A model generated the notes under the pieces. The model was not told where the DNA came from and did no database searches. It saw only the letters and a program-made list of their open reading frames with translations. DNA of 64,000 nucleotides from an uncultured Armatimonadetes bacterium. GTDB taxonomy: Bacteria; Armatimonadota; UBA5829; DTJY01. Made by a program: the position numbers and the translations under genes. Within the stretch, counting starts at the first letter, position 1; every line of letters begins with the position of its first letter. The stretch covers positions 1,440,001 to 1,504,000 of the forward strand of contig OY970325.1 of assembly GCA_963717145.1 (NCBI GenBank), written 5' to 3'. Below are positions 1 to 64,000 of this stretch, one piece after another.

Positions 1-493
1 CGTATCCTGCACCAACGACGCTTGTGGCATCGATGTATCTCTCGTAGTCACTCGTGGTGTCAAGCACGCCAGTGATGTGCACCTTCTCGCCGATGCTAAC
101 CCTGTTAGTCCAGGCAATGCGAATACCGGATGACCTGTCTTCTTCTTCGATATAGAAGAAATCACCCAACTCGTCTGTTCCGGCTGTCACAGGCTTGCCG
201 AATATGCTTAGCAGGCCGTCGTAGCTCCCGATAGCCTTAAGCGCGCCTGCCGACGCAACATAGGTTGACGCCGCTCCGGAATGCCAAACGCCATGCTCCA
301 GCAGTAGTCCGCCGCCGGAGGATTGCCCGACGATCGCTTGAGCGATCGTATCCGTGACGCAAGGCGATGATCCTCTCGCAACGGCTCCCGTGCCCGGGTT
401 GAAACTGCCGGTCAGCAGTGTAGGGCCCGCATCGCACGTCGGATACGCCAGAACCAGGAACAACATGGACAGAAATGCCGAGTATCTCCACAT
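1..493 (-). CDS. Secreted protein with OB-fold-like module of Armatimonadota type; partial, runs off window start
   Basis: Not in ORF track. GGAGGAGG RBS then ATG at 493; open to window edge: MWRYSAFLSMLFLVLAYPTCDAG...GDFFYIEEEDRSSGIRIAWTNRVSIGEKVHITGVLDT. Confidence 0.75.
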   Translation of the reverse strand, partial: MWRYSAFLSMLFLVLAYPTCDAGPTLLTGSFNPGTGAVARGSSPCVTDTIAQAIVGQSSGGGLLLEHGVWHSGAASTYVASAGALKAIGSYDGLLSIFGKPVTAGTDELGDFFYIEEEDRSSGIRIAWTNRVSIGEKVHITGVLDTTSDYERYIDATSVVGAGY

Positions 494-514
494 GACAGAC
501 CTCCTCCTGGGATG

Positions 515-1621
515 CTAGAGCTTCATGATAAATGCAAGCGCGTAGTAGGGCGGGCGGACATCAATGCCATTCGATAGCTTGCTATCGGTGCCTCTGTCAC
601 TTGGCCCCCCGCTCTGTGTCCTGCTGCCGCCACCAGTCTGACCGCTGCTTGCCCCAGCAGTGCTCCCGTTTGAAGGGCCTTCTGTGTTGAATGTGTGGTA
701 GTGCTCTACGAATGAGGCGTAGTAGTCCTGATCCTGCCCAGTCCACACCCCGTTACCGCTGCCACGACCTGTGTTTGCGTAGTGGGTGTGATACATGCCA
801 TGAGTGTGGTCCATTCCATGTGTGTGATCCATCTCATGCGTATGATTGTTGATCGTATGGCTGTGGCTGAGGTTCAGGACCACATTCGCGCCATTCCCAG
901 TTGATCCAGCCGGGTAGCCGCTGCCAGCGGCCACGATGAACTTATCCTGCAGGTTCGGCGTACCGTTCTGCCCATTGCATAGCGCCCAACCCGATGGAGG
1001 AGTTGCTCCCGACCACATCACGATCACGCCTGTAGGAATAGCTGCATCCGGCGCAAGCTTCTGGCCTGTAACCGAGCCGTTTGCAAGCTTATCGGTGGTG
1101 ACTGCCTGTGCTGCCAACTTGCCAGTCGTCACCCCTGCATCCGCGAGTTTGCCTGTGGCAACTGACTGATCCGCCATCTTAACAGAGGTTACAGCTCCAT
1201 CTGCGAGCTTCGTTACCGTGATCGAGCCATCGACCACGGTCCTGGATATCTGTGCGAACGCGGCACTGGCAATCTTCTGTCTTGGTGACAACTCCGATGC
1301 CGTGCCGATCGCTACTCCGAACCATCGGTCCGGCCCGTCAAACAGGCCGGGTGTGAAGCTAGTCCCACTACCCAGCAGCACGCTGAACAGCCCGCCCTTC
1401 ACCTGAACACTGGTGTTGGTCTCTGACCACAACTGCGTGCCACCGGTTTCCGCATCATAGATCGCGAACGTCATGTTGCACGTTCCATCTGCCACCGGAA
1501 TTCCGGATGACTCCATCAACTTTCCCTGGTAGGAGATCACGGTTGGTACATCAGCAAGAACGGTTGCCGATGTCAAGACCATGAGAGCAGCAAATACGCA
1601 GATCAGTTTCCTGAACATCAT
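515..1621 (-). CDS. Secreted phage tail-fibre-like protein (tail collar domain, HxH tip repeats)
   Basis: Start moved to MMFRKL after AAAGGA RBS; signal peptide; ISYQGKL N-domain; six 10-aa KLADG-type repeats; collar motif IPTGVIVMWSG..PSGWALCNG..GTPNL; six HxH; ends RPPYYALAFIMKL. Confidence 0.8.
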   Translation of the reverse strand: MMFRKLICVFAALMVLTSATVLADVPTVISYQGKLMESSGIPVADGTCNMTFAIYDAETGGTQLWSETNTSVQVKGGLFSVLLGSGTSFTPGLFDGPDRWFGVAIGTASELSPRQKIASAAFAQISRTVVDGSITVTKLADGAVTSVKMADQSVATGKLADAGVTTGKLAAQAVTTDKLANGSVTGQKLAPDAAIPTGVIVMWSGATPPSGWALCNGQNGTPNLQDKFIVAAGSGYPAGSTGNGANVVLNLSHSHTINNHTHEMDHTHGMDHTHGMYHTHYANTGRGSGNGVWTGQDQDYYASFVEHYHTFNTEGPSNGSTAGASSGQTGGGSRTQSGGPSDRGTDSKLSNGIDVRPPYYALAFIMKL

Positions 1622-2012
1622 CGTCCTTTCCATATCCTTTCTCTTCTGCAAACATTGCTTACCGGTTAAGTAGAATAGTCGTAGCAGTGCTAAACGGCAC
1701 ATACCTTGCGGCTGCGCCTGGCCAACGCAAACATTGGCCGACTCATATAGATGTCCGAGCGATGTTCTTCGTTCCGCATCCCCCCTCTCATGGAGAAATA
1801 CATCGGGATCTTTGGACTGAATATGCAGTATGGAACAGCGTGCATTGCCCAGCATTTGCCGAGCAACAAGATATAGCGAGGAAACAGCAGTCGGCGATGG
1901 CCCGTCGGCCGATGTCGTTGATGGGGCACACTTGCGGAACAACATCGCGCGTCGTGGTGATTTGAGCGCAATAAGGATCGTCTCACACCGTGACGGCGAT
2001 CTACCCTAAGCT

Positions 2013-2042
2013 AGTATAACTAACGGCAAACGGGCTTGTCAA
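2013..2042 (-). promoter_or_regulatory. Sigma-70 promoter candidate for tail-fibre-like operon
   Basis: TTGACA-N18-TATACT on minus strand. Confidence 0.55.
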
Positions 2043-2183
2043 GGACCCTAACACCAAGATTGCCCGGTAAATATACCAGTTTTTCGTAAGAAGTTGAGGG
2101 ACAGGACGGTTCACCATCCGACACAGTTCCGCTGTGGGTGCCTGCCCGTGAAGGAGACGCTCCCGTGGGTTCTCCCATCGCTT

Positions 2184-2393
2184 TCAGAGCGGCACGATGT
2201 CCGACTGGGTGAGGACGAGGAGGCCGGATGCCTCGACGAGGGCGGTGACCTTCACGAAGGGGAGACCGTCGGGCGGGGCGATGCCGGGGAGATATGAGAC
2301 CGGGAGGTCGCCGGGGATGTTCGAGCCGTCGGTGAGGAAGAACTTGCCGGTGCCGTGCGCGGAGACCTTCCCGATCACCGTCACCGCAGCCAT
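2184..2393 (-). CDS. Small stand-alone OB-fold-like protein or gene remnant
   Basis: 69 aa VTVIGKV..FFLTDGS..PP..VKVT..DIV pattern; overlaps thuA-like stop; weak RBS. Confidence 0.45.
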   Translation of the reverse strand: MAAVTVIGKVSAHGTGKFFLTDGSNIPGDLPVSYLPGIAPPDGLPFVKVTALVEASGLLVLTQSDIVPL

Positions 2394-3028
2394 CCCCCAT
2401 CAACCATCCCCTCCGCTGCCCAGATCGTGCCTCGGACGAGGAGTGGCGCGAACTGTTCGTGACGGCAGCACTCGGGCGTGTGGCCGAGGGCGAGGTAGTA
2501 CACCCTCCCCTGCCCCCAGCTCTTCGTCCAGATCACCGGCTCGGCCTTACCCTCGAAGAGCGCCGACGCCAGCACCATCACGCGCGGATCGTAGTCCATG
2601 ATGTACTGCTCGTCCTCGACGAAGAATTCGACGATGCCTTGGGTGATCGGGTGCTCCGAATCCACCACGCTCACCTGATACATCCTCGGCTTCGGATGAG
2701 TCGTGAAGAGCCCGCCGAGCATGCAGTGGAACTCGGCGCACTCCTTGAACGAGGCCGACGCCGAATGGATGCCGACGAACCCCTTCCCACCGGCGACGAA
2801 CCGCAGCATGCCGTCCCTCTGCGCGTCGGTCACCTCGCCTCGGGTGTAGTAGAGAGCCAACGCATCGTAGCGGTCCAACCCTCCGCCCTCGAGCACGGAC
2901 AAGTCGTCGTGGACGCGGGTCACGTCGAAGCGGCCATCCCCTCGAAGGATCCGCTCGATCTCGTCGCCACAGCCCAGGGAATCGTGGACGCCTCCACCGC
3001 TCAGTACAAGAGTCTTTATGCCTGCCAT
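2381..3028 (-). CDS. ThuA-like domain protein
   Basis: LVLSGGGVH, GKGFVGIHSAS, DEQY, WTKSWGQGRVYYLALGH; GGGAGA RBS before MAGIKT. Confidence 0.85.
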   Translation of the reverse strand: MAGIKTLVLSGGGVHDSLGCGDEIERILRGDGRFDVTRVHDDLSVLEGGGLDRYDALALYYTRGEVTDAQRDGMLRFVAGGKGFVGIHSASASFKECAEFHCMLGGLFTTHPKPRMYQVSVVDSEHPITQGIVEFFVEDEQYIMDYDPRVMVLASALFEGKAEPVIWTKSWGQGRVYYLALGHTPECCRHEQFAPLLVRGTIWAAEGMVDGGWLR

Positions 3029-3112
3029 GACCAATCTCCCAACCGATGTAGTGCTTGACCGTTCGCAGCCAGAGCGATCTCACCGCTGCCAATCTCCGAC
3101 TTATCCGCGCGA

Positions 3113-3129
3113 TTGGCACGAATCTTGCA
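3113..3129 (+). promoter_or_regulatory. Sigma-54 (-24/-12) promoter
   Basis: TTGGCACGAATCTTGCA matches YTGGCACGRNNNTTGCW consensus exactly. Confidence 0.8.
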
Positions 3130-3197
3130 GTAATACAGAGTATAGAGGGACTCGGCAGGCGATCCTGCCAGGGTCCTCAGGAGAAGGAGTGAGTTAA

Positions 3198-3287
3198 ATG
3201 AAGATCATCGCCACCCTGATTGCACTTGCCCTCGTGCTCTTCCTGGTCGAGACTGCTCAGGCCGTGACCACCTGGATCAGCTTCTAG
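3198..3287 (+). CDS. 29-aa signal-peptide ORF, putative secreted peptide precursor
   Basis: AAGGAG RBS; MKIIATLIALALVLFLVETAQA|VTTWISF; below ORF-track size cutoff. Confidence 0.7.
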   Translation: MKIIATLIALALVLFLVETAQAVTTWISF

Positions 3288-3303
3288 CGGGAGGCCGCTG
3301 ACG

Positions 3304-3330
3304 CGGGAGGCCGTTGAAGACCTCCCCTAC
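3304..3330 (-). repeat. GTAG-family REP
   Basis: GTAGGGGAGGTCTTCAACGGCCTCCCG; related copies at 15243, 35784, 43319, 62281. Confidence 0.8.
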
Positions 3331-4097
3331 GTTCTGAGGCCATTCAACACCTTCACCAGGTTATCGCAATAGGCACGGAGCGCGAGCACATCCGCGCCCA
3401 TCGCCAGGAACCGATAACCCATGTCCACGTATTCTTGCGCGTTCTCGGGGGTTGAAGTCGTCCCCGCGAACTTCCCATGCCTGAGGCACACATCGGCCAC
3501 GCGCTTGCGTGTTTCGATCAACTTCGGATGGCTGAAGTCGCCCGGCGCACCGATCCCCTGGCTGAAATCCGCCGGCCCGAAGAAGATGATGTCGATTCCC
3601 TCCAGTTGAGCGATCTCCTCCAGGTCATCCAGCGGCTCGGGATCCTCGATCTGCACCGCGAGGAATCTGTTTCTGTTCGTGAAGGCCAAATACTCCTGGA
3701 AGTCACCGCCGCAGTACTCGCCGTCTGCATTCCCGCTATCCACCGGCCGCCTTCCGATCGGATGGAAGCGCGTCATCCGCACGACGTTCCTTGCGTCTTC
3801 CAGGCTCATTATGTGCGGCACCATGATACCGGCTGCATCCATCTCCAGCGGCCTGATGTAGTCGCTGTATCCGCCCCGAGAGACGCGCACCATCACGTCG
3901 CAGTTCTGTGACTTGGCGGCATAGACCTGCTGCTCGACGACGGAAATGTCGTTCGGCACGTGCTCCATATCCGCCCAGATCGCGTCATATCCGGCCAGAG
4001 CAGCGATCTCGGCGGCACGCGCGCTCTCCAGGTTGAGCTTGAAGATGTTCGCTACTTCGCCTGCGCGAAGTCTATCAAGGATACGGCTTGTACGCAT
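3327..4097 (-). CDS. HpcH/HpaI aldolase family protein
   Basis: WADMEH, GIMVPHI, VQIED, FFGPADFS motifs. Confidence 0.9.
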   Translation of the reverse strand: MRTSRILDRLRAGEVANIFKLNLESARAAEIAALAGYDAIWADMEHVPNDISVVEQQVYAAKSQNCDVMVRVSRGGYSDYIRPLEMDAAGIMVPHIMSLEDARNVVRMTRFHPIGRRPVDSGNADGEYCGGDFQEYLAFTNRNRFLAVQIEDPEPLDDLEEIAQLEGIDIIFFGPADFSQGIGAPGDFSHPKLIETRKRVADVCLRHGKFAGTTSTPENAQEYVDMGYRFLAMGADVLALRAYCDNLVKVLNGLRT

Positions 4098-4133
4098 ATT
4101 CTCTACTCCCGACTGTAAGGTGAAGCGTTGGCT

Positions 4134-4204
4134 GGGTCACCGGAGTACAACTCCGGTGACAACAGGCGAGGAGGGTTGTCACCGGAGTTGTACTCCGGTG
4201 ACCC
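4134..4204. repeat. Paired palindromic repeat (BIME-like)
   Basis: Two inverted copies of GTCACCGGAGT-ACA-ACTCCGGTGAC forming 30-bp arms. Confidence 0.8.
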
Positions 4205-4262
4205 GAGCCATCCGGCGTTATGTTAGGCGTACAGCCGGCTATTTCCTTGCTGACCTCCGAGT

Positions 4263-5222
4263 TCAGGCCATGCCCTTCTCGAGCCCGACCAGGTTCAGGA
4301 AGTCGTACTCGTGGACGAAACGGCGCAGATCATCCAACTTGGCGATCGCGAGACCGACGACCGTATCCGCCGCGCCATAGTACATCCAGACCTCATCACC
4401 GCGCTGAACGGTGCCGCATGTGAAGACTACGTTCGCAAGGAGACCGTGGATCTCATATTCCGCCTCCGGGGCAAATACCCATTCGGATGCGCGTCTGAGA
4501 ACCTTACGTGGATCGTCCTTGTCCAGGAGCGCCAGCCCGAGTCTGTATGTCGGCGATCCGGCAATCTCCTTAACACCGTGGAAGATAAGCAGCCAACCGT
4601 CGTCGGTCCTGATCGGAGGAGCCCCCACACCGACTCTGACACCGTCCCACCAGGGTCCGCCTCTTTCCGGGAGAAGCAGGCCGGGCTGCGTCCAACTGTC
4701 GAGGTCGTTGTACGACGTAGCGTACCAGATATGCTCCTGCCCGCCGGTCACCGGCCTGTGCAGCATGATCCACGAGCCGTCGAAGCACTGCGGAATCACG
4801 AGGGCGTCCTTATTGGTCGGAGAGAGCATGACCCCGAGCCGATTCACAGACTCGAAATCGGTGGTAGTCGCCAGTGCCACCGCCGGCCCGTATCGCGAAT
4901 ATGCGGTGTAGGCGATGACCCATTCGCCGGGACGGTACTCGGTGACCCTGGCATCTTCGCAGCCCCACTCCTCGAACGGGTTCTCCGGCTGGTCGGGTTC
5001 CAGTAGCGCCTTGTCCGAGATCCGCCAGTTATCGACGCCATTCGCGCTCCGAGCCACGCGTATGTGAGAGATCCCCTGCCTGTTCTCGATTCGGAGAAGC
5101 AAGATGACCTCTCCGTTGACCTCGACTGCGCCCGGATTCAGGACCGCATTCGCGCGGAGAGACAGCGTGCGTGGCGTGATCAGCGGGTTCATCCGGTGGC
5201 GAACAAAGATGTCTTTTTCCAT
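4263..5222 (-). CDS. GH130-like glycosidase/phosphorylase (beta-propeller)
   Basis: NPGA, GCEDAR, NKDA, HRP, VVFTCG, YYGAAD; start MEKDIF after GGAGAG. Confidence 0.85.
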   Translation of the reverse strand: MEKDIFVRHRMNPLITPRTLSLRANAVLNPGAVEVNGEVILLLRIENRQGISHIRVARSANGVDNWRISDKALLEPDQPENPFEEWGCEDARVTEYRPGEWVIAYTAYSRYGPAVALATTTDFESVNRLGVMLSPTNKDALVIPQCFDGSWIMLHRPVTGGQEHIWYATSYNDLDSWTQPGLLLPERGGPWWDGVRVGVGAPPIRTDDGWLLIFHGVKEIAGSPTYRLGLALLDKDDPRKVLRRASEWVFAPEAEYEIHGLLANVVFTCGTVQRGDEVWMYYGAADTVVGLAIAKLDDLRRFVHEYDFLNLVGLEKGMA

Positions 5223-5274
5223 GGGTAGCACTCTCCGTTAGGTGACCTGAGCTACCTGTTCTTACCCAGATTGC

Positions 5275-7413
5275 TCACTTCCGCCACTCGACCTTGTCGC
5301 CGCCGATGACGCGTGTCAGGATCGGCTGATCGTCCTTCACCCGAACAAGCGCGAATCGGCCGTCGGTGACCAGCGGACTCCCCTGCTCCACCCTGCCCGT
5401 GTAGATGTAGTCCGTGACGCCGTCGTGCGCGACCCTCACGAGCCCGTGATCGAGTCCGCACACGGTGTAGAGCTTCCCCTCGTACGGATAGAGCACGGAC
5501 GTGAAGACTGCCTCCCTCCCCGTCTTCCGGGCGACGATGAGCGGCACCTTCCGGTTGAGCGCTTCCGCCGGGCACTTGCAGTCAGCCACCGAATACCTGC
5601 CCTCGTCGAGCATGAAGAGCCCGAGCCCCTGATCGCCGCTCTCCCATCGCGCCTGCCACTTCCCATCGGCCTGATGCGTCGTCACCGATTCTACGAAGGC
5701 ATACTTCGGCGGATCGGAGGATTCCGTCGGCAACAGGCCTGTGGAGAGGTCGCCCTCCGATCGGAGGAACCAGTCGTAGGTGTGCTCAGAATCGCTCGTG
5801 AGGCTATCGATCATCACGTAGTATCCGTCCACCCGGACGATCGTCCGCCGGTGGAGAACTCCTGGGTACGCTTCCTCGGTTTCGCCCTCCGCGACCTCGA
5901 AGACCTCGTCACCCTCGAAGCAGGTCAGCCGCCGTTCCTTCGTGGCGGCCTGATTCCTCCCATCGACGACCACCGTGTTGTGCGCCGGGGTGCTCTTGTA
6001 CCAGGCAAGCGCAGCGGAACCGTAGCCGCAGGTCCCATAGTCAGCCACCAGTAGCTTCCCGTTCGCCCAGAGCGTGATACCCATCTTGTCAGGCTGGCCG
6101 TGGCCGAGGTAGGGCCCGTAGTCGAACGTGAGCATGCTCTTGTCGCCCGAACGGAGAGTCGCAATCCCGAGGACCGGATAGTCGATCGAATCGAACTCGG
6201 GCTTCGGGCACTCACACTCCAGGCTATCGCCTTTCAGGAATGCCCACAAGCCGGTGCGGTCTGCCTTTCTGAGCGCATAACCCTCCTTGAGCGCCCAGCC
6301 GATCGCCGGATCTCCGGTTCGCAGGTAGGCCAGCTCATACTGATCGAGCGGCAGAAACACGTCGAACCATCCGTCGTTGATCGCGGGCAGCCGCGTGTCG
6401 GGGTACATGTAGCCAAGTGGAGCGGTGAACATCGCCTTGAGGCTCTTGCCGGGCCTCGCCTCCCAGTGGAAGAGATCCGTACCATTGTGATATGCCGCCT
6501 CCGCGAGGTAGAGGAACGCCGCAAGCGGATAGAAGTGATACGTGTGCACCGATTCCGGCCACAGGCCGTCGTCGCCGAGCTGATTGGTGATCTGCGACTT
6601 GAAGCTCGTGATCGCATAGTCGATCAGCTCCTGGTCGCCGATCGCGTACCCGATCACGCCGGTCGCCGATAGGTGCCATGAGCCCCAGTTGCCGCCGAGG
6701 CCCATGTTCTTGAGCCCGGTGGCCACCGGTCGGAACAGCTTGCCCTCGATCTTCTCCCGCAGCTCAGGTGTCATTGCTGGGGAATCGTAGACGAGGTCGT
6801 AGGCCCACGCGAGCGGAATCGACCACACCGATTCGCAGAGCGACTGGTACATAATGCCGCCTTGGACATTGGACGTATGCGGGCCGGGATAGGCGTCGGC
6901 GTACTTCGAGAGGATCTCGACCGCCTTCGACGCGTACCGGGTGTCGCCCTCGATCGCATATGTCAGCGCCAGGTCGAACGCCGCGCGGGAGAGCCCGTTG
7001 TGGGCCCACCACCGAACGCCGCCATCATACCGCTCGCCCTGGTAGACTTTCCCGCAGGCCGGGCATTTGTAGCCCTCAGGATGCTCTTTCATGTCCTGAG
7101 GGACTTCGAGCTGATTGCCGTCACTGCAGAAGAAGTTGTGGAAATGGCCGCTCCGTGCGGGGATGACGATCTCCCGCCCGAGCCACGCGTCGGCGTCGGT
7201 CTTCACGCCGGAACCGAGCCTGAGGGCATGTGAGTTCGGGGCCGAGAGGTAGACATCACGCTTCCAACCGTCGGCCCGGACCTCCTGCCTCAGCCTGGTG
7301 ATCTCCTCCGCGCTCAGGAGTATGCGGGGACTTGTGTGGGAAGCGCCGGCATTCGATGCGAGTATGCATGCGCCGAGTCCGATGACGAGCGCGAGTCCTT
7401 GCCATGAAATCAT
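5275..7413 (-). CDS. Secreted heparinase II/III-family polysaccharide lyase with alginate-lyase-like N domain
   Basis: Signal peptide; NWGSW, DGLWPE..YHFY, GHGQPDK, AHNTVVVDG. Confidence 0.85.
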   Translation of the reverse strand: MISWQGLALVIGLGACILASNAGASHTSPRILLSAEEITRLRQEVRADGWKRDVYLSAPNSHALRLGSGVKTDADAWLGREIVIPARSGHFHNFFCSDGNQLEVPQDMKEHPEGYKCPACGKVYQGERYDGGVRWWAHNGLSRAAFDLALTYAIEGDTRYASKAVEILSKYADAYPGPHTSNVQGGIMYQSLCESVWSIPLAWAYDLVYDSPAMTPELREKIEGKLFRPVATGLKNMGLGGNWGSWHLSATGVIGYAIGDQELIDYAITSFKSQITNQLGDDGLWPESVHTYHFYPLAAFLYLAEAAYHNGTDLFHWEARPGKSLKAMFTAPLGYMYPDTRLPAINDGWFDVFLPLDQYELAYLRTGDPAIGWALKEGYALRKADRTGLWAFLKGDSLECECPKPEFDSIDYPVLGIATLRSGDKSMLTFDYGPYLGHGQPDKMGITLWANGKLLVADYGTCGYGSAALAWYKSTPAHNTVVVDGRNQAATKERRLTCFEGDEVFEVAEGETEEAYPGVLHRRTIVRVDGYYVMIDSLTSDSEHTYDWFLRSEGDLSTGLLPTESSDPPKYAFVESVTTHQADGKWQARWESGDQGLGLFMLDEGRYSVADCKCPAEALNRKVPLIVARKTGREAVFTSVLYPYEGKLYTVCGLDHGLVRVAHDGVTDYIYTGRVEQGSPLVTDGRFALVRVKDDQPILTRVIGGDKVEWRK

Positions 7414-7503
7414 GAGGATACCTTCCTGCGTGCGAACGTTACTGTCAGGTTCACTGAGGAACGGGGTGAAACCTGCTGAATACGCCGTGGCGCAGGCCCG
7501 GGG

Positions 7504-7845
7504 TCACGAGATCCATTTCGTGGATCTGAAGATCCTCACCGTACCGACGAAGTGCCAAGCATCCACGGTGAATCCACCCCACCCCCATCGTCCGGCCACC
7601 TGGTACTCGTAGTGGTCCACTGTGACCAACGGCAGTATCGCATACGAAGCGCCAAATCGGAGTCTTGGGTGGTGTTCCCCGACTGTCTCCGGTAAGCGGC
7701 GAATCGCTTGTTTGTAGCCGCTTATGGTTCGGCCCGCGATCGCAGTATGCACGGCGGGTATCCCCCATATCCATGTCGCCGCATACAGAACGAGAAGCAG
7801 GCAAAGCGCGTACCGTTTCGCGGAGATCAAGGCCCGGTGTTGCAT
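7504..7845 (-). CDS. Hypothetical membrane-anchored protein
   Basis: GAGGAGG RBS; N-terminal hydrophobic helix. Confidence 0.6.
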   Translation of the reverse strand: MQHRALISAKRYALCLLLVLYAATWIWGIPAVHTAIAGRTISGYKQAIRRLPETVGEHHPRLRFGASYAILPLVTVDHYEYQVAGRWGWGGFTVDAWHFVGTVRIFRSTKWIS

Positions 7846-7911
7846 GCGACCCTCCTCATTGCTAGACTCCCGCCCAGTGCTGTATAGCTAAGGGAGCGAT
7901 GGACAAGCGGA

Positions 7912-8535
7912 TCACGGACGGCTGGTCCACCACCAGGTGTATGCGTAGATGTGCCAGAACAAGCCCGCAATCAGAGCATAGGACAGGCCGTTTGCGATCC
8001 ATGCCCACCGCGCTGCGCGGGTTCTACTCGCCCTCCCCAAGATCTTCACGGCAACCCGCCACTCGACCCAGACGGACAGCAGGAAGAAAGGAATCAACAG
8101 CACGCTCCAATAGAGCCAGACGTGCATCTGGTGGCCGAATGGACCCCAGCCGACCATCGGCAGTTCGGTCACGGCTATTGCCAGCTTCTGCACCGCTGTA
8201 CCATTCTGCCAGGCCGCAACGGAATCGTGCGAGTGGCGTACAATGGACGCGAAACTTGACGCCACCGGAGAGAGACTCCAGACCAGTAGCCACTTGAATG
8301 GGATTCCCGCGAGTGTCGAGAGCACATTGCCAAAGAGCGTGATCTTCGCTGCCGTTCCTACCTTCCAGCGAAACACGAAGATGCCCACCGCGCCCTCGAA
8401 CAGCATCACGATCGGCAGCACGAGCCATAGTCCGGGATGGACGCACGCGATCAGAGGAATGCCGGCATCGGCGAACGCAGGAGTCGCCACAAGTATGCCA
8501 ACGGCGCATACGGCCATCAGCGTCCATCTACGCAT
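7912..8535 (-). CDS. Hypothetical multi-pass membrane protein
   Basis: GGGAGG RBS before MRRWTL; signal-like AFA|DAG; about 4-5 TM segments. Confidence 0.7.
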   Translation of the reverse strand: MRRWTLMAVCAVGILVATPAFADAGIPLIACVHPGLWLVLPIVMLFEGAVGIFVFRWKVGTAAKITLFGNVLSTLAGIPFKWLLVWSLSPVASSFASIVRHSHDSVAAWQNGTAVQKLAIAVTELPMVGWGPFGHQMHVWLYWSVLLIPFFLLSVWVEWRVAVKILGRASRTRAARWAWIANGLSYALIAGLFWHIYAYTWWWTSRP

Positions 8536-8564
8536 CGTTGCCCTCCCGGTGTGCGCCATATTCT

Positions 8565-8593
8565 TAGACTGCCATGGACAAGCGGGCGTTCCC
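8565..8593 (-). promoter_or_regulatory. ECF-sigma-like promoter candidate
   Basis: GGGAAC-N18-GTCTA, same geometry as 9559-9587. Confidence 0.4.
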
Positions 8594-8618
8594 AGAGCCA
8601 TCGCCCCCCCGCAGTCAC

Positions 8619-9515
8619 TCACCGCTCAGATATCGTGCGTTCAAGCAACTCGCATGCGTACGAGGGGCGAAGCATACCGAAGGTATGGGTCTTGCCGGAT
8701 GAGGTCTTAAGCTCCATACATCGACCTGTCGTATTGCAGAGAGCGCCGCAGGCCCACCATCTCCGGGTCTCCAGGAACTGGCGATGCACCGCTTCGCAGT
8801 CGGTAATATCGGACAGAAGCACGCGCTTCCTGATGATCCCGCATTTCAAGGTGACGGCATCCGGGGAAACAACCACGGTCCTCCGGGTGAATGAAGCCAG
8901 AAGAATGCTACCAGGCAATCCCACGGCCATAAAGTGCAAGTCATGTCGCACAAGCGCCGCCGTCACAGACAACCCCAACACTAACAATGCTGATACTGCC
9001 ATCGACCAGTCAGCCTCCGAGTCCGTGTAGCTCGTGAAGCCAGGGGACTGCCCGACATCATCGGGCGGCGGAGGTTCCAGGGCTGAATCCTTGGCAGCAT
9101 ACGGCCTTCTCCACTCCATGAGCGCAGTGGACCCGAGTCCCAGGACTGCTATTCCCGATAATAGAGGCCATGACGCAGAGACATCAATCGCATGGCGCGC
9201 GTACGCCGATCCTCTGGCTGCGGTGTCTATGGCTATCCATAAATACGGGAGCATGGTCGCCTGGGATACCAGCGCCATGTAGTTGAACTTTTTTCGCCTT
9301 TCAGACACGACCCACTTGTGGTTGAGGGAAACCTCGGGTACCCACAACACCACCACGAAGCTCGCCATCAACATGCAGATCCCTGAGTAGGATCGGCGGA
9401 TCTCCGGATCGACATCGAGATTCAGCCAGTATAGACCAACACCCACGCATGTCAGAAACGCAAGCGCAGGCACGATCTCCAGTTGCCAGGGATGCTCTCG
9501 TATGAACCGCCGCAT
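8619..9515 (-). CDS. Hypothetical multi-pass membrane protein with C-terminal bacterial PH-like region
   Basis: AGGAGG RBS; about 6 TM; C-terminal VVVSPDAVTLKCGIIRKRVLLSDI pattern. Confidence 0.7.
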   Translation of the reverse strand: MRRFIREHPWQLEIVPALAFLTCVGVGLYWLNLDVDPEIRRSYSGICMLMASFVVVLWVPEVSLNHKWVVSERRKKFNYMALVSQATMLPYLWIAIDTAARGSAYARHAIDVSASWPLLSGIAVLGLGSTALMEWRRPYAAKDSALEPPPPDDVGQSPGFTSYTDSEADWSMAVSALLVLGLSVTAALVRHDLHFMAVGLPGSILLASFTRRTVVVSPDAVTLKCGIIRKRVLLSDITDCEAVHRQFLETRRWWACGALCNTTGRCMELKTSSGKTHTFGMLRPSYACELLERTISER

Positions 9516-9558
9516 CGGAATGCCTCCTGGGCCAGGTGTGAAACGATCTCCCAGTATG

Positions 9559-9587
9559 TAGACACTTGGACTCTGCCGGTAGTTGCA
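9559..9587 (-). promoter_or_regulatory. ECF-sigma-like promoter candidate
   Basis: TGCAAC-N18-GTCTA about 45 nt upstream of ATG 9515. Confidence 0.4.
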
Positions 9588-9664
9588 GAAAGCGCCTACG
9601 GGAATATGTTGCGCGTGGATGCAGAGAGTCCCTGCTTCAATGCGGGGATCGCAAGCAGTCGAGG

Positions 9665-10330
9665 CTATCGTTTGCCGTTCAGCTTCTCCCTGCAGTCGCG
9701 CAGGTAGATGCGGGCGGCCTTCAGTTCGAACGGCGACTCGTCGGTCAGCTTCTTGTAGCGTCTGATGGAGGTCTCGAGGTCCCGGGCGGCCTCATTCCAA
9801 CGTTGGAGGCGGTGATAGAGGATGCCCCGCTCGAGGTAGACCCGGTGGTCCTCGGGGTTGTTCTTGATGGCCTCGGTGATGAACTGCTCGGACTCACGGA
9901 ACTGGCCTGTGCGGAAGAGCCAGTATGCCCCGTCGAGCCACGCCTCGACATTCTGCGGGTTCAGGCGGGCGGCGATCATGAACCAGGGCAGGAGTTCCTT
10001 TTCGTCAGCGCCCTGGATGTGCTTGTCTCCCGTCGGCGCGATCTGACCATGCAGTCTGTTCATTACCCCATGCAACGGCAGGGAGAGAGTCACCTCATGG
10101 TGCTCGCATTCATCGCAAGTGTGCCCGACTCCGGCGTGGAGGTAGAGATCCGCCTGATCCATCGCGGTCTGAGAGGCGATCTCCGCCGTTCCGCCGAACA
10201 GGCGCACGAGCACATCCGACTCGGGCTGGTCCGAAGCCCCGGTCTGAGTCACAATCGACCCAGCCAGGAGGAAAGCGACCGCGCCCAGGACGGCCATGAC
10301 TGCCAGCGGGCGGAATCCCATCATAGCCAC
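9665..10330 (-). CDS. Membrane-anchored TPR protein
   Basis: N-terminal TM; TPR-like LNPQNVEAW..GAYWL and NPEDHRVYLERGILY; His/Cys-rich HTCDECEHHE. Confidence 0.75.
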   Translation of the reverse strand: MAMMGFRPLAVMAVLGAVAFLLAGSIVTQTGASDQPESDVLVRLFGGTAEIASQTAMDQADLYLHAGVGHTCDECEHHEVTLSLPLHGVMNRLHGQIAPTGDKHIQGADEKELLPWFMIAARLNPQNVEAWLDGAYWLFRTGQFRESEQFITEAIKNNPEDHRVYLERGILYHRLQRWNEAARDLETSIRRYKKLTDESPFELKAARIYLRDCREKLNGKR

Positions 10331-11087
10331 TTCCTGCGGAAGATCATTGTGCCCGCCGCACCGGCTGCCACTGCGTATGCCAGGCCATAGAGCACGATCT
10401 GGATCAAGGTCGAGATCGGCAGCGGCCCCAGCCGTGCACGAGCCGCCGCGATATGTCGAAGAACTCGAAGTGTGGCAGTCCCAGGTACGCTATCCACGCC
10501 AGATACTGCTGCACGCCGTTCAGCCGCTCGATCATTCCCATCAGCGACTGCCCGCCGTAGCGGGTCACTCCGAGCAGCAGGATGGCAAATGTAACCGCGC
10601 CCGCGGGTGTGCATGCACACGAAAAGAAGACTGTTATGCTGCAGAGCAGCGTCAGTGCGGTGACCTGCAGTAGGAACGCCTGCCAGAGTGTTGGGTCGAA
10701 CAGCGTCGCCCCGCCCCTGAGCGCCAGCATTCCGACGAGCACGAGATAGAGGCCGCTGAAGCATACCACAGCGGCGAACACCGATCCGAGCGCTCGTCCG
10801 GCCACGTACTGCCACCTCGGAATCGGTCGTGCGAGCAGGACGTATACCGTCCGCTGCTCGACATCGGATGGAATCTGCCTCGCCGCGAGTGGCGCCGCCA
10901 ATGCAAAGGAAGCCAGCCATGCGATCTGCATGACTATCTCGCGCGAGAACCGGCCGGCCTGGGATGCGCCGATGTTGGCGACTTGAAGCCATGCGGCCAG
11001 CACGATGATAAGCACCAGAACGACGTAGAACTCCTTCCTTCGCAGCGTCTCGATGACTGAGAGGTGTGCAATCGCTAGGCAGCCCAT
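10321..11087 (-). CDS. ABC-2 type permease with apparent 1-nt frameshift near 10427
   Basis: EQRTVYVLLARPIPRWQY motif; adding one G to the GGGG run (10426-10429) gives GWGPLPISTLIQIVLYGLAY..IFRRKWL. Confidence 0.8.
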
Positions 11088-11824
11088 GGCATCTCCTCCT
11101 CCAGCAGTCGGATGAAGGCGTGCTCCAGGTTGCCGTCCGCGCCGATCGCGTCCGTGACGGATCCATGATGCACGAGCCGTCCATTCGAGAGCACGAGTAT
11201 CCGATCCGCGACCATCTCGATCTCTCCCAACTCATGGGACGAAAACAGGATCGTCTTCCCTTCCGAGCGCAGTTCGGCGAGCAGTTCACGCATCCTCATG
11301 CGGGCGATCGGATCGAGTCCGGACATCGGCTCGTCGAGAATGAGAATCTGCGGGTTGTTCAACAGTGCCTGCGCGAACCCGGCTTGCTGAAGCATGCCCT
11401 TCGAGAATCCGGCGATCCGGCCGTTGAGATGCTCCGTCATCCTGGTGCGCTCGGCCACACCTCGAACGGCGTCTTTTCGTTCCGACCGAGGCATCCCGGT
11501 GAGAGCGGCACAGACGTGCAGGAACTCCGAGAGCTTCAGGTACTTCGGGTAGTACGAGATCTCCGGCATATATCCGAGCCGCAGCCTCGACCGGGGATCG
11601 CTCGATGGCACGCCGGATATGAAGCATGTGTCATGCGGAGCCGGTGTAAGACCCAGGAGAGCCTTGATGGCGGATGTCTTGCCGGCCCCATTCGGCCCGA
11701 TGAAGCCGACGATCTCCCCCTGCTCGACGCAGAATGAGAGATCGGAAACCGCGAGTTTGCCGGACTTTCGTCCGGACTTGTAGCTTACAGTCAGTCCTCT
11801 GACTTCGATGGCAGGCGTATTCAG
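11075..11824 (-). CDS. ABC transporter ATP-binding protein, probable CTG start
   Basis: Frame open upstream of track start through Walker A GPNGAGKT to CTG at 11824, with an in-frame TGA just upstream; FSKGM signature, ILILDEP. Confidence 0.85.
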   Translation of the reverse strand: MNTPAIEVRGLTVSYKSGRKSGKLAVSDLSFCVEQGEIVGFIGPNGAGKTSAIKALLGLTPAPHDTCFISGVPSSDPRSRLRLGYMPEISYYPKYLKLSEFLHVCAALTGMPRSERKDAVRGVAERTRMTEHLNGRIAGFSKGMLQQAGFAQALLNNPQILILDEPMSGLDPIARMRMRELLAELRSEGKTILFSSHELGEIEMVADRILVLSNGRLVHHGSVTDAIGADGNLEHAFIRLLEEEMPWAA

Positions 11825-11871
11825 GCGTCCTCACATCCCTTCCAGGTATATCTTCGGAAGGAATCGATGCG

Positions 11872-11930
11872 GATTGGAGATGGGGAGTGGGAGAAAGGGA
11901 GTGTGGGAGTCTGGGAGAACAGGGGAAACC
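11872..11930. repeat. Degenerate 8-mer tandem array (GGGAGTGT-like)
   Basis: ggggagtgggagaaagggagtgtgggagtctgggagaac; similar array at 54693. Confidence 0.55.
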
Positions 11931-11953
11931 GGTGTTGGGTGTTGGGGGCCGGA

Positions 11954-13687
11954 TCACTTCATGCCGAGGAGATCGGAAACCGTTACGAGTTCATACCCCT
12001 GAGCGCGGAGTTCGGTGACGATATACGGCAGGGCACCCACGGCGGCCGGCTCACCATTGTGCATCAGGATGATCGCCCCGTCGCGGATGTTCCGTGTCAC
12101 GTAGTCGGCGAGGGTCTGAGGGTCGCCTCCCTCGTAGGGGCCGCAGTTGAGAGTCCAGAAGATACCGCTGATCCCATGCTTCGCCGCTGCTTTCCTCACT
12201 GTGTTGTTGAAGTTCCCGCCCGGCGGACGGAAAAGCCTGGGCGACTTTCCAGTGATGTTTAGGACCACAGCGTTCGTCTTGCACAACTGCTGCTCGATCT
12301 CGTATGTGGAGAGCGTCGCCAGATTCGGGTGCGTGTAGGTGTGATTCTCGATATCGTGCCCGCCCGCCTGGATCGCTCTCACCAACTCAGGTTGCGCCTC
12401 GGCTCGGAACCCGACCACGAAGAACGTCGCCTTCGTTTCGAGCTTGGCGAGTGTCTCCAGCAGGATCGACGTGCGCTCGTTCGGGCCGTCGTCGAAGGTT
12501 ACAGCAACTCGCTTCCGGCCAGGGGCGACGGACCAGACCTCCCGACACTCCATCGGGCGGCCCTGCAGCTTATCCAGCATCTTCCCGGCCTCGTCGGAAT
12601 CCGTACGGTATGCGATGGAATACTCCAGGTTGCGTATAGCCGATTCCTTGTCACCCTCCGCCAAAAATGCCTTCGCCAGCTCATAGTGAGCGAGCCGCCT
12701 GCACTCCGACAGCCGGATGCACTCCCAGAGCCGCTCGCCGAGGCCATCGACTTCAGGCCCGGAGACGATCGGATTCCCGATCGAGTTGGCATTCCGTACC
12801 CGCACCCAGGCCGTCTTCGAGCTGATCTGGCTCCCCTGCTTATCTTTGCCGTCGATCCTGATCTGGTGCAGACCGTTGGGGTGTCTGCCGGTATTCCAGT
12901 TGAAAACATACGGCTCGCAGTTCGACATGCCGAGGAAGGATCCGTCCACGAAAAAGGTCACGAATTCGACTCCATCTGCACGGCTGGTGTCTGCGTTGAG
13001 GCGCACGGTCTCGGAGACCTCGGGAACGTTTTCCTTCTTGGGCGGCGACCAGGACAACTTGCCGTGGGGTAGAGCCACCGCGGCCGAGGCGATGAACGTC
13101 GCGACAGGCGACTTGTTCTCCTCGAAGCCCAAAGGACCGGGATTGTGAAGCACGACCATCAGCAGTTCTCTGGTTGTCTGGTGATCTCCCGCCTTCGACG
13201 CGAGGTACGCCGCGATCTGCTTGCCCAGCGGAGATGCCACCACCGGAACCGATGGCGAGCCACCATTGATGTAATCCAGGTACATCCGGAAGGCCGAAAT
13301 GTCGGGCGAATCCGGCGACAACTCACCTGCTCTGGTGATCTCCTTCTCCACTGCGGCCTTATCACCCTTGACGAGCGCAATCACGGCCAATCCGTAGTGC
13401 GCCCTCCAATTGTCGGGCGAGAGGCTGATCACCTCATGGAATTCGCTCGATGCGTTGTCGAGCCTCCCGACGTGCAGATAGAGAGCCGCGAGGGTGAAAT
13501 GAACGAGTGGGTCGGACTCATTGGCGGCGAGCGCCAGCTCGATCGCTGGGCCGGCCTGATTGTAGGCCCCTACCTCGATCGCAGTCGTCGCTTCCCTGAG
13601 GCTATCCAGGTAGTCGGCGGCCACTGTGGCCGAGGCCAAAAGACAAAGCAGTACGCAGAGTATGAAACGGCGGATCGGGTGATTCAT
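11954..13687 (-). CDS. Secreted TPR + Ig-like + NodB polysaccharide deacetylase protein
   Basis: Signal peptide; TPRs; VTFFVDG..PYVFNWNT..NGLHQIRI; TFDDGP, HTYTH, FRPPGG, ILMH. Confidence 0.85.
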   Translation of the reverse strand: MNHPIRRFILCVLLCLLASATVAADYLDSLREATTAIEVGAYNQAGPAIELALAANESDPLVHFTLAALYLHVGRLDNASSEFHEVISLSPDNWRAHYGLAVIALVKGDKAAVEKEITRAGELSPDSPDISAFRMYLDYINGGSPSVPVVASPLGKQIAAYLASKAGDHQTTRELLMVVLHNPGPLGFEENKSPVATFIASAAVALPHGKLSWSPPKKENVPEVSETVRLNADTSRADGVEFVTFFVDGSFLGMSNCEPYVFNWNTGRHPNGLHQIRIDGKDKQGSQISSKTAWVRVRNANSIGNPIVSGPEVDGLGERLWECIRLSECRRLAHYELAKAFLAEGDKESAIRNLEYSIAYRTDSDEAGKMLDKLQGRPMECREVWSVAPGRKRVAVTFDDGPNERTSILLETLAKLETKATFFVVGFRAEAQPELVRAIQAGGHDIENHTYTHPNLATLSTYEIEQQLCKTNAVVLNITGKSPRLFRPPGGNFNNTVRKAAAKHGISGIFWTLNCGPYEGGDPQTLADYVTRNIRDGAIILMHNGEPAAVGALPYIVTELRAQGYELVTVSDLLGMK

Positions 13688-13751
13688 GTGCCGGTTATTC
13701 GCAGTCAGTTTCCTGTATACATACTACTGCATTTGAGGTGGAATGTCAATC

Positions 13752-13973
13752 GGGAGGAAGAACAGGGCGAACGCATCAAAACACAACGATGCTTCGGTAG
13801 CAGAGGCCCGGCGGCGCTGCCGAAGCATGTCACGACACCGTGGTGCTTCGGCAGCGCCGCCGGGCCTCTGCTACCGAAGCATCGTACTCCCGAGTCGAGA
13901 CGATTAGATGCGTTCGCCCTGGGAGGAAGAACGAAAAGCGCCGGCGGTCGGAGGACGTCCGGCCACCGGCGCT
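13752..13973. repeat. Nested palindromic repeat cluster
   Basis: 42-bp inverted arms 13786-13885 (each arm a GCTTCGG..CCGAAGC hairpin), flanking 14-bp IR and 12-bp DR, extra hairpin 13937-13973. Confidence 0.75.
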
Positions 13974-13982
13974 TCGATTGGT

Positions 13983-14285
13983 TCAGCATCGGGAGAAAAA
14001 CTCAGCGGGCGGGAAATGTGTTTCTCGATAAGAAAGATCAACGATGATTTCATCCGGGCGCGCATCGATCTTAAGGGCGATGCGTCCTTCACCGGCAAGC
14101 TTCTGCTGAGTCAATGCACTGCTGAACGCCTCGGTCACAGCCAATTGCAGTTCGGTGACCTCGGCAGCAGACAAGTTGGTGCCCCGCGCGATTTCTCTGA
14201 TGAACCGGCGCAGAACAGACGAAGCTGAATGTTCGGCGGGCAAACTGAACCGCGTAACCTTGGAGCGCGATGTATACGTTGTCAT
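13983..14285 (-). CDS. Degenerate RsbW-like (HATPase_c_2) anti-sigma-type protein
   Basis: SLPAE..LRRFI..ELQLAVTEA; lacks N-box Asn and G boxes; GGAGGAGG RBS. Confidence 0.7.
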   Translation of the reverse strand: MTTYTSRSKVTRFSLPAEHSASSVLRRFIREIARGTNLSAAEVTELQLAVTEAFSSALTQQKLAGEGRIALKIDARPDEIIVDLSYRETHFPPAEFFSRC

Positions 14286-14389
14286 TTTTGGCTAGGTCTT
14301 CCTCCTCCACATAGCACTGCCGTGTTAGGAGCTTCGCTGCGGGAGGTTCAGCGCCGTGCTTGTTAGGCGGGCACGGTCTCTTTACTAAT

Positions 14390-14418
14390 AATGTACAGGA
14401 ATAAGGCCGAGACGTCAA
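14390..14418 (-). promoter_or_regulatory. Sigma-70 promoter candidate for RsbW-like gene
   Basis: TTGACG-N17-TACATT. Confidence 0.55.
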
Positions 14419-14590
14419 CTGGTAAATTTAACAGTTTTTCGTCCGAATTGGCCTGTACGCCCGCCAATTCGAAAAACATAGCCTCATTGCCCGGCCAACT
14501 GCATGTCAGCCGTACTGTCTGAGTTTACCCCAAGGTGATACATTACAAACATTCGCTTGCCCGGTCAACTGACTGCACACCGCCGAGTGA

Positions 14591-15217
14591 TCACTGCGCG
14601 CCCCCCACGGTCTCCGGCTTCAGATGGTGGTGGAGGAAGACGGCGAAGCCTCCGAGGAGCAGGATACCGATGACCACATCCGCACCGTGGAAGTAACCCT
14701 TGATCGACTGCCAGTTCTGGCCGAGGACCTTTCCGAGGTAGGTCAGGAAATAGCACCAGGGTACGGAGCCGACGAACGAGTAAACGAGGAAACGGGGGAA
14801 ATTCATCTTGGAGACGCCTGCCGGAAACGAGATGAAGGTTCGGATCACGGGCAGGAGGCGGCTGATGAAAACGGCGGCATCACCGTACTTGTTGAACCAC
14901 CTGTCGGCCCTGTCGAGGTCGCGATGCCGGATGAGCACAAAACGTCCGTACTTCTCGACGAACGGGCGGCCTCCAAGCATTCCGGCATAGTACGCCACAG
15001 CCGACCCCACGGCGCACCCGAATGCTCCGGAGAGTGATGCGAGGTGCAGGTTGAACGCGCCGGTAAAGACCAGGTACCCGGAGAATGGCATGATGATCTC
15101 GCTCGGCAGCGGGATGCACGCGCTCTCGATGGCCATGAGCAACACAATCCCGGCGTAACCGAGCGTCTCAATCTGTGTCATCACCCAGTGGGCGATAGGT
15201 TGCAGGATGGATTCCAA
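14591..15217 (-). CDS. dedA: DedA family membrane protein
   Basis: ESACIPLPSE, RLLPVIRTFISFPAG; TTG start after AGGAGG. Confidence 0.9.
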   Translation of the reverse strand: MESILQPIAHWVMTQIETLGYAGIVLLMAIESACIPLPSEIIMPFSGYLVFTGAFNLHLASLSGAFGCAVGSAVAYYAGMLGGRPFVEKYGRFVLIRHRDLDRADRWFNKYGDAAVFISRLLPVIRTFISFPAGVSKMNFPRFLVYSFVGSVPWCYFLTYLGKVLGQNWQSIKGYFHGADVVIGILLLGGFAVFLHHHLKPETVGGAQ

Positions 15218-15242
15218 GTACGAGCCTCCTGTGCTCCGATCC

Positions 15243-15299
15243 GTAGGGAAGGCCTTCAACGGCCTCCCGGCAGGGCGACCATGGAAGGATCGCCCCTAC
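15243..15299. repeat. Inverted pair of GTAG REPs (BIME-like)
   Basis: GTAGGGAAGGCCTTCAACGGCCTCCC..GGGCGACCATGGAAGGATCGCCCCTAC. Confidence 0.8.
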
Positions 15300-15302
15300 G
15301 GA

Positions 15303-16966
15303 CTATATCTCCATCACGACGGGGATCACGATCGGACGGCGATGGGTCCGCGCGTAGAGAAGCTTGGCGACCGCTCTCTTCACGTCGTCCTTCACTGTGC
15401 TCCATTCGGTGGCCGCATCGACGGTTATCCCGCCGATTGTGTCCAACACGACCTGTTTCGCCTCTTCGATCAGTTCCTCCGCCTCTTCCATAAAGACGAA
15501 TCCGCGCGAGACCAGGTCCGGGCCGGCTACCAGCTCGCCGGTGGACTTGTCAATGCTCAGCACGATCACGAATATGCCGTCCTGCGCCAGATGGCGCCTG
15601 TCCCTGAGAACCACATCACCGACATCGCCAACCCCTATGCCGTCCACCAGCACGTCGCCCGATGGGACCTTGCCGGTAACGGAGGCTCCATCCGGGCCGA
15701 TCTCGAGGATGTCGCCGACCTCCATCTTGAAGATGTTCTCGCCGGGAATGAGCATCTCCTGAGCAAGCTCAACGTACTTCACGACGTGCCTGTACTCACC
15801 ATGCACGGGCACGACGTACTCCGGCCGCGTGAGGTTGAGCATCAGCTTCAGTTCGTCGCGGTTGGCGTGCCCGGAGACGTGTACGGGGGTGATTGCGTCG
15901 TAGATGACTTCCGCGCCTCGCTTGAAGAGGTGGTTGATCGTGCGCATGACCAGGTCCTCGTTGCCCGGAATCGGAGTCGCAGATATGATCACGGTATCTC
16001 CGGGCTCGACCTTCACCTTGGGGAACTCGTCCATCGCCATGCGCGTAAGCGCGGACAGCGGTTCGCCCTGACTGCCCGTGGTAAGGACAACGACCTCGAC
16101 CGGGAAGTAGTCCTTCACGTCCTCGAGCCGGATAAATGTGTCCGCCGGGATCTGCAGATACCCCAGTTCCTGCGCTATTTCCGTATTCCTGGCCATACTT
16201 CGCCCGGCGATGGCGACTTTCCGTCCAAAGCGCACAGCCGTGTCGATGGCCTGCTGGATGCGATTGATGTTCGAGGCAAAAGTGGCGATGAAGATCCGCC
16301 CCTGGAGACTGAGAATATCTCCTGGAATGCATTCGCCACAATACGCTCTGACGGAGTGTGCCCGGCTTTCTCGACGTTCGTGCAGTCGCTCATGAGAAGG
16401 AGGACACCATCCTCGCCGAGTTGAGCGAATCTGGCGAAATCCACGAACTTGCCATCGGCGGGCGTCTGGTCGAACTTGAAGTCCCCGGTGTGGACTATGG
16501 TGCCTATGGGGAGGTGAACCGCCAATCCGACGCCGTCCGGGATACTGTGGCTCACACGAATGAACTCGATGTCGAACACGCCAAGCTTGATCGTGTCGCC
16601 CGGCTCGATCTCGTTCATCTCGGTCGTCTCGACGAGCCCGTGCTCCTCGAGTTTCGCTCGCAAGAGTCCCATCGTCAGCCGGGTGCCCCATATCGGCAGG
16701 TTGATCTGCTTCAGAACATAGGGTAGCGCGCCGATATGGTCCTCGTGCCCATGCGTGAGGACGATCCCCTGAACTCTGTCGGCGTTCTCGACCAGATAGG
16801 TGACGTCCGGGATAACGATGTCAACGCCGAGCATGTCCTCGTCGGGAAACATGAGCCCGCAGTCGACGACCAGCATCTGATCGCCATACTCGATGACGCT
16901 CATGTTCTTGCCGATTTCGCACACACCGCCAAGGGGAATGTATTTCAGTGTTGGTTCGTTGGTCAA
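15303..16966 (-). CDS. rnj: Ribonuclease J with apparent 1-nt frameshift near 16300
   Basis: PLGGVCEIGKNM, THGHEDHIG, HTGDFK in one frame; GRIFIATFAS, TGSQGEP, HVSGHA in next; GGGG run 16299-16302 one G short; TTG start overlaps asd stop. Confidence 0.92.
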
Positions 16967-17997
16967 CGGCTTTCGATCATACCTTTCGCGATCAACAACT
17001 CCGCGATCTGGACGGCATTCAGGGCCGCACCCTTGCGGAGGTTGTCGGAAACAACCCACATGCTCAGGCCGGTCGGGATGAACGGATCCTCTCGGATCCT
17101 CCCGATGAAGGTCTCGTCCCTGCCCGATGCCTCGATCGGCATCGGATAGGTCCGGAAGTTCTTATCGTCGTCGGTGGGCCTGGCGTCGTCGATCACAGCA
17201 CAGCCCGGAGCCTTCGAGAGGATCTCCCTGGCCTCGGCCGCAGTGATCTTCTCCTCGGTCTCTATGTAGACCGCCTCGGAGTGGGAGTTGAACACGGGCA
17301 CGCGGACGGTGGTCGGCGTAACCTTGATCTCATTGTCGCCAAGGATCTTGTGCGTCTCGGCGACCATCTTCCACTCCTCGGTGGTGTACCCGTCTTCCCG
17401 GAAGCTTCCGATGTGGGGAAGCAGGTTGAACCCGATCTGATAGGGATAGACCTGCGGCGCGTCTATGTCCTTGCCCTGGACGAGGAGCACGGACTCGTCG
17501 TGTAACTCCTTGATGGCATCCCGACCCGTGCCGGATACCGCCTGATAAGTCGTGACGACGATCCGCGTGATCCTCGAGCGGTCGTAGAGCGGTTGAAGCG
17601 CCACCACCATCTGAATAGTCGAGCAGTTCGGGTTGGCGATGACACCCTTGTGCCAGGAGACATCGTCCGGATTGCATTCCGGGACGACCAGCGGAACGTT
17701 CTCGTCCATGCGGAAGGTGTTCGAATTATCGATGACCACCGCTCCACGGTTAGCCGCTTCCCATGCAAATATCTTACTCGCTCCCTCGGTTCCGGCGAAC
17801 AGCACTATGTCCACGCCATCGAACGCCTCGGGGGTAGTCGGCTCGACGTTGTAGCTCCGTCCGCCGACTTTGATCTCCCTCGCCGAGCGGGCGAGCACCT
17901 TCAACTCGTTGATCGGAAAATCGCGTTGCGCAAGGACGTTCAGCATCTCCTCGCCGACAGCGCCTGCTCCCACTACTGCTACATTGTAACTGCCCAT
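16963..17997 (-). CDS. asd: Aspartate-semialdehyde dehydrogenase
   Basis: IANPNCST, YQAVSGTG, VRVPVFNSHS, DNLRKGAALNAVQIAE. Confidence 0.96.
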   Translation of the reverse strand: MGSYNVAVVGAGAVGEEMLNVLAQRDFPINELKVLARSAREIKVGGRSYNVEPTTPEAFDGVDIVLFAGTEGASKIFAWEAANRGAVVIDNSNTFRMDENVPLVVPECNPDDVSWHKGVIANPNCSTIQMVVALQPLYDRSRITRIVVTTYQAVSGTGRDAIKELHDESVLLVQGKDIDAPQVYPYQIGFNLLPHIGSFREDGYTTEEWKMVAETHKILGDNEIKVTPTTVRVPVFNSHSEAVYIETEEKITAAEAREILSKAPGCAVIDDARPTDDDKNFRTYPMPIEASGRDETFIGRIREDPFIPTGLSMWVVSDNLRKGAALNAVQIAELLIAKGMIESR

Positions 17998-18011
17998 GAA
18001 TGCCCCCTACC

Positions 18012-18803
18012 CTATATAAGATTCTCAAGTCCCCAGATGACTTGTTTGAGTCCAACGGACTTCCTGATCGCCAGCAGAACGCCCGGCACGTACGATTTCC
18101 TATTGAACGCATCGTGGCGGATCGTGAGCGTCTGCCCCGGGCCGCCGAACAGGACCTCCTGGTGGGCCTCGAAGCCCGGAAGCCGCACACTGTGAACCCG
18201 GATGCCGTCGAAGTCACCGCCTCTCGACGGAGCGGATGCGCTTGGAGCCTGCGCCGGCTCCTCTTCCCGCGCCTCGGCCAGCAGCCTGGCGGTGAGGATC
18301 GCGGTTCCGGACGGCGCGTCGAGCTTCTTGTCGTGATGCAGTTCGATGATCTCGACATTCGGGAAGTACTTCACGGCCTCGGTCGCCATCTTCATCATCA
18401 GCACTGCGCCGATCGAGAAGTTCGGGGCGATGATCGCTCCGACTCCACGCTCAGCGGCCATCTGCTTGATCTGCTCGATGTCCTCCCGAGTGATGCCGGT
18501 CGTGCCGACGATGGGAACCGCCCCTGCCTTCATGGATGCCCGAATGCTCTCCATGCCCGCGGCCGGGACCGTCACGACGACCACCGCATCGGCCGCTGTC
18601 CGGCTCAGGGTCTCCGCCAGGTCCGACGTGATCGTCACCGCACTGTCGACGCCGAGTGCTGCCGACACGGTCTGACCGGCATATGCCGGGTCAACCGCAC
18701 CGACGAGAGCCATCTCGGGGGCCGCGCCGGTCACCCCGCCAACTACTTCTCTACCAAGACGCCCACCGGCGCCTGCGACTATGACTCGAATTGGGTCGCT
18801 CAT
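18012..18803 (-). CDS. dapB: 4-hydroxy-tetrahydrodipicolinate reductase
   Basis: VGTTG, APNFSIG, ELHHDKKLDAPSGTA. Confidence 0.96.
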   Translation of the reverse strand: MSDPIRVIVAGAGGRLGREVVGGVTGAAPEMALVGAVDPAYAGQTVSAALGVDSAVTITSDLAETLSRTAADAVVVVTVPAAGMESIRASMKAGAVPIVGTTGITREDIEQIKQMAAERGVGAIIAPNFSIGAVLMMKMATEAVKYFPNVEIIELHHDKKLDAPSGTAILTARLLAEAREEEPAQAPSASAPSRGGDFDGIRVHSVRLPGFEAHQEVLFGGPGQTLTIRHDAFNRKSYVPGVLLAIRKSVGLKQVIWGLENLI

Positions 18804-18808
18804 CTGCC

Positions 18809-20056
18809 TTATTGCTTCAATACTTTGAATGGACCGATCGCCGCCATCGGGAAATCAGACTCGATGAAAAGCCGACGCGCTACTTCTTTGACATCGGTAT
18901 GAGTTACATTCGTTACCTTCCCGATCAGCTCCTCCATCGGGATGATGCAGCCGTAGTACAGCTCGGATTTCGCCATGCGCATCATGCGGTTGCTCATGTT
19001 CTCCTGACCGAGCACGAGAGCGCCTTTGATCTGGTTCTTAGCGCGGGTCAGTTCGAGGTCCGACACGCCGTTGGCGCCCATATCGTCGAACTGCTCCCTG
19101 ACCACCTTCAACACTTCCTCCATGTGGTCGAGACTCGTCCCGCAATAGACTGCGAACAGGCCGCCTTCATTGTAGGACGCCGAGTAGGAGCCGATGGAAT
19201 ATGCGAGTCCGCGAGTCTCTCGGATCTCCTGGAAGAGCCGCGAACTCATTCCGCCGCCCAGGATCGTATCTATGAGCGCAAGCGGGTACTTCGCGTCGTC
19301 GAGGTGCGAGTAGCCCCTGGTACCGATGCAGAAGTGCACTTGCTCGGTGTCCTTGTGCGTCATGACGGTCTCAGCAGAGAACAGCGGAGCGGTGCGCGAC
19401 AGATCGAGCTTCGAGCCCGTCAGCCCACCATACAATCCGGCGACCTGCTCGACGAACTCCTCGTGTACCAGGTTTCCCGCTGCGGCAACTACGACCGTAT
19501 CCGGTGCATAGCGGCTCCGAATGAAGCTGACCAGGTCCTCGCGCGTGAGGTTGCCCACGGTCTCACTCGTCCCGAGCACCGGCCGGCCGAGCGGATGGCC
19601 GCTCCACACGAGTTGGGCGAACATATCGTGGATCAGGTCGTCCGGGGAGTCCTCATGGCGCTTGATCTCCTCCAGGACGACGCCCTTCTCCAGTTCGATC
19701 TCGCTGGGGTCGAGCTTGGAGTTGAGGAACATATCGGATAGCACACCGACTGCCATCGGGAGATGCTCTTTCAGTACCCTGGCGAAGTAGCACGTATACT
19801 CCTTCTCGGTGAATGCGTTCAGTTGGCCGCCGACTGAGTCGAACTCGTCTGCGATCTGCTTGGCGGTTCGTGATTCGGTACCTTTGAAGAGCATGTGCTC
19901 CAGGAAGTGGGAAACGCCCTGATTGGTATCATCCTCACACCGAGCGCCCGACCCGGCCCATACGCCGACCGACACCGACTGCACGTGTGGTACTGTCTCG
20001 GTGAGGATGCGCACGCCGTTTGGGAGAACATCTTTCTTAGTCATAGGTGGATCCAC
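18809..20056 (-). CDS. M16 family zinc peptidase
   Basis: HFLEH motif, LNAFT, GGGMSSRLFQEIRE.RGLAY; usual position after pnp. Confidence 0.92.
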   Translation of the reverse strand: MDPPMTKKDVLPNGVRILTETVPHVQSVSVGVWAGSGARCEDDTNQGVSHFLEHMLFKGTESRTAKQIADEFDSVGGQLNAFTEKEYTCYFARVLKEHLPMAVGVLSDMFLNSKLDPSEIELEKGVVLEEIKRHEDSPDDLIHDMFAQLVWSGHPLGRPVLGTSETVGNLTREDLVSFIRSRYAPDTVVVAAAGNLVHEEFVEQVAGLYGGLTGSKLDLSRTAPLFSAETVMTHKDTEQVHFCIGTRGYSHLDDAKYPLALIDTILGGGMSSRLFQEIRETRGLAYSIGSYSASYNEGGLFAVYCGTSLDHMEEVLKVVREQFDDMGANGVSDLELTRAKNQIKGALVLGQENMSNRMMRMAKSELYYGCIIPMEELIGKVTNVTHTDVKEVARRLFIESDFPMAAIGPFKVLKQ

Positions 20057-20149
20057 TGTGGCGACTCAAACGCCCGGTTGGCATAACATACGACAATCAG
20101 GGGATCGATGATCCCCTGATTGTGCGGTATCTTCTCGTAGAGACCTGGA

Positions 20150-20175
20150 GGGCGGGCCAAAGGCGCCGGCCCTAC
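20150..20175 (-). repeat. GTAG REP variant downstream of pnp
   Basis: GTAGGGCCGGCGCCTTTGGCCCGCCC. Confidence 0.6.
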
Positions 20176-20178
20176 GGA

Positions 20179-22422
20179 TCATCGTTTTGGCCGGAATCTG
20201 GCCTGAGGCATCGCCTCGTCAGACGCATCCTCGCGGCGATCTCCTGCACGGCCGTTTTCACCGCCGGGGACGCCGCCTCGCGGCTCGTCGTCCCTGTGCC
20301 CGCCGCCGTCACCGCGCGATCGATCCTGGCCGCGACCTTCGTCGCCTGCATCGTCGCAGCCCTTGCGGGTGAGGCTGATCTTCCCCTGCGGGTTCATCTC
20401 GAGCACCTTGACCTTCAGTTCGTCGCCGACTTTGGCAATGTCCTCGGTCCGCTCGACGCGGTACGGCGCGAGTTCGGAGATGTGCACCAAACCCTCGCGG
20501 CCGGGCAGGATCTCGACGAACGCGCCGAACGGCATCGTCCGTGTAACCCTGCCGACATAGGTCTCGCCCGGCTTCACCTCGCGGGTGATGTCGTCCACCA
20601 TCTTGAGGGCGGCTTCTCCGCCTGCCTTGTCGATGGAGGTGATGTATACGTGGCCGTCCTGCTCGATGCTGAGGCTGGCCCCGGTCTCGGCCTCGATCTT
20701 CTTGATGACTTTTCCGCCCGGGCCGATCACATCGCCGATCTTCTCGGGGTTGATCTCGATGATGAGCACCCTCGGCGCATACGGCGACATCTCTTCTCTC
20801 GGCGCTGCGATAGCTTTCAGCATCTCTCCGAGGATGTGCAGCCGAGCCGTCTTGGCCTGGGCGAGCGCGTCCTTCACGACGTCCATCGAGATTCCCTCGA
20901 TCTTCGTGTCCATCTGGATCGCGGTGATACCATCTGCACTGCCGGCGACCTTGAAGTCCATGTCGCCCGAGAAGTCCTCCATGCCCTGTATGTCGCTCAG
21001 GACGACGTACTTATCGCCCTCGGACATCAGGCCCATCGCTGCTCCGGCCACAGGCGCCTTGATCTTGACGCCGGCATCCATGAGTGCGAGTGTACTTCCG
21101 CAGACGCTCGCCATCGAACTGGAGCCGTTGGACTCGAGGATCTCGCTCGTGAGCAACAACGCGTACGGAAACTCCTCCTGAGGAGGGATCATCGGCTGCA
21201 GGGCCTTCTCGGCCAGCGATCCGTGACCAACTTCTCTTCGTCCCGGTCCGCGCATCGGCTTGGTCTCGCCGGTGCTGAACGGGAGGAAGTTGTAGAAGTG
21301 CATGTAGCGCTTGTAGCCATCTTCCTCGAGCGTATCTACCATCTGAGCATCGTCGAGCGCGCCCAGCGTTAGAGTCGTGAGCGCCTGAGTCTGTCCACGC
21401 GTGAAGAGGCCGGACCCGTGAACTCTCGGGAGCAGACCTGCCTGGCAGCTTATCGGACGAACCTCATCGGGCCGTCTGCCGTCGGGTCGGATGTTCTTCT
21501 CGAAGATCAACTTTCGGACGGCTTCTTTGACAACCTTGTCCACGGCCTCGCAGAGTTCAGTCTCGCGCTCCGGGAAATCGGGAGCCATTCGGGCAACGAT
21601 CTCCTGGTTGAGAATCTTAATGCCCTCTTCGCGCGTCGCCTTGTCCGGCTGCTGGATGGCATCCATGATGTCCGCACCGGCGGCATCGCGAACGGCCTGT
21701 ACGAGTTCGGGATCCGTCTTGTGCATCTCGACCTCGGTCTTGGGCTGTCCGACCTTCCGAACAAGCTCCAGTTGCAGTTCGCAGATCCGCTTGATCTCCG
21801 TGTGCGCGATCTTGATCGCCTCGAGGACGTCTTCCTCGGTGACTACCTTGGCATCTGCATCCACCGTCGTGACGGTGCTGCACGTGCCGGCGACCACCAT
21901 ATTGATCTCTGACGTCTTGAGGGCTTCGAGCGAGGGGTTGATCACCCACTCGCCGTCAATCCTCCCCATTCGCACTGCGCCAACCGGTCCGGCGAAAGGA
22001 ATGCGGGAGATGCTCAGAGCCGCGGACGCGCCGATCATGGCGAGGATGTCGCCGGGGATGTCGCGGTCGAATGAAAACGGAATGGCGACGACCTGGACCT
22101 CATGCCTCATTCCATCGGGGAACAGAGGTCGAAGGGGTCGGTCGATCAGTCGTGAAGTGGTAATAGCCTTCTCGGAGGGGCGGCCTCCGCGCTTTACGAA
22201 ACCACCGGGGATCTTGCCTACAGCGTACTTCCGCTCTTCATAGTCGCAGGACAGCGGGAAGAAGTCGCATCCCGCCCGCGGTGCGGCACTCATCGTAGCG
22301 GTGGCCAGGACGAGCGTGTCGCCCATCGTGACTACGACGGAGCCATCCGCCTGCTTGGCGAGTTCGCCCGTCTGGATCGTCAGCGTCTTACCGCCGAGTT
22401 CCATCTCTACCTTGTCAATCAT
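20179..22422 (-). CDS. pnp: Polyribonucleotide nucleotidyltransferase
   Basis: [39 protein letters not shown] and S1 domains. Confidence 0.97.
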
Positions 22423-22437
22423 TTAGTTTTCTGTCTC

Positions 22438-22707
22438 CTATCTTCTCAGACCAAGCCGTGCAACGACCGAGCGGTAGCGCTCGATGTCCTTCTTGCTGAG
22501 GTAGTTCAGCAGCCTGCGCCGCTGGCCGACCATCATGAGGAGGCCGCGCCGAGAGTGGTGGTCCTTTTTGTGGATCTTGAGGTGCTCTGTGAGCTGATTG
22601 ATCCTCGCGCTCAATAGCGCGACCTGCACCTCCGGAGAGCCCGTATCACCCTCGTGCGTGCTGTACTCGACTATGATGGTGGTCTTCTCTTCCTTCTGCA
22701 TAGTCAT
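22438..22707 (-). CDS. rpsO: 30S ribosomal protein S15
   Basis: [21 protein letters not shown]. Confidence 0.98.
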
Positions 22708-22886
22708 TTGCGCGTCAATTCCTCCTGGAATTAGTGGGCGTCGTGCTGCAGGTGGCCGATGGAGACATTTGGGGAAGCTATAGACAGAAGACTGGGGGTG
22801 GAGTCTGTCAGCAAACTAATCCACAGTCTCTTGTCTACGGCCTCCCGGTTGAATTCATCAGCCAACCAGCAGGCAAACGTCGTAAC

Positions 22887-22915
22887 ACTTTACCATACTT
22901 GCGTGCACCTGTCAA
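22887..22915 (-). promoter_or_regulatory. Sigma-70 promoter of rpsO with about 170-nt leader
   Basis: TTGACA-N17-TAAAGT with TG extension; -35 overlaps ribF stop. Confidence 0.7.
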
Positions 22916-23838
22916 ATCGCGAGCAGCGACTTCGCCTGATCCACGTCCCTGGTTATCTGCTCGATGAGGCTCTCCGAATCCGCAAACCGCATCTCATCCC
23001 TGAGCCGATGATGAAATGCGACCTCGATCTCCTCGCCATATATATCGTCGGAGAAGCCGATAATGTAAACCTCTATGCTTATCGCGCCGTCATCGAACGT
23101 GGGCCGTGTGCCGATACTCGCGACCCCGCTGAACCGCCCGTGCCTGAGCATCACCTCGACGGCATAGACACCGTTCGCGGGCACGATCTGTCGCTCGACC
23201 GCGGCAACGTTGGCTGTCGGAAACCCCAGCTTCCGGCCAAGCCCGTGCCCGGCGACCACTTTGCCATCGAGTATGAACGGTCGGCCAAGGAACTGGGCTG
23301 CCTTCAGGACATCTCCCCCGGCGATCAGGCCTCTGATGGCCGTGCTGCTGACAATCGCGCGTTCCACGACGACCGGCGGGACGACCGTGACCGCAAAACC
23401 GAGATTGCCGCCCATCTCGCTCAGAAGCTCGACGTTCCCTGCCCTACCCTTTCCGAAAACGAAGCTCATGCCGACCACAACCTCCGCGGCTCGCAGCCTC
23501 TCCACCAGTACTTCGTGAACGAACTCCTCGGCGGGCATAGAGAACAACTTTCGGTCGGCCTCGAGTACGACGGCATGGTCGAGTCCCTGGTGGGCGATCA
23601 GGTCGATCTTCTGGCGGATGGAGGTGATGTATGGGGGCGCGGACTCCGGGTTGAAGGCCTCCTCGGGCAGACGGTCGAAAGTGATGGCGACCGAACGCGC
23701 CTTGTGCCGATGTGCCGTCTCGCGCAAGGTCCGCATGATGGCCTGGTGACCAAGGTGGACGCCGTCGAACACGCCGATGGTGACGACTGATCGGCCGTGT
23801 TGCTCTGTCAAGTTGTCGAGTCCCCAGGTTATTTCCAT
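22912..23838 (-). CDS. ribF: Bifunctional riboflavin kinase/FAD synthetase
   Basis: GVFDGVHLGH, SSTAIR, GRKLGFPTAN. Confidence 0.96.
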   Translation of the reverse strand: MEITWGLDNLTEQHGRSVVTIGVFDGVHLGHQAIMRTLRETAHRHKARSVAITFDRLPEEAFNPESAPPYITSIRQKIDLIAHQGLDHAVVLEADRKLFSMPAEEFVHEVLVERLRAAEVVVGMSFVFGKGRAGNVELLSEMGGNLGFAVTVVPPVVVERAIVSSTAIRGLIAGGDVLKAAQFLGRPFILDGKVVAGHGLGRKLGFPTANVAAVERQIVPANGVYAVEVMLRHGRFSGVASIGTRPTFDDGAISIEVYIIGFSDDIYGEEIEVAFHHRLRDEMRFADSESLIEQITRDVDQAKSLLAI

Positions 23839-23878
23839 GGCAGTTCAACGTTCCGATCCGTAGCGAACGACCACCGGC

Positions 23879-23904
23879 GGAACGGCACGGCGGCCGTTCC
23901 CTAC
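23879..23904 (-). repeat. GTAG REP variant supplying the truB stop codon
   Basis: GTAGGGAACGGCCGCCGTGCCGTTCC. Confidence 0.65.
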
Positions 23905-24800
23905 GCGTCCACGAACATCTTCTCCGGCTTGAACACCAGGATGCCTGCACGGACACGCAGGATACCGATGCCCAGCAGCCGGCCTTCGGGGTCGTGAAGC
24001 CGGACGAGCGAGCCGGCCGCGGGCGCATCAGGCACCTCCTCGGCCGGAATCTCTGTGCCGTGCAGGGCCTTCTCCGCCTGCTCACCGGTAAGTCGCACTG
24101 ACACCATATCACTCAGTACTTCGTCGATGGGATGCAGAGCCCCTTCGAACCGTCCGGCATCCACCTCATCGAGAGCAACGGCGTCCTCCGCGCGAAACCG
24201 TCCGATTGCGGTGCGCACGAGGGCTGACATATGCCCGCCGCAGTCGAGAGACCGCCCAATGTCGGCACACAGCGTCCGAATGTAGGTACCTTTGGAACAA
24301 TCGACATCCAGCACCGCGGTGGGTCGCGTACCCGGCTGGAAGTCGATCAGCTTTATCGAGTGGATCTCGATCTCCCGTGGCTCGCGTTCGACCGTCTTCC
24401 CGGCGCGAGCAAGGTCGTAGAGTCGCTTGCCCTCATGATGGACTGCCGAGACCATCGGCGGGACCTGTCGGATCTTGCCGACGAACCGGGGGAGAATGCT
24501 TTCGGTGAGATCGCGTGTGACGTATGCGGCCTCCGCCTCGCGGGTCGTCGCGCCGGTGGAGTCCTCGCTGTCAGTCTCGATGCCGAAAACCGCTGTCGCG
24601 CGATATGATTTCGGCCAGTCCAACAGATATTCTACGATGCGGGTCGCCTTCCCCAGGCAAACTAGCAGCACTCCGGATGCCAGCGGATCCAGCGTCCCTG
24701 AATGACCGACCCTCTTGATGCCCGCGGCCCGCCGAACGTGAGCCACGACGTCATGGGAGGTGGGTCCGGAGGGCTTGTTGACGTTTAGTACCCCATGCAT
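23901..24800 (-). CDS. truB: tRNA pseudouridine(55) synthase
   Basis: KPSGPTSHD, GHSGTLDP, CSKGTYIR. Confidence 0.96.
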   Translation of the reverse strand: MHGVLNVNKPSGPTSHDVVAHVRRAAGIKRVGHSGTLDPLASGVLLVCLGKATRIVEYLLDWPKSYRATAVFGIETDSEDSTGATTREAEAAYVTRDLTESILPRFVGKIRQVPPMVSAVHHEGKRLYDLARAGKTVEREPREIEIHSIKLIDFQPGTRPTAVLDVDCSKGTYIRTLCADIGRSLDCGGHMSALVRTAIGRFRAEDAVALDEVDAGRFEGALHPIDEVLSDMVSVRLTGEQAEKALHGTEIPAEEVPDAPAAGSLVRLHDPEGRLLGIGILRVRAGILVFKPEKMFVDA

Positions 24801-25759
24801 GTCTTCACCGCATCAATCACGAGCTTCTGGGCCGCATCGAGGGGTTCATTCAACGTGCAGCCCGATGCCAGAGGATGTCCCCCACCCCCAAACAGCCTGG
24901 CTACCTGGCTTACATCAAGACCCTCGACGGAGCGAAGGCTCACGCGGGTCGCCCCATCCGGCGCCTCTCGGAAGAAGAGGCCGACTTCAACGCCGTGAAT
25001 CGACTTGACATAGTTGGGTATCCCCTCTGTGTCGGCATCGGAAGCGCCGGCCTCCCGGAGTTGGTCCTGCGAAACCGACGCGTACGCGATCCGGCCTTCG
25101 GCGGTCGTTTGCAGTGTTGAGAGCGTCAGGCCGAGCACTTTGATGCTGGAAAAGGAGCGGGCCTCGTAGACTTGATGCGCGATGGTGCTTGCCGAGGCGC
25201 CGCCATCCACCAGATCAGCCGCGGTCCGAAGTGTCGAGGAGCGCACGTTGCTGAATCGGAACGAGCCGGTGTCCGTGATGATGCCCGTGAGCAGACAGGT
25301 GGCGATGTCTGCTGTCATCTCGATCCCCAAGGCCTCGAGGAGCGGGACGAGCAGTTCCGCCGTGGAGGCCAGACTGCGGTCGAGCAGCACGAGTGGCGTT
25401 TCACGCTTGGGGCCCGGATGATGGTCGATCTCGACCAGCGTAGGGCATGAGCGAACGGTTTCGAGCGCGTCGCCAGTGCGCTCGAGGTCTTCGCAGTCCA
25501 CCGTGATCGCCACCTCGCAAGGCTCCCCGGCCGGAGCGACCTGAACGATGTCCTCGCTCCCCGGCAAGAAGCGATAGAGGTCCGGAACGCCCTCCAGGGA
25601 TAACACGGTGACCTGCTTGCCGAGCCGTCGCAGCCCGATGCCGAGGGCACACATGGAGCCCAGACAGTCGCCGTCCGGGTTCACGTGACCGACAATCAGA
25701 AAGGTGCCATTTCGCCGGATGGCGTCAACTATCGGTGGAATCTGGTTCTTCGGATTCAT
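24785..25759 (-). CDS. nrnA: DHH/DHHA1 nanoRNase/pAp phosphatase
   Basis: HVNPDGD, IDHH, TDTGSF, GGGGH. Confidence 0.93.
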   Translation of the reverse strand: MNPKNQIPPIVDAIRRNGTFLIVGHVNPDGDCLGSMCALGIGLRRLGKQVTVLSLEGVPDLYRFLPGSEDIVQVAPAGEPCEVAITVDCEDLERTGDALETVRSCPTLVEIDHHPGPKRETPLVLLDRSLASTAELLVPLLEALGIEMTADIATCLLTGIITDTGSFRFSNVRSSTLRTAADLVDGGASASTIAHQVYEARSFSSIKVLGLTLSTLQTTAEGRIAYASVSQDQLREAGASDADTEGIPNYVKSIHGVEVGLFFREAPDGATRVSLRSVEGLDVSQVARLFGGGGHPLASGCTLNEPLDAAQKLVIDAVKTCMGY

Positions 25760-26093
25760 GCTTTACTTGTTGGAGAAGCTCAAAGATGCGGACACCGTGC
25801 TCGACCGCCGTGTCGAGCTTGAAGGTGATCTGAGGGGTGAGCTTCATGGTCGACTTACGTCCGAACTCGCTGCGGATGAAGCCGGATGCTTTCTGCAGGA
25901 TCCTGATGCTGTCTTCCCGCTGCTCGTCATCCCCCATAACGCTGATGAAAACTGTGGCATGTCGGAGATCCTTGGACACATCCGCGCCCGTGACGGTCAC
26001 GAATCCCAGTCGGGGGTCCCTGATCTCCTTCAGGATGATATTGCTTACCTCGATCTTGAGGAGTTCCTTGACTTTCTCTTGCCTTGTTGACAT
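25725..26093 (-). CDS. rbfA: Ribosome-binding factor A
   Basis: IRDPRLGFVTVT..SKDLRHA; start MSTRQ. Confidence 0.95.
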   Translation of the reverse strand: MSTRQEKVKELLKIEVSNIILKEIRDPRLGFVTVTGADVSKDLRHATVFISVMGDDEQREDSIRILQKASGFIRSEFGRKSTMKLTPQITFKLDTAVEHGVRIFELLQQVKHESEEPDSTDS

Positions 26094-26109
26094 ATTGGTA
26101 TCCATTCGC

Positions 26110-26229
26110 GCAGATGGCCGTGCCTCCGTGCCGGCCATCACACATCGAAGGCCGGCACGGAGGCACGGCCACTACATGATACCCCCACCGCAGCACACGG
26201 AACCGCCAAGACGCCAAGAGCGCCAGGGG
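26110..26229. repeat. Inverted REP pair plus 9-mer CGCCAAGA array
   Basis: GGCCGTGCCTCCGTGCCGGCC and its inverse ending CTAC; cgccaagacgccaagagcgccagg. Confidence 0.65.
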
Positions 26230-26243
26230 AGACTCAGATTCGT

Positions 26244-26525
26244 CTACAGGAATTCCACGCAGACGTCCTCGACGACGACCCTGGGGTTGCTCTCGATGAC
26301 CGCCAGCACCCTGTTCAGGACGGTGTTGGCGACGGATTGCTCATTACTGATGCAGGCGAAACCTACTATTGATCGCTGCCAGGCATCGAGCGCCCCAAGC
26401 TCGGCGGCGGAGATGTTGAACTTGTTCCTGATGCCGTCCAGGAGACTCTTGACGATCTGGCGCTTGTCCTTCAGCGACTGGCTGTCACTGATCATAAGAT
26501 TCGCAGTCAGCACCCCTACAATCAC
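26244..26525 (-). CDS. ylxP: DUF503 (YlxP) family protein
   Basis: SLKDKRQIVKSL..KFNISAAE; lies between infB and rbfA. Confidence 0.9.
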   Translation of the reverse strand: MIVGVLTANLMISDSQSLKDKRQIVKSLLDGIRNKFNISAAELGALDAWQRSIVGFACISNEQSVANTVLNRVLAVIESNPRVVVEDVCVEFL

Positions 26526-28675
26526 TTGCGCCTGCGCGCGACCTCCTGGATGGTGAACATCTCGATGACGTCTCCCTCCTGGAAATCATTGAAGCCTTCC
26601 AGCACGACACCGCACTCGAATCCGGCGGCCATCTCGCGCACGTCGTCCTTGATATGCCTCAGGGATCCTACCTTGCCCGTGTAGACAATCTCCTCCCCGC
26701 GCTTCAGTCTGGCTTCGGCGTTTCTCTGCGCCTTGCCGTCGGTGACATAGCATCCGGCGACCACGCCGCGAGGCACCTTGAACGTCGCTCTCACCTCTGC
26801 GTGGCCGATGACCGTTTCCTCGAGTACCGGCGCGAGCAGGCCGAGCATAGCGCCTTCGATATCGTCGAGCAGCTCATAGATGATATTGTAGGTGCGGACA
26901 TCTACGCTCTCCTTCTCGGCGGCCCGCAGGGCGTTGGTGTCAACCTTCACATTGAACCCGACGACGACCGCGTTCGAAGCCGACGCCAGCAGCACATCCG
27001 ACTCGCCGATGTTCCCGACGCCGCTGTGAATCAGGTTCACTCGAACCTCTTCATCGGCCAGCTTGGTCAGTGACTGAGCGATTGCCTCTTCCGATCCCTG
27101 GACGTCCGTCTTCAGGACCACATTGAGGTCCTTGACGACGCCCTCCTTGATCTGCCTGTAGAGATCGGCCAGAGTCACGCGAGTGTGAGACTCCATCTTG
27201 CCCTCACGGGTCTCAGCGGCGCGTGCCTCGGCCACCTGACGAGCCTCGCGTTCGTTTTTCACAACGTCCATGTAGTCGCCGGCGCTCGGGACGGTCGAAA
27301 GGCCCACGATCTCGACCGGGGTCGCCGGTCCCGCCTTCAACACCCTGTTGCCGCGGTCGTCGAGCATCGCCTTGACCTTGCCATATGCAGAGCCCATGAC
27401 GACTGCATCCCCGATCTTCAGTGTACCCTCGCTGACGAGGACCGTCGCGACCGGGCCCTTGCCTTTGTCCAACTCGGCCTCGATCACGGTGCCGACGGCA
27501 GGACCTGTGGCGTCGGCCTTGAGTTCGGCAACCTCGGCGACGAGGGAGATCATCTCCAGCAACTCGTCGATGCCCTTCTTATCCTTGGCGGACATATCGA
27601 CCGAAACGATGTCGCCGCCCCACTTTTCGATCACGAGCCCATGCTCGGCCAACTGCTGCTTCGTGCGGTCCACATTTGCATCGGCCTTATCGACCTTGTT
27701 GATCGCGGCGATGATGTGGACCTTGGCGGCCTTGGCGTGGTTGATCGCTTCGATGGTCTGCGGCATGACGCCGTCGTCTGCGGCAACGATGAGAATGGCG
27801 ATATCGGTAACCTGCGCGCCACGAGCGCGCATGGCGGTGAATGCTTCATGGCCCGGTGTATCGAGGAACGTGATCTTCTTGCCTTCCAGGGTCACCTGGT
27901 AGGCGCCGATGTGCTGAGTGATGCCTCCGAACTCCTGCTCGGTGACGTTCGTCTGGCGAATCGCGTCGAGGAGTGTGGTCTTGCCGTGGTCGACGTGTCC
28001 GAGGATGGTGACGATCGGCGGACGAGGCATGAGTTTGCCCTGCCTCACGGGCTTGGCCAGCCTCTTGGGGAGCATCGGTGTTACGGCTTTCGGCTGCTTC
28101 GGCTCTTCGGCCTTGGGTTTGGGAGCTTCTTGAACGAGAATCTTGAAGCCGAGGCCTTCGACTACTTTTTTGGCCAGATCCGCGGGTACCGTCTGATTGA
28201 CCGCAACGAGCGCGCCCTGTTTGACGAGCCCACGCTGTATGTCTGCAGTGGCAACGCTGAGGAGTTCTGCGAGCTGCTTGACAGTAGCCTTTGCCGGAAG
28301 CTCAATCCTGTTGTCCTTGGGGGCAGGCTCATCCGCGGGCGCCGCCTCCGCTTCGGGTTCCGCCGCTACTTCGGGTGGGGCCTCTGCTTCGGGTTTCACC
28401 TCTGCTTTGGGCGCGGCTTCTTCCGCGACCTTGGCTTCCGGCTCTTCCTTGGGCTTGGCTTCCTTCTTTGGCTTGGTCTCGACGGCCGCGGTCTCGGCCT
28501 TGGGGGCCGCAGCGGTCCGCTTCTTGAGGGCCTTCTTGATCTTCTCGACGGTCTCAGCTTCCAGCGAACTGGAATGGCTCTTAACCTCGACACCCATCTC
28601 AGCCAGCGCAGTGATCAGGTCATGATTGCTCATGTCCAGCTCTTTCGCCAATTCGTATACTCGCACGTTTGCCAC
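26522..28675 (-). CDS. infB: Translation initiation factor IF-2
   Basis: GTG start ([13 protein letters not shown]) after [27 protein letters not shown]. Confidence 0.97.
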
Positions 28676-28828
28676 TGTTTCTGTCACCTCTTCCTTGCAG
28701 ACAGGACCGGGAGAGCAACGTCGGCTATGAACCGTCTCTCTCCGGTAGCCTATAAGCGGGAGCCTGCTTTCGACAGGGCGATGGCGCCCCGTGCGGTTGC
28801 GCACTATGGCCGAAATGAGTCTGATGGT

Positions 28829-29110
28829 TTATCCCATAGCTGACGACCCTTGCTCCACGATTACTTCGAGCTGCCTGACCAACTCGTCCGGGATCTCGGC
28901 CCGGAGTGCCCGCCCGAGTCGCTTGCCTTTCATGGCCTGACTCAGGCATTCCGGGGCAGGACACAAATACGCCCCACGCCCCGCTATCTTACCCGTAGGA
29001 TCAATCGCCACATCACCGGTGGAGGTCCGAACCAATCTGATCAGACCTTTCTTCCCGCCGGCGGTCCTGCAACCTACGCAGGTTCGAATCGGAACCTTAC
29101 GCTGTTTCAT
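28829..29110 (-). CDS. ylxR: YlxR/RnpM (DUF448) RNA-binding protein
   Basis: PIRTCVGCR, GRGAYLC. Confidence 0.92.
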   Translation of the reverse strand: MKQRKVPIRTCVGCRTAGGKKGLIRLVRTSTGDVAIDPTGKIAGRGAYLCPAPECLSQAMKGKRLGRALRAEIPDELVRQLEVIVEQGSSAMG

Positions 29111-30443
29111 CTTCCGGGGCTTCCTCAGCCACAACAGCCGGTTCCTCTGTTTCGCTATCGTCCAGTACAGTAACAGCGACCTCGACTACCTCAGCCTCGG
29201 CAGGCGGTTCCTCTGCCACAACCTCTGTTACCTCGTCATCCGTCGCCGTTTCTTCATCTGCTTCATCGGCCACAACGGACGGTTCCTCCGCGACGACCTC
29301 TGCCTCGCCGGAAGTACCCTCCGACTCCACGGCTACCTCGGCTACATCGTCCGGAACTGCGCTCGCCAACGGCTCGATCTCGGCCTCGGGCTCGGCTGTA
29401 AGAGCGGCTTTCGCGACCTGCAACTCGCTTCGGATGTCGATCCGCCAGCCGGTTAGCCGCGCCGCCAGACGAACATTTTGTCCCGACTTGCCGATAGCCA
29501 GCGAGAGCTGATTGTCCGGCACGACGACAAATGCGCTCTTCGAACTCTCGTCGACCTCGACTGAAACAACCTTCGCGGGGCTCAGTGACTCGGCGATAAA
29601 CTTTGCGATCGAGTCGTTCCACCGAACGATATCGATCTTTTCATCATAAAGCTCATTGACCACCGCCTGAACGCGACTTCCTCGATGCCCGACGCATGCG
29701 CCGACGGGATCGACCTGCTCGTCACTCGATGCAACGGCGATCTTCGAACGGGCGCCTGGCTCGCGCGCAACGGACTTGATGGTAACGATGCCGTCGTGGA
29801 TCTCGGGCACTTCCAACTCGAAGAGCCTGCGGATCAGGCTCGGATGAGTCCTCGATACTATTACCTGCGGGCCTTTCGGCGTGCGGCGGACTTCCAGAAC
29901 GTATACCTTGATCCGGTCGTTAAACCTGTACGGCTCGGTGGGCACCTGCTCGTTCCCGGGAAGGAGCGCCTCGACTTTGCCGAGGTTGATGAACACGTTC
30001 CTCTGCTCCCGACGCTGCACCGTGCCGGTCATGACTTCGCCGACTCGCTCGCTGTATTCCTCGAAAATCTTCTCGCGTTCAGCTTCTCGGATACGCTGAA
30101 CGACGACCTGCTTGGCGGTCTGAGCTGCTATCCGCCCGAAGTTCTCGGGCGTGACCTCGACCTCGACAAAGTCGCCGACGTTCAGATTGGAATCGTGCTT
30201 TCGCGCGTCGGACACGAGGATCTCCGCGTGCGAGTTCTCGACCTCCTCGACCACCGCCATCTGGCAGAATACGCGGAACCCCAGCTTGCCGGACTCGACG
30301 CGAACCTTCACATCGCTGGTGATCGCGAAATGCTTCTTATATGCTGTCACGAGTGCCGATTCGATCGTCTCGAGAAGCACGTCAAAGGGTATTTCTTTCT
30401 CTTTTTCGATCGCGCGCAACGCCTCGATGAAATCCCCGTTCAT
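29097..30443 (-). CDS. nusA: Transcription factor NusA
   Basis: FGRIAAQTAKQ, AREPGARSKIAV, AIGKSGQNVRLAARLTGW; acidic tail. Confidence 0.97.
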   Translation of the reverse strand: MNGDFIEALRAIEKEKEIPFDVLLETIESALVTAYKKHFAITSDVKVRVESGKLGFRVFCQMAVVEEVENSHAEILVSDARKHDSNLNVGDFVEVEVTPENFGRIAAQTAKQVVVQRIREAEREKIFEEYSERVGEVMTGTVQRREQRNVFINLGKVEALLPGNEQVPTEPYRFNDRIKVYVLEVRRTPKGPQVIVSRTHPSLIRRLFELEVPEIHDGIVTIKSVAREPGARSKIAVASSDEQVDPVGACVGHRGSRVQAVVNELYDEKIDIVRWNDSIAKFIAESLSPAKVVSVEVDESSKSAFVVVPDNQLSLAIGKSGQNVRLAARLTGWRIDIRSELQVAKAALTAEPEAEIEPLASAVPDDVAEVAVESEGTSGEAEVVAEEPSVVADEADEETATDDEVTEVVAEEPPAEAEVVEVAVTVLDDSETEEPAVVAEEAPEDETA

Positions 30444-30482
30444 ATCGTATCCTTCTAGCAATCCTCCGGGGTACATCAACGG

Positions 30483-30510
30483 AAAAGAGTGGGTGAGTTA
30501 CCCACTCTTT
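30483..30510 (-). ncRNA. rimP-leader-type hairpin upstream of nusA
   Basis: AAAGAGTGGGT-AACTC-ACCCACTCTTTT, matching the GAGUGGG/CCCACUC leader of rimP-nusA operons. Confidence 0.7.
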
Positions 30511-30538
30511 GACACGAGACCCGGAGAGAACTGACGTA

Positions 30539-30567
30539 AGTATACCATACGTGAATGGCCGATGCAA
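30539..30567 (-). promoter_or_regulatory. Sigma-70 promoter of nusA operon
   Basis: TTGCAT-N17-TATACT, TG extension, upstream A8 tract. Confidence 0.75.
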
Positions 30568-30620
30568 GTTTTTTTTGGCCCGCATACACCGATGAGCACA
30601 CAGACACGGCCGTTACAAGG

Positions 30621-31280
30621 CTACGTCCACTCGAAACGGGAGACTTCCGTCTGCTGTGCCAACACAGTGCCTACCGTGCGTTCACTACCTCTGCGAGGGA
30701 CAGAGACCTTCATCCGAACAATCTTCCTGTCGTTCTCGGGCGAATCTTCCATCGTGATCGAGCGGATGGTCAGCCCGTGCTCCATGAGCGTGCGCAGAAT
30801 CGAGGTGAGCGACTGCATGCTTCCGGACGGTATCTCTATCATCAGGTTCCGAAGACTTTTCATGCCCAGGACGTATTCGAACCTGCTCATAGTAGAGAGC
30901 GTGACGAAGACAATCAGCGTGGCGAAGACTGCGACCCAGGCGAGCTGTCCGCCTATCGCGACGGCCATCCCGATGCCCGCGACCGTCCAAAGGCTCGCGG
31001 CCGTGGTGAGCCCTCTGACGATGTTCCCTTGAGTCAAGATGGTCCCGGCGCCGAGGAAACCGATCCCGCTGACGATCTGGGCCGCGATCCTCCCAGGATC
31101 CCATGTCGGCCCGAAGGACATCGACACGAGCGTGATCAAGGCCGATCCCATGCACACCAGAATGTGCGTGCGGAGGCCGGCCGGCCGCTCGTGTACTTCG
31201 CGCTCCCAGCCGACGAGGCCCCCCATCACAGTGGCGAGCAGCAGTTTTCCTGCCATAACCAGCTCAGGCATAAAGTCCAT
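30621..31280 (-). CDS. MgtC/SapB family protein
   Basis: AGLRTH, RIAAQIVSGIGFLGAG, GLTTAASLW; ACT-like C-terminus. Confidence 0.92.
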   Translation of the reverse strand: MDFMPELVMAGKLLLATVMGGLVGWEREVHERPAGLRTHILVCMGSALITLVSMSFGPTWDPGRIAAQIVSGIGFLGAGTILTQGNIVRGLTTAASLWTVAGIGMAVAIGGQLAWVAVFATLIVFVTLSTMSRFEYVLGMKSLRNLMIEIPSGSMQSLTSILRTLMEHGLTIRSITMEDSPENDRKIVRMKVSVPRRGSERTVGTVLAQQTEVSRFEWT

Positions 31281-33996
31281 TTATCCCTCCGAACCAATGT
31301 CTTCCTCGATCGCAGAGACCGGGAGTGCCGTGCACCAATCCTTGCCGACCTTGACCTCGACTTCGAGCGGCACGTCCATCTCGAAGGCATGCTCCATCGC
31401 GTCCCTGACCATCGAAACCAGGCGATCGACTTCGCTCTCCGGCACGTCGAACACGAGTTCATCATGTACCTGAAGCACCATCTTGCCCTTGAAGCCTTCC
31501 TCACAGAGTCGCCGATGCACGACGATCATCGCCAGCTTCATGATGTCGGCCGCGGTACCCTGGATCGGCATGTTCACCGCGGCGCGCTCAGCGAACTCGC
31601 GGAAGTTGCGGTTGGGACTGGTCAACTCGGGCAGATAGCGGCGACGTCCGAGCAAGCTCTCTACGTAGCCCGTGAGTCGCGCCTTCTTCAGCGTGTCGTT
31701 TCCATACTGCTTCACGCCCGGATACTGCTCGAAGTAGTTCTCGATGTACTGCTTGGCGATCCCCGGCGGGATGCTCAGTTGCCTCGACAGACCGTACTCG
31801 CTGATGCCATAGATGACCGCGAAGTTGACGGTTTTGGCCTGCCTTCGCATGTCCGGCGTGACACCATCCTCCGGCACCCCGAAGACCCCGGTGGCCGTCC
31901 GCGTATGGATGTCCACATTCTCGCGGTAGGCTTCCAACAGCTTCGGGTCGCGGCTCACGTGCGCGAGGATGCGCAGCTCGATCTGCGAGTAGTCCGCTGA
32001 GACGAGCACGTTCCCGGGCGATGCGGTGAACGCCTTTCGAATCTCGCGGCCGGCCTCGGTCTTGATCGGGATGTTCTGCAGGTTCGGTTCACTGCTGGAG
32101 AGCCGTCCGGTGGTCGTGACCGCCTGATTGAGCGAGGTGTGTATCCGCCCGGTCCGCGCGTTGACGAGCTTCGGCAGGGAGTCGGCATAGGTGGACTTGA
32201 GCTTCGTCAGCTCGCGGTACTCCAGAATCTTCGCCACAATCTCGTGCATCGGCGCGAGGAATGCCAACGTGTCGGCGTCGGTGGAGTAGCCGGTCTTCGT
32301 CTTCTTCGAAGCCTGCAGGCCGAGCTTGTCGAAGAGAACCGTCTGCAACTGCTTCGAGGAACCGATGTTGAACTCCATGCCCGCCAGGCAGAAGATGTCG
32401 CTCTCCAAGTCCTTGATGCGCGCATCGAGCCGCTCGGAGAGAGCGTTCAGCCACTCACCGTCGACCGCGACGCCGGTCAGTTCCATATCGGCAAGGATCG
32501 GCATCAGCGGCATCTCGATGTCGCAGAGAAGGCGCTCCTGATCGTCTTCCTTCAGTCGTTTCGCAAGCAGCGGCGCCACCCTTTGGATAACGTCCGCCTG
32601 CGCGGTGAAGAGCTGCTGAACGGTCCACTCGCCGCCCGGGGTGACGATCTTGCCGGTCCGAGCATCGGGAGTCGGAAGCTCCAGGCCCAGGTGATCGAGC
32701 GCAACATCCTCCAAGCGGTGGGATCCCCTCCCCGCGTTGAGGAGATAAGAGGCGAGCATGACGTCGAACTTCGGAGCGGCTAACGAGATGCCGAGCTTGC
32801 CGAGGATCTCTTCCTCGTACTTCAGATTATGCCCGTACTTGCTGATCGTCACTGCCTCGAGAACCGGTCGCAGGTCCAGAGGGCTCAGACCCGACCTCGC
32901 AAAGTCTATGTAGTAAGACTCCCCCTCACCTGTCGAGATCGCGACGCCGATCGGCTCTGCGTCCACGGGATGCCCGGGCGTACCGTTCATCCTGATCACG
33001 AAGCTGCCGACTTGGCGGATACGCTCCAGAAGCGCGTCGAGCCCCGCCCGATCCATGACCGACGTGAACCTGCTCGGCTCTTCGACCGTTCCGAACAGCG
33101 TCCCTTGGGGCGGGAGCACCGACTCGGCGGGCAACCTTTTCAGCAGCGTTTTGAACTCCGAGCCGCTTGAAGAGGTCGCGCAGCCGGTCGTAATCGGGTT
33201 TCCGATACTCACACCCCTTGAGATCGATCTCCACCGGGACATCGGTCACGATGGTTGCGAGATGCCTGGACTGCTCGGCCATCTCGGGCGCGGACTTGAT
33301 CGCCTTCTGAGCGCGGGAATCCGTGATCTCCTCGAGGTGCGCGAGGATGTTGTCGAGGCTGCCGTACTCCTGAATCAGCTTGACCGCGGACTTGTCGCCG
33401 ATGCCGGGAACGCCGGGGATGTTGTCGGAGGGGTCGCCCTTGAGCGCCTTGTAGTCGATCATCTGCGACGGCTTCAGGCCGTACCGTGCCACGACGGCCT
33501 GCTCGTCGTAAATCACGGTCTCGCTGACACCTTTGATCGTGGTGAGCACCTTGACGTGGTCGTCGACGAGTTGCAGGGTGTCGAGGTCGCCGGTGACGAT
33601 CAGGACGTCATACCCTTCTGCCTTCGCCTTGCAAGCGAGGGTCCCAACCAAATCATCGGCCTCGAAACCGGGGACCTCGAGGATCGGGATCGAGAAAGCG
33701 TCGACCACCTCACGGGCGAGCGGCCCCTGCGACCTCAGATCGTCCGGGGTCGGCTTCCGATGCGCTTTGTAGCCGTCGAACGCGTCGTGACGGAACGTCT
33801 TCGCTGGCGCATCGAATGCCACAAGCAGGACGTCCGGCTTTTCGTCCTGCACGAGCTTGAGGAGCATCATCGTGAAGCCGTAGACGGCGTTCGTCGGCTG
33901 ATTCTCGAGCGTCGAGAAGTGGGGCATGGCGAAGAATGCCCGGTAGAGCAGGCTGTTTCCGTCGATTAAGACTACTTTCGATCGGGTCTTGGTCAT
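31281..33996 (-). CDS. polA: DNA polymerase I with apparent 1-nt frameshift near 33160
   Basis: LIDGNSLLYRAF and GDPSDNIPGV in one frame; DYSQIELR, AKTVNFAVIYG, QVHDEL in next; removing one base from CTCGGAG gives LFKRLEFKTLL. Confidence 0.95.
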
Positions 33997-34008
33997 AGGT
34001 TTGGTTGG

Positions 34009-34041
34009 CCCCTCCTGACGAAGGGGGGACTGGGGGAGGTT
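34009..34041. repeat. CCCCT..AAGGGGGG-type palindromic element
   Basis: cccctcctgacgaaggggggactgggggaggtt. Confidence 0.45.
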
Positions 34042-34094
34042 CGCGCGCAGAAACCCTCGGTCCGTCGCCCATCGTAAGGGGGGCATCTACGTGC

Positions 34095-35045
34095 TCAGCG
34101 GATTCTGCCCGCTCTGTCATCGAGGAGCAGCCTTCGAGCAAGGTCCGTCAGGCCCGGCTCAGTCCCCTGCGACGAACTGCCGGTTGAGCCGAACAGAATG
34201 TCCATCAGGCCCTCCTGGTCATACTCCACCACATCATAATCGCCGGCGATCCCCGCGTCATCGGCCGCCGAACGGAGCGCGTCCTCGAGGCCGCCGATCT
34301 TGTCGATCAGTTTGAGCTTGAGCGCCTGCCTGCCTGTGAACACGCGCCCATCAGCGAGGCTCTTCACGTATGCCTTGTCGAGCTTGCGGCCCTTGGAAAC
34401 ATCCGTCAGGAACTGATCGTAGATGTCGAACAGCATCTCCTGGAGGAGCTTCTTCTCGTCCGGGCGCATCGGTCGGTTGGGGCTGCCGATGTCCTTGTAC
34501 TTGCCCGTGGTGAGCGCTCCCATGTCAACGCCGACCTTGTTCCACAGCCCCTGAAGGTTGGCGGTCTCCATGATGACGCCGATGCTCCCGGTCATCGTCG
34601 CGGGGTCGGCAAAGATTCGGTTCGAGGCGCATGATATATAGTAGGCCGCTGACGCCGCTACATCACCCATCGATACCGTAACGTGCTTTCCCCCGGCGCG
34701 CACCTTCTCGATCTCCTTGAAGATCTCCTGTGCGGCTGACGGGCTGCCTCCCGGGCTGTTGACGCGGATGACCACGGCCTTGACCGAGTCGTCCTTTCGC
34801 GCCCTCTCGAGCATCGACACGATTCTCTCCGAGCCCGAGACGCTGTCGCCGAAGACGCCCGCCGACCCTCTGCCGGCAGTCATTACGCCTTCAACGTGGA
34901 TCAAGGCGATCTTGTCGCCGCCGAATCCACCCTCGGACCCCAACCCCGCAAGACCGGCGAACAGCACCCCGACGATCGTGATGGAGAAGAGGACCAGCAG
35001 GATCGCGGCTATCACGATGATGAGTATGAGACGTCTGGATCGCAT
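34095..35045 (-). CDS. sppA: Signal peptide peptidase SppA, 36K type
   Basis: RVNSPGGS, SMGDVAASAAY, TGSIGV, ADGRVFTG. Confidence 0.93.
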   Translation of the reverse strand: MRSRRLILIIVIAAILLVLFSITIVGVLFAGLAGLGSEGGFGGDKIALIHVEGVMTAGRGSAGVFGDSVSGSERIVSMLERARKDDSVKAVVIRVNSPGGSPSAAQEIFKEIEKVRAGGKHVTVSMGDVAASAAYYISCASNRIFADPATMTGSIGVIMETANLQGLWNKVGVDMGALTTGKYKDIGSPNRPMRPDEKKLLQEMLFDIYDQFLTDVSKGRKLDKAYVKSLADGRVFTGRQALKLKLIDKIGGLEDALRSAADDAGIAGDYDVVEYDQEGLMDILFGSTGSSSQGTEPGLTDLARRLLLDDRAGRIR

Positions 35046-35064
35046 GGGCGGCTAACCTCCTGCG

Positions 35065-35123
35065 GGGAGGGCGAGGCTCCGTCCGAGCCACGGCGACCGG
35101 CTCGGACGGAGCCTCGCCCTCCC
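35065..35123. repeat. Inverted pair of GGGAGGGCGAGGCTCC..GAGCC elements
   Basis: 25-bp perfect arms. Confidence 0.7.
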
Positions 35124-35130
35124 GATCATA

Positions 35131-35159
35131 TTGACAGATAGGGCCGGACCGATTACAAT
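35131..35159 (+). promoter_or_regulatory. Sigma-70 promoter of tRNA-Leu
   Basis: TTGACA-N17-TACAAT. Confidence 0.85.
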
Positions 35160-35168
35160 ATCATCAGC

Positions 35169-35254
35169 GCCGGAGTGGCGGAATGGTAGACGCGCTGGTC
35201 TCAAACACCCGTGGGGGCAACCCCGTGTCGGTTCGAGTCCGACCTCCGGCACCA
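35169..35254 (+). tRNA. tRNA-Leu(CAA)
   Basis: GCCGGAG/CTCCGGC acceptor stem, GGAATGGTAGAC D-loop, CTCAAAC anticodon loop, long variable arm, GTTCGAGTC, encoded CCA. Confidence 0.93.
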
Positions 35255-35261
35255 TAGGGAA

Positions 35262-35338
35262 ATGGTTTATGGTTGATGGTTGATGGTCAATGGGAGACCG
35301 ATCCGCCATCAACCATTAACCATGAACCATCAACCATT
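35262..35338. repeat. Inverted heptamer tandem array (ATGGTTG / CAACCAT)
   Basis: Lies between convergent tRNA and panD; sibling at 39060-39145. Confidence 0.75.
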
Positions 35339-35342
35339 CCCC

Positions 35343-35693
35343 TCACACATACCGCAGAAACTTGTTCTCATCGTCCACGAGGATCCACTTCGCGGCGATC
35401 TCCTCGTCAGTCAGGACAAATGCGACGATGATGACCTTGTCGCCACATTCAGCGAGGTGCGCGGCGGCGCCGTTAACGCAGATCACCCCCGACCGCTTCT
35501 CGCCGGGCAGCGCATAGGTCTCGAACCGGCTGCCGTTCGACACATTCCAGACGTGGACAAGCTCGCCCTTGACGATCCCCGCTCGGTCCATCAGGTCGGA
35601 GTCGATGGTGATGCTCCCGATATAGTCCAGCTCGCACTGGGTCACGGTGGCCCTGTGTATTTTGCTCTTGCAGATATTCAGTAACTGAGTCAT
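35343..35693 (-). CDS. panD: Aspartate 1-decarboxylase
   Basis: KSKIHRATVT, YIG|SITID, RFETY, NGAAA. Confidence 0.95.
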   Translation of the reverse strand: MTQLLNICKSKIHRATVTQCELDYIGSITIDSDLMDRAGIVKGELVHVWNVSNGSRFETYALPGEKRSGVICVNGAAAHLAECGDKVIIVAFVLTDEEIAAKWILVDDENKFLRYV

Positions 35694-35765
35694 GGATCCG
35701 CTCTCTCCCGATGTTTTTCCGGCGGTATTATACCATTTTCGTTTGTCCGGCAACAACACCCAGCG

Positions 35766-35866
35766 GGGAAACCTCCCGCAACCGTAGGGGCGATCCTTCA
35801 ACGGTCGCCCGGGTCGGTGCCGGGCGACCGTTGAAGGATCGCCCCTACGGTTGCGGGAGGTTTCCC
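35766..35866. repeat. Perfect 47-bp inverted repeat containing two GTAG REPs
   Basis: GGGAAACCTCCCGCAACCGTAGGGGCGATCCTTCAACGGTCGCCCGG, 7-nt loop, exact inverse. Confidence 0.85.
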
Positions 35867-36046
35867 GTTAGATTGCCGTCTTGCCCTCGATGGCTTATTC
35901 ACCGATAATAGTGATAGTCGGTGAACCACTGGGCGTAGGGGCGAAGCATTGGCCACTGGATACGCGAACTCTCACGATCTTCCGTCGCCAATGCTTCTCT
36001 CCTACAGCCGACCCCATACATTCAGCCGATCACGGAGGAATCCCAC

Positions 36047-39000
36047 GTGGACATTCGCGTGCTCATCTTCAAGGAAGAAGACTTCCCATTCATCGATACC
36101 ACTTCAGTCGATACTCAGGAGATCGTGGACGCGCTCCCACCGGTCCAGGAGGTTCGCTCTGTCGGAGTTGCCGGCCTGAGGGAGCGGCTCCGTGCCGACT
36201 CGATCGATCTTTTCATAAACCCTTACGGCTCGGCATTCCCAAAGGATGCCTGGCCGGAGATACACGAGTACCTCGCCGGAGGTGGAAACCTGCTCAACCT
36301 CGGCGGCGCGCCGTTCAGCGTCCCGGTCCGACGTGACGGAAAGGACTGGCATCAGGAGATCCGTCAGACGCAGAATCACCGCGAGCTTGGGATCAACCAG
36401 GCGTACCCGGTCGAGACATCCGGCATCAAGCGGTATGACACCACGAGCACCGAGCCGCTGCTCTCGGGGTTGATCGAGGATTTCTCCTGCGACAAGGTGT
36501 TCGAACTGCAGGTGAGGTTCACCAGCGCAAACGATCATCCGAACGAGTTCGGCAGTTCGGGCGCACGGGAAGCGATCCTCCGTCCGCTGCTCTACGCGTA
36601 TGACTCCGATGGCCGACGACTTGCCGCACCGATCATCGCGATCGACCGCGTGCTCGGCCGGTTCGCCGGCGGACGATGGGTGCTCGCCAACTTCGAGTCC
36701 AAGGCGCTTCCGAGGAAAGAGGCGATAGGACGGCTGGCGGCATATGCGGCTCTCGGGGCGACCGACATGCAGATCAGGCCATCGTTCGCATCCTACAAGC
36801 CTGACGAGCGCGCCAGTCTGATCCTGCACGTCAATCGCCTGGGGACATCCGGTGATGGGCCGCTCAACTTGTTCTTGACGATCCGCAAGGAGAAGTCGAC
36901 TGTCAAGACCGAGAGCATCGATATCAGCGATTTCGCGTCTCCATACTACCTCGACATCCCGGTCACTCAGCCGCTGACTCCCGGCCTCTACTCGATCGAA
37001 GCCAGGCTCTCGACCGGCAACCCGCAACTGACTGACAAGTACGCCGACTACGCTTCCACCGGCTTCTGGTGCTATGACAAAGCGCTCGTCGGGATGACGC
37101 AGCCGCTCTCCGCAGGCAAGGACTACTTCCAACGCGAGAGCAAGCCGGTTGCCCTGATCGGCACGACTTACATGGCGTCGGATGTCCACCGTAAGTTCCT
37201 TTTCGAACCGAATCCCGCGGCGTGGGACCGTGACTTCGAGGAGATGCGGGCTGAAGGCATCAACATCGTCCGAACCGGCATCTGGACAGGGTTCCGGCAG
37301 ATCATGCTCGATCCCGGCGCTCCGAGCGAGGGGATAATGCGCGCGTTCGAGGCGTTCATGTTGACCGCCGCCCAGCACGATATGCCGGTGATCTTCACGT
37401 TCTTCGCATTCGCGCCGGAGATGTGGGAGGGCGCCAATATCTACCTCGATCCGAGGTGTCTCCAGGCGCAGAAGGAGTTCATCGCGGCCTTCAGCCGCAG
37501 GTTCGCCAAGTTCAACAACCTGATCTGGGACCTGATCAATGAGCCGTGCACCAAGCGTCCGAACCGGGACGCATTCGAGGAGGCCGCCTGGCGCGAGTGG
37601 ATCTCCGAGCGACACAATCTCGAAGAGAAGTGGAAGATGACCCCCCGGACCAGCAAGGCGCTCCCGGAACCGCAGGACTTCGATGATGCACAGATCTTCG
37701 AGAATGCGCATCCGGTCCGCAAGCTGGACTACATGCTCTTCTCGCAGGACGTCTTCAACCGCTGGGTCCGGGAAATGACCGCCGTCATCCGCCAGAACGG
37801 CAACCTGAAGCAGCTCATCACCGTCGGCCAGGAAGAGGGCGGGACCGGCGAGAGCCCGAATCCGCAGTTCCACTGGAAGGAGGTCGATTTCACCTGCAAC
37901 CATACCTGGTGGCTGATGGACGACCTGCTCTGGGACGGCCTCGTGACCAAGACGCCGGAGAAGCCGAACCTGATCGAAGAGACCGGTATCATGTTCGTCG
38001 AAAACCTCGACCGCTCCCACCGGCGCACGGAGATCGACTGCCGGAACCTGCTCGAGCGCAAGTTCGTGATGGCGTTTGCATCCGGCGGCGCAGGGGTCAT
38101 TCAGTGGATCTGGAACACGAACATCTTCATGGCCAGCGACAACGAGGTGGCGTGCGGCTTCCACCGGGCCGACCTGACCCGCAAGCCGCAACTGGAGTTC
38201 GTCAAGCCGATGTCGGCGTTCCTCAAGGAGGCCCGCTCGCACTTCATCGACCGCCGGCCGGAGGACGTATGCATGGTGATCCCCCACTCCGCCATGTTCT
38301 CCGTGCGCGACCCGGCGACTCCGGCCACAAAGGTCTGCACGCGCCTGATGAGCTACGATCTCGGCATCCCGATACGCGCGGTCGGGGAGTATACGCTGGA
38401 GAACCTCGGCAAGCCCAAACTGATCGTGCTTCCGTCGCCCAGGGTGTTGAGCCAAAGCGCGTGGGAGACGCTTCTGTGGGCGGTCGATGCAGGCTCGACG
38501 CTGCTCGTGACCGGGCCGATCGACTGGGATGAGTACTGGCGTCCGGTGGATCGGCTGGGGCAGTTCGAGATCGAAGCGGCCACCAGGCCGGTCACCCGCG
38601 AGGAGGAGGCAATCATCTTCGGCAGCGAGTATCGGGTGAGCTTCGGCGGCGACAAGATCGCACGGGTCGATAAGGCGGTCCTCGGAGGGCTCGGCGGCAC
38701 GGTTCGGACGGAGCAGATCGGCGCGGGGAAGCTTGTCTACTCGGCGCTCCCGGTCGAGCTGGCGGACAACATCGAGCCGGCGATCGCACTATACCAGTTT
38801 GCGCTGAAGCAGGCGGTGCTTCAGTCGCCATTCAGCATCGAGAAGCCCGAGCCCGGTGTGCTGATCCGGCCGCTGTTCTTCAAAGATGCGATCCTTTACT
38901 CGCTCGTCTCAGAGACCGACGTGGACAAGGAGCTTTCGTTCACCGACAACGCGACCGGCAAGGCACTCAAGGTGACGGTCCCCGCCCAGCGCGCGGTGAT

Positions 39001-39061
39001 GTTCCTCCTCGGCAGGGATGGGAAGGTCCTGGCGGAGTACGGGGGAGGTATGCATAGCTGA
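36047..39061 (+). CDS. Large clan GH-A glycoside hydrolase (GH5/GH42-like) with GATase-like domains
   Basis: GINIVR, WDLINEP acid/base, LIEETG nucleophile, trimerisation-like C-domain; GGAGG RBS, GTG start. Confidence 0.8.
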   Translation: MDIRVLIFKEEDFPFIDTTSVDTQEIVDALPPVQEVRSVGVAGLRERLRADSIDLFINPYGSAFPKDAWPEIHEYLAGGGNLLNLGGAPFSVPVRRDGKDWHQEIRQTQNHRELGINQAYPVETSGIKRYDTTSTEPLLSGLIEDFSCDKVFELQVRFTSANDHPNEFGSSGAREAILRPLLYAYDSDGRRLAAPIIAIDRVLGRFAGGRWVLANFESKALPRKEAIGRLAAYAALGATDMQIRPSFASYKPDERASLILHVNRLGTSGDGPLNLFLTIRKEKSTVKTESIDISDFASPYYLDIPVTQPLTPGLYSIEARLSTGNPQLTDKYADYASTGFWCYDKALVGMTQPLSAGKDYFQRESKPVALIGTTYMASDVHRKFLFEPNPAAWDRDFEEMRAEGINIVRTGIWTGFRQIMLDPGAPSEGIMRAFEAFMLTAAQHDMPVIFTFFAFAPEMWEGANIYLDPRCLQAQKEFIAAFSRRFAKFNNLIWDLINEPCTKRPNRDAFEEAAWREWISERHNLEEKWKMTPRTSKALPEPQDFDDAQIFENAHPVRKLDYMLFSQDVFNRWVREMTAVIRQNGNLKQLITVGQEEGGTGESPNPQFHWKEVDFTCNHTWWLMDDLLWDGLVTKTPEKPNLIEETGIMFVENLDRSHRRTEIDCRNLLERKFVMAFASGGAGVIQWIWNTNIFMASDNEVACGFHRADLTRKPQLEFVKPMSAFLKEARSHFIDRRPEDVCMVIPHSAMFSVRDPATPATKVCTRLMSYDLGIPIRAVGEYTLENLGKPKLIVLPSPRVLSQSAWETLLWAVDAGSTLLVTGPIDWDEYWRPVDRLGQFEIEAATRPVTREEEAIIFGSEYRVSFGGDKIARVDKAVLGGLGGTVRTEQIGAGKLVYSALPVELADNIEPAIALYQFALKQAVLQSPFSIEKPEPGVLIRPLFFKDAILYSLVSETDVDKELSFTDNATGKALKVTVPAQRAVMFLLGRDGKVLAEYGGGMHS

Positions 39062-39145
39062 TGGTTGATGGTTGATGGTTCATGGTTAATGCGGGATGCG
39101 GACCGCTTCTCCCCATCCGCCATCAACCATGAACCATCAACCATT
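39060..39145. repeat. Inverted heptamer tandem array
   Basis: tgatggttgatggttgatggttcatggtt..ccatcaaccatgaaccatcaaccat between convergent genes. Confidence 0.75.
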
Positions 39146-39150
39146 CCCCA

Positions 39151-40131
39151 TTACTTATCCGTCGCCCAGGGATACTTGAACCCGTGGACCCAGGCGTGCG
39201 TATGAAGGCGCTCGACCTCCTCGGGCGTCATCTCGACCTTGTCGGAAACCGCAATGTTCTCATCGACATGTCCCGCGCTCCTCATGCCGGGGATCACCGT
39301 CGAAACCGCCGGGTGCGCGAGGGTGAACTTCAGCGCCGCCTGAGCCATCGTGCGACGGTCGTTCTCAACCCAACGGAGCGCCTCGACGTGCTCCCACGCC
39401 TCCTCGAGTCGCCCATCCCCGAGCCATCGAGCGCGCCAATCGCCCTCAGCGAACTGATAGCCCGGACCGATCTTGCCGGTCAGGAGGCCCTCCTCGAACG
39501 GGACGCGGACGATGATGCCGACGTTGTGCTCGATCGCCGCCGGGAAGAGCTGCTCGGCCGGACGCTGCTCGAAGATGCTGTAGATCACCTGGACGCTGTC
39601 TATGAGGTCGGATTTCACCAGCTCGACTCCGCCATACGGGTCCCAGTCGTTCACGCTGACGCCGAAGAAGCGGATCTTCCCTTGCTCCTTGAGTTTCACG
39701 AGCGCTTCGTACCACTGCATGTCCTCGTTGAAGGCGTCGCTCCAGACGTGAAGCTGGGTCAGGTCCAGGCAGTCGGTTTCGAGGTTGCGAAGGCTTCGCT
39801 CGGTCATCTCGATGATCCAGTCCTTCGGGAAGACCTCGCTCACCGGGACGCCCGGGATCGGCGGCCACTTGTAGTTCTTCGGCGGGACCTTCGAGGCAAC
39901 CATGCATCGCTCTCCACGCTCCTTGAACGCGCGGGCGATCAACTTCTCGCTGTGACCGTCACCGTAGCACGCCGCGGTATCTATGAAGTTGAGGCCCTGA
40001 TCCATCGCGCGCTGGATCGCCGCGACGGCATCGTCGTCCTCCTTCGAGCCCCAGTCGCCGCCGATGCCCCATGCGCCGAACCCGACCTCCGATATCATCA
40101 TTCCCGTCCGTCCCAGGCTTCTGTACTTCAT
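39151..40131 (-). CDS. Aldo/keto reductase
   Basis: GFGAWGIGG, DTAACYG, SLRNL.TD, GKIRFFGVS, VIPG. Confidence 0.93.
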   Translation of the reverse strand: MKYRSLGRTGMMISEVGFGAWGIGGDWGSKEDDDAVAAIQRAMDQGLNFIDTAACYGDGHSEKLIARAFKERGERCMVASKVPPKNYKWPPIPGVPVSEVFPKDWIIEMTERSLRNLETDCLDLTQLHVWSDAFNEDMQWYEALVKLKEQGKIRFFGVSVNDWDPYGGVELVKSDLIDSVQVIYSIFEQRPAEQLFPAAIEHNVGIIVRVPFEEGLLTGKIGPGYQFAEGDWRARWLGDGRLEEAWEHVEALRWVENDRRTMAQAALKFTLAHPAVSTVIPGMRSAGHVDENIAVSDKVEMTPEEVERLHTHAWVHGFKYPWATDK

Positions 40132-40177
40132 CTCACCCTCCGATTGGTTCGTTGCCTCACTATACCACAGGGAGGAG

Positions 40178-40218
40178 AGAACACGGAAGCACGGAAGGAG
40201 AGGAAGACACAGAAGGAG
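40178..40218. repeat. ACACGGAAG-type degenerate array
   Basis: acacggaagcacggaaggagaggaagacacagaagg; sibling at 59778. Confidence 0.5.
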
Positions 40219-40258
40219 ATTTGTCGTAATTCACGGAAGACTTGAGGGAGGAAGCGGA

Positions 40259-41323
40259 ATGAAGGGGATTCGGATGTCCACTGTGAAATCCTATGCTCAA
40301 GCTGTCCTCGGTAAGCTGATCGAGCGCATCGGCATTCGGTCGGTCGCGTTCGAGGCGACACAGGAGTGCAACCAGGACTGCGTCTTCTGTTACAACGTCT
40401 GGAAGGCCGGCGCGTATCCGCATGGGCAAATGGATGCCGCCCGGTCGAAGGATCTTCTCGATCGCATCATCCGGGGATACCGCCCGCAGGTTCTCAGCTT
40501 CACCGGCGGAGAGCCGCTGCTTCGACCGGATATCGTCGAGCTGGTCCGACACGTCTCCCGGCGAGTCAGCACCAACCTCATCACCAATGGCACGCTCATG
40601 ACCGACGACTTGGCGAGGGAACTCGTTCAAGCGAAGGTGCGCACCTTCGAGTTCACGCTCCTCTCTGCTGATCGCGAGGTCCACAACTCGCTTGTCGGGC
40701 GCAAGTCGTTCGATGAGGTGATCGATGGGATAGCTTCAGTCCGCGCAGCGGGAGGCAATGTGGCCACCACCTTCGTCGCGATGAAGCAGAACATCGGTTC
40801 GTGGCAGGAAACCCTCCAACTGAACGCGGCGCTCGGCGTCTCGGGGATACTCTTCAACCGGTTCAACGTCGGCGGTTCGGGCATCGAGTGCGCGGACGAG
40901 TTGATGCCGTCGGTCGATCAGTTGAACGAGGCGCTCAGGCTCGCCGACGAGGGCGCAGAACGATTCGGAATCAGCATCTCGTGCGGAGTGCCGATTCCGC
41001 CGTGCGTGGTTGATTGGGATCGTTACCCGAACGTTCACTTCAGCCACTGCCCGGTCGGGACTCGCAAGGCATACCCAACGGTCGATCCGCTTGGGAATGT
41101 CCGTCCGTGCAACCACTCGCCCACGCTGCTCGGCAACCTATTCGACTCTGATATGCGGACGATCCTCCGCTCCCATGCCGCGGCCGGGTATGCATCCGGC
41201 ACGCCGGATGAGTGCCTCGACTGCGAACATGCGCCCGTCTGCCGTGGAGGATGCCGCGCGGCATCCGAAGTCTGTGGGGATGCGTGCGGCATCGATCCGT
41301 TCGTGGAGCTCTGCGGAGGATAA
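40259..41323 (+). CDS. Radical SAM/SPASM domain protein (PqqE-like maturase architecture)
   Basis: CNQDCVFC, TGGEP, ITNG; SPASM CPVG..GNVRPC..CLDC..CRGGC; GGGAGG RBS. Confidence 0.92.
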   Translation: MKGIRMSTVKSYAQAVLGKLIERIGIRSVAFEATQECNQDCVFCYNVWKAGAYPHGQMDAARSKDLLDRIIRGYRPQVLSFTGGEPLLRPDIVELVRHVSRRVSTNLITNGTLMTDDLARELVQAKVRTFEFTLLSADREVHNSLVGRKSFDEVIDGIASVRAAGGNVATTFVAMKQNIGSWQETLQLNAALGVSGILFNRFNVGGSGIECADELMPSVDQLNEALRLADEGAERFGISISCGVPIPPCVVDWDRYPNVHFSHCPVGTRKAYPTVDPLGNVRPCNHSPTLLGNLFDSDMRTILRSHAAAGYASGTPDECLDCEHAPVCRGGCRAASEVCGDACGIDPFVELCGG

Positions 41324-41329
41324 CACGCC

Positions 41330-41575
41330 GTGAAGATCACTCGAGACACCGTAATCAAATGGATTCTTGGCCTGACCTTTCTCGCGATAGCAGCGGCACA
41401 AGGATGGCGGATGTGGCAGGAACTTCGTGAGAACTGCAGGATGTGCTACCTGCCGACCAATGAGCTACCGAAGCAGTCGATGGATCACTCGTCCTTGACC
41501 CGTAAGTACCATGACCTCGGGGTGATGAGCGACTCGGCGTTTGAGAAGATCTCGGAGATTCGGCATGGGGCGTAG
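41330..41575 (+). CDS. Small membrane protein with CY motif and SHOCT-like tail
   Basis: GGAGGA RBS, GTG start; TM; MCY..LTRKYHDLGVMSDSAFEKI. Confidence 0.75.
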   Translation: MKITRDTVIKWILGLTFLAIAAAQGWRMWQELRENCRMCYLPTNELPKQSMDHSSLTRKYHDLGVMSDSAFEKISEIRHGA

Positions 41576-41620
41576 CTTTTCGGGCCGCTGAACCGTTGTG
41601 GTATGTGGGGGTAATAGACG

Positions 41621-42418
41621 ATGAGGAACCTGCACTTCGCGTATGTCGTCATAGCCGTTCTGCTGTTCGGGGCCGGGCTGTTCAAGGTCAAGGTCTGGGA
41701 ACGTTCACTGGGACTCCGACCGACGGAGTTCAGGCTAGAGATGTCGGAGAAGCACTTGTCGACGATCTCCGACCTGCTCCATGTATATCGAGTACGCACC
41801 GGCCGATACCCAACGAATGATGAGGGACTCCTTGCGGTGCCGGAGTTGGCGGCTCTCGTCGGCAGTTCAGGGGAGGTTCGTTCCCGGGACTATCGCTGGA
41901 GAATGAATGACGCCGGGATACTTTCTCCGTGGGGTGAGCCCTACATCTACGAGAATGAAACGCACGAGTCAGGGAACGCCATGTGGTTGGTGCGGGTGAA
42001 CGATGATGTCTGCGTCTGGTCACTGGCGGCAAAGAAGGCATACAGCCATTACTCGACGTGGTCATCCTGGCTGGGGCGAGCCAGGATTGCCCTTATGCTC
42101 GCAGCCATCCTCTTCTTCGCTGCTTTCATCCGAGGCGCCGTTCGAGCAGGCGCATCATCACCTGCCAGCAAGCTTCCCCGAACAGCCCTCCATCTACTCG
42201 GGGGCATTGGGCTCGGCGCGGTCGTGGCATTGTTTCTCCCCGTATTGATGGGTGTCACGACGTGCTACGTCACGAACTACGGGAACCGGTCTCGCACGCC
42301 GAAACTGACCAGGGAGTACATGGCCTTGATGACGGAGTACCGCGGGCGCGGCATCATCGGCGACTCGGCGTTCGAGAAGATCGAGGCGGCGATGAAGAAG
42401 AGCAGCGGCGAGGACTGA
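41621..42418 (+). CDS. 3-TM protein with GspG-like (T2SSG) domain, CY motif and SHOCT-like tail
   Basis: YRVRTGRYPTNDEGL, SPWGEPYIY; TCY..LMTEYRGRGIIGDSAFEKI. Confidence 0.8.
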   Translation: MRNLHFAYVVIAVLLFGAGLFKVKVWERSLGLRPTEFRLEMSEKHLSTISDLLHVYRVRTGRYPTNDEGLLAVPELAALVGSSGEVRSRDYRWRMNDAGILSPWGEPYIYENETHESGNAMWLVRVNDDVCVWSLAAKKAYSHYSTWSSWLGRARIALMLAAILFFAAFIRGAVRAGASSPASKLPRTALHLLGGIGLGAVVALFLPVLMGVTTCYVTNYGNRSRTPKLTREYMALMTEYRGRGIIGDSAFEKIEAAMKKSSGED

Positions 42419-42430
42419 CAGGAGGGCGAC

Positions 42431-43282
42431 ATGCGCTACCTATGTCTGGCAATCGGGCTCATACTCCTGGCTTTGGGAATCTTCGGATTCGATGGCCGGG
42501 CCGGGCGGATACTGGACCCGTATCCTCCGCTGCGGGGTCTCGATTCGAGCAGACAGCAGATGGAGTGGGTCGCCCATTTCGTGAGGGAGTACCGGGTCAC
42601 CAATGGGCACTATCCGTCCAACGATGAAGGTCTGATCCTCATTACCGATACGATTCGGCGCGCACGTGCCGACGAGCACAGGTCAACCGATGGCGACACT
42701 CCCAAGTGGCCGGGGTTCCGGCCGGGCCAGTTCGACGGTATCTCCGTCACTTCGCTTTGGGACGAGCCCTTCATCTACGAGAACCGCCGAGGGATCCCGG
42801 CAGCCAAGTTCGCCGGATCGATGGTGGACGCGGACAAGGACCGAGAGTACTCGGTCCGGGTGGATGACGGCGTGTATATCTGGTGTCTCGCCGCCGCTAA
42901 GCTCGACGAGATACATCACTCCCGTCTGAGAAAGAGAACTCCGATCAGAGCATCGCTGATCGGCCTCGGTTCGTTGTTGGTCCTTGCCTACCTGATTCCC
43001 ACCGTCAGATCGGTCGATCGATCCCGACGGGGATTCCCTGCATACCGAGAACTGCTGGGGTCACTCGCAGGTGGCTTCGGTGTCGGCGCGCTCGTGTTCA
43101 TATTCCTCTCGCCCCTGTTCGCCCACGTCTCGTGCTACAAGATGGCGATCATGCACCCGCCGCGCCTGCGCGAGGGTTACGAGGAGTTGATGACCAGGTA
43201 CCGGGATCAGGGCGTGATCAGCGATGAGGCGTATGAGAAGCTGATCCTATCGGTCAGCAAGTATCGAAACCACCGCCGATAG
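42431..43282 (+). CDS. 3-TM protein with GspG-like (T2SSG) domain, CY motif and SHOCT-like tail
   Basis: YRVTNGHYPSNDEGL, SLWDEPFIYEN; SCY..LMTRYRDQGVISDEAYEKL. Confidence 0.8.
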   Translation: MRYLCLAIGLILLALGIFGFDGRAGRILDPYPPLRGLDSSRQQMEWVAHFVREYRVTNGHYPSNDEGLILITDTIRRARADEHRSTDGDTPKWPGFRPGQFDGISVTSLWDEPFIYENRRGIPAAKFAGSMVDADKDREYSVRVDDGVYIWCLAAAKLDEIHHSRLRKRTPIRASLIGLGSLLVLAYLIPTVRSVDRSRRGFPAYRELLGSLAGGFGVGALVFIFLSPLFAHVSCYKMAIMHPPRLREGYEELMTRYRDQGVISDEAYEKLILSVSKYRNHRR

Positions 43283-43318
43283 AGGACATCCGGCAGCCGC
43301 AGTCTAATGCGGAATGAG

Positions 43319-43345
43319 CGGGAGGGCGTTGAAGCCCTCCCCTAC
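43319..43345 (-). repeat. GTAG-family REP
   Basis: GTAGGGGAGGGCTTCAACGCCCTCCCG. Confidence 0.75.
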
Positions 43346-43362
43346 CGTTTGTGAGGACATGA

Positions 43363-43893
43363 ATGAGACGAGTTGCCGTCATTGGATGCGGGGGAGCAGG
43401 TAAGTCGACGCTCGCGAGGGAGCTTGGCTCGATCCTTGGCATCGAGGTCATCCACCTGGATGCGCTGAACTGGAAGCCGGGATGGGTCGATACCCCGACA
43501 GAGGAGTTCCGGGCGGTGCAGGATGACCTCTTGAAGCGCGACTCCTGGATCATCGACGGCAACTACGGGGCCACGATGCCCGGCCGCCTCGCCGCGGCGG
43601 ATACCGTTGTGTTCCTGGACTACCCTACCCTCCTCTGCCTCTACCGCGCCATCAGGCGGATCATCCATTACTATGGAAGAACCAGGCCGGACATGGGTCC
43701 GGGTTGCCCTGAGAAGTTCGACCTGTCCTACGTCAACTGGATCCTCGGATTCCGCAGGCGGCCTCGGACATCGATTCTCAGACGGATCGAGGAGCACTGT
43801 GAGGGCAAGAGAGTGATCATCCTGCGCAGTCCGAAGGAGGCGGAGGCGTTCCTTCGAGAGCTGTCTCGGCACACCCCGACAGAGGCAGCGTAA
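43363..43893 (+). CDS. FlaR-like P-loop (adenylate-kinase-like) topology modulation protein
   Basis: GCGGAGKST, HLDALNWKPGW, WIIDGNY, GCPEKFD. Confidence 0.88.
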   Translation: MRRVAVIGCGGAGKSTLARELGSILGIEVIHLDALNWKPGWVDTPTEEFRAVQDDLLKRDSWIIDGNYGATMPGRLAAADTVVFLDYPTLLCLYRAIRRIIHYYGRTRPDMGPGCPEKFDLSYVNWILGFRRRPRTSILRRIEEHCEGKRVIILRSPKEAEAFLRELSRHTPTEAA

Positions 43894-45259
43894 CCGTGAA
43901 CTTCGTCCCGACGCCAACCGCGCTCTCCACATCGACCGTTCCTCCATGAGCGTCCGCTATCGTTCGCACTATGGAAAGCCCCAGTCCCGTTCCATCAAGT
44001 GTGAGTTTTCGGGCCTCGTCACTGCGGTAGAACTCCTCGAAGATGCGTTCCTGTTCCGCGTCGGGTATGCCGATGCCTGTGTCTGAGACCACTATTCGCA
44101 AGCGATCATCAGCTCCACCAACGCGCACGGTGACGGTCCCGCCCTGGTGCGAATACTTGATCGCATTGCTGACCAAGTTGGTGAGCAGTTGCTCCAGCCC
44201 CTCGGGGTCGCCGCAGATGACAGGAGTATCACCCCGTCTATCGGTAATCACGTTGATGGACCTGGCCCGGGCGTATTCCTCATGCAGGCCAACGACGGTT
44301 TCGATGAGCTGCTCGATGTGAATCTTCTTCCGTCTGGACGAGGGCAGCCTCTCCTCAGCGGCCGCGAGGATGAGAAGGTCGCCGACGACCGCAAGCAGTT
44401 CGCGCGTCCTGCGCTTGGCCCTCAGTATCATCTCGCGGGCATCCGGGGAAACCTCTCCGTGCAACCCATCGGCCACAACTCGCAGCAGGCTGTCCACCGC
44501 CGCCAGCGGAGAACGCAACTCGTGCGCCACCTTGCGCGTGTAGACGCGTTTCGCCTCATCAAGCCCGGCGAGATCATCGTAAGCGATCTGGAGCATATCC
44601 GCATTGTGGCTGACCTTCCGCAGCAGTGTAACCACCTGATCCTCCCGGAAGCGCAGACGGCTGGCGGTCGATGTCGCAAGGTAGACCGTCCCATAAAGCG
44701 CGGTCGCCATCACCCAGACAGCCCCGAGGACCGAGGTCCCGTTCACGTGCATTCCGGGGAAAACCATGCCAATCGGTGAGTCGTAGTGGGGAAGCAGTTC
44801 AAAGTACTCACCGATCGCCATGATCGCGAAGATGGCCAGGGCCACCGTGGCCTGTGCATAGGCGGCTCGCCGGGAGAGCAGAATGCTTGCGATCACCATG
44901 TGGAAAACGAAATAGAAGCCAAAGAGGTTCTCGATACCGCCTGAGAAGTGGATGAGCACTCCGAGGATGACCAGATCGCACACGATCTGGATGTTCGCCA
45001 GCCGTGAGGAGATCCTCTCGATATGCTCGACCCCGACGCGGTTGACCTGTCGCCAGTCCAGATAGGCCACCAGGTTGTAGCACGGGATGGCGCATGCGGT
45101 GACGTACAGGCTCAACCATGGAAGAGAGCTGTCGAATGCGAGGCGCGCGACCAATATCGTGGCGGCAACTCCGACAAACGCAAGCCAGCGGAGGCGGATG
45201 AGCCACCCGATCCGATCGATAAGCTCGAGTTGCGAGAGGCTGAGGTCGTCATTCTCCAT
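43817..45259 (-). CDS. Membrane sensor histidine kinase
   Basis: About 6 TM; AHELRSPL, NLVSNAIKY, DTGIGI, GTGLGL. Confidence 0.92.
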   Translation of the reverse strand: MENDDLSLSQLELIDRIGWLIRLRWLAFVGVAATILVARLAFDSSLPWLSLYVTACAIPCYNLVAYLDWRQVNRVGVEHIERISSRLANIQIVCDLVILGVLIHFSGGIENLFGFYFVFHMVIASILLSRRAAYAQATVALAIFAIMAIGEYFELLPHYDSPIGMVFPGMHVNGTSVLGAVWVMATALYGTVYLATSTASRLRFREDQVVTLLRKVSHNADMLQIAYDDLAGLDEAKRVYTRKVAHELRSPLAAVDSLLRVVADGLHGEVSPDAREMILRAKRRTRELLAVVGDLLILAAAEERLPSSRRKKIHIEQLIETVVGLHEEYARARSINVITDRRGDTPVICGDPEGLEQLLTNLVSNAIKYSHQGGTVTVRVGGADDRLRIVVSDTGIGIPDAEQERIFEEFYRSDEARKLTLDGTGLGLSIVRTIADAHGGTVDVESAVGVGTKFTVTLPLSGCAETALEGTPPPPSDCAG

Positions 45260-45272
45260 GACGAGTACGGCC

Positions 45273-45686
45273 CTATCTCTTACTTGCCAGGATAGCTTCG
45301 ATCTTCGCAGCAAGCCGATCCGGATCCAGAGGCTTCTCGAGGAATCCCTGGACAGGCAGGTAATCTCCACTTTCGTCGGAGTCGCCTTGCCCGAAGCGGA
45401 ACCCGGTGGTCTGATGGATCGAACTGGCGACGATGATCGGCACTTCTCGAAGCGACGTATCCGTGTGATGCCTGATCTTGGAGACCCACTGGAATCCTTC
45501 GATCCCCTGCGGCATCATGATGTCCAGGATGATCAGATCGGGCCTTGCTTCCTCCAATGCCTTGAACCCCGCGTCAGGACCCTCCGCTGTGACGACCTCG
45601 TAACCCCGGTCCTGGAGGAGAAGCTTCGTCGCGTCACGGTAGTCAGGATCGTCATCGACAATCAGGATCTTTGACTTGCTCGCCAT
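45273..45686 (-). CDS. Single-domain response regulator
   Basis: ILIVDDD, PDLIILDIMMP, EKP; no output domain. Confidence 0.9.
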   Translation of the reverse strand: MASKSKILIVDDDPDYRDATKLLLQDRGYEVVTAEGPDAGFKALEEARPDLIILDIMMPQGIEGFQWVSKIRHHTDTSLREVPIIVASSIHQTTGFRFGQGDSDESGDYLPVQGFLEKPLDPDRLAAKIEAILASKR

Positions 45687-45880
45687 ATGTCCTTCACCTC
45701 TCTGGAACAAGCTCTGTGGCGTGTTCCGTTGATCAGAAACTGACTTAAGTTAAGAGTATGTCAAAACCCGGCTTTTGTCAAATTCCCATGGCTTTCACTG
45801 CTATGCAGGAGCATCCTCACCGGCCAAACTTGACATCACCCAACCCGCGTGGTACCTTACCGGTGATAGAGGTGACCACA

Positions 45881-47539
45881 TTGGATTCAGCCACACCGAA
45901 GAGCAACCGGGCGACGCCGATCACCGCGCCGCGGAGCATCCCCCTGATCATAGCCTGGGTTCTGGCAGTTGCGGCCATACTACTTACAATCGCGATACGC
46001 ATCCGACTGCTGGGAACACCGCTGGAACGCGACGAGGGCGAGTTTGCATACATGGGACAGCTCATCCTCAAAGGAATCGCCCCATACAAGGTCGCCTACA
46101 ACATGAAGCTCCCCGGCATATACGGCGTCTATGCCCTGATCATGGCAGTCTTCGGACAGACGGTGGTGGGGATCCACATCGGGCTTCTTCTGGCGAATCT
46201 GGCAACAAGCATACTCGTCTTCCTGCTCGGCCGACGGCTATGGAATACGCAGGTCGCGCTGATCGCCGCGGCGACCTATCCGATACTGACAATCGGACCG
46301 GCGGTCTACGGGCTCTCGGCTCACGCCACGCAATTCCAGATGCCGATGGTCCTGGGGGGGAGTATTCTGCTTCTGAAGGCTCTGGAATGCCGCAGATACG
46401 GTCTATTGTTCTGGAGCGGCCTGCTGATGGGGATGGCATACGTCACCAAGCAGCAGGCGATCATGTTTGCTGCCTTCGGGGGATGCTATCTGGTCTGGGC
46501 GCTCCTTCGCTCGCGGGAGTTCGAGCTGCCGCTGATCCTCAAGCGCGCCGCCATCTATGCACTGGGGGCCGCCATCCCATTGGCCGCTGTGTGCATCATC
46601 GTCCTGGCATCCGGAGCGTTCGGCAAGTTCTGGTTCTGGACGTTTTCCTACGCACGCCAATACGTAAGCTTGATCACTCCAGACGCAGGACTCGGGCTGC
46701 TCACCTATACATCCTCATACATGCTCGCGTTCATCCCGTGGCTGGCAGCACTCGGGGGCATAGGCTTGGCCGCTGTCTGGATTGATAGGATATCCCGAGA
46801 GCGTGCAGCGTTTATCACAGCTTTCCTCCTGTTCGGGTTCCTGGCGACGGCCCCCGGACTCTATTTTCGAGCCCATTATTTCGTTCTGGTCATGCCCGCC
46901 GTATCGCTGCTGATAGGCGTCGCGGTAACGTGGACGAGCCGCCTCCTCTCGCAGTTGAGATTCGCGGCCTTGCTGCAGGTTCTGCCGCTCGTCCTGCTGG
47001 CCGCTGCGGCGGCACAAACGATAGCGGTGAGCGGTGAGTTGTTCTTCAAGTCGACACCAACCGAAGCCTCGCGAATCGTGTATGGGGGCAGCCCGTTCCC
47101 GGAGTCGATCGTCATCGCTCGTTACATCAAGGAGCACACGAAGCCTGGGGAGAAGATCGCAGTCCTCGGGTCCGAGCCTCAGATCTACTTCTACGCCGAC
47201 CGTCCCTCAGCAACCGGCTACTTGTACGCGTACGGCTTGGCGGAGGTGCAGCCTCTCGCCCACCAGATGCAGCAAGAGGTGATTCGCGAAGTCGAGTCGG
47301 CTAAGCCGAAGTACATCATCTACGTGAACCTTGGGGGCTCTTGGCTGCTAAGAACCCGCTCGGACCGGACGATCCTCTACTGGCTTGCTGACTATGCGGC
47401 CTTGCACTACAAGGTCGTCGGCCTGGTGAATATTGTTTCGAGCGACCAGACCGACTACTATTGGGGCGAAGATGCGGACTACTATGCCCCTGCAGTCGCT
47501 CAGGGCATCTGCATCTTCGAGCGCAAGCCTGATCGTTGA
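45881..47539 (+). CDS. GT-C fold glycosyltransferase (PMT/ArnT-like)
   Basis: PLERDEGEFAY luminal motif, KLPG, many TMs; TTG start after GAGGTGA. Confidence 0.85.
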   Translation: MDSATPKSNRATPITAPRSIPLIIAWVLAVAAILLTIAIRIRLLGTPLERDEGEFAYMGQLILKGIAPYKVAYNMKLPGIYGVYALIMAVFGQTVVGIHIGLLLANLATSILVFLLGRRLWNTQVALIAAATYPILTIGPAVYGLSAHATQFQMPMVLGGSILLLKALECRRYGLLFWSGLLMGMAYVTKQQAIMFAAFGGCYLVWALLRSREFELPLILKRAAIYALGAAIPLAAVCIIVLASGAFGKFWFWTFSYARQYVSLITPDAGLGLLTYTSSYMLAFIPWLAALGGIGLAAVWIDRISRERAAFITAFLLFGFLATAPGLYFRAHYFVLVMPAVSLLIGVAVTWTSRLLSQLRFAALLQVLPLVLLAAAAAQTIAVSGELFFKSTPTEASRIVYGGSPFPESIVIARYIKEHTKPGEKIAVLGSEPQIYFYADRPSATGYLYAYGLAEVQPLAHQMQQEVIREVESAKPKYIIYVNLGGSWLLRTRSDRTILYWLADYAALHYKVVGLVNIVSSDQTDYYWGEDADYYAPAVAQGICIFERKPDR

Positions 47540-47607
47540 GGCTGCCGTTTCCAGATCAGACTCGCCGGGACTTCCCGCAAGGTTGGCCCTATCGCGTGCC
47601 CGAGCCC

Positions 47608-49040
47608 GGGTGCATTCGCGTTGAGTGGGTAGCAAGTAAGGAAGGAGTCTCCTGTAATAGTCGGTAATGGTTTGTTGAAGGACAAACATTCCGAAAGGAG
47701 ACTCCCAGAGAATGCTTACACTTTTGCACACAGACTCCCTCCTTCAGGCCGCTCGCGACTTTGCGCGCAGCTACATCGATTGCACGGACTTAGGGTCAGC
47801 CGAGGAGCGTATTCAGATCCTGGCGCGTCAGATTGCCGGCGCAATGATGAGTGAGGTTGCCGCCAAGATGAGCGGAAAGCCCACCTACAAGGGTGTTGGG
47901 ATAGAATGCGAATGCGGCAGACTGGCCAGGTTCAAGGGATACCGGAAACGCTTCATTCGGACTTTGCACGGAGACATAGAGGTCGAGAGGTCATACTACC
48001 GTTGCGACCATTGCAGGCGGGGCTACATTCCATGGGACCGCGAGCAGGGGCTGTCCGAGAGAGTATGGACCGCCAGAGTGAAGGAACTCACCGCCTCGAT
48101 CTGCGCCGCGCTTCCATATGAAGCAGCCGCAAGGCTGATCGAGCGAACCACGGGTATTGCGATCGAAGAGAGCAGCGAAGAAGAGATAGTCCGGGATGTT
48201 GGGGAATGCCTCCGCCGAGAGGAGCAGGAAGCGATCATCTCTGTGGTAGACACAGGTGAAGAGGTCTCCTGCGAGGCGACGCCACAGAGGCTCTACATTG
48301 GCATAGACGCGGCCAAAGCGCACACCGATGGCCAGTGGCATGACATCAAGACCATGGTGGTATACGAAGGCGTTCCGGCTGCAGGCAAAGACACGGATAC
48401 CGTCACCAACTCGCGCTACATAGCGGCGCAAGAGACGAGCGACGAGTTCGGGAGACGGGTATACACCAGAGCACTGCAAGCCGGCTATGACGGGGCAAAA
48501 GAGCGTATAGTGATCGCCGACGGCGCAGACTGGATATGGAGAGAGGTCAGGAATCATCTGCCGGAGAGCATCAAGATCATCGACTACTGGCATGCCTGTG
48601 AGCACATATACGGCTTGGCGCGGACACTCTACGGAGAGGGGAATCCCAAAGGGAAGCGCTGGGCAAACGAACACTGCCGGAAGCTTAAAGAGAAGGGGCC
48701 GGGGAGTCTGCTTAGAGCCATGAAGCGGCGCAGAGCACGAAACGATTCTGAGAGGGAAGCGCTTCGGATCGAGACAGGCTACTTCAGAAAGTACCGCAAG
48801 TACATGAACTACCCGGCATACAGGGCCAAGGGGATGATGATAGGCAGCGGTCCGGTGGAAGCGGCGTGCAAGGTGATAGTAGGCCAGAGGTTAAAGCAAG
48901 CCGGGATGCGATGGACGAAGGACGGCGCAGATGCAGTGCTCGCGGTGAGAACTGCCCTCCTAAGCGGCGAACTGGCTCGGATCGAGCACGCAGCACGTGC
49001 CGCCTGAGCCGTGCTCTACCCACTCTGAGGAATTCCACCC
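47608..49040 (+). mobile_element. Complete ISKra4-family insertion sequence
   Basis: Imperfect 25-bp IRs GGGTG..GAGTGGGTAG (18/25); 9-bp direct repeat CCCGAGCCC at 47599-47607 and 49041-49049. Confidence 0.9.
47712..49007 (+). CDS. ISKra4-family transposase
   Basis: ERSYYRC, ADGADWIW, DYWHA, IGSGPVEAACK..RLKQAGMRW. Confidence 0.92.
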   Translation: MLTLLHTDSLLQAARDFARSYIDCTDLGSAEERIQILARQIAGAMMSEVAAKMSGKPTYKGVGIECECGRLARFKGYRKRFIRTLHGDIEVERSYYRCDHCRRGYIPWDREQGLSERVWTARVKELTASICAALPYEAAARLIERTTGIAIEESSEEEIVRDVGECLRREEQEAIISVVDTGEEVSCEATPQRLYIGIDAAKAHTDGQWHDIKTMVVYEGVPAAGKDTDTVTNSRYIAAQETSDEFGRRVYTRALQAGYDGAKERIVIADGADWIWREVRNHLPESIKIIDYWHACEHIYGLARTLYGEGNPKGKRWANEHCRKLKEKGPGSLLRAMKRRRARNDSEREALRIETGYFRKYRKYMNYPAYRAKGMMIGSGPVEAACKVIVGQRLKQAGMRWTKDGADAVLAVRTALLSGELARIEHAARAA

Positions 49041-49056
49041 CCCGAGCCCTGACGGC

Positions 49057-50418
49057 CGTGTTGCCTCATTTAACTTTGTTACCGAAACGCCATTCGTTGC
49101 GTCATTGATAATGTTACCAAGTAGTGTGTTCAAGTATGTCAGATCGGCTCTTGATCGCCGCTCAGGGCCGCGCCTTGCTCGCTTTCGATCTGTCTTTATT
49201 CGGCATCCTGTCAAGCTTTGATGATAGCCTGTGGATGCGTCTTAGTAGCTCCACCGGGTTCGTCGCTCTACGTTCTTTATCGAGGCGATCCTTTGCTTCA
49301 TCGTCAAGCCATCCTTCAACACTTATCAGCTTGCGGTACGGCGTCATCGCAGGCTCATAGCGTTTGATCACTTTACTCCCAATCCGCTCCTTTTCTTTAA
49401 GACGCATCATGGGCTGACAGAAGTTGTGATACGCCACGATCAGCGGATATATCGCCTTTAGTACCGCAAGCTGCTCGTCCGTCTCGAATCGCCGGTAACC
49501 TATAAACTGCCGGACTACGCTCCAGTTCTTCTGCTCTACATGACATTGATCGTTCTTCTTGTAAGGCCGACTGCGCGTAAACGTGATCCTGTGCGCTCGA
49601 CAGTACTTGTTCATGTGATGGTTGATGAACTCGCCGCCGTTGTCGGTATCTATGCCTCTGACTGCAAACGGTGCGCTCTTGGACGCGGACTGCACCGCAA
49701 GCACGGTTCCGTGCTCCCCTCGGCCTTTCATTCCATCAAGCGCTACCCATCCGGTCGCTACATCAGTCATAGTCAAAGTATACAGGAACTCTCCGCTCCC
49801 GTCACCTCCGCAATGACCCACCAAGTCCATCTCGAAGAACCCAGGCTCAGCTTCATCCCAGTCGGCAAACGTCCTCACCGGGATCTGAGACCGAAGCAGT
49901 GTCCCCGGCTTTGTTAAGGTCCTCCCTGTTAGCGATAGGGCAGACCGCTCCTTCTTCATCAACCTGTCGATGCTCGACGCGCTGATCGAGTTAAGCAGCC
50001 TCTCTTCTTCTGGTGTAACCGTTATCTCCCCGAATGACTCCAGTATGGGTAGAAACTCAGTCAGAAACGGCTGCAGACGCTTACCGCACGCGTAGAAACT
50101 CGCAGCCCAGAGTGTCTTCAGCTTGTGGGCTATCGGCTCGTATTTCGACTTCCTTGCGCGTCTCACTGGACTCCTCGCTGGTGGAACTCCTTTCGCGAAC
50201 AGCCTCACCAGCGACTTCCTGTGGTAACCGGTCAATCCCTGGACTTCACTCAATACCAGCTTCTTCTCCGATTTGGTGGCTTTGCCATATTCTTTGCGTT
50301 TGCGCCTCACGACTTCTCTTACGGATGCAGTTGTCATCTTCTCCATGCCTCAGTTTCGGTAACATTCTTATCTGAGGCAACGTTTCCGTTTCGGTAACAT
50401 CGTTCGTGAAGCAATTCG
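49057..50418 (-). mobile_element. Complete IS with rve-type DDE transposase (ISNCY/IS481-like)
   Basis: Ends CGTGTTGCCTCA / CGAATTGCTTCA; two internal TTGCxTCA..TGTTACC repeats per end; 5-bp direct repeat ACGGC at 49052-49056 and 50419-50423. Confidence 0.85.
49162..50346 (-). CDS. DDE transposase, integrase catalytic domain
   Basis: EMDLVGH, DTDNGGEF, RSRPYKKNDQCHVEQKN. Confidence 0.9.
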   Translation of the reverse strand: MEKMTTASVREVVRRKRKEYGKATKSEKKLVLSEVQGLTGYHRKSLVRLFAKGVPPARSPVRRARKSKYEPIAHKLKTLWAASFYACGKRLQPFLTEFLPILESFGEITVTPEEERLLNSISASSIDRLMKKERSALSLTGRTLTKPGTLLRSQIPVRTFADWDEAEPGFFEMDLVGHCGGDGSGEFLYTLTMTDVATGWVALDGMKGRGEHGTVLAVQSASKSAPFAVRGIDTDNGGEFINHHMNKYCRAHRITFTRSRPYKKNDQCHVEQKNWSVVRQFIGYRRFETDEQLAVLKAIYPLIVAYHNFCQPMMRLKEKERIGSKVIKRYEPAMTPYRKLISVEGWLDDEAKDRLDKERRATNPVELLRRIHRLSSKLDRMPNKDRSKASKARP

Positions 50419-50423
50419 ACGGC

Positions 50424-50453
50424 TTGCACATCCTCCCCGTTTTCGTGTATCCT
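50424..50453 (+). promoter_or_regulatory. Sigma-70 promoter candidate for E2 operon
   Basis: TTGCAC-N18-TATCCT immediately after the IS target duplication. Confidence 0.5.
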
Positions 50454-50501
50454 ATGGTGGTGTTTTGGCAATACTACGGCTGAACGTATAGAGGTAGAGA
50501 T

Positions 50502-51866
50502 ATGGCCATCAAGGTTCTACTCCCGATGCTGGGCCAGACGATGGAAGAAGGTACCATCATCCAGTGGTTCAAGCAGGAAGGCGATAGAGTCGAGAAGGGC
50601 GAGCCCCTGCTCGAAGTTATGACCGACAAGGTCAATATGGAGGTCGAGTCCCCGGACGCGGGCATCCTCCGCAAGATAATCGCGCAGCCTGATGAGACGA
50701 TCCCGATCATGGCGATGATAGCGATCCTGGGCACAGCGGACGAGCCGATCGACGCGCTTCTCGCCGATGTTTCGACTCCACCATCCGCTGCCAAGGTGAT
50801 CGAGACCGAAGAGGAGGACGTTCTCTCGTCCACACCGACCGCGCCCGCGCTTTCGATCGAGACGCCCTCATCTTCACCATCCAGAGTGTTCATCTCCCCG
50901 CGTGCCCGCAGGTTGGCGCACGAGAGCGGCGTCGAGGTCGACGCGCTCGTCGGACGAGGCACCGGTCCTGAGGGCCGAGTCGTGGAGAGAGACGTCCGGG
51001 CCTATGCAGCGGAAGTACAGGAGGCCGGATCGGTCAAGGCGACCCCACTCGCCTCAAAGGTGGCGGCCGACAAAGGCATCAACCTGCGAGAGATCGTCGG
51101 CTCGGGCCCGGGCGGCAAGATACTCCGCGACGATGTGGATCGAGCAGTCGCCCCCAGACCCGCGATCCCGGCGCTTCAGGGCCGGGTGATCCCTTTCACA
51201 GGCATGCGCAAGATGGTTGGCGATGCCGTTGCCAGGAGTGCGCAGACCGCGCCCCATGTGACTCTTATGCTGGAAGCGGACATGACGGAGACGGTCAAAG
51301 TCCGCGGCCAGATCCTTTCCGAACTGGAGCTGAAGTACGGAGCCAGGATTTCGTTTACGGATTTCATCGTCAAGGCGGCCGCACGCGCGATCCTGGATCA
51401 TCCGATCGTGAACTCCAGCCTGCAGGGAGCGGAGATACGAGTCTTCGACCAGGTCAACATCGGGGTGGCGGTTGCGATCGAGGGTGGCCTGATCGTCCCG
51501 GTCATCAAGAATGCCGACACCAGGAGCCTCGTCGAGATATCGATGGAGTTGAAGCGACTCGTGGACAAGGCGCGGGCAGGAACACTCTTGCCGGATGAGA
51601 TCAGCGGCGGCACTTTCAGCATCACAAACCTCGGGGGTTACGGCATCGAGGCATTCAACCCGATCATCAGTCCCGGCCAGAGCGCGATCCTGGGCGTGTG
51701 CCGAATCGTGGACAAGCCCGTCGCGATCAAGCGACAGGTTGCGCTCCGTTCGATGATGAACCTCTGCCTGTCATTCGATCACCGGGTGATGGACGGCGCG
51801 CCGGCGGCTCAGTACCTCCAGAGATTGAAGGAACTGCTCGAGTTGCCGTACCAGTTGTTGATTTAG
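50502..51866 (+). CDS. Dihydrolipoamide acyltransferase (E2) with two subunit-binding domains
   Basis: Lipoyl TDKV; SPRARRLA and ATPLASKVA PSBDs; DHRVMDG. Confidence 0.93.
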   Translation: MAIKVLLPMLGQTMEEGTIIQWFKQEGDRVEKGEPLLEVMTDKVNMEVESPDAGILRKIIAQPDETIPIMAMIAILGTADEPIDALLADVSTPPSAAKVIETEEEDVLSSTPTAPALSIETPSSSPSRVFISPRARRLAHESGVEVDALVGRGTGPEGRVVERDVRAYAAEVQEAGSVKATPLASKVAADKGINLREIVGSGPGGKILRDDVDRAVAPRPAIPALQGRVIPFTGMRKMVGDAVARSAQTAPHVTLMLEADMTETVKVRGQILSELELKYGARISFTDFIVKAAARAILDHPIVNSSLQGAEIRVFDQVNIGVAVAIEGGLIVPVIKNADTRSLVEISMELKRLVDKARAGTLLPDEISGGTFSITNLGGYGIEAFNPIISPGQSAILGVCRIVDKPVAIKRQVALRSMMNLCLSFDHRVMDGAPAAQYLQRLKELLELPYQLLI

Positions 51867-51877
51867 GAATGTTTTCA

Positions 51878-52627
51878 ATGAACCTTGATATCGATCTTCA
51901 CACTCACACGTATCACTCACCGTGCGGGCAGGCGGAAATGCTCCCGGCCGAGATAGTCCGGGTTGCAGCGAAGAAGGGAATCACTTCGCTTGCGATCACG
52001 GACCATTACTACGAGTTTACCGACCGAGGCATCTTCGACAAGATCAGAGAATCGGTGACTGCGGTCCGACGCAACCTGACGAACCCGCCTGAGGTATACT
52101 TCGGCTGCGAGGCCGAAGTGATGGCTCCGGGACGGACTGCAGGCAGTCAGCAACTCGCCGACAGCCTCGATTTCGTCATGGCCGGGACGACTCACTTCCA
52201 GAACACAGGGGTCACGGACCTCCCGCCGGGCGACGACGAGTTCCGCGCGTTCCACTACCTTCGGAACTTCGAGTACGCGGTGAGCCTGCCATGGGTCAAC
52301 GTCATCGCGCATCCGTTCTTCGTCGTCCCCAGCGTTTGCTCGGTCGAGATACTCGATCACCTGAGGGATTCCGACCTCCTCCCGGCGATCGAGCAGGCGA
52401 GGGAGAACGACGTGGCGATGGAGATCAGCCGGAGAGCGATTTGGCCCGGACAGGAGGGCTTCTCTCTGCGGTTCTACACACTCTGCAAACAGGCAGGGTT
52501 GAAGTTCACGATCGGGAGCGATGCTCATCGCCTCGAGGATGTCGGGAACGTGCATGTCCTCGAGCCGTTCCTCGACGAACTGGGCATCACCGAGGCGGAT
52601 ATCAGGCTGCCGAGCCACAGGGATTAG
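51878..52627 (+). CDS. PHP domain phosphoesterase
   Basis: DLHTHT, ITDH, IAHP, GSDAH. Confidence 0.9.
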   Translation: MNLDIDLHTHTYHSPCGQAEMLPAEIVRVAAKKGITSLAITDHYYEFTDRGIFDKIRESVTAVRRNLTNPPEVYFGCEAEVMAPGRTAGSQQLADSLDFVMAGTTHFQNTGVTDLPPGDDEFRAFHYLRNFEYAVSLPWVNVIAHPFFVVPSVCSVEILDHLRDSDLLPAIEQARENDVAMEISRRAIWPGQEGFSLRFYTLCKQAGLKFTIGSDAHRLEDVGNVHVLEPFLDELGITEADIRLPSHRD

Positions 52628-52699
52628 CAACGATTCGATCCCCCGATGGGGAAACAGGAAAGCGGTGTCAAGCCACCGCACTCCAAAAGGAGGTAACGT

Positions 52700-53701
52700 A
52701 TGCAGAAAGTTGCCGTAATCGGGGCGGGGCATATGGCGAGAGTGCATGGACTCGCCTATGCGAGCATGACGAATGCCACGCCCGTCGCGATCGTCGACAT
52801 CCGCAAGGACGCAGCCGACGAACTCGCCGGGGGCCTCGATGCGCAGGCCTTCACCGATTTCGACGCGATGATGCGGGCCGTCAATCCCGATGTGATCGAC
52901 GTTTGCGTCCCTACCCCATTCCACAAGGATTACGTGATCAAGGCGGCGCAAGCCGGTAAGCACGTCGTGACCGAGAAGCCGATGGGCCGGACGCTCGACG
53001 ATTGCCGGGAGATGATTGCGGCGACCGAAAAGGCCGGCGTCAAGTTCATGGTCGCGCACGTGCTCCGGTTCTTCCCCGAGTTCGCGGCGGCCAAGGCGCA
53101 GATAGACGCCGGCGCGGTCGGCAATCCAGCGATCGTCCGCACCACGAGGGGTGGCGGATTCCCGATGGCGTGGAACGACTGGTATGCTAAGCCCGAAATG
53201 AGCGGCGGGCTCGTGCTCGACCTGATCATCCACGACTTCGACTGGCTACGATGGTGCTTCGGGGATGCCGAGCGCGTCTTCGCCAAAGGACTTGTCGATC
53301 GAGGGCTCGATCATCTCGACTACGCGCTGGTCACGATCCGCTTCAAGAGCGGGGTGATCGCCCACGTGGAGGGCACATGGGCGAATCCATCCGGCTTCAC
53401 CGTGAAGTTCGAGATCGCCGGAGATGCGGGCTTGATCGACTTCTACAACAAGGAAGCGATGCCCCTGAACGTCGCGCAGAGGGACGCCGGTGACTCCAAG
53501 CAGGCCGGCGTCGCGATCCCGGAGAGCCCGACCGCCGAGAATCCGTACTTCCTCGAGCTTCAGCATTTCATCGATTGCGTCGAGGGTGACTGCAAGCCGG
53601 GCATAACGGCGCACGATGGGATGGCCGCGGTCGAAATATCGCTCGCCGCACTCGAGTCGATCAGGACCGGCAAGCCGGTAGAGGTTGGTGCAAGGAGATA
53701 G
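52700..53701 (+). CDS. Gfo/Idh/MocA oxidoreductase
   Basis: GAGHMA, EKP, GGLVLDLIIHDFD. Confidence 0.92.
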   Translation: MQKVAVIGAGHMARVHGLAYASMTNATPVAIVDIRKDAADELAGGLDAQAFTDFDAMMRAVNPDVIDVCVPTPFHKDYVIKAAQAGKHVVTEKPMGRTLDDCREMIAATEKAGVKFMVAHVLRFFPEFAAAKAQIDAGAVGNPAIVRTTRGGGFPMAWNDWYAKPEMSGGLVLDLIIHDFDWLRWCFGDAERVFAKGLVDRGLDHLDYALVTIRFKSGVIAHVEGTWANPSGFTVKFEIAGDAGLIDFYNKEAMPLNVAQRDAGDSKQAGVAIPESPTAENPYFLELQHFIDCVEGDCKPGITAHDGMAAVEISLAALESIRTGKPVEVGARR

Positions 53702-53703
53702 AG

Positions 53704-54693
53704 ATGGCCGTCAAAATCGGGATGATGAGTTTCGCTCACATGCATGCCCACAGCTATGCCGGTTGCGTCAACCAGCTCTCCGAGACGGAACTGGTGGGTG
53801 TCGCCGACCACGACCCTGAGCGCGCGAAGAAGGTCGCCGAGACGTTCCATACCAAGGCGTTCCCGAGCTATGAGGAGCTGCTCCGGCAGGATATCGCCGC
53901 GGTCATCATCGGGTCGGAGAACATCCGCCATCGGGAGCTGACGACGATGGCCGCAGAGGCCGGGAAGCACGTCCTCTGCGAGAAGCCGATCGCCACGACG
54001 ATCTCGGACGCCCAAGGGATGATCGACGTCTGCAAGCGGAACGGCGTGCAACTCATGACCGCCTTCCCGTGCCGATACTCGCCCGCGATGGTCCGCCTGA
54101 AGGCGCTTGTCGACGGCGGCACGATTGGCGAGGTCCTCGCCATCAGGGGCACGAACCAGGGACGGATGCCCGGCGGATGGTTCATCGAGAAGGACAAGAG
54201 CGGCGGAGGCGCGGTAATCGATCATACGGTCCACGTGGCCGACCTCATGCGCTGGCTGCTCCGCAGCGAGCCGTCGGAGGTCTACGCAGAGATCAGCAAC
54301 GCCATGCATCACGAGGGGTACGACGATGTCGGGCAGTTGACTATCACATTCGACAACGGAGTGTTCACGAGCCTCAACACGAGTTGGTCGCGCCCGAAGA
54401 GCTTCCCGACCTGGGGAGACGTCACGATGGAGATCACAGGCATGAACGGCGTGGTCTCGTTGGATATGTTTGCTCAGGATTTTGCCATATACTCCGACAA
54501 AGCTATGTCAACGAGTTGGAACTTCTGGGGGGACAACATCGACTTGCTGATGATTCGGGACTTCGCGTCCTCGGTGGCGAACGGCACGCCGGTGAACGTC
54601 ACTGGTGAAGACGGACTCCGCGCCGTCGAGGTCGCACTCGGCGCCTACCAGTCCGCCGAGATCGGCGTCCCCGTGAAGCTTCCGTTGGGATAG
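53704..54693 (+). CDS. Gfo/Idh/MocA oxidoreductase
   Basis: CEKP, GGGAVIDHTVH. Confidence 0.92.
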   Translation: MAVKIGMMSFAHMHAHSYAGCVNQLSETELVGVADHDPERAKKVAETFHTKAFPSYEELLRQDIAAVIIGSENIRHRELTTMAAEAGKHVLCEKPIATTISDAQGMIDVCKRNGVQLMTAFPCRYSPAMVRLKALVDGGTIGEVLAIRGTNQGRMPGGWFIEKDKSGGGAVIDHTVHVADLMRWLLRSEPSEVYAEISNAMHHEGYDDVGQLTITFDNGVFTSLNTSWSRPKSFPTWGDVTMEITGMNGVVSLDMFAQDFAIYSDKAMSTSWNFWGDNIDLLMIRDFASSVANGTPVNVTGEDGLRAVEVALGAYQSAEIGVPVKLPLG

Positions 54694-54754
54694 GGAGTAT
54701 GGGGGTATGGGAGTGTGGGAGTCCGGAGCGCCCATTCTCCCATTCTCCCACTCC
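54693..54754. repeat. Inverted 8-mer tandem array
   Basis: gggagtatgggggtatgggagtgtgggag..cccattctcccattctcccactcc. Confidence 0.65.
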
Positions 54755-54768
54755 GCCGAGGTCTGCTC

Positions 54769-54921
54769 TTGTTCTGTCCGAAGTGTCGAGTGAAGATGAA
54801 AGAGGAGCCGCGCAGCTTCCATAAGAAACGCAAGTGGATCTGCCCCAAGTGCGGCAAGGCCCGCATGCAGAGCCCGAAAGAGACCGACCACGGAGGCACG
54901 GAGAAAGGCCGCTCAGTATGA
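54769..54921 (+). CDS. 50-aa basic zinc-ribbon protein
   Basis: GAGGT RBS, TTG start; FCPKC..WICPKCG; ATGA overlap with next gene. Confidence 0.65.
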   Translation: MFCPKCRVKMKEEPRSFHKKRKWICPKCGKARMQSPKETDHGGTEKGRSV

Positions 54922-56864
54922 CACGCCCATTCCCACTCATACTCCTACTCATACTCATACTCCCGCATCCCACGCTCCAAGCCGCCGACGGGCCCGCCCT
55001 GCCCTACTTCACCATCACGGTCGTAGATGACGTGACCGGGCGGGGCGTCCCCCTGGTCGAGCTGACGACGACGAATCACCTCCGATACGTCACGGACAGC
55101 AACGGCATCGTCGCCTTCTACGAGCAGGGCCTCATGAACACGGATGTCTTCTTCCACGTGAAGTCCCACGGCTACTCATATCCCAAGGACGGCTTCGGTT
55201 ATGCGGGTCTGGCGCTCAAAACGACCGAGGGCGGGCGCGCCGAGATCAAGGTCCACCGCGACAATATCGCCCAGCGCCTCTATCGCATCACCGGCGAGGG
55301 AATCTACGCCGAGAGCCTCCTCGTCGGGCGTCCCGTGCCCCTCAAGCAGCCTGTGATCAACGGCCTCGTGTTGGGCCAGGACTCCGTCTTGACCGCGGTC
55401 TACAAGAACATGGTCTACTGGTTCTGGGGCGATACGAACCGGCCCGCGTATCCGCTCGGCAACTTCCATGCCTCCGGTGCGACGTCCCAACTGCCGGGCA
55501 AAGGCGGCCTCGACCCCGAAGTCGGCATTGATCTGACCTATTTCGTGAAGGAAGACGGCTTCTCCAAAGACATGATGCCGTTCGACGCTCCCGGTCCCGT
55601 ATGGCTCGGCGGGCTTCTGACGCTCAACGACGGCACGCGGGGCGAGCGGCTCTTCGCCATGTATTCGAACGTCGACACCGCGATGAAGGCGCAGGAGATC
55701 GGGATCGCCGAGTTCGACGACAAGAAGGAGGTTTTCGAGAAGATCGAACAGTTCGACCTCGATACGCCGATCCAACCGAACGGCCATCCCTTCAGGGTGA
55801 CGGACAAAGGCGTCGAGTGCATCTACTTCTCGCCGGTCACCCGTGTCCGGGCCGACGTGGCGAGCTACAAGGACCCGTCAAAGTACGAGGCGTTCACCGC
55901 ACTCAAGGAGGGATCGCGCAAGGAGAAGCTGGAGATCGACCGCGACGCTCAGGGGAAGGCCCGGTTCGCGTGGAAGAAGAACACGCCCGCACTCTTCCCT
56001 CAGGACGAGGCGCGTCTGATCAAAGAGGAGAAGCTGAAGCCCGAAGACGCGCTCTTCCACATTCAGGATGTCGCAACCGGAAAGCCGGTGGCCTACCACG
56101 GGGCGTCCGTGAGTTGGAACGAGTACCGAAAGCGCTTCGTGATGATCATGTCGGAGATATTCGGCACGTCGCTCCTCGGCGAGGTATGGTACTTGGAGGC
56201 CGATACGCCGCTCGGTCCGTGGGTCTACGCGCGCAAGATAGTGACTCACGACGCCTACACATTCTACAATCCGCGCCACCACCCGATGTTCGACAAGGAC
56301 AACGGACGGGTGATCTACTTCGATGGGACCTACACCAACTGGTTGACCGGCCATACCAATCACACTCCGAGGTACGACTACAACCAGATCATGTACAAGC
56401 TCGATCTCGCTGATCCGCGCCTCGCACTGCCGGTACCGTTCTATGGATTGAGAACGGCGGGTGCAACTGGGCTTGTGGTCAAGGAAACCATAGTCGGGAC
56501 GATCATCAACCAGTCGGGGGGAAGGGGAAAGCTCACATCGGTAGCCTTCTTTGCGCCTAACCAGCCAATGGAGGGGTGCCGGCCCGTAGTTGGAGCGGGC
56601 GGGCGACTCTCACTGATGCCTCAGGAGAAGTCGGACGCGGCCGACCAGTCCGGGGGGGGCGACCGGCGTCTTGCATTCTATGCCCTGCCCGCCGACACGC
56701 CGAATCCGCCGCCCACGACGACGCCTCTCTACGAATACGTCAGTCCCTCGGGCAGTTCGTTCACATACTTGACCGATCCGGCGTGGAGACAGGAGGGATT
56801 CGTCCGCGCCGAGAAACCGCTCTGCCTCGTCTGGAAGAACCCGATGACGGTGCGCCTGCCATAA
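54918..56864 (+). CDS. Secreted hypothetical protein (beta-propeller/hydrolase-like)
   Basis: Signal peptide LQA|AD; VYWFWGDT, EADTPLGPW, FYNP..HP. Confidence 0.75.
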   Translation: MTRPFPLILLLILILPHPTLQAADGPALPYFTITVVDDVTGRGVPLVELTTTNHLRYVTDSNGIVAFYEQGLMNTDVFFHVKSHGYSYPKDGFGYAGLALKTTEGGRAEIKVHRDNIAQRLYRITGEGIYAESLLVGRPVPLKQPVINGLVLGQDSVLTAVYKNMVYWFWGDTNRPAYPLGNFHASGATSQLPGKGGLDPEVGIDLTYFVKEDGFSKDMMPFDAPGPVWLGGLLTLNDGTRGERLFAMYSNVDTAMKAQEIGIAEFDDKKEVFEKIEQFDLDTPIQPNGHPFRVTDKGVECIYFSPVTRVRADVASYKDPSKYEAFTALKEGSRKEKLEIDRDAQGKARFAWKKNTPALFPQDEARLIKEEKLKPEDALFHIQDVATGKPVAYHGASVSWNEYRKRFVMIMSEIFGTSLLGEVWYLEADTPLGPWVYARKIVTHDAYTFYNPRHHPMFDKDNGRVIYFDGTYTNWLTGHTNHTPRYDYNQIMYKLDLADPRLALPVPFYGLRTAGATGLVVKETIVGTIINQSGGRGKLTSVAFFAPNQPMEGCRPVVGAGGRLSLMPQEKSDAADQSGGGDRRLAFYALPADTPNPPPTTTPLYEYVSPSGSSFTYLTDPAWRQEGFVRAEKPLCLVWKNPMTVRLP

Positions 56865-56880
56865 CACGGAATGCGCTTCG

Positions 56881-56972
56881 TGGAGGGGCGCTTTCCTGCG
56901 CGGTGGCTCGACACGCGGCGACGGCGTCAAGCCGCCCCAGACCAAAGCGACGTCGAGCCGTCGCACTCCATA
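56881..56972. repeat. TGGAGTGCG..CGCTTT-type palindromic element
   Basis: Minus strand TGGAGTGCGACGGCTCGACGTCGCTTTGG with degenerate partner. Confidence 0.5.
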
Positions 56973-56976
56973 TGGG

Positions 56977-57005
56977 TTGACATCGGCGATAGGCTGGTAT
57001 ACAAT
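56977..57005 (+). promoter_or_regulatory. Sigma-70 promoter
   Basis: TTGACA-N17-TACAAT. Confidence 0.85.
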
Positions 57006-57045
57006 CAGGCAACAATTACCGCGTTCTTCCTGAGGGGGTGACGTC

Positions 57046-57123
57046 ATGAAACCACAGTGCTTTACCGCAGCCGGCAAGTTTACTGCACATAAGGCTTTGT
57101 CACATCTCCGGAGGGACGTGTAG
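57046..57123 (+). CDS. 25-aa leader peptide (attenuator uORF)
   Basis: GAGGGGGTGA RBS; MKPQCFTAAGKFTAHKALSHLRRDV. Confidence 0.7.
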   Translation: MKPQCFTAAGKFTAHKALSHLRRDV

Positions 57124-57154
57124 GCTGCCGGTTGAATACATCCAGCTCACACAC

Positions 57155-57182
57155 AGGCCGTCCCGATCGGGGCGGCCTTTTT
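57155..57182 (+). terminator. Intrinsic terminator in leader of methyltransferase gene
   Basis: AGGCCGTCCC-GATC-GGGGCGGCCT-TTTT. Confidence 0.8.
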
Positions 57183-57224
57183 GCATCTGGGTGTTGGGAC
57201 TTACGTGTCTGGAAGGAGGACGCT

Positions 57225-58010
57225 ATGACTCTGTACGATGAGACGCCGGCTGGGTATTATGACGTGTTGTTCACCGGTCTGGAGGGCGATGTGGGGCTCT
57301 ACGTCGAGGAAGCGCAGAGGTCGGGATCGCCGGTGCTCGAACTGGGATGCGGGACGGGGCGCATCGTCATCCCGACCGCCGAGGCAGGGATCGAGGTCAC
57401 GGGCCTCGACGTCTCGCCGTTCATGCTTGATGCGGCGAGGCGCAAGGTGGAGAAGCTGGAGCCCGAGGTGAGAGCACGGATAAAGCTTGTCGAGGGCGAC
57501 ATGCGCGACTTCAGTATGGCCACGGAGTTCCCGCTGATCACGATTCCGTACCGGGCGTTCCTGCACATGCTGACGGCCGAAGACCAACAGCGCGCGCTCG
57601 GCTGTATCCGAGAGCATCTGGCCCCGGATGGTCGCCTGGTCTTGAACTTCTTCGACCCGGGGCTCGACTGCATCCTGGGTGGCATCCATGAGACGAAGCC
57701 TGAGATGACAAAGCGCCATGAGGGGACCGTGCCGGCGAGCGGGCACCGACTGATTTTCTATGACCGCGGCATGTACTACCCCGAGACTCAGTCGATCGTG
57801 CAGGAGAGCGTGTTCGAGGAGCTTGATGGCGATGGGAACGTGATCCGACGGACCGAGGACACGTGCTCGTTCAGGTGGATCTACCGTTATGAGATGGAGC
57901 ACCTGCTCGCGCGCACCGGGTTCGAGGTCGAGGCGCTATACGGCGACTTCCGGCGCGAGCCTTACCGGTACCGCGGCGAGCAGATCTGGGTGGCGAGAAG
58001 GGCATTGTGA
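57225..58010 (+). CDS. Class I SAM-dependent methyltransferase
   Basis: VLELGCGTGR, GLDVS, GDMRDF, HLAPDGRL; AAGGAGG RBS. Confidence 0.92.
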   Translation: MTLYDETPAGYYDVLFTGLEGDVGLYVEEAQRSGSPVLELGCGTGRIVIPTAEAGIEVTGLDVSPFMLDAARRKVEKLEPEVRARIKLVEGDMRDFSMATEFPLITIPYRAFLHMLTAEDQQRALGCIREHLAPDGRLVLNFFDPGLDCILGGIHETKPEMTKRHEGTVPASGHRLIFYDRGMYYPETQSIVQESVFEELDGDGNVIRRTEDTCSFRWIYRYEMEHLLARTGFEVEALYGDFRREPYRYRGEQIWVARRAL

Positions 58011-58039
58011 TTGACCTGTGATACGGGACAAATGAAAGA

Positions 58040-58063
58040 GGGAAGCACCGACTGCTGCTTCCC
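58040..58063. terminator. Hairpin between convergent genes
   Basis: GGGAAGCA-N8-TGCTTCCC. Confidence 0.5.
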
Positions 58064-58096
58064 CTTCCAACTTACCTGCTTGTACTCTCGGCGGTC

Positions 58097-58621
58097 TCAG
58101 TGCCGCCTTCGCCTGAGGGCTCCCGCGAGGCCCACGAGGCCCGCTCCGAGCGCCAGGATCGAAGCCGGCTCGGGAACAACCGGCACCAGGACGCCGAGCT
58201 GCCGACCAACCACGTTGTGGAGGTTGTCAGTGAAGTCCCAGGTTGTCGTTGTGTCGCCGTATCCGGGCTTCACGGTGATCTTCCAAGCGCCTACGTACAT
58301 GTTGCCCCACGTGAAGGGGTTCGTGTTCGTTTGGCACCCGTATGCGCCGCCCTGATATGAGCCGATCCAGTTCTCCGGAGGGATTATGGTTACGAGCCCC
58401 GGAGTCCAGTTCCCCAGGTTCACATGCCAGTCGAAGATCGGACCCGTGTGGTCGTAGTTGCGCACGTAGTCCAACGAGTAGATGTAGTCATACACATCCT
58501 CTTGGGCGTTGTAGATCTTCTGCACCGTGATCGGATCCATCACCGGAGGATCGGCCATAGCAGGCGCCGCCACCGAAACGATGAGCAGGCAGGCCATCAG
58601 TGTAAGATACCTTCGCATCAT
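58097..58621 (-). CDS. PEP-CTERM sorting domain protein
   Basis: Signal peptide AMA|D; C-terminal VPEPASILALGAGLVGLAGALRRRRH; AAGGAGGTGA RBS. Confidence 0.92.
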   Translation of the reverse strand: MMRRYLTLMACLLIVSVAAPAMADPPVMDPITVQKIYNAQEDVYDYIYSLDYVRNYDHTGPIFDWHVNLGNWTPGLVTIIPPENWIGSYQGGAYGCQTNTNPFTWGNMYVGAWKITVKPGYGDTTTTWDFTDNLHNVVGRQLGVLVPVVPEPASILALGAGLVGLAGALRRRRH

Positions 58622-58876
58622 TCTCACCTCCTTCCGTCACACATCTAAGATAGATTCAGAGACGTGCCGGATCATTGGGAATGCTGCGCTGCTCCGAGGT
58701 ATGCGCCGATCTTTGGCAGGAGGTGATGCTTGAGCAGATCGGACACTGCTGCTGCGGATGGCTGATGGTAAGCGTAGCGTTAATAGAAACGCCCCGGTTT
58801 CGAGCTTCGGCGCACGGACCGCGCCTGGGAGTCGTGCATCGGGTTCGCATCCCGGGCTTCGAAGCTCTGACATCTC

Positions 58877-58904
58877 ATTTTAGCACATCGGCGCGCTGTG
58901 TCAA
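58877..58904 (-). promoter_or_regulatory. Sigma-70 promoter of PEP-CTERM gene
   Basis: TTGACA-N16-TAAAAT with TG extension. Confidence 0.7.
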
Positions 58905-58972
58905 GCCATTTGTGAAATTCTACGCGAATAACTGGTGATAATACCAGTGTCCCCAGAGAGACTGGCACCCAA

Positions 58973-59731
58973 TCAATGCGCCTCGTGGAGGCCGAGGCGC
59001 GCGAAGAACGAGCTTATCGCGAGCATGGAGACGAATCCGAGGGCGATGTACAGAACTATCGAGCCCTTCTCGTGGGCGTACATCTCCTTCAGAAGCGCGA
59101 ATCCGACCGTGTAGAGGAAGCTCCCTGCCACGAGGCCGAGCACGATCCCCATGATGAGAGGCGATTCGCCCGGGACGAAGATCAGGCCGACGAGCGCGCC
59201 GAGTGCGGTCGTGAACTCGATCAGGGCGGTGATCCCGAGTGCCTTCCATCGGCCGTACCCCGCGAGTCGAGCCACGCAGACGAGCGCCAGGCCTTCAGGT
59301 ATCTTGTGATATGACACCGCGATCAGGATCATGATGCCCACGTTCGACGCCGACGCCGATCCCGCACCGATCGCGAGGCCGTCGACGGTGCTGTGGATTC
59401 CCATCGCGACCATCAGGAGAATCCCGAGGCGGAGGTATCCCTCCTCGCTGGCCGATGCGGCACATGCGGGACATAGCACCGAGACGTAGCGCCCGATCAG
59501 CGCGAAGAGGCCGACGCCCCCTGCGATGAGTACTGCAGTCATCGCCGGCCCGACCAACTCCGAGGTTTCGGGGACGATGTGCGCGGCCGTCACTGCGAGG
59601 AGCGACCCCGCGGCGAAACTGACGAGCGCACAGAGTAGCCGGTGGCTCACCTGCTTGCGGCCGATCGCGAATAGCCCGCCGATCGTTGCGGCGAGTATGG
59701 CAATCACGGCGCGCAGTATGACTGTGTTCAA
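58973..59731 (-). CDS. ZIP family metal transporter
   Basis: FAAGSLL, HSTVDG, HKIPEG; loop CPAC. Confidence 0.9.
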   Translation of the reverse strand: MNTVILRAVIAILAATIGGLFAIGRKQVSHRLLCALVSFAAGSLLAVTAAHIVPETSELVGPAMTAVLIAGGVGLFALIGRYVSVLCPACAASASEEGYLRLGILLMVAMGIHSTVDGLAIGAGSASASNVGIMILIAVSYHKIPEGLALVCVARLAGYGRWKALGITALIEFTTALGALVGLIFVPGESPLIMGIVLGLVAGSFLYTVGFALLKEMYAHEKGSIVLYIALGFVSMLAISSFFARLGLHEAH

Positions 59732-59777
59732 AGTTGTCAGCTCATGTATATCGATGACCTAACCTCCACGCAAGTCG

Positions 59778-59895
59778 GAACACAGAGACACAGAAGGAAC
59801 ACGGAAGCACAGAAGAGATCATGAGGATAGAAGAGAAGCTCCATCGGCTCAAGACCTCTTCCGTGTCCTCCATCTCCTTCTGTGATTCAGTGTTC
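59778..59895. repeat. Inverted ACACGGAAG-type array
   Basis: gaacacagagacacagaaggaacacggaagcacagaagag..ctcttccgtgtcctcc..ttctgtgattcagtgttc. Confidence 0.55.
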
Positions 59896-62255
59896 TACCG
59901 GTGCCTCAAGAGCCGCATGCCATTTGCTATGACGAGAAGCGCGCTGCCCTCATGACCAAAGACGCCGAGGGAGAGCCGAAGCCATCCCGCGAGCGTCGTG
60001 CCGACCAGTGCGCCTATTACAATCAGCGCAAAAATCACGTTCTGCCGGATCACCCGCACTGTGTCGCGGCTCAGCCGTATTGCATACGGGAGCTTGACGA
60101 GATCGTCCGACATCAAGGCGATATCGGCCGTCTCCAGTGCAACGTCGGAGCCGGCCGCTCCCATCGCGATTCCGATCGTCGACGCGGCAAGAGCCGGCGC
60201 GTCGTTCACGCCGTCGCCCACGACGGCCACTTTCCCGAACCGCTCGATCAGGACACGAACAATATCCACCTTGTCCTGCGGCAGGAGTTCCGCATAGTAC
60301 TCATCCACATTGAGTTCGCGAGCAACGGCGCGCGCGGTCGCCTCATTGTCGCCCGTCAGCATGACGATGCGCCTGATACCGATCCTCCGAAGCTCCCTGA
60401 ACGCCTCCCCGGCTGTCGCCCGGATGGTATCCGACACGGCGATCATCCCGGCAAGACCTCCGTCGGTCGCCACCATGACGACGGTCTTGCCTTCCTGCTG
60501 CAGTTCGAGCAGCCGATCGTTCCAGTCGCCGATCTCGATGCCGAGCTGCTCCATCAGCCGCGAGTTGCCGACGATGGCAGTCGATCCGTTGAACTTCGCC
60601 GCGGCCCCCATTCCCGTCAGCGCCTCGAAGTCGGTGATCGCCTGCGGGAGGAGATGCTGCTCCTTCGCGTATCGGAGAATCGACTGTGCGAGAGGATGCT
60701 CCGACCGGCTCTCGACGCTCGCCGCGAGGGTCAAGACCTGCTCTGAAGTGAAAGTATTCGCCGCGACGACGTCGGTTACCTCCGCCTGACCGGTCGTGAT
60801 CGTCCCTGTCTTGTCGAAAACGACGACCTTGATGCCCCCGGCGGCTTCGATGTGCGCCCCACCCTTGATCAGCACTCCGTTGCGGGCGGCATTTCCGATG
60901 GCGGAGACGATCGCGACTGGTGTGGAGATGACCAGCGCGCACGGACACGAGACCACGAGCAATGTGAGGCTGATGTACACGGCCTCGACGAGCGTCGTGC
61001 CGGCGACGTATGGCCAGGTCGCGGCGATGACGACCGCCAGACCGACGACGGCCGGTGTGTAGTACCGACCGAAGACCTCGGTGAACCGCTGAGACGGCGC
61101 TTTCTCGGCCTGAGCCTCCTCCACGAGGTGGATGACCTTCGCCAGTGTGTTGTCCTCCGAAGTCGCAGTCGCACGGATCTCGAGCGACCCACGGTCGTTG
61201 ACGCTTCCGGCGAAGACTTCGTCGTCAACCGTCTTCTCGACGGGGATCGACTCACCGGTGATCGCGGCCTCATTGAGTGTGGACGCGCCCTCGACGACGA
61301 TTCCGTCGGTCGGGATCTTGTCGCCCGGACGCACGACAAAGATGTCGCCGACCTTGACCTCGCTGATCTCGACCTCGTGCTCGTGGCCCTCGTGAAGGAC
61401 CGTCGCCTTCGTTGGGAAAAGACCCACCAGAGAGCGGATCGAGTCACGGGTGCGCTCCATGGTACGCGCCTCAAGAGCGTTGCCGAGGGAGAAGAGGAAC
61501 ATGACGGCGGCGGCCTCGAACCAGTCGCCGATTACCATCGCTCCGACGGCCGCGACAGTCATCAGGAAGTTCATGTCGAGCACGAGTGATCGCAGGCTGT
61601 AGAAGGCTCCTCGAGCGGCATAGAATCCGGCGACGACTGCGGCGACTCCATAGAGCGCATTCGCCGGTGACTGCCATCGAAGGGACAGCAGTCCGCCAAT
61701 GACGAGTGACGATCCTGCGATCGCAGTGAGCAGGGCCTGATTCTCGAGCCTGGTGCGCACCGGTCGGGCGATCTCCCTGGGCTCCTCCCCGGCAATGGCT
61801 GTTTCCGGCGACTTGGCGCGCTTCACATCGTAGCCGGACGCGCGGATGCGCTTCTCGACGGCGGGGATGGTGACCTTGTCAGGCTCGTACTCGAGGCTGA
61901 GCTTCGAGGAGGCGTAGTTCGTTGATGCCCAAAGGACGCCGGGCATCCTTCCGACGGCCTTCTCGAGCTTGAGCGCGCAGTCGGGGCAGTCGAGTCCGAC
62001 GAGGGTGAGGGTCGTGTGGCTGAACCGCTCCTTCAGTTCGACGCCGATATGCTTCGCTCGACGTTCGACATCCTCGATCCTTGCCAGGTGTGGGTCGTAC
62101 GTGAGGATGAGAGTGCAGCCCGCCCGATCTACATCCACCGATGAGATGCCTTCGACCTGAAGGAGCGAGTCCTTCAGGCGGTTGACACATCGCTCGCACT
62201 CCTCGAAGCCGGGAGGGAGGATCACCGGTAGGCTGAGAGTTCTGGTTTCAAGCAC
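59895..62255 (-). CDS. Heavy-metal P1B-type ATPase with two N-terminal CxxC domains
   Basis: CERC, CPDC, TGES, SCPC, DKTGT, SEHP, GDGVND, GHEGS; start trimmed to GTG downstream of a REP. Confidence 0.93.
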   Translation of the reverse strand: MLETRTLSLPVILPPGFEECERCVNRLKDSLLQVEGISSVDVDRAGCTLILTYDPHLARIEDVERRAKHIGVELKERFSHTTLTLVGLDCPDCALKLEKAVGRMPGVLWASTNYASSKLSLEYEPDKVTIPAVEKRIRASGYDVKRAKSPETAIAGEEPREIARPVRTRLENQALLTAIAGSSLVIGGLLSLRWQSPANALYGVAAVVAGFYAARGAFYSLRSLVLDMNFLMTVAAVGAMVIGDWFEAAAVMFLFSLGNALEARTMERTRDSIRSLVGLFPTKATVLHEGHEHEVEISEVKVGDIFVVRPGDKIPTDGIVVEGASTLNEAAITGESIPVEKTVDDEVFAGSVNDRGSLEIRATATSEDNTLAKVIHLVEEAQAEKAPSQRFTEVFGRYYTPAVVGLAVVIAATWPYVAGTTLVEAVYISLTLLVVSCPCALVISTPVAIVSAIGNAARNGVLIKGGAHIEAAGGIKVVVFDKTGTITTGQAEVTDVVAANTFTSEQVLTLAASVESRSEHPLAQSILRYAKEQHLLPQAITDFEALTGMGAAAKFNGSTAIVGNSRLMEQLGIEIGDWNDRLLELQQEGKTVVMVATDGGLAGMIAVSDTIRATAGEAFRELRRIGIRRIVMLTGDNEATARAVARELNVDEYYAELLPQDKVDIVRVLIERFGKVAVVGDGVNDAPALAASTIGIAMGAAGSDVALETADIALMSDDLVKLPYAIRLSRDTVRVIRQNVIFALIVIGALVGTTLAGWLRLSLGVFGHEGSALLVIANGMRLLRHR

Positions 62256-62280
62256 TTTGGAAGCCCTATAGAGCACACCC

Positions 62281-62339
62281 GTAGGGGAGGCCTTCAACGG
62301 CCTCCCGCCGGCGGGCGGGCGTAGAAGCACCGCCCCTAC
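62281..62339. repeat. Inverted pair of GTAG REPs
   Basis: GTAGGGGAGGCCTTCAACGGCCTCCC..GGGCGGGCGTAGAAGCACCGCCCCTAC. Confidence 0.75.
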
Positions 62340-62380
62340 GGCCCATCGAGGTATTCCCAGAATCCTGAGTGTCAGACACG

Positions 62381-63889
62381 TCAGACGGTCGGGCTGATCC
62401 CAAAGAGCGCCGCCGCGTTCTTGTAGAGAATCTTCTCCAGGTCCTCTCGCCCAAGACCGGCTTCCTCGTATGAACCTGCGATGAACCCCGGATGGATCAG
62501 GTCGAGGTCGCTACCGAAGAGAATGCGATCAGCCCCCGCGATTTCCACCGTCCGGCGGACTTTGTCGGTTTCGAGGCCACTGGAACAGAACTCCAGATAC
62601 ACATTGTCCATCGACTTGATCACGTCGGCCGCCTCACGCCATGCGTCCGAGCCTCCGTGGCCCATGATGAACTGCAGGTTCGGGCAGTCGCGGGCCACAT
62701 CCTGGATCTGCGACGGTGTGCCGGCCCCATACGTGTGGATCAGCACGGGCTTGCCATACCGCTCGACTTCACGAAGGAGCGCGCGGTTCTTCGGTGAGTT
62801 GGTCGGCTGACGGCAGTACGCCGGGTGGATCTTGACGCCGATGAAGTTCGGCTTCTTGAGATAAGCCCCGAGTTCCCTGCACGACGCCTCGAAGTAGTTC
62901 GGGTTCACGGTGACATATCCGAGCAGTTCCGGGTGGCCCTCGATCGCGTCGGCCATCTGCTTGTTGCCCTGAACGAAATCGTAGACGATCGCATAGCTCG
63001 ACGACATGACCGTCCTGTTGATGCTCCGATTCCTCATGATCTCCAGGATGTAGTCTATGCCCCACCGGCGCATCGGGAACGGCCACTTGCCGTAGTGGGA
63101 GTGAACGTCGATGATGGGAATGCCGGCGAACGGGTGATCGAGGCTCAGCTTCACGTCCGGCACACTGACACCGAGGATCCGCTGGAGATTGCCCCCCAGG
63201 ATCAGCGCCTTCTGATTGTCCGTCAACTCGGCTTCCACCACACCATTGAGTGAGGCGCGCATCGAGAGTGTCGGGCTCCCCGATCCGTAGACGACGCGCT
63301 CGGCGCCGAGGGCATCGACCGTGACCGCGAGCGAATCCGGCGTGTCATTGACCTGGGCTTCCAGGAATATGGACGGATGCTCCAGAGCGGCGGCGATTCC
63401 CTCAGCGAGATTCCCGTATCCGATCCCGGTGAGGATCACAGGAATCGTCGAGCCTTCGACCGCGCAAATGACTTCAGACGGACCACCTCCTCCCGCACCG
63501 TTCAGGATGACCGGCATCCCGAGCCGCTCCAATTCCTTGAGGATCGGCTTGACCAGCGCGGAGTTCAGCTTCCATCCCTGCTGCTCGGGAAAGAGCCTGA
63601 GGGCGACGAAGCCTTCGCTCTTGCACTTCCCGATCTCCTCGATCACGCCGAGATGCCGGCGCGGATCGACGGTTGCGACCGGAAGCAGGCCGGGGTTCGA
63701 GTCGCAGACCGCGAGCGTCTCCTCATTGCCCTCCCGAAAGTCGTACGCGATGCCCTTGAGCGAGTATGTCAACGCTCCGGCGATTCCGTACCGGCTCATC
63801 GACGACCTGAGCTTCTCGACCGAGACATCCGTGTCGCGGTATGGCAGGAATCCGAAATGGGTGCTGCAGTCGATGACTGTGTAGCCCAT
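62381..63889 (-). CDS. Tandem amidohydrolase (Amidohydro_2) domain protein
   Basis: Two TIM-barrel repeats; second has DVHSH, KIHP, LIHT, GHGG, FGSD. Confidence 0.85.
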   Translation of the reverse strand: MGYTVIDCSTHFGFLPYRDTDVSVEKLRSSMSRYGIAGALTYSLKGIAYDFREGNEETLAVCDSNPGLLPVATVDPRRHLGVIEEIGKCKSEGFVALRLFPEQQGWKLNSALVKPILKELERLGMPVILNGAGGGGPSEVICAVEGSTIPVILTGIGYGNLAEGIAAALEHPSIFLEAQVNDTPDSLAVTVDALGAERVVYGSGSPTLSMRASLNGVVEAELTDNQKALILGGNLQRILGVSVPDVKLSLDHPFAGIPIIDVHSHYGKWPFPMRRWGIDYILEIMRNRSINRTVMSSSYAIVYDFVQGNKQMADAIEGHPELLGYVTVNPNYFEASCRELGAYLKKPNFIGVKIHPAYCRQPTNSPKNRALLREVERYGKPVLIHTYGAGTPSQIQDVARDCPNLQFIMGHGGSDAWREAADVIKSMDNVYLEFCSSGLETDKVRRTVEIAGADRILFGSDLDLIHPGFIAGSYEEAGLGREDLEKILYKNAAALFGISPTV

Positions 63890-63893
63890 GATG

Positions 63894-64000
63894 TCAACTC
63901 CGTGCAAAATGCCGTGCGACCTTCTGCACGCCTGTGACGATATCGTTCACGTCCTTGTCCGTGAAGAACTCGTTGCACGGAAGGGTGATGATCGTCCTCA
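63894..64000 (-). CDS. C-terminus of probable DegT/DnrJ/EryC1/StrS aminotransferase (partial)
   Basis: RTIITLPCNEFFTDKDVNDIVTGVQKVARHFARS*. Confidence 0.6.
   Translation of the reverse strand, partial: RTIITLPCNEFFTDKDVNDIVTGVQKVARHFARS

Follow-up and report, generated by a model that had tools for sequence, protein, structure and literature searches.

The 64,000-nucleotide window analysed here (G000:C1:1440001-1504000, from a 5.37 Mb genome, G000, that is 98% complete) carries a previously unannotated 29-codon gene, which the sequence comparisons below indicate is real and conserved. The ORF (3198-3287, plus strand) encodes MKIIATLIALALVLFLVETAQA-VTTWISF, a predicted Sec-type signal sequence with a short C-terminal tail. 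Promoter, reading frame, ribosome-binding site (RBS), length and motif are conserved in its relatives. We infer that RpoN transcribes the gene, that its product is translated, cut and released, and that the peptide has a target. The explanation that we favor, at a little under an even chance, is that the precursor is exported by Sec and cut after AQA, and that the released peptide would be sensed outside the cytoplasm by a membrane receptor encoded elsewhere. The ORF, the signal sequence, the AQA site and the VTTWISF tail are all found where a preliminary description of this DNA had placed them.

Nine members of the family, the window's included, were recovered, and all are 29-31 amino acids long. 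Of the eight further homologues, two come from genomes of another genus, three from metagenome contigs, and three are database proteins. Among 53 genomes of the class, a 30-aa homologue was found in G010 and in G005 (E about 4e-4 for either), which represent another genus of the same family; in both it has a sigma-54 site and an RBS of its own and ends with FSNWVAGF. A pattern search of metagenomes produced 243 matches, of which three loci were confirmed: L066, with the tail VSTWVGF in the same ThuA/HpcH context as the window, L067, with VSTWIGVF downstream of an Omp85 gene, and L068, with FSNWIAGF. Profile searching of 1.84 billion representatives returned three matches at E<=1e-3, of 30, 30 and 31 amino acids, which are unnamed entries available as proteins only (tails VSNWIGGF, ISNGIGGF and FCNWFAGF). 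DNA context is thus at hand for six loci, namely the window, L066, L067, L068, G005 and G010. Short length and C-terminus are conserved throughout, and the concern raised in the preliminary description, that the homologues might be long secreted proteins, did not materialize.

The distribution of the gene is narrow, which counts against a released signal. It occurs in three of the 11 genomes of the family (G000, G005 and G010) and in no other of the 53 class genomes. An HMM run over 401 genomes of the phylum at E<1e-3 retrieved only the three genomes it was trained on, and a motif pattern applied to the phylum gave 84 matches, comprising the three known genes and 81 others, of which 51 were examined and none was a member. 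None of 45 matches to a DNA pattern over genome contigs was a member, in a scan that passed over the known G005 and G010 genes and so was not exhaustive. Approached from the promoter, none of 70 sigma-54 sites in five family genomes heads a similar short ORF; in a scan of five others (59 sites found, 30 loci examined) two of 29 distinct sites do so, both already known, and none of 49 sites examined (57 found) does so in six genomes of other families. Known families offered no match above cut-off: the best Pfam E value was 0.013 and the best PHROGs and PDB values were 0.019 and 1.8, NCBIfam gave nothing for three members, and the ESM Atlas yielded no usable match. Literature searches, with subscription journals and supplements largely outside their scope, found nothing on the family, and the motif led to a single, unrelated paper.

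The precursor has a simple anatomy. Codons 1-22 (3198-3263, plus strand) specify the predicted Sec-type signal peptide, which ends in a near-invariant VET[A/T]QA c-region, and codons 23-29 with the stop (3264-3287, plus strand) specify the predicted released peptide VTTWISF. Across the eight distinct sequences the signal part is always 22 residues (one has an additional N-terminal residue), the n/h/c layout and [A/T]-Q-A are always present, and K2, A9, V17, E18, T19, Q21, A22 and the C-terminal Phe never vary. Only A or T occurs at -3 in these sequences, and always Ala at -1; by the A-x-A rule cleavage would be expected after residue 22. The tails of the homologues comprise 7-8 residues and follow the consensus hydrophobic-S/T-N/T-W-hydrophobic-small-(small)-F, with Trp at +4 in 7/8 and Ser/Thr at +2 in 7/8; where the tails differ in length, the Trp keeps its distance from the predicted cut and not from the C-terminus. 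G000 encodes four signal peptidase I enzymes and one exosortase, and eight of its PEP-CTERM paralogues have signal peptides of equal length that end in AQA.

Selection acts on the protein. Over codons 2-27, pN/pS ranges from 0.00 to 0.39 (15 pairs, uncorrected), and between genera the protein is kept although substitution at synonymous sites approaches saturation. The region is also covered by contigs of two other studies; one of them spans the ORF, and among the differences listed for it no indel falls inside the ORF. We count the short lengths, the pN/pS values, the A/T-x-Ala site and the signal peptidase I and exosortase genes in favor of a released signal, and likewise the AQA-ending signals of the eight PEP-CTERM paralogues together with the Trp fixed to the cut. 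The same applies to the comparison of the window with L066 (87% DNA identity), in which none of the 22 signal residues and three of the seven mature residues changed. A contig of run X2, however, has substitutions in the signal region as well, which weakens the argument that the mature part diversifies.

The conservation of the signal region itself points in another direction. The window and G010 share 12/22 signal residues and 6/6 in the c-region, compared with 2-4/22 and 1-2/6 in three orthologous control pairs. Such conservation far exceeds that of ordinary signal peptides and argues against a released signal, since a disposable leader needs none of it. The chief alternative, possible though unlikely, is that the product is instead a membrane microprotein whose helix, either uncleaved or left after cleavage, binds and tunes one particular inner-membrane protein in the manner of MgrB with PhoQ; the partner might then be a sensor kinase, a c-di-GMP enzyme, the exosortase or a signal peptidase. 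Conservation of residues 2-16 does follow a helical period of 90-100 degrees, which places it on a single face of the helix (p 0.0005 by shuffling and 0.0004-0.014 when one sequence at a time is left out, values that overstate the significance because the sequences are related), the length of 22 residues is constant and V17-E18-T19 is invariant. On the other hand, the periodicity disappears over residues 2-22 (p 0.17) and 2-26 (p 0.28), eight paralogous signal peptides of an ordinary PEP-CTERM family trend alike (p 0.053), and the A-x-A site is a textbook one. MgrB and SafA, as described in the available sections of PMC12648545, resemble the micropeptide in having fewer than 50 residues, a single hydrophobic helix and membership of a regulon on which the product could feed back. 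According to the same sections, membrane-anchoring signals usually lack a signal-peptidase site, whereas the micropeptide has a conserved site of this type. A further point for a microprotein is that G000 has a second, unrelated 28-codon gene (~2218.3 kb, minus strand) in a cassette with a membrane HD-GYP/DUF5317 protein. Its product likewise begins like a signal peptide and ends in a tail of eight residues that includes a Trp. It differs in lacking VET[A/T]QA and the terminal Phe and in directly preceding its HD-GYP partner, whereas the micropeptide gene is an orphan.

The promoter, TTGGCACGAATCTTGCA (3113-3129, plus strand), matches the -24/-12 consensus exactly, with GG at 3115-3116 and GC at 3127-3128, and belongs to the class that heads PEP-CTERM genes. 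TGGCAC-N5-TTGC is matched exactly once in the 64-kb window against an expected 0.06 (6/100 shuffles contained a match), so the exact site reported earlier is confirmed and unique in the window; transcription would be predicted to start near 3140. All six loci with DNA context have a sigma-54 site 44-71 nt upstream of the start codon, close to the mean distance of 71 nt given for proteobacterial PEP-CTERM promoters in the accessible part of PMC1569441. Sigma-54 control is plausible, given this conservation and the two rpoN genes above the family cut-off in G000, which dispose of the earlier reservation that the genome might lack rpoN. One of the two adjoins genes that are presumably flagellar, judging from their appearance. 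Four -24/-12 sites near this flagellar-looking rpoN end in TTGCT, while the micropeptide promoter is of the other class, TGGCAYNNNWNTTGCA. This class has 28 sites in G000, 13 of which head PEP-CTERM ORFs (12 of the 59 such ORFs), and several of the others precede short CT-rich elements ending in terminators. An arrangement of a sigma-54 site followed by a short anti-Shine-Dalgarno CT-tract element was seen at G000:3764492, 3764905, 4125874 and 4126070 and at many loci of relatives. At the micropeptide promoter, an 8-bp inverted repeat (3087-3118) overlaps the -24 element with its right arm. It is a possible operator of narrow distribution: both arms also occur in L066, and the repeat was not seen in L067, G005, G010 or L068.

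As the preliminary description had noted, the window contains no enhancer-binding protein; the genome has three strong ones among seven PF00158 matches, all elsewhere. One of them is a receiver-AAA activator (G000:3047972-3049174) without an HTH match. An activator that has no DNA-binding domain would need no linked enhancer, which would fit an orphan promoter and is counted in favor of a released signal. The adjoining kinase (GAF-PAS-HisKA) is soluble, with no membrane segment, and so could not sense an external peptide directly, a point against a released signal. In its promoter type, its organization as a single-gene unit and the presence of an exosortase in the genome, the micropeptide system resembles the sigma-54 PEP-CTERM regulon controlled by PrsK/PrsR, as far as the available portions of PMC1569441 and PMC9850573 describe it. 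It differs in that the micropeptide lacks a PEP-CTERM tail and the activator a DNA-binding domain, and in that activator and kinase, in the one cassette scored, stay below the PrsR and PrsK cut-offs (401 bits against 502.6 and 111 against 300). A separate observation concerns the first ~90 kb of G000:C1, where GC is 0.62-0.66 compared with 0.60 in the window and the protein style differs near 2-16 kb. This segment is possibly foreign sequence, in which case the enhancer-binding protein at 8284 may be that of another organism.

Under the favored explanation, the monocistronic micro-gene would belong to a sigma-54 envelope regulon, transcribed alongside PEP-CTERM surface proteins by the non-flagellar RpoN and the receiver-AAA activator without a DNA-binding domain. 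The precursor would enter the Sec pathway, signal peptidase I would cut after [A/T]-Q-A, and a hydrophobic peptide of 7-8 residues would be released into the periplasm or the medium. There it could signal to a membrane-bound sensor encoded elsewhere, either a histidine kinase or a c-di-GMP enzyme, and the signal would feed back on surface or aggregation behavior. Re-import to a cytoplasmic RRNPP receptor would play no part. The searches described below found no family-5 peptide-binding protein, no TPR receptor adjoining the gene and no HTH-TPR protein among the HTH_3 matches, and the tail, if released, would have to act outside the cytoplasm.

Four candidate receptors were compared with the distribution of the peptide in G000, G005 and G010 among the 11 family genomes, and none fits cleanly, which tells against a released signal. 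The window itself encodes a membrane histidine kinase with a PilS-like 6TM domain (43817-45710, minus strand), 40 kb from the gene and preceded by a receiver-like ORF; this kinase is present in 6/53 class genomes and was not found in G005 or G010. TMTC-like proteins occur in 38/53 class genomes and a membrane HD-GAF-GGDEF protein in 8/11 family genomes. A membrane GAF-HD-GYP protein (G000:4737662-4739317) is weak at best as a candidate, being found in 4/11 family genomes, the three carriers plus G001, and in 24/53 of the class. In its own right, this GAF-HD-GYP protein (L254, L275) is notable for invariant LRW, YN and D residues in the membrane domain. Its gene directly follows pilus-assembly-like genes in G000 and G001, and the protein might sense pilin.

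The six loci fall into three neighborhoods, defined by ThuA/HpcH, by Omp85/SPW, and by a 692-aa membrane GT-TPR protein with HtrA. In the window, the ThuA (2381-3034) and HpcH aldolase (3327-4097) genes are separated by a 290-nt peptide unit on the opposite strand. The same two genes are contiguous in G006, without the peptide gene, and in G001 the end of HpcH borders directly on an Omp85 gene, with 70% identity to the one in L067, again without it. In G005, G010 and L068 the gene sits between TMTC-like GT/TPR genes and HtrA. Three neighborhoods, together with absence from the matching G001 and G006 sites, show the gene behaving as a self-contained unit, mobile and prone to loss, as would be expected of a trans-acting gene; this too is counted in favor of a released signal. 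Two other features of these regions may be recorded here. G005 and G010 (3.1-3.2 Mb) have 30-31 TMTC-like GT-TPR matches, with tandem arrays such as L077:1-10161, and G000 has nine; and window positions 515-1945 (minus strand) encode a repeat-containing protein that looks secreted and includes a phage tail collar domain.

The neighborhoods also suggest an improbable alternative, in which the released peptide does not act as a population signal but serves the envelope-building machinery as its ligand, substrate or brake. PDZ domains and Omp85 proteins bind C-terminal hydrophobic residues. The terminal Phe, present in 8/8 sequences, might accordingly bind the HtrA PDZ domain, the Omp85 barrel or TMTC-like TPRs, or the Ser/Thr at +2, present in 7/8, might be glycosylated. 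In favor of this alternative, every neighborhood other than those of the window and L066 is envelope-related (Omp85; TMTC-like GT/TPR and HtrA). However, no neighbor is common across the lineages, a terminator-like hairpin with a U-run parts the peptide gene from HtrA, and the HtrA orthologue of G000 has no peptide gene upstream. The presence of TMTC-like genes in 38/53 class genomes speaks against it as well, and we take the Gly or Ala at -3 of the 8-mer tails to be unlike a beta-signal.

RRNPP systems depend on Opp-type re-import of their peptides. We consider it highly improbable that the micropeptide is a propeptide of this type, which after secretion would be taken up again through Opp and recognized in the cytoplasm by a TPR receptor. 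The analogy to Phr, PapR and arbitrium peptides drawn in the preliminary description nevertheless holds for the layout. Like Phr, PapR, NprX and AimP/arbitrium in the accessible text of PMC10075063, the gene encodes a small precursor in which a predicted Sec-type signal leads into a short C-terminal peptide. Criteria 1-2 of that text describe a small propeptide with such a signal; the 29 codons and the AAGGAG RBS agree with a propeptide of 10-100 aa that has an RBS, and the n/h/c layout with [A/T]-Q-A would suit the signal. The analogy breaks down at the receiving end. The RRNPP signature in the same text requires an adjacent TPR receptor of 250-500 aa, and such a receptor adjoins the gene in 0/6 loci. 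No PF00496 (family-5 peptide-binding) protein was matched in the 98%-complete G000, although 11/14 control genomes have a match. There are five HTH_3 matches in G000 and no HTH-TPR protein among them; the one of 373 aa combines HTH with Peptidase_M78, and the rest are short or a ParB-like frame. None of 116 pattern matches in viral contigs was confirmed. The micropeptide differs further in its outer-membrane host, its sigma-54 promoter and the lack of a pro-region between signal and tail; the Omp85 and exosortase genes of G000 are consistent with an outer membrane. The gene resembles a Gram-positive signalling propeptide more than anything else, but it would probably fall outside the RRNPP family.

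Peptide pheromones that are sensed at the membrane are also known from Gram-positive bacteria, in the ComX/ComP, CSP/ComD and AgrD/AgrC systems. ComX, CSP and AgrD share with the micropeptide a short, aromatic-rich mature peptide and lineage-specific variants. A linked kinase, prenyltransferase or AgrB-like gene was found in 0/6 loci, and the micropeptide has neither a double-glycine leader nor a conserved Cys. Taken at its broadest, the proposal of a released signal would describe a peptide autoinducer of an outer-membrane bacterium: a Sec-exported 7-8-mer with lineage variants, a member of the sigma-54 regulon, feeding back through a membrane sensor unrelated to the RRNPP, Agr and Com receptors, and perhaps descended from a PEP-CTERM gene's promoter and signal peptide. 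The regulon would take in PEP-CTERM surface proteins as well as small RNAs of the anti-Shine-Dalgarno kind. We put this forward tentatively, as rather unlikely.

The portions of PMC1569441 and PMC9850573 available to us do not settle the trigger of sigma-54 PEP-CTERM regulons, and the accessible text of PMC10075063 places propeptide-derived signals in Firmicutes. A conserved, co-regulated 7-8-mer that can be synthesized cheaply would offer a direct handle on the trigger of the PEP-CTERM regulon. Should the product prove to be a membrane microprotein, the gene would still add a regulator not described before, from a lineage that has received little study. How much weight the finding bears is limited by its narrow distribution and by the lack of a matching receptor.

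The flanks of the ORF are less uniform than its coding sequence. The 5' leader of the window's gene, with a folding energy of -21.5 kcal/mol, contains a hairpin (3145-3178, plus strand; arms 3145-3159 and 3164-3178). Taken over the full 206-nt region, folding is no more stable than in shuffled sequences (z -0.20). Although the hairpin is present as described earlier, it is no family feature, being kept solely in the closest relative, L066 (one of the four other leaders that were folded). The strong RBS of the preliminary description was found again as the Shine-Dalgarno sequence AAGGAG (3184-3189, plus strand), 8 nt upstream of the ATG at 3198, and the RBS is purine-rich in 6/6 loci. By eye, the RBS regions are too variable among members to be targets of anti-Shine-Dalgarno small RNAs, and this possibility was set aside.

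On the 3' side of the window's gene lie a GTAG-type REP (3303-3330) and a 16-nt partial duplicate of it, together spanning 3287-3330; the REP core is matched 128 times in the genome when up to 4 mismatches are allowed and the two strands are taken together. The duplicate begins at 3287, its first base being the last base of the stop codon, and is missing in L066 and in a contig of run X4, and no REP lies downstream of the stop in L067, G005, G010 and L068 (4 of 6 loci). The least credible reading of all is that the ORF is a nonfunctional remnant of a gene for a PEP-CTERM or other secreted protein, truncated at the REP or through faulty assembly. The overlap of stop codon and duplicate favors it, as does the resemblance of promoter class, RBS and signal peptide to their counterparts in the genome's 59 PEP-CTERM ORFs. 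Against it, the four REP-free loci have their stop at the equivalent position to within a codon, the protein is kept by purifying selection at a conserved length despite near-saturated synonymous sites between genera, and no long homologue was found among the 1.84 billion representatives. Truncation by the REP is accordingly rejected. It is conceivable that the micro-gene arose long ago from the 5' end of a gene of this sort.

Searching five loci against Rfam gave sub-threshold miRNA matches only. An element ~150 nt long lies directly 3' of the peptide stop in L032:1594-1745 (G010), L033 and L068:6094-6245; it has no bacterial Rfam match and does not occur in G000. It is 87% identical between G010 and L068, compared with 65-69% in the flanks, ends in a terminator-like hairpin, and is possibly a structured 3' UTR or a 3'-derived small RNA.

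Follow-up and report, generated by a model that had tools for sequence, protein, structure and literature searches.

What does a radical SAM/SPASM enzyme do when its gene stands directly ahead of three others, each encoding a protein that closes with the same Cys-Tyr motif? The question is raised by four genes on the + strand of the window, by which we mean the whole 64,000-nt stretch of DNA that was analysed. The first-pass annotation proposed an undescribed maturation system, with the enzyme acting on three paralogous substrates. The locus was compared with its relatives in other genomes and with named enzyme families, and a complex of the enzyme and one of its neighbors was predicted.

Four genes and a shared Cys-Tyr tail

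The enzyme gene (40259..41323, 354 aa from the ATG at 40259, within an open frame of 40064..41323) is followed by ORFs of 81, 265 and 283 aa, named here A (41330..41575), B (41621..42418) and C (42431..43282). The coordinates of these ORFs agree with the gaps of 6, 45 and 12 nt that had been read from the sequence. ORF A, the smallest partner, begins with GTG, and GGAGGA is present at 41315-41320, 9 nt upstream of this start. It consists of a moderately hydrophobic helix, C39-Y40 and a two-helix tail. ORF B has an N-terminal membrane helix, a GspG-like pseudopilin domain, two further hydrophobic helices, C215-Y216 and the tail, and ORF C shows the same architecture with its pair at C235-Y236. 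In ORF A the helix never attains a Kyte-Doolittle mean of 1.6 in a 19-residue stretch, and B and C have three segments each that do. The topology of B and C is not settled by the charges counted on either side of their helices.

The translations confirmed that all three proteins close with a Cys-Tyr pair and a tail motif behind a hydrophobic helix. The pairs read MCY (38-40) in A, TCY (214-216) in B and SCY (234-236) in C, and each is encoded by TGC TAC (41444..41449, 42263..42268 and 43133..43138, respectively, all on the + strand). The tail motif, LxxxY(R/H)xxG(V/I)xxDxA(F/Y)EK, begins 15, 19 and 16 residues past the pair in A, B and C and was matched at L56-K73 of A (41495..41548), L236-K253 of B (42326..42379) and L253-K270 of C (43187..43240), the last including the family-invariant Y257, G261, I263 and K270. 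In ORF A numbering, the columns invariant across the three are C39, Y40, L56, Y60, G64, D68, A70, E72 and K73. The 22-nt stretch noticed earlier within ORF A (41530..41551) recurs within ORF B (42361..42382) with one mismatch, both copies encoding DSAFEKI; the two matches in the window compare with none in 100 shuffles. The description of the tail as SHOCT-like finds no backing in Pfam: none of the three ORFs gave a match to SHOCT (PF09851) at E<=1. A SHOCT match of 13.9 bits (cut-off 27) was seen in one unrelated partner.

The Cys-Tyr pair is kept beyond the window. C235-Y236 of ORF C, for which 15 homologues were found, is invariant across 17 B/C homologues, and one homologue of ORF A, also of 81 aa and 69% identical, retains the pair as VTCY. 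The AF2 model of ORF C (mean pLDDT 80.9) places the pair in a loop (234-239) with pLDDT <50, followed by tail helices at 246-259 and 265-281.

The relation of B and C to pseudopilins is partial. The Pfam T2SSG model (PF08334, cut-off 21) recognizes ORF B with 28.2 bits, which assigns it a GspG domain, and gives ORF C 20.4 bits, just below. Both proteins hold the G-x-YP-x-N-x-x-GL ... P-x-x-YEN core of GspG behind the N-terminal hydrophobic helix. They differ from GspG in what comes after the domain, two additional membrane helices and then the Cys-Tyr tail, and with 28 and 13.9 bits they fall short of the GspG equivalog TIGR01710 (cut-off 88.85). The prepilin cleavage/methylation motif is of the G/F-T-L-I-E type, and no such site is visible in the N-termini of B (MRNLHFAYVV) and C (MRYLCLAIGL). 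In fold comparisons no match was significant.

A SPASM enzyme outside the named families

Membership of the enzyme in the radical SAM superfamily follows from the Pfam Radical_SAM model (PF04055), with 89.9 bits where 29.5 are required. The CxxxCxxC cluster motif is formed by C37, C41 and C44, and these residues are invariant across 36 aligned family members, as are the C-terminal C249, C264, C284, C319, C322, C328 and C332. This C-terminal set, with its CX2CX5CX3C spacing, is the cysteine pattern of SPASM enzymes with two auxiliary clusters. Full-length alignments to the SPASM families PqqE, NirJ2 and GeoRSP extend to residues 336-349. The Pfam SPASM model (PF13186) gave no match at E<=1 on the window enzyme and is precomputed on many homologues (P0002 and P0003, for example).

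None of the NCBIfam models reached its own cut-off on the window enzyme. The best was NirJ2 (97.3 vs 500 bits), with PqqE (TIGR02109, 94.1 vs 381.35) and AhbD (94 bits) close behind; AhbD is also the top match, at 104.5 bits, of a second family enzyme (locus L062). MftC (TIGR03962, cut-off 265) gave 69.4 bits on the window enzyme and 88.2 on a Chloroflexota member. For two family enzymes the TIGR04133 scores are 60.5 and 68.7 bits (cut-off 425), and this model is absent from the best 25 NCBIfam matches of the window enzyme. A profile of the enzyme family itself scores 545 bits on the window enzyme, compared with 172.6 bits for the next-best paralogue family in genomes of the phylum. Neither a curated name in Pfam or NCBIfam nor a structure or paper was found, in a literature search, for the enzyme and its Cys-Tyr partner.

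Where RiPP maturases have a recognition element, it is an N-terminal domain of ~90 aa or a separate PqqD-like gene. Such a domain is absent from the window enzyme, in which the cluster motif begins at residue 37 of 354, and no recognition element, either as an N-terminal domain or as a PqqD-like gene, was found in the enzyme, in A, B and C, or as a conserved third gene. Together with the best NCBIfam likenesses, which are all to tetrapyrrole or cofactor SPASM enzymes (NirJ2, PqqE and AhbD), this would suit an enzyme whose substrate is a small molecule (for instance a tetrapyrrole or other cofactor, or a membrane lipid). The Cys-Tyr proteins would then be acceptors, carriers or ligands of its product, Cys providing a covalent attachment site or binding a metal and Tyr acting as second ligand, and would not themselves be direct targets of hydrogen abstraction. 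Two adjacent residues that alone are invariant are also what would be expected of a binding or attachment site. Nevertheless, the scores lie far under cut-offs of 381-500 bits and therefore denote general SPASM likeness only. With the genomic and structural evidence given below, we regard a small-molecule substrate as unlikely.

By sequence, the closest solved structure is that of PqqE (PDB 6c8v), which aligns from end to end (E 2.4e-26, positions 17-341). The chemistry of PqqE involves Tyr, through a Glu-Tyr crosslink in PqqA. However, PqqA is a peptide of ~25 aa while the partners here span 81-1478 aa, and neither a PqqD-like chaperone nor any other pqq gene is present. The sactipeptide and ranthipeptide maturases (SkfB, 6efn; CteB, 5wgg; AlbA) are also SPASM enzymes and link the sulfur of Cys to a carbon in a different residue. 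By analogy, a linkage of this type is a plausible chemistry for the Cys-Tyr pair. These enzymes differ in having their own N-terminal recognition domain and in acting on short leader-bearing peptides, and they resemble the window enzyme over the radical SAM half only (E 4.5e-17 and 4.8e-13).

Conserved co-occurrence of the enzyme with Cys-Tyr-module proteins

A search of species-representative genomes with the enzyme-family profile gave 400 places in several phyla, and the best 80 of the 400 were examined. The partners beside the enzyme carry one to nine copies of a helical module of ~90 aa, in which Cys-Tyr usually appears as T-C-Y. Cys and Tyr are the sole invariant residues of 67 aligned modules. 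The first module profile was seeded from sequence windows picked for [ST]CY beside the enzyme. With a profile blinded at the T-C-Y columns, the pair was found at that place, within one residue, in 48 of 59 domains not chosen for Cys-Tyr. The same blinded profile located Cys-Tyr in 293 of 320 modules from 150 database representatives, and only 11 of the 320 span the column without it. The logo of these representatives reads T-C-Y-(D/K/E)-(P/M)-(M/A). Thus the proposal that Cys-Tyr is conserved passed its check both in the B/C homologues and in the wider family. By the module profile, 855 partner clusters at 50% identity exist among 1.84 billion representatives, with up to 9 modules in one protein.

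The tails of A, B and C share the features of this module, a Cys-Tyr pair invariant in a loop behind a helix and then two helices, and they lie on the same strand adjacent to an in-family enzyme. In an hhalign comparison, the B/C family matched 63 modules of other types with 94.3% probability (E 9.6e-8, 48 columns), TCY falling on TCY, and a tail profile built from the B/C family alone matches non-GspG partners down to E 2.8e-8. The reverse HMM searches are weak: a module profile from other genomes alone matches only ORF C among 885 window ORFs (E 2.6e-4), and a 64-row module profile without the window rows gave no match at E<=10 among the window ORFs. On profile comparison, the window tails appear to belong to the module family of the other architectures.

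The enzyme family and the Cys-Tyr-module proteins occur together, on the same strand and genome-wide. Module matches (124 domains) were found in 66 of the 80 loci, all 124 on the strand of the enzyme, and in 64 loci they lie only upstream of it. Six of the 14 module-less loci hold low-scoring enzymes (366-395 bits), which stand apart in a quick tree: five form one clade (support value 96), that of locus L084 sits alone on a long branch, and all six are on one side of a branch with a value of 99. This leaves 8 of 74 in-family loci with no module in the locus DNA examined. In the genome of the window itself, the three module matches are A, B and C, a result that is partly circular because their rows are part of the profile; five further whole genomes gave 10 matches, 9 of them inside the enzyme locus. 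Of the 401 genomes surveyed in the window's phylum, three alone (G000, G345 and G392) have the enzyme family (528-545 bits), and module matches at E<=1e-5 are found in the same three, with a weak match (6.8e-4) in one further genome. In these surveys, homologues of the tail accompany the enzyme, and the first-pass reading passes this check too.

For GspG-type partners the linkage is looser than across the family overall. When these were found independently of the enzyme, 4 of 7 had it within 7 kb. In one genome the enzyme is on another contig, and in two MAGs none was found at E<=1e-60, one of which keeps SCY in its GspG-type partner. One GspG-type partner has lost the Cys (VRYGP), and the family enzyme was not found in its genome. 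The window version is unusual in having two partners fused to a GspG-like domain, in having its partners 3′ of the enzyme, and in having three of them.

No third gene, be it for a protease, a transporter, cofactor biosynthesis or another function, is conserved across the 80 loci. Beyond the enzyme and overlapping frames, the largest gene clusters are the partners (31, 24 and 6 loci), and other clusters reach at most 8 loci. The absence of a conserved cofactor-biosynthesis gene beside the pair argues against a small-molecule substrate, and up to nine modules per protein would fit repeated modification sites. A radical SAM/SPASM enzyme beside repeated short motifs is typical of sactipeptide, ranthipeptide and streptide systems. 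By that resemblance, the one to nine modules of each partner might be repeated cores of ribosomal peptide natural product precursors, to be modified, excised and released. Yet neither a protease nor an exporter is conserved across the loci, the enzyme leaves no room for an N-terminal recognition element, and the partners bear signal peptides, membrane hairpins or the GspG-like domain. Moreover, the modules are ~90 aa long and are modelled as confident helical domains with Cys-Tyr in loops: in the model of the L062 partner (pLDDT 90.4), the pairs at 171-172 and 348-349 lie in non-helical stretches. A precursor role is thus hardly credible. Most likely, the modified envelope proteins are themselves the mature products, rather than peptides released from them.

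Predicted docking and export, and a proposed modification

Enzyme and tail were co-folded using residues 224-283 of ORF C together with SAM and three 4Fe-4S clusters. The score of 0.83 compares with 0.45 for the best of three controls. Among 80 solved complexes 58 attained that mark, and among 110 mismatched pairs 2 did, counts that are only rough here because own alignments were used and small molecules were included. The runs share at least 50% of contacts, with partner pLDDT of at least 62. Confident partner contacts involve residues 235-237 (Cys-Tyr-Lys) and 241-277; the most confident are at 257-271, and Y257, G261, I263 and K270 make the lowest-error contacts with the enzyme. The prediction supports binding of the tail and the Cys-Tyr loop by the enzyme and lends weight to the earlier idea of the tail as a recognition element. 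A predicted placement of Cys-Tyr and tail on the enzyme also speaks against a small-molecule substrate.

Tight co-occurrence and a predicted interface would suit any stable complex, including one in which the partners stay unmodified and serve as membrane-bound regulators, anchors or chaperones of the enzyme, with Cys-Tyr for binding or redox sensing. The control at 0.45, with the partner kept and the enzyme replaced, indicates that the amphipathic tail is somewhat sticky, which is in keeping with such a role. On the other hand, many partners carry Tat or Sec-type signals and would therefore end across the membrane from the cytoplasmic enzyme, one to nine modules would be odd for a stoichiometric partner, and Cys-Tyr lies in a flexible loop outside the docking helices. 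We consider unmodified partners very improbable.

Signal peptides, Tat signals or membrane hairpins are present on many partners. An N-terminal hydrophobic stretch was found in 132 of the 150 module representatives, and 9 of 20 Chloroflexota-type partners reached the NCBIfam Tat-signal cut-off. Judged from these features, the partners look exported. As Cys-Tyr is predicted outside the membrane, an order of modification before export must be assumed.

Taken together, these results make it fairly likely that the four genes form an operon for the maturation of Cys-Tyr-loop proteins, which are modified before export. The cytoplasmic enzyme would dock on the two-helix tail of A, B or C, the flexible Cys-Tyr loop would be threaded into the active site and modified post-translationally, and the C-terminal part of the partner would cross the membrane afterwards. 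We infer that the partners are the substrates and Cys-Tyr the modified site. The locus represents a local form of a widespread, undescribed pairing of enzyme and partner, which probably acts by modifying exported proteins. The first-pass proposal of three paralogous substrates in an undescribed system accordingly stands in part, upheld by co-occurrence and Cys-Tyr conservation; its SHOCT assignment is not supported.

To our knowledge, few radical SAM/SPASM enzymes act on whole proteins rather than small peptides, the textbook cases being the sulfatase and amine-dehydrogenase maturases. The best functional analogy is anSME (PDB 4k36/4k37), a radical SAM/SPASM enzyme of similar size (~350-390 aa) that also lacks a peptide-recognition domain and, as proposed here, acts on a short Cys-containing motif of whole proteins exported later. 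In sequence the resemblance extends over the radical SAM half only (E 3.8e-14, profile positions 20-170). The motif that anSME recognizes in sulfatases is C/S-x-P/A-x-R. The partners here have (T)CY instead, with x-P frequently next, and A, B and C, reading M/T/S-C-Y-L/V/K, do not conform to the sulfatase motif. The partners are helical-repeat or pseudopilin-like proteins, none with a sulfatase domain. QhpD, another radical SAM/SPASM enzyme, forms Cys thioether crosslinks in QhpC, a component of quinohemoprotein amine dehydrogenase, in the cytoplasm before periplasmic export, the order of events that may apply here. Dehydrogenase genes are absent nearby, motif and partner fold differ, and no QhpD model is among the matches listed. 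The TIGR04133/TIGR04134 pair of enzyme and lipoprotein is alike in joining an uncharacterised radical SAM/SPASM enzyme to an exported partner and in being defined by genome context, and differs in that the family enzymes score far below its cut-off.

As to chemistry, we hypothetically rank a thioether or other Cys-sulfur crosslink, possibly to the adjacent Tyr, ahead of a Tyr-centred crosslink and that ahead of Cys oxidation. That the enzyme builds a covalent Cys-Tyr structure (a thioether cysteinyl-tyrosine or a two-residue ring) in exported envelope proteins without oxygen is a doubtful but conceivable extension. If true, it would be an anaerobic parallel to the Cys-Tyr cofactors that copper and iron oxidases make by themselves. 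The helical-repeat and pseudopilin-like envelope proteins of Planctomycetota, Chloroflexota, Lentisphaerota, Verrucomicrobiota, Myxococcota and Armatimonadota that carry it would then make up a new class, redox-active or covalently stapled. The family is large and its target motif sharply defined, and the pair could account for unannotated envelope proteins of several poorly studied phyla. With only 81 aa, ORF A is a plausible minimal substrate, and so small a candidate could reveal a new post-translational modification.

Gene layout and the three partner proteins

Four tightly packed genes on the forward strand begin with that of the radical SAM enzyme (40259-41323, 354 aa) and continue with ORF A (41330-41575, 81 aa, GTG start), ORF B (41621-42418, 265 aa) and ORF C (42431-43282, 283 aa), the three partner genes that each encode a Cys-Tyr pair and a two-helix tail. 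The spacing of 6, 45 and 12 nt claimed in the first-pass annotation was confirmed. The sequence GGAGGA lies 9 nt 5′ of the ORF A start, within the end of the enzyme gene, and a scan of 39900-43500 for promoters and terminators gave counts no higher than chance. Upstream of the four genes, a 1004-aa protein (36047-39061, +) shows only a weak mid-protein match to glycoside hydrolase family 5 (29.1 bits, residues 392-598) and is unassigned over the greater part of its length. Downstream, a small AAA-like gene (43363-43893, +) and a PilS-like histidine kinase gene (43817-45370, -) are convergent with an ORF overlap of 77 nt, and a response regulator gene (45273-45710, -) overlaps the start of the kinase ORF.

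The motif previously described for the partners, M/T/S-C-Y followed 15-19 residues on by LxxxY(R/H)xxG(V/I)xxDxA(F/Y)EK, is indeed common to all three, and the 22-nt stretch reported for A and B is real, with 0 matches in 100 shuffles. The tail had also been called SHOCT-like; this reading was dropped, as Pfam gives no SHOCT match in A, B or C. Chance likeness of the three tails was rejected on the basis of the 17-row alignment, the shuffle test of the 22-nt stretch and profile-profile comparison. The Pfam type II secretion protein G domain (cut-off 21) scores 28.2 in B, above the cut-off, and 20.4 in C, narrowly below it; B and C as true pseudopilins were rejected, with 28 and 13.9 bits, respectively, on the NCBIfam equivalog against a cut-off of 88.85. 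Each of B and C has three hydrophobic segments, and the helix of ORF A is weaker.

Homologues of ORF C number 15 among 5.8 billion proteins. Invariant in the 17-row B/C alignment are the pseudopilin-like core, C235-Y236 and the tail residues Y257, G261, I263 and K270. For ORF A there is a single homologue of equal length, 69% identical and reading VTCY. In the AF2 model of ORF C (pLDDT 80.9), the Cys-Tyr pair falls in a loop of low confidence (234-239), which connects the final membrane helix to a tail confidently modelled as helix-turn-helix. Fold searches with this model (Foldseek, VIA-align wide) returned nothing at E<=0.001, with Z below 8, and pseudopilin chains surfaced only at E ~4. The partner model from locus L062 likewise gave nothing at E<=0.001 (Z <8) and found no usable match in the ESM Atlas, and the module profile had a single match among PDB sequences, at E 0.58.

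The enzyme and its predicted docking

The enzyme scores 89.9 bits against Pfam Radical_SAM (cut-off 29.5) and has the cluster motif C37/C41/C44 and seven invariant C-terminal cysteines, CX2CX5CX3C among them. With the motif starting at residue 37, the stretch before it is too short to hold a peptide-recognition domain. All NCBIfam models stayed below cut-off, the top ones being NirJ2 (97.3, cut-off 500) and PqqE (94.1, cut-off 381), and assignment as anSME, PqqE or MftC was rejected because every score is far under its cut-off. Among solved structures, PqqE (6c8v) is the nearest in sequence, at E 2.4e-26. Relatives number 1011 at E<=1e-10; an orthologue is absent from the 40 closest relatives of the genome, where the best match has 31% identity and 104.5 bits. 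A scan of genome contigs with the single protein found 6 loci, each distant or partial, and a metagenome scan found 29, where the only close one, L129, encodes an enzyme of 67% identity with a B/C-like gene directly 3′ of it at the contig end and no A-like ORF in between.

Co-folding was performed with the enzyme (36-row alignment), residues 224-283 of ORF C (17-row alignment), SAM and three 4Fe-4S clusters. The score was 0.83 and that of the top of three controls 0.45; that mark is reached by 58 of 80 solved complexes, as against 2 of 110 mismatched pairs, counts that are only rough here. The runs share at least 50% of contacts, with a partner pLDDT of at least 62. Contact error is lowest where tail residues 257-271 meet enzyme residues 155-163 and 187-192. 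Residues 235-237 of ORF C (Cys-Tyr-Lys) are among the confident contacts, and the enzyme contact residues 80, 116, 137 and 139 adjoin the invariant GGEP (83-86) and the near-invariant R139. The model, a prediction, supports binding between enzyme and tail. That the Cys-Tyr proteins are non-substrate partners of the enzyme appears very unlikely. The best explanation, and in our judgement a probable one, is a protein maturase for which ORF A, B and C would be the three local substrates: the enzyme would dock on the helices that follow the Cys-Tyr pair and, once docked, would modify the Cys-Tyr loop.

Cys-Tyr modules beside relatives of the enzyme

The family profile of the enzyme found 400 places in species-representative genomes, and the best 80 of these were fetched; they belong to Planctomycetota, Chloroflexota, Lentisphaerota, Verrucomicrobiota, Myxococcota, Armatimonadota and others. 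The window-type tail profile alone matches same-strand neighbours of these enzymes, with E to 3.6e-16 for GspG-type partners (fused to a GspG-like pseudopilin domain, as are B and C) and 2.8e-8 for other types. The repeated unit is a module of ~90 aa comprising a helix, (E/T)(D/M)xx(V/A)-T-C-Y-(D/K/E)-(P/M), ~15 residues and two or three helices. The module profile found at least one module in 66 of the 80 loci, and all 124 module domains lie on the enzyme's strand. Modules are only upstream in 64 loci, only downstream in one and on both sides in one, so the window order, with partners downstream, is the exception. No third conserved gene adjoins the pair in the 80 loci.

Six of the 14 module-less loci (L073, L074, L081, L084, L086 and L089) have the lowest-scoring enzymes, at 366-395 bits on the family profile, and no Cys-Tyr module in the flanking DNA covered. 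In a quick IQ-TREE run, a 99* branch separates all six from the rest, module-linked enzymes included; five form one clade (96*), and the enzyme of L084 sits by itself at the end of a long branch. The partner of these six may be a different one. The clade of the window enzyme, with 12 enzymes, is a single well-supported branch (99*). Elsewhere in the family, the enzyme at L169:543-1922 (+; 479.5 bits) aligns to the profile as two separate stretches (residues 42-146 and 220-458), which suggests an insert of ~70 residues in the radical SAM core.

Since the first module profile was seeded on [ST]CY, the T-C-Y columns were blinded, and the claimed conservation of Cys-Tyr was upheld. The pair is found at the blinded column, within one residue, in 48 of 59 non-seed domains from the 80 loci; seven others stop short of the column and four are misaligned or lack Cys-Tyr, one of them clearly. 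Among 320 domains of 150 database representatives, 293 have it within three residues of the blinded column and three more within four, while 13 leave the column uncovered and 11 span it but lack Cys-Tyr. Cysteines in these representatives total 541, and 318 of them belong to a Cys-Tyr pair. As an alternative to the maturase, the product could be a small molecule that becomes attached to this pair or is bound by it; we consider this unlikely.

The partners have no Pfam or NCBIfam model of their own, and the only matches reaching cut-off are Tat signals (9 of 20 Chloroflexota-type partners). The Cys-Tyr proteins could also be precursors of peptide natural products, a most improbable reading. A module search of 1.84 billion representatives yielded 855 proteins at E<=0.001 with up to nine modules each, the highest count being in the 1478-aa protein P0139. 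At L083, upstream of the enzyme, two overlapping frames (5277-5726 and 5684-5989, +) make up a single Chloroflexota-type partner, the break coming right after its second TCY; the cause is a frameshift or else faulty assembly.

When the B/C family was compared, profile against profile, with 63 modules of other types, the probability was 94.3% (E 9.6e-8), with TCY aligned on TCY and the tail on the helices that follow. In the opposite direction, plain HMM searches of the window with the other types were weak, matching ORF C alone (2.6e-4), and a 64-row module profile found no match there, which marks the window-type tail as a divergent form of the module. No curated family describes the pairing of enzyme and Cys-Tyr partner, and literature searches of openly available papers gave no relevant one. 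The present locus adds a partner type that is pseudopilin-fused and membrane-anchored, three partners in tandem 3′ of the enzyme, and an 81-aa minimal form; also new are the profile-profile tie of the window-type tail to the general module, the phylum-wide match in presence and absence of enzyme and module, and the controlled co-fold.

Modules and enzyme by genome, and location of the partners

In the window's genome, the module matches are A, B and C only, three in all, with a profile that itself includes these three rows. Of 10 matches in five other whole genomes, nine are inside the enzyme locus, and no family enzyme lies within 7 kb of the remaining one. Across 401 sampled genomes of the phylum, the enzyme family occurs in three (528-545 bits; next best 172.6), and module matches at E<=1e-5 fall in the same three, with one further genome at 6.8e-4. 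Two of the three probably coincide with L044 and L100 and so add nothing beyond the species-representative census. The expectation that tail homologues accompany the enzyme was borne out by these genome searches. Orphan module proteins were seen far from the enzyme gene in two enzyme-bearing genomes, at G041:C1:2066780-2067082 (L161:5788-7548, -) and G392:C215:3489-3710 (L160:3120-3926, +); these are possibly substrates encoded away from the enzyme gene.

GspG-type partners sought independently of the enzyme gave eight loci, seven with the tail. The enzyme lies within 7 kb in four of these seven and on another contig (479 bits) in one genome; two MAGs have no enzyme at E<=1e-60. The linkage of this type to the enzyme is weaker than that of the whole family, a difference for which MAG incompleteness may account in part. 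In these two MAGs, one partner retains SCY and the other, at L164:6401-7537 (+), reads VRYGP for TCY, a single case of Cys loss with apparent enzyme absence.

An N-terminal hydrophobic stretch is present in 132 of the 150 representatives. The pseudopilin-like domain of B and C would place their N-terminal domain outward and, with three helices, the tail outward too; charge counts on the helices fail to settle the topology. Planctomycete-type partners start with a helix, GPRWKRRL and a second helix before the first Cys-Tyr pair. This hairpin is conserved in P0149, P0199, P0229 and others, with the first pair 5-15 residues after the second hydrophobic helix, and its KRRL and helix part resembles an internal Tat-like signal. 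Chloroflexota-type partners start with a Tat signal, which fits cytoplasmic modification before export.
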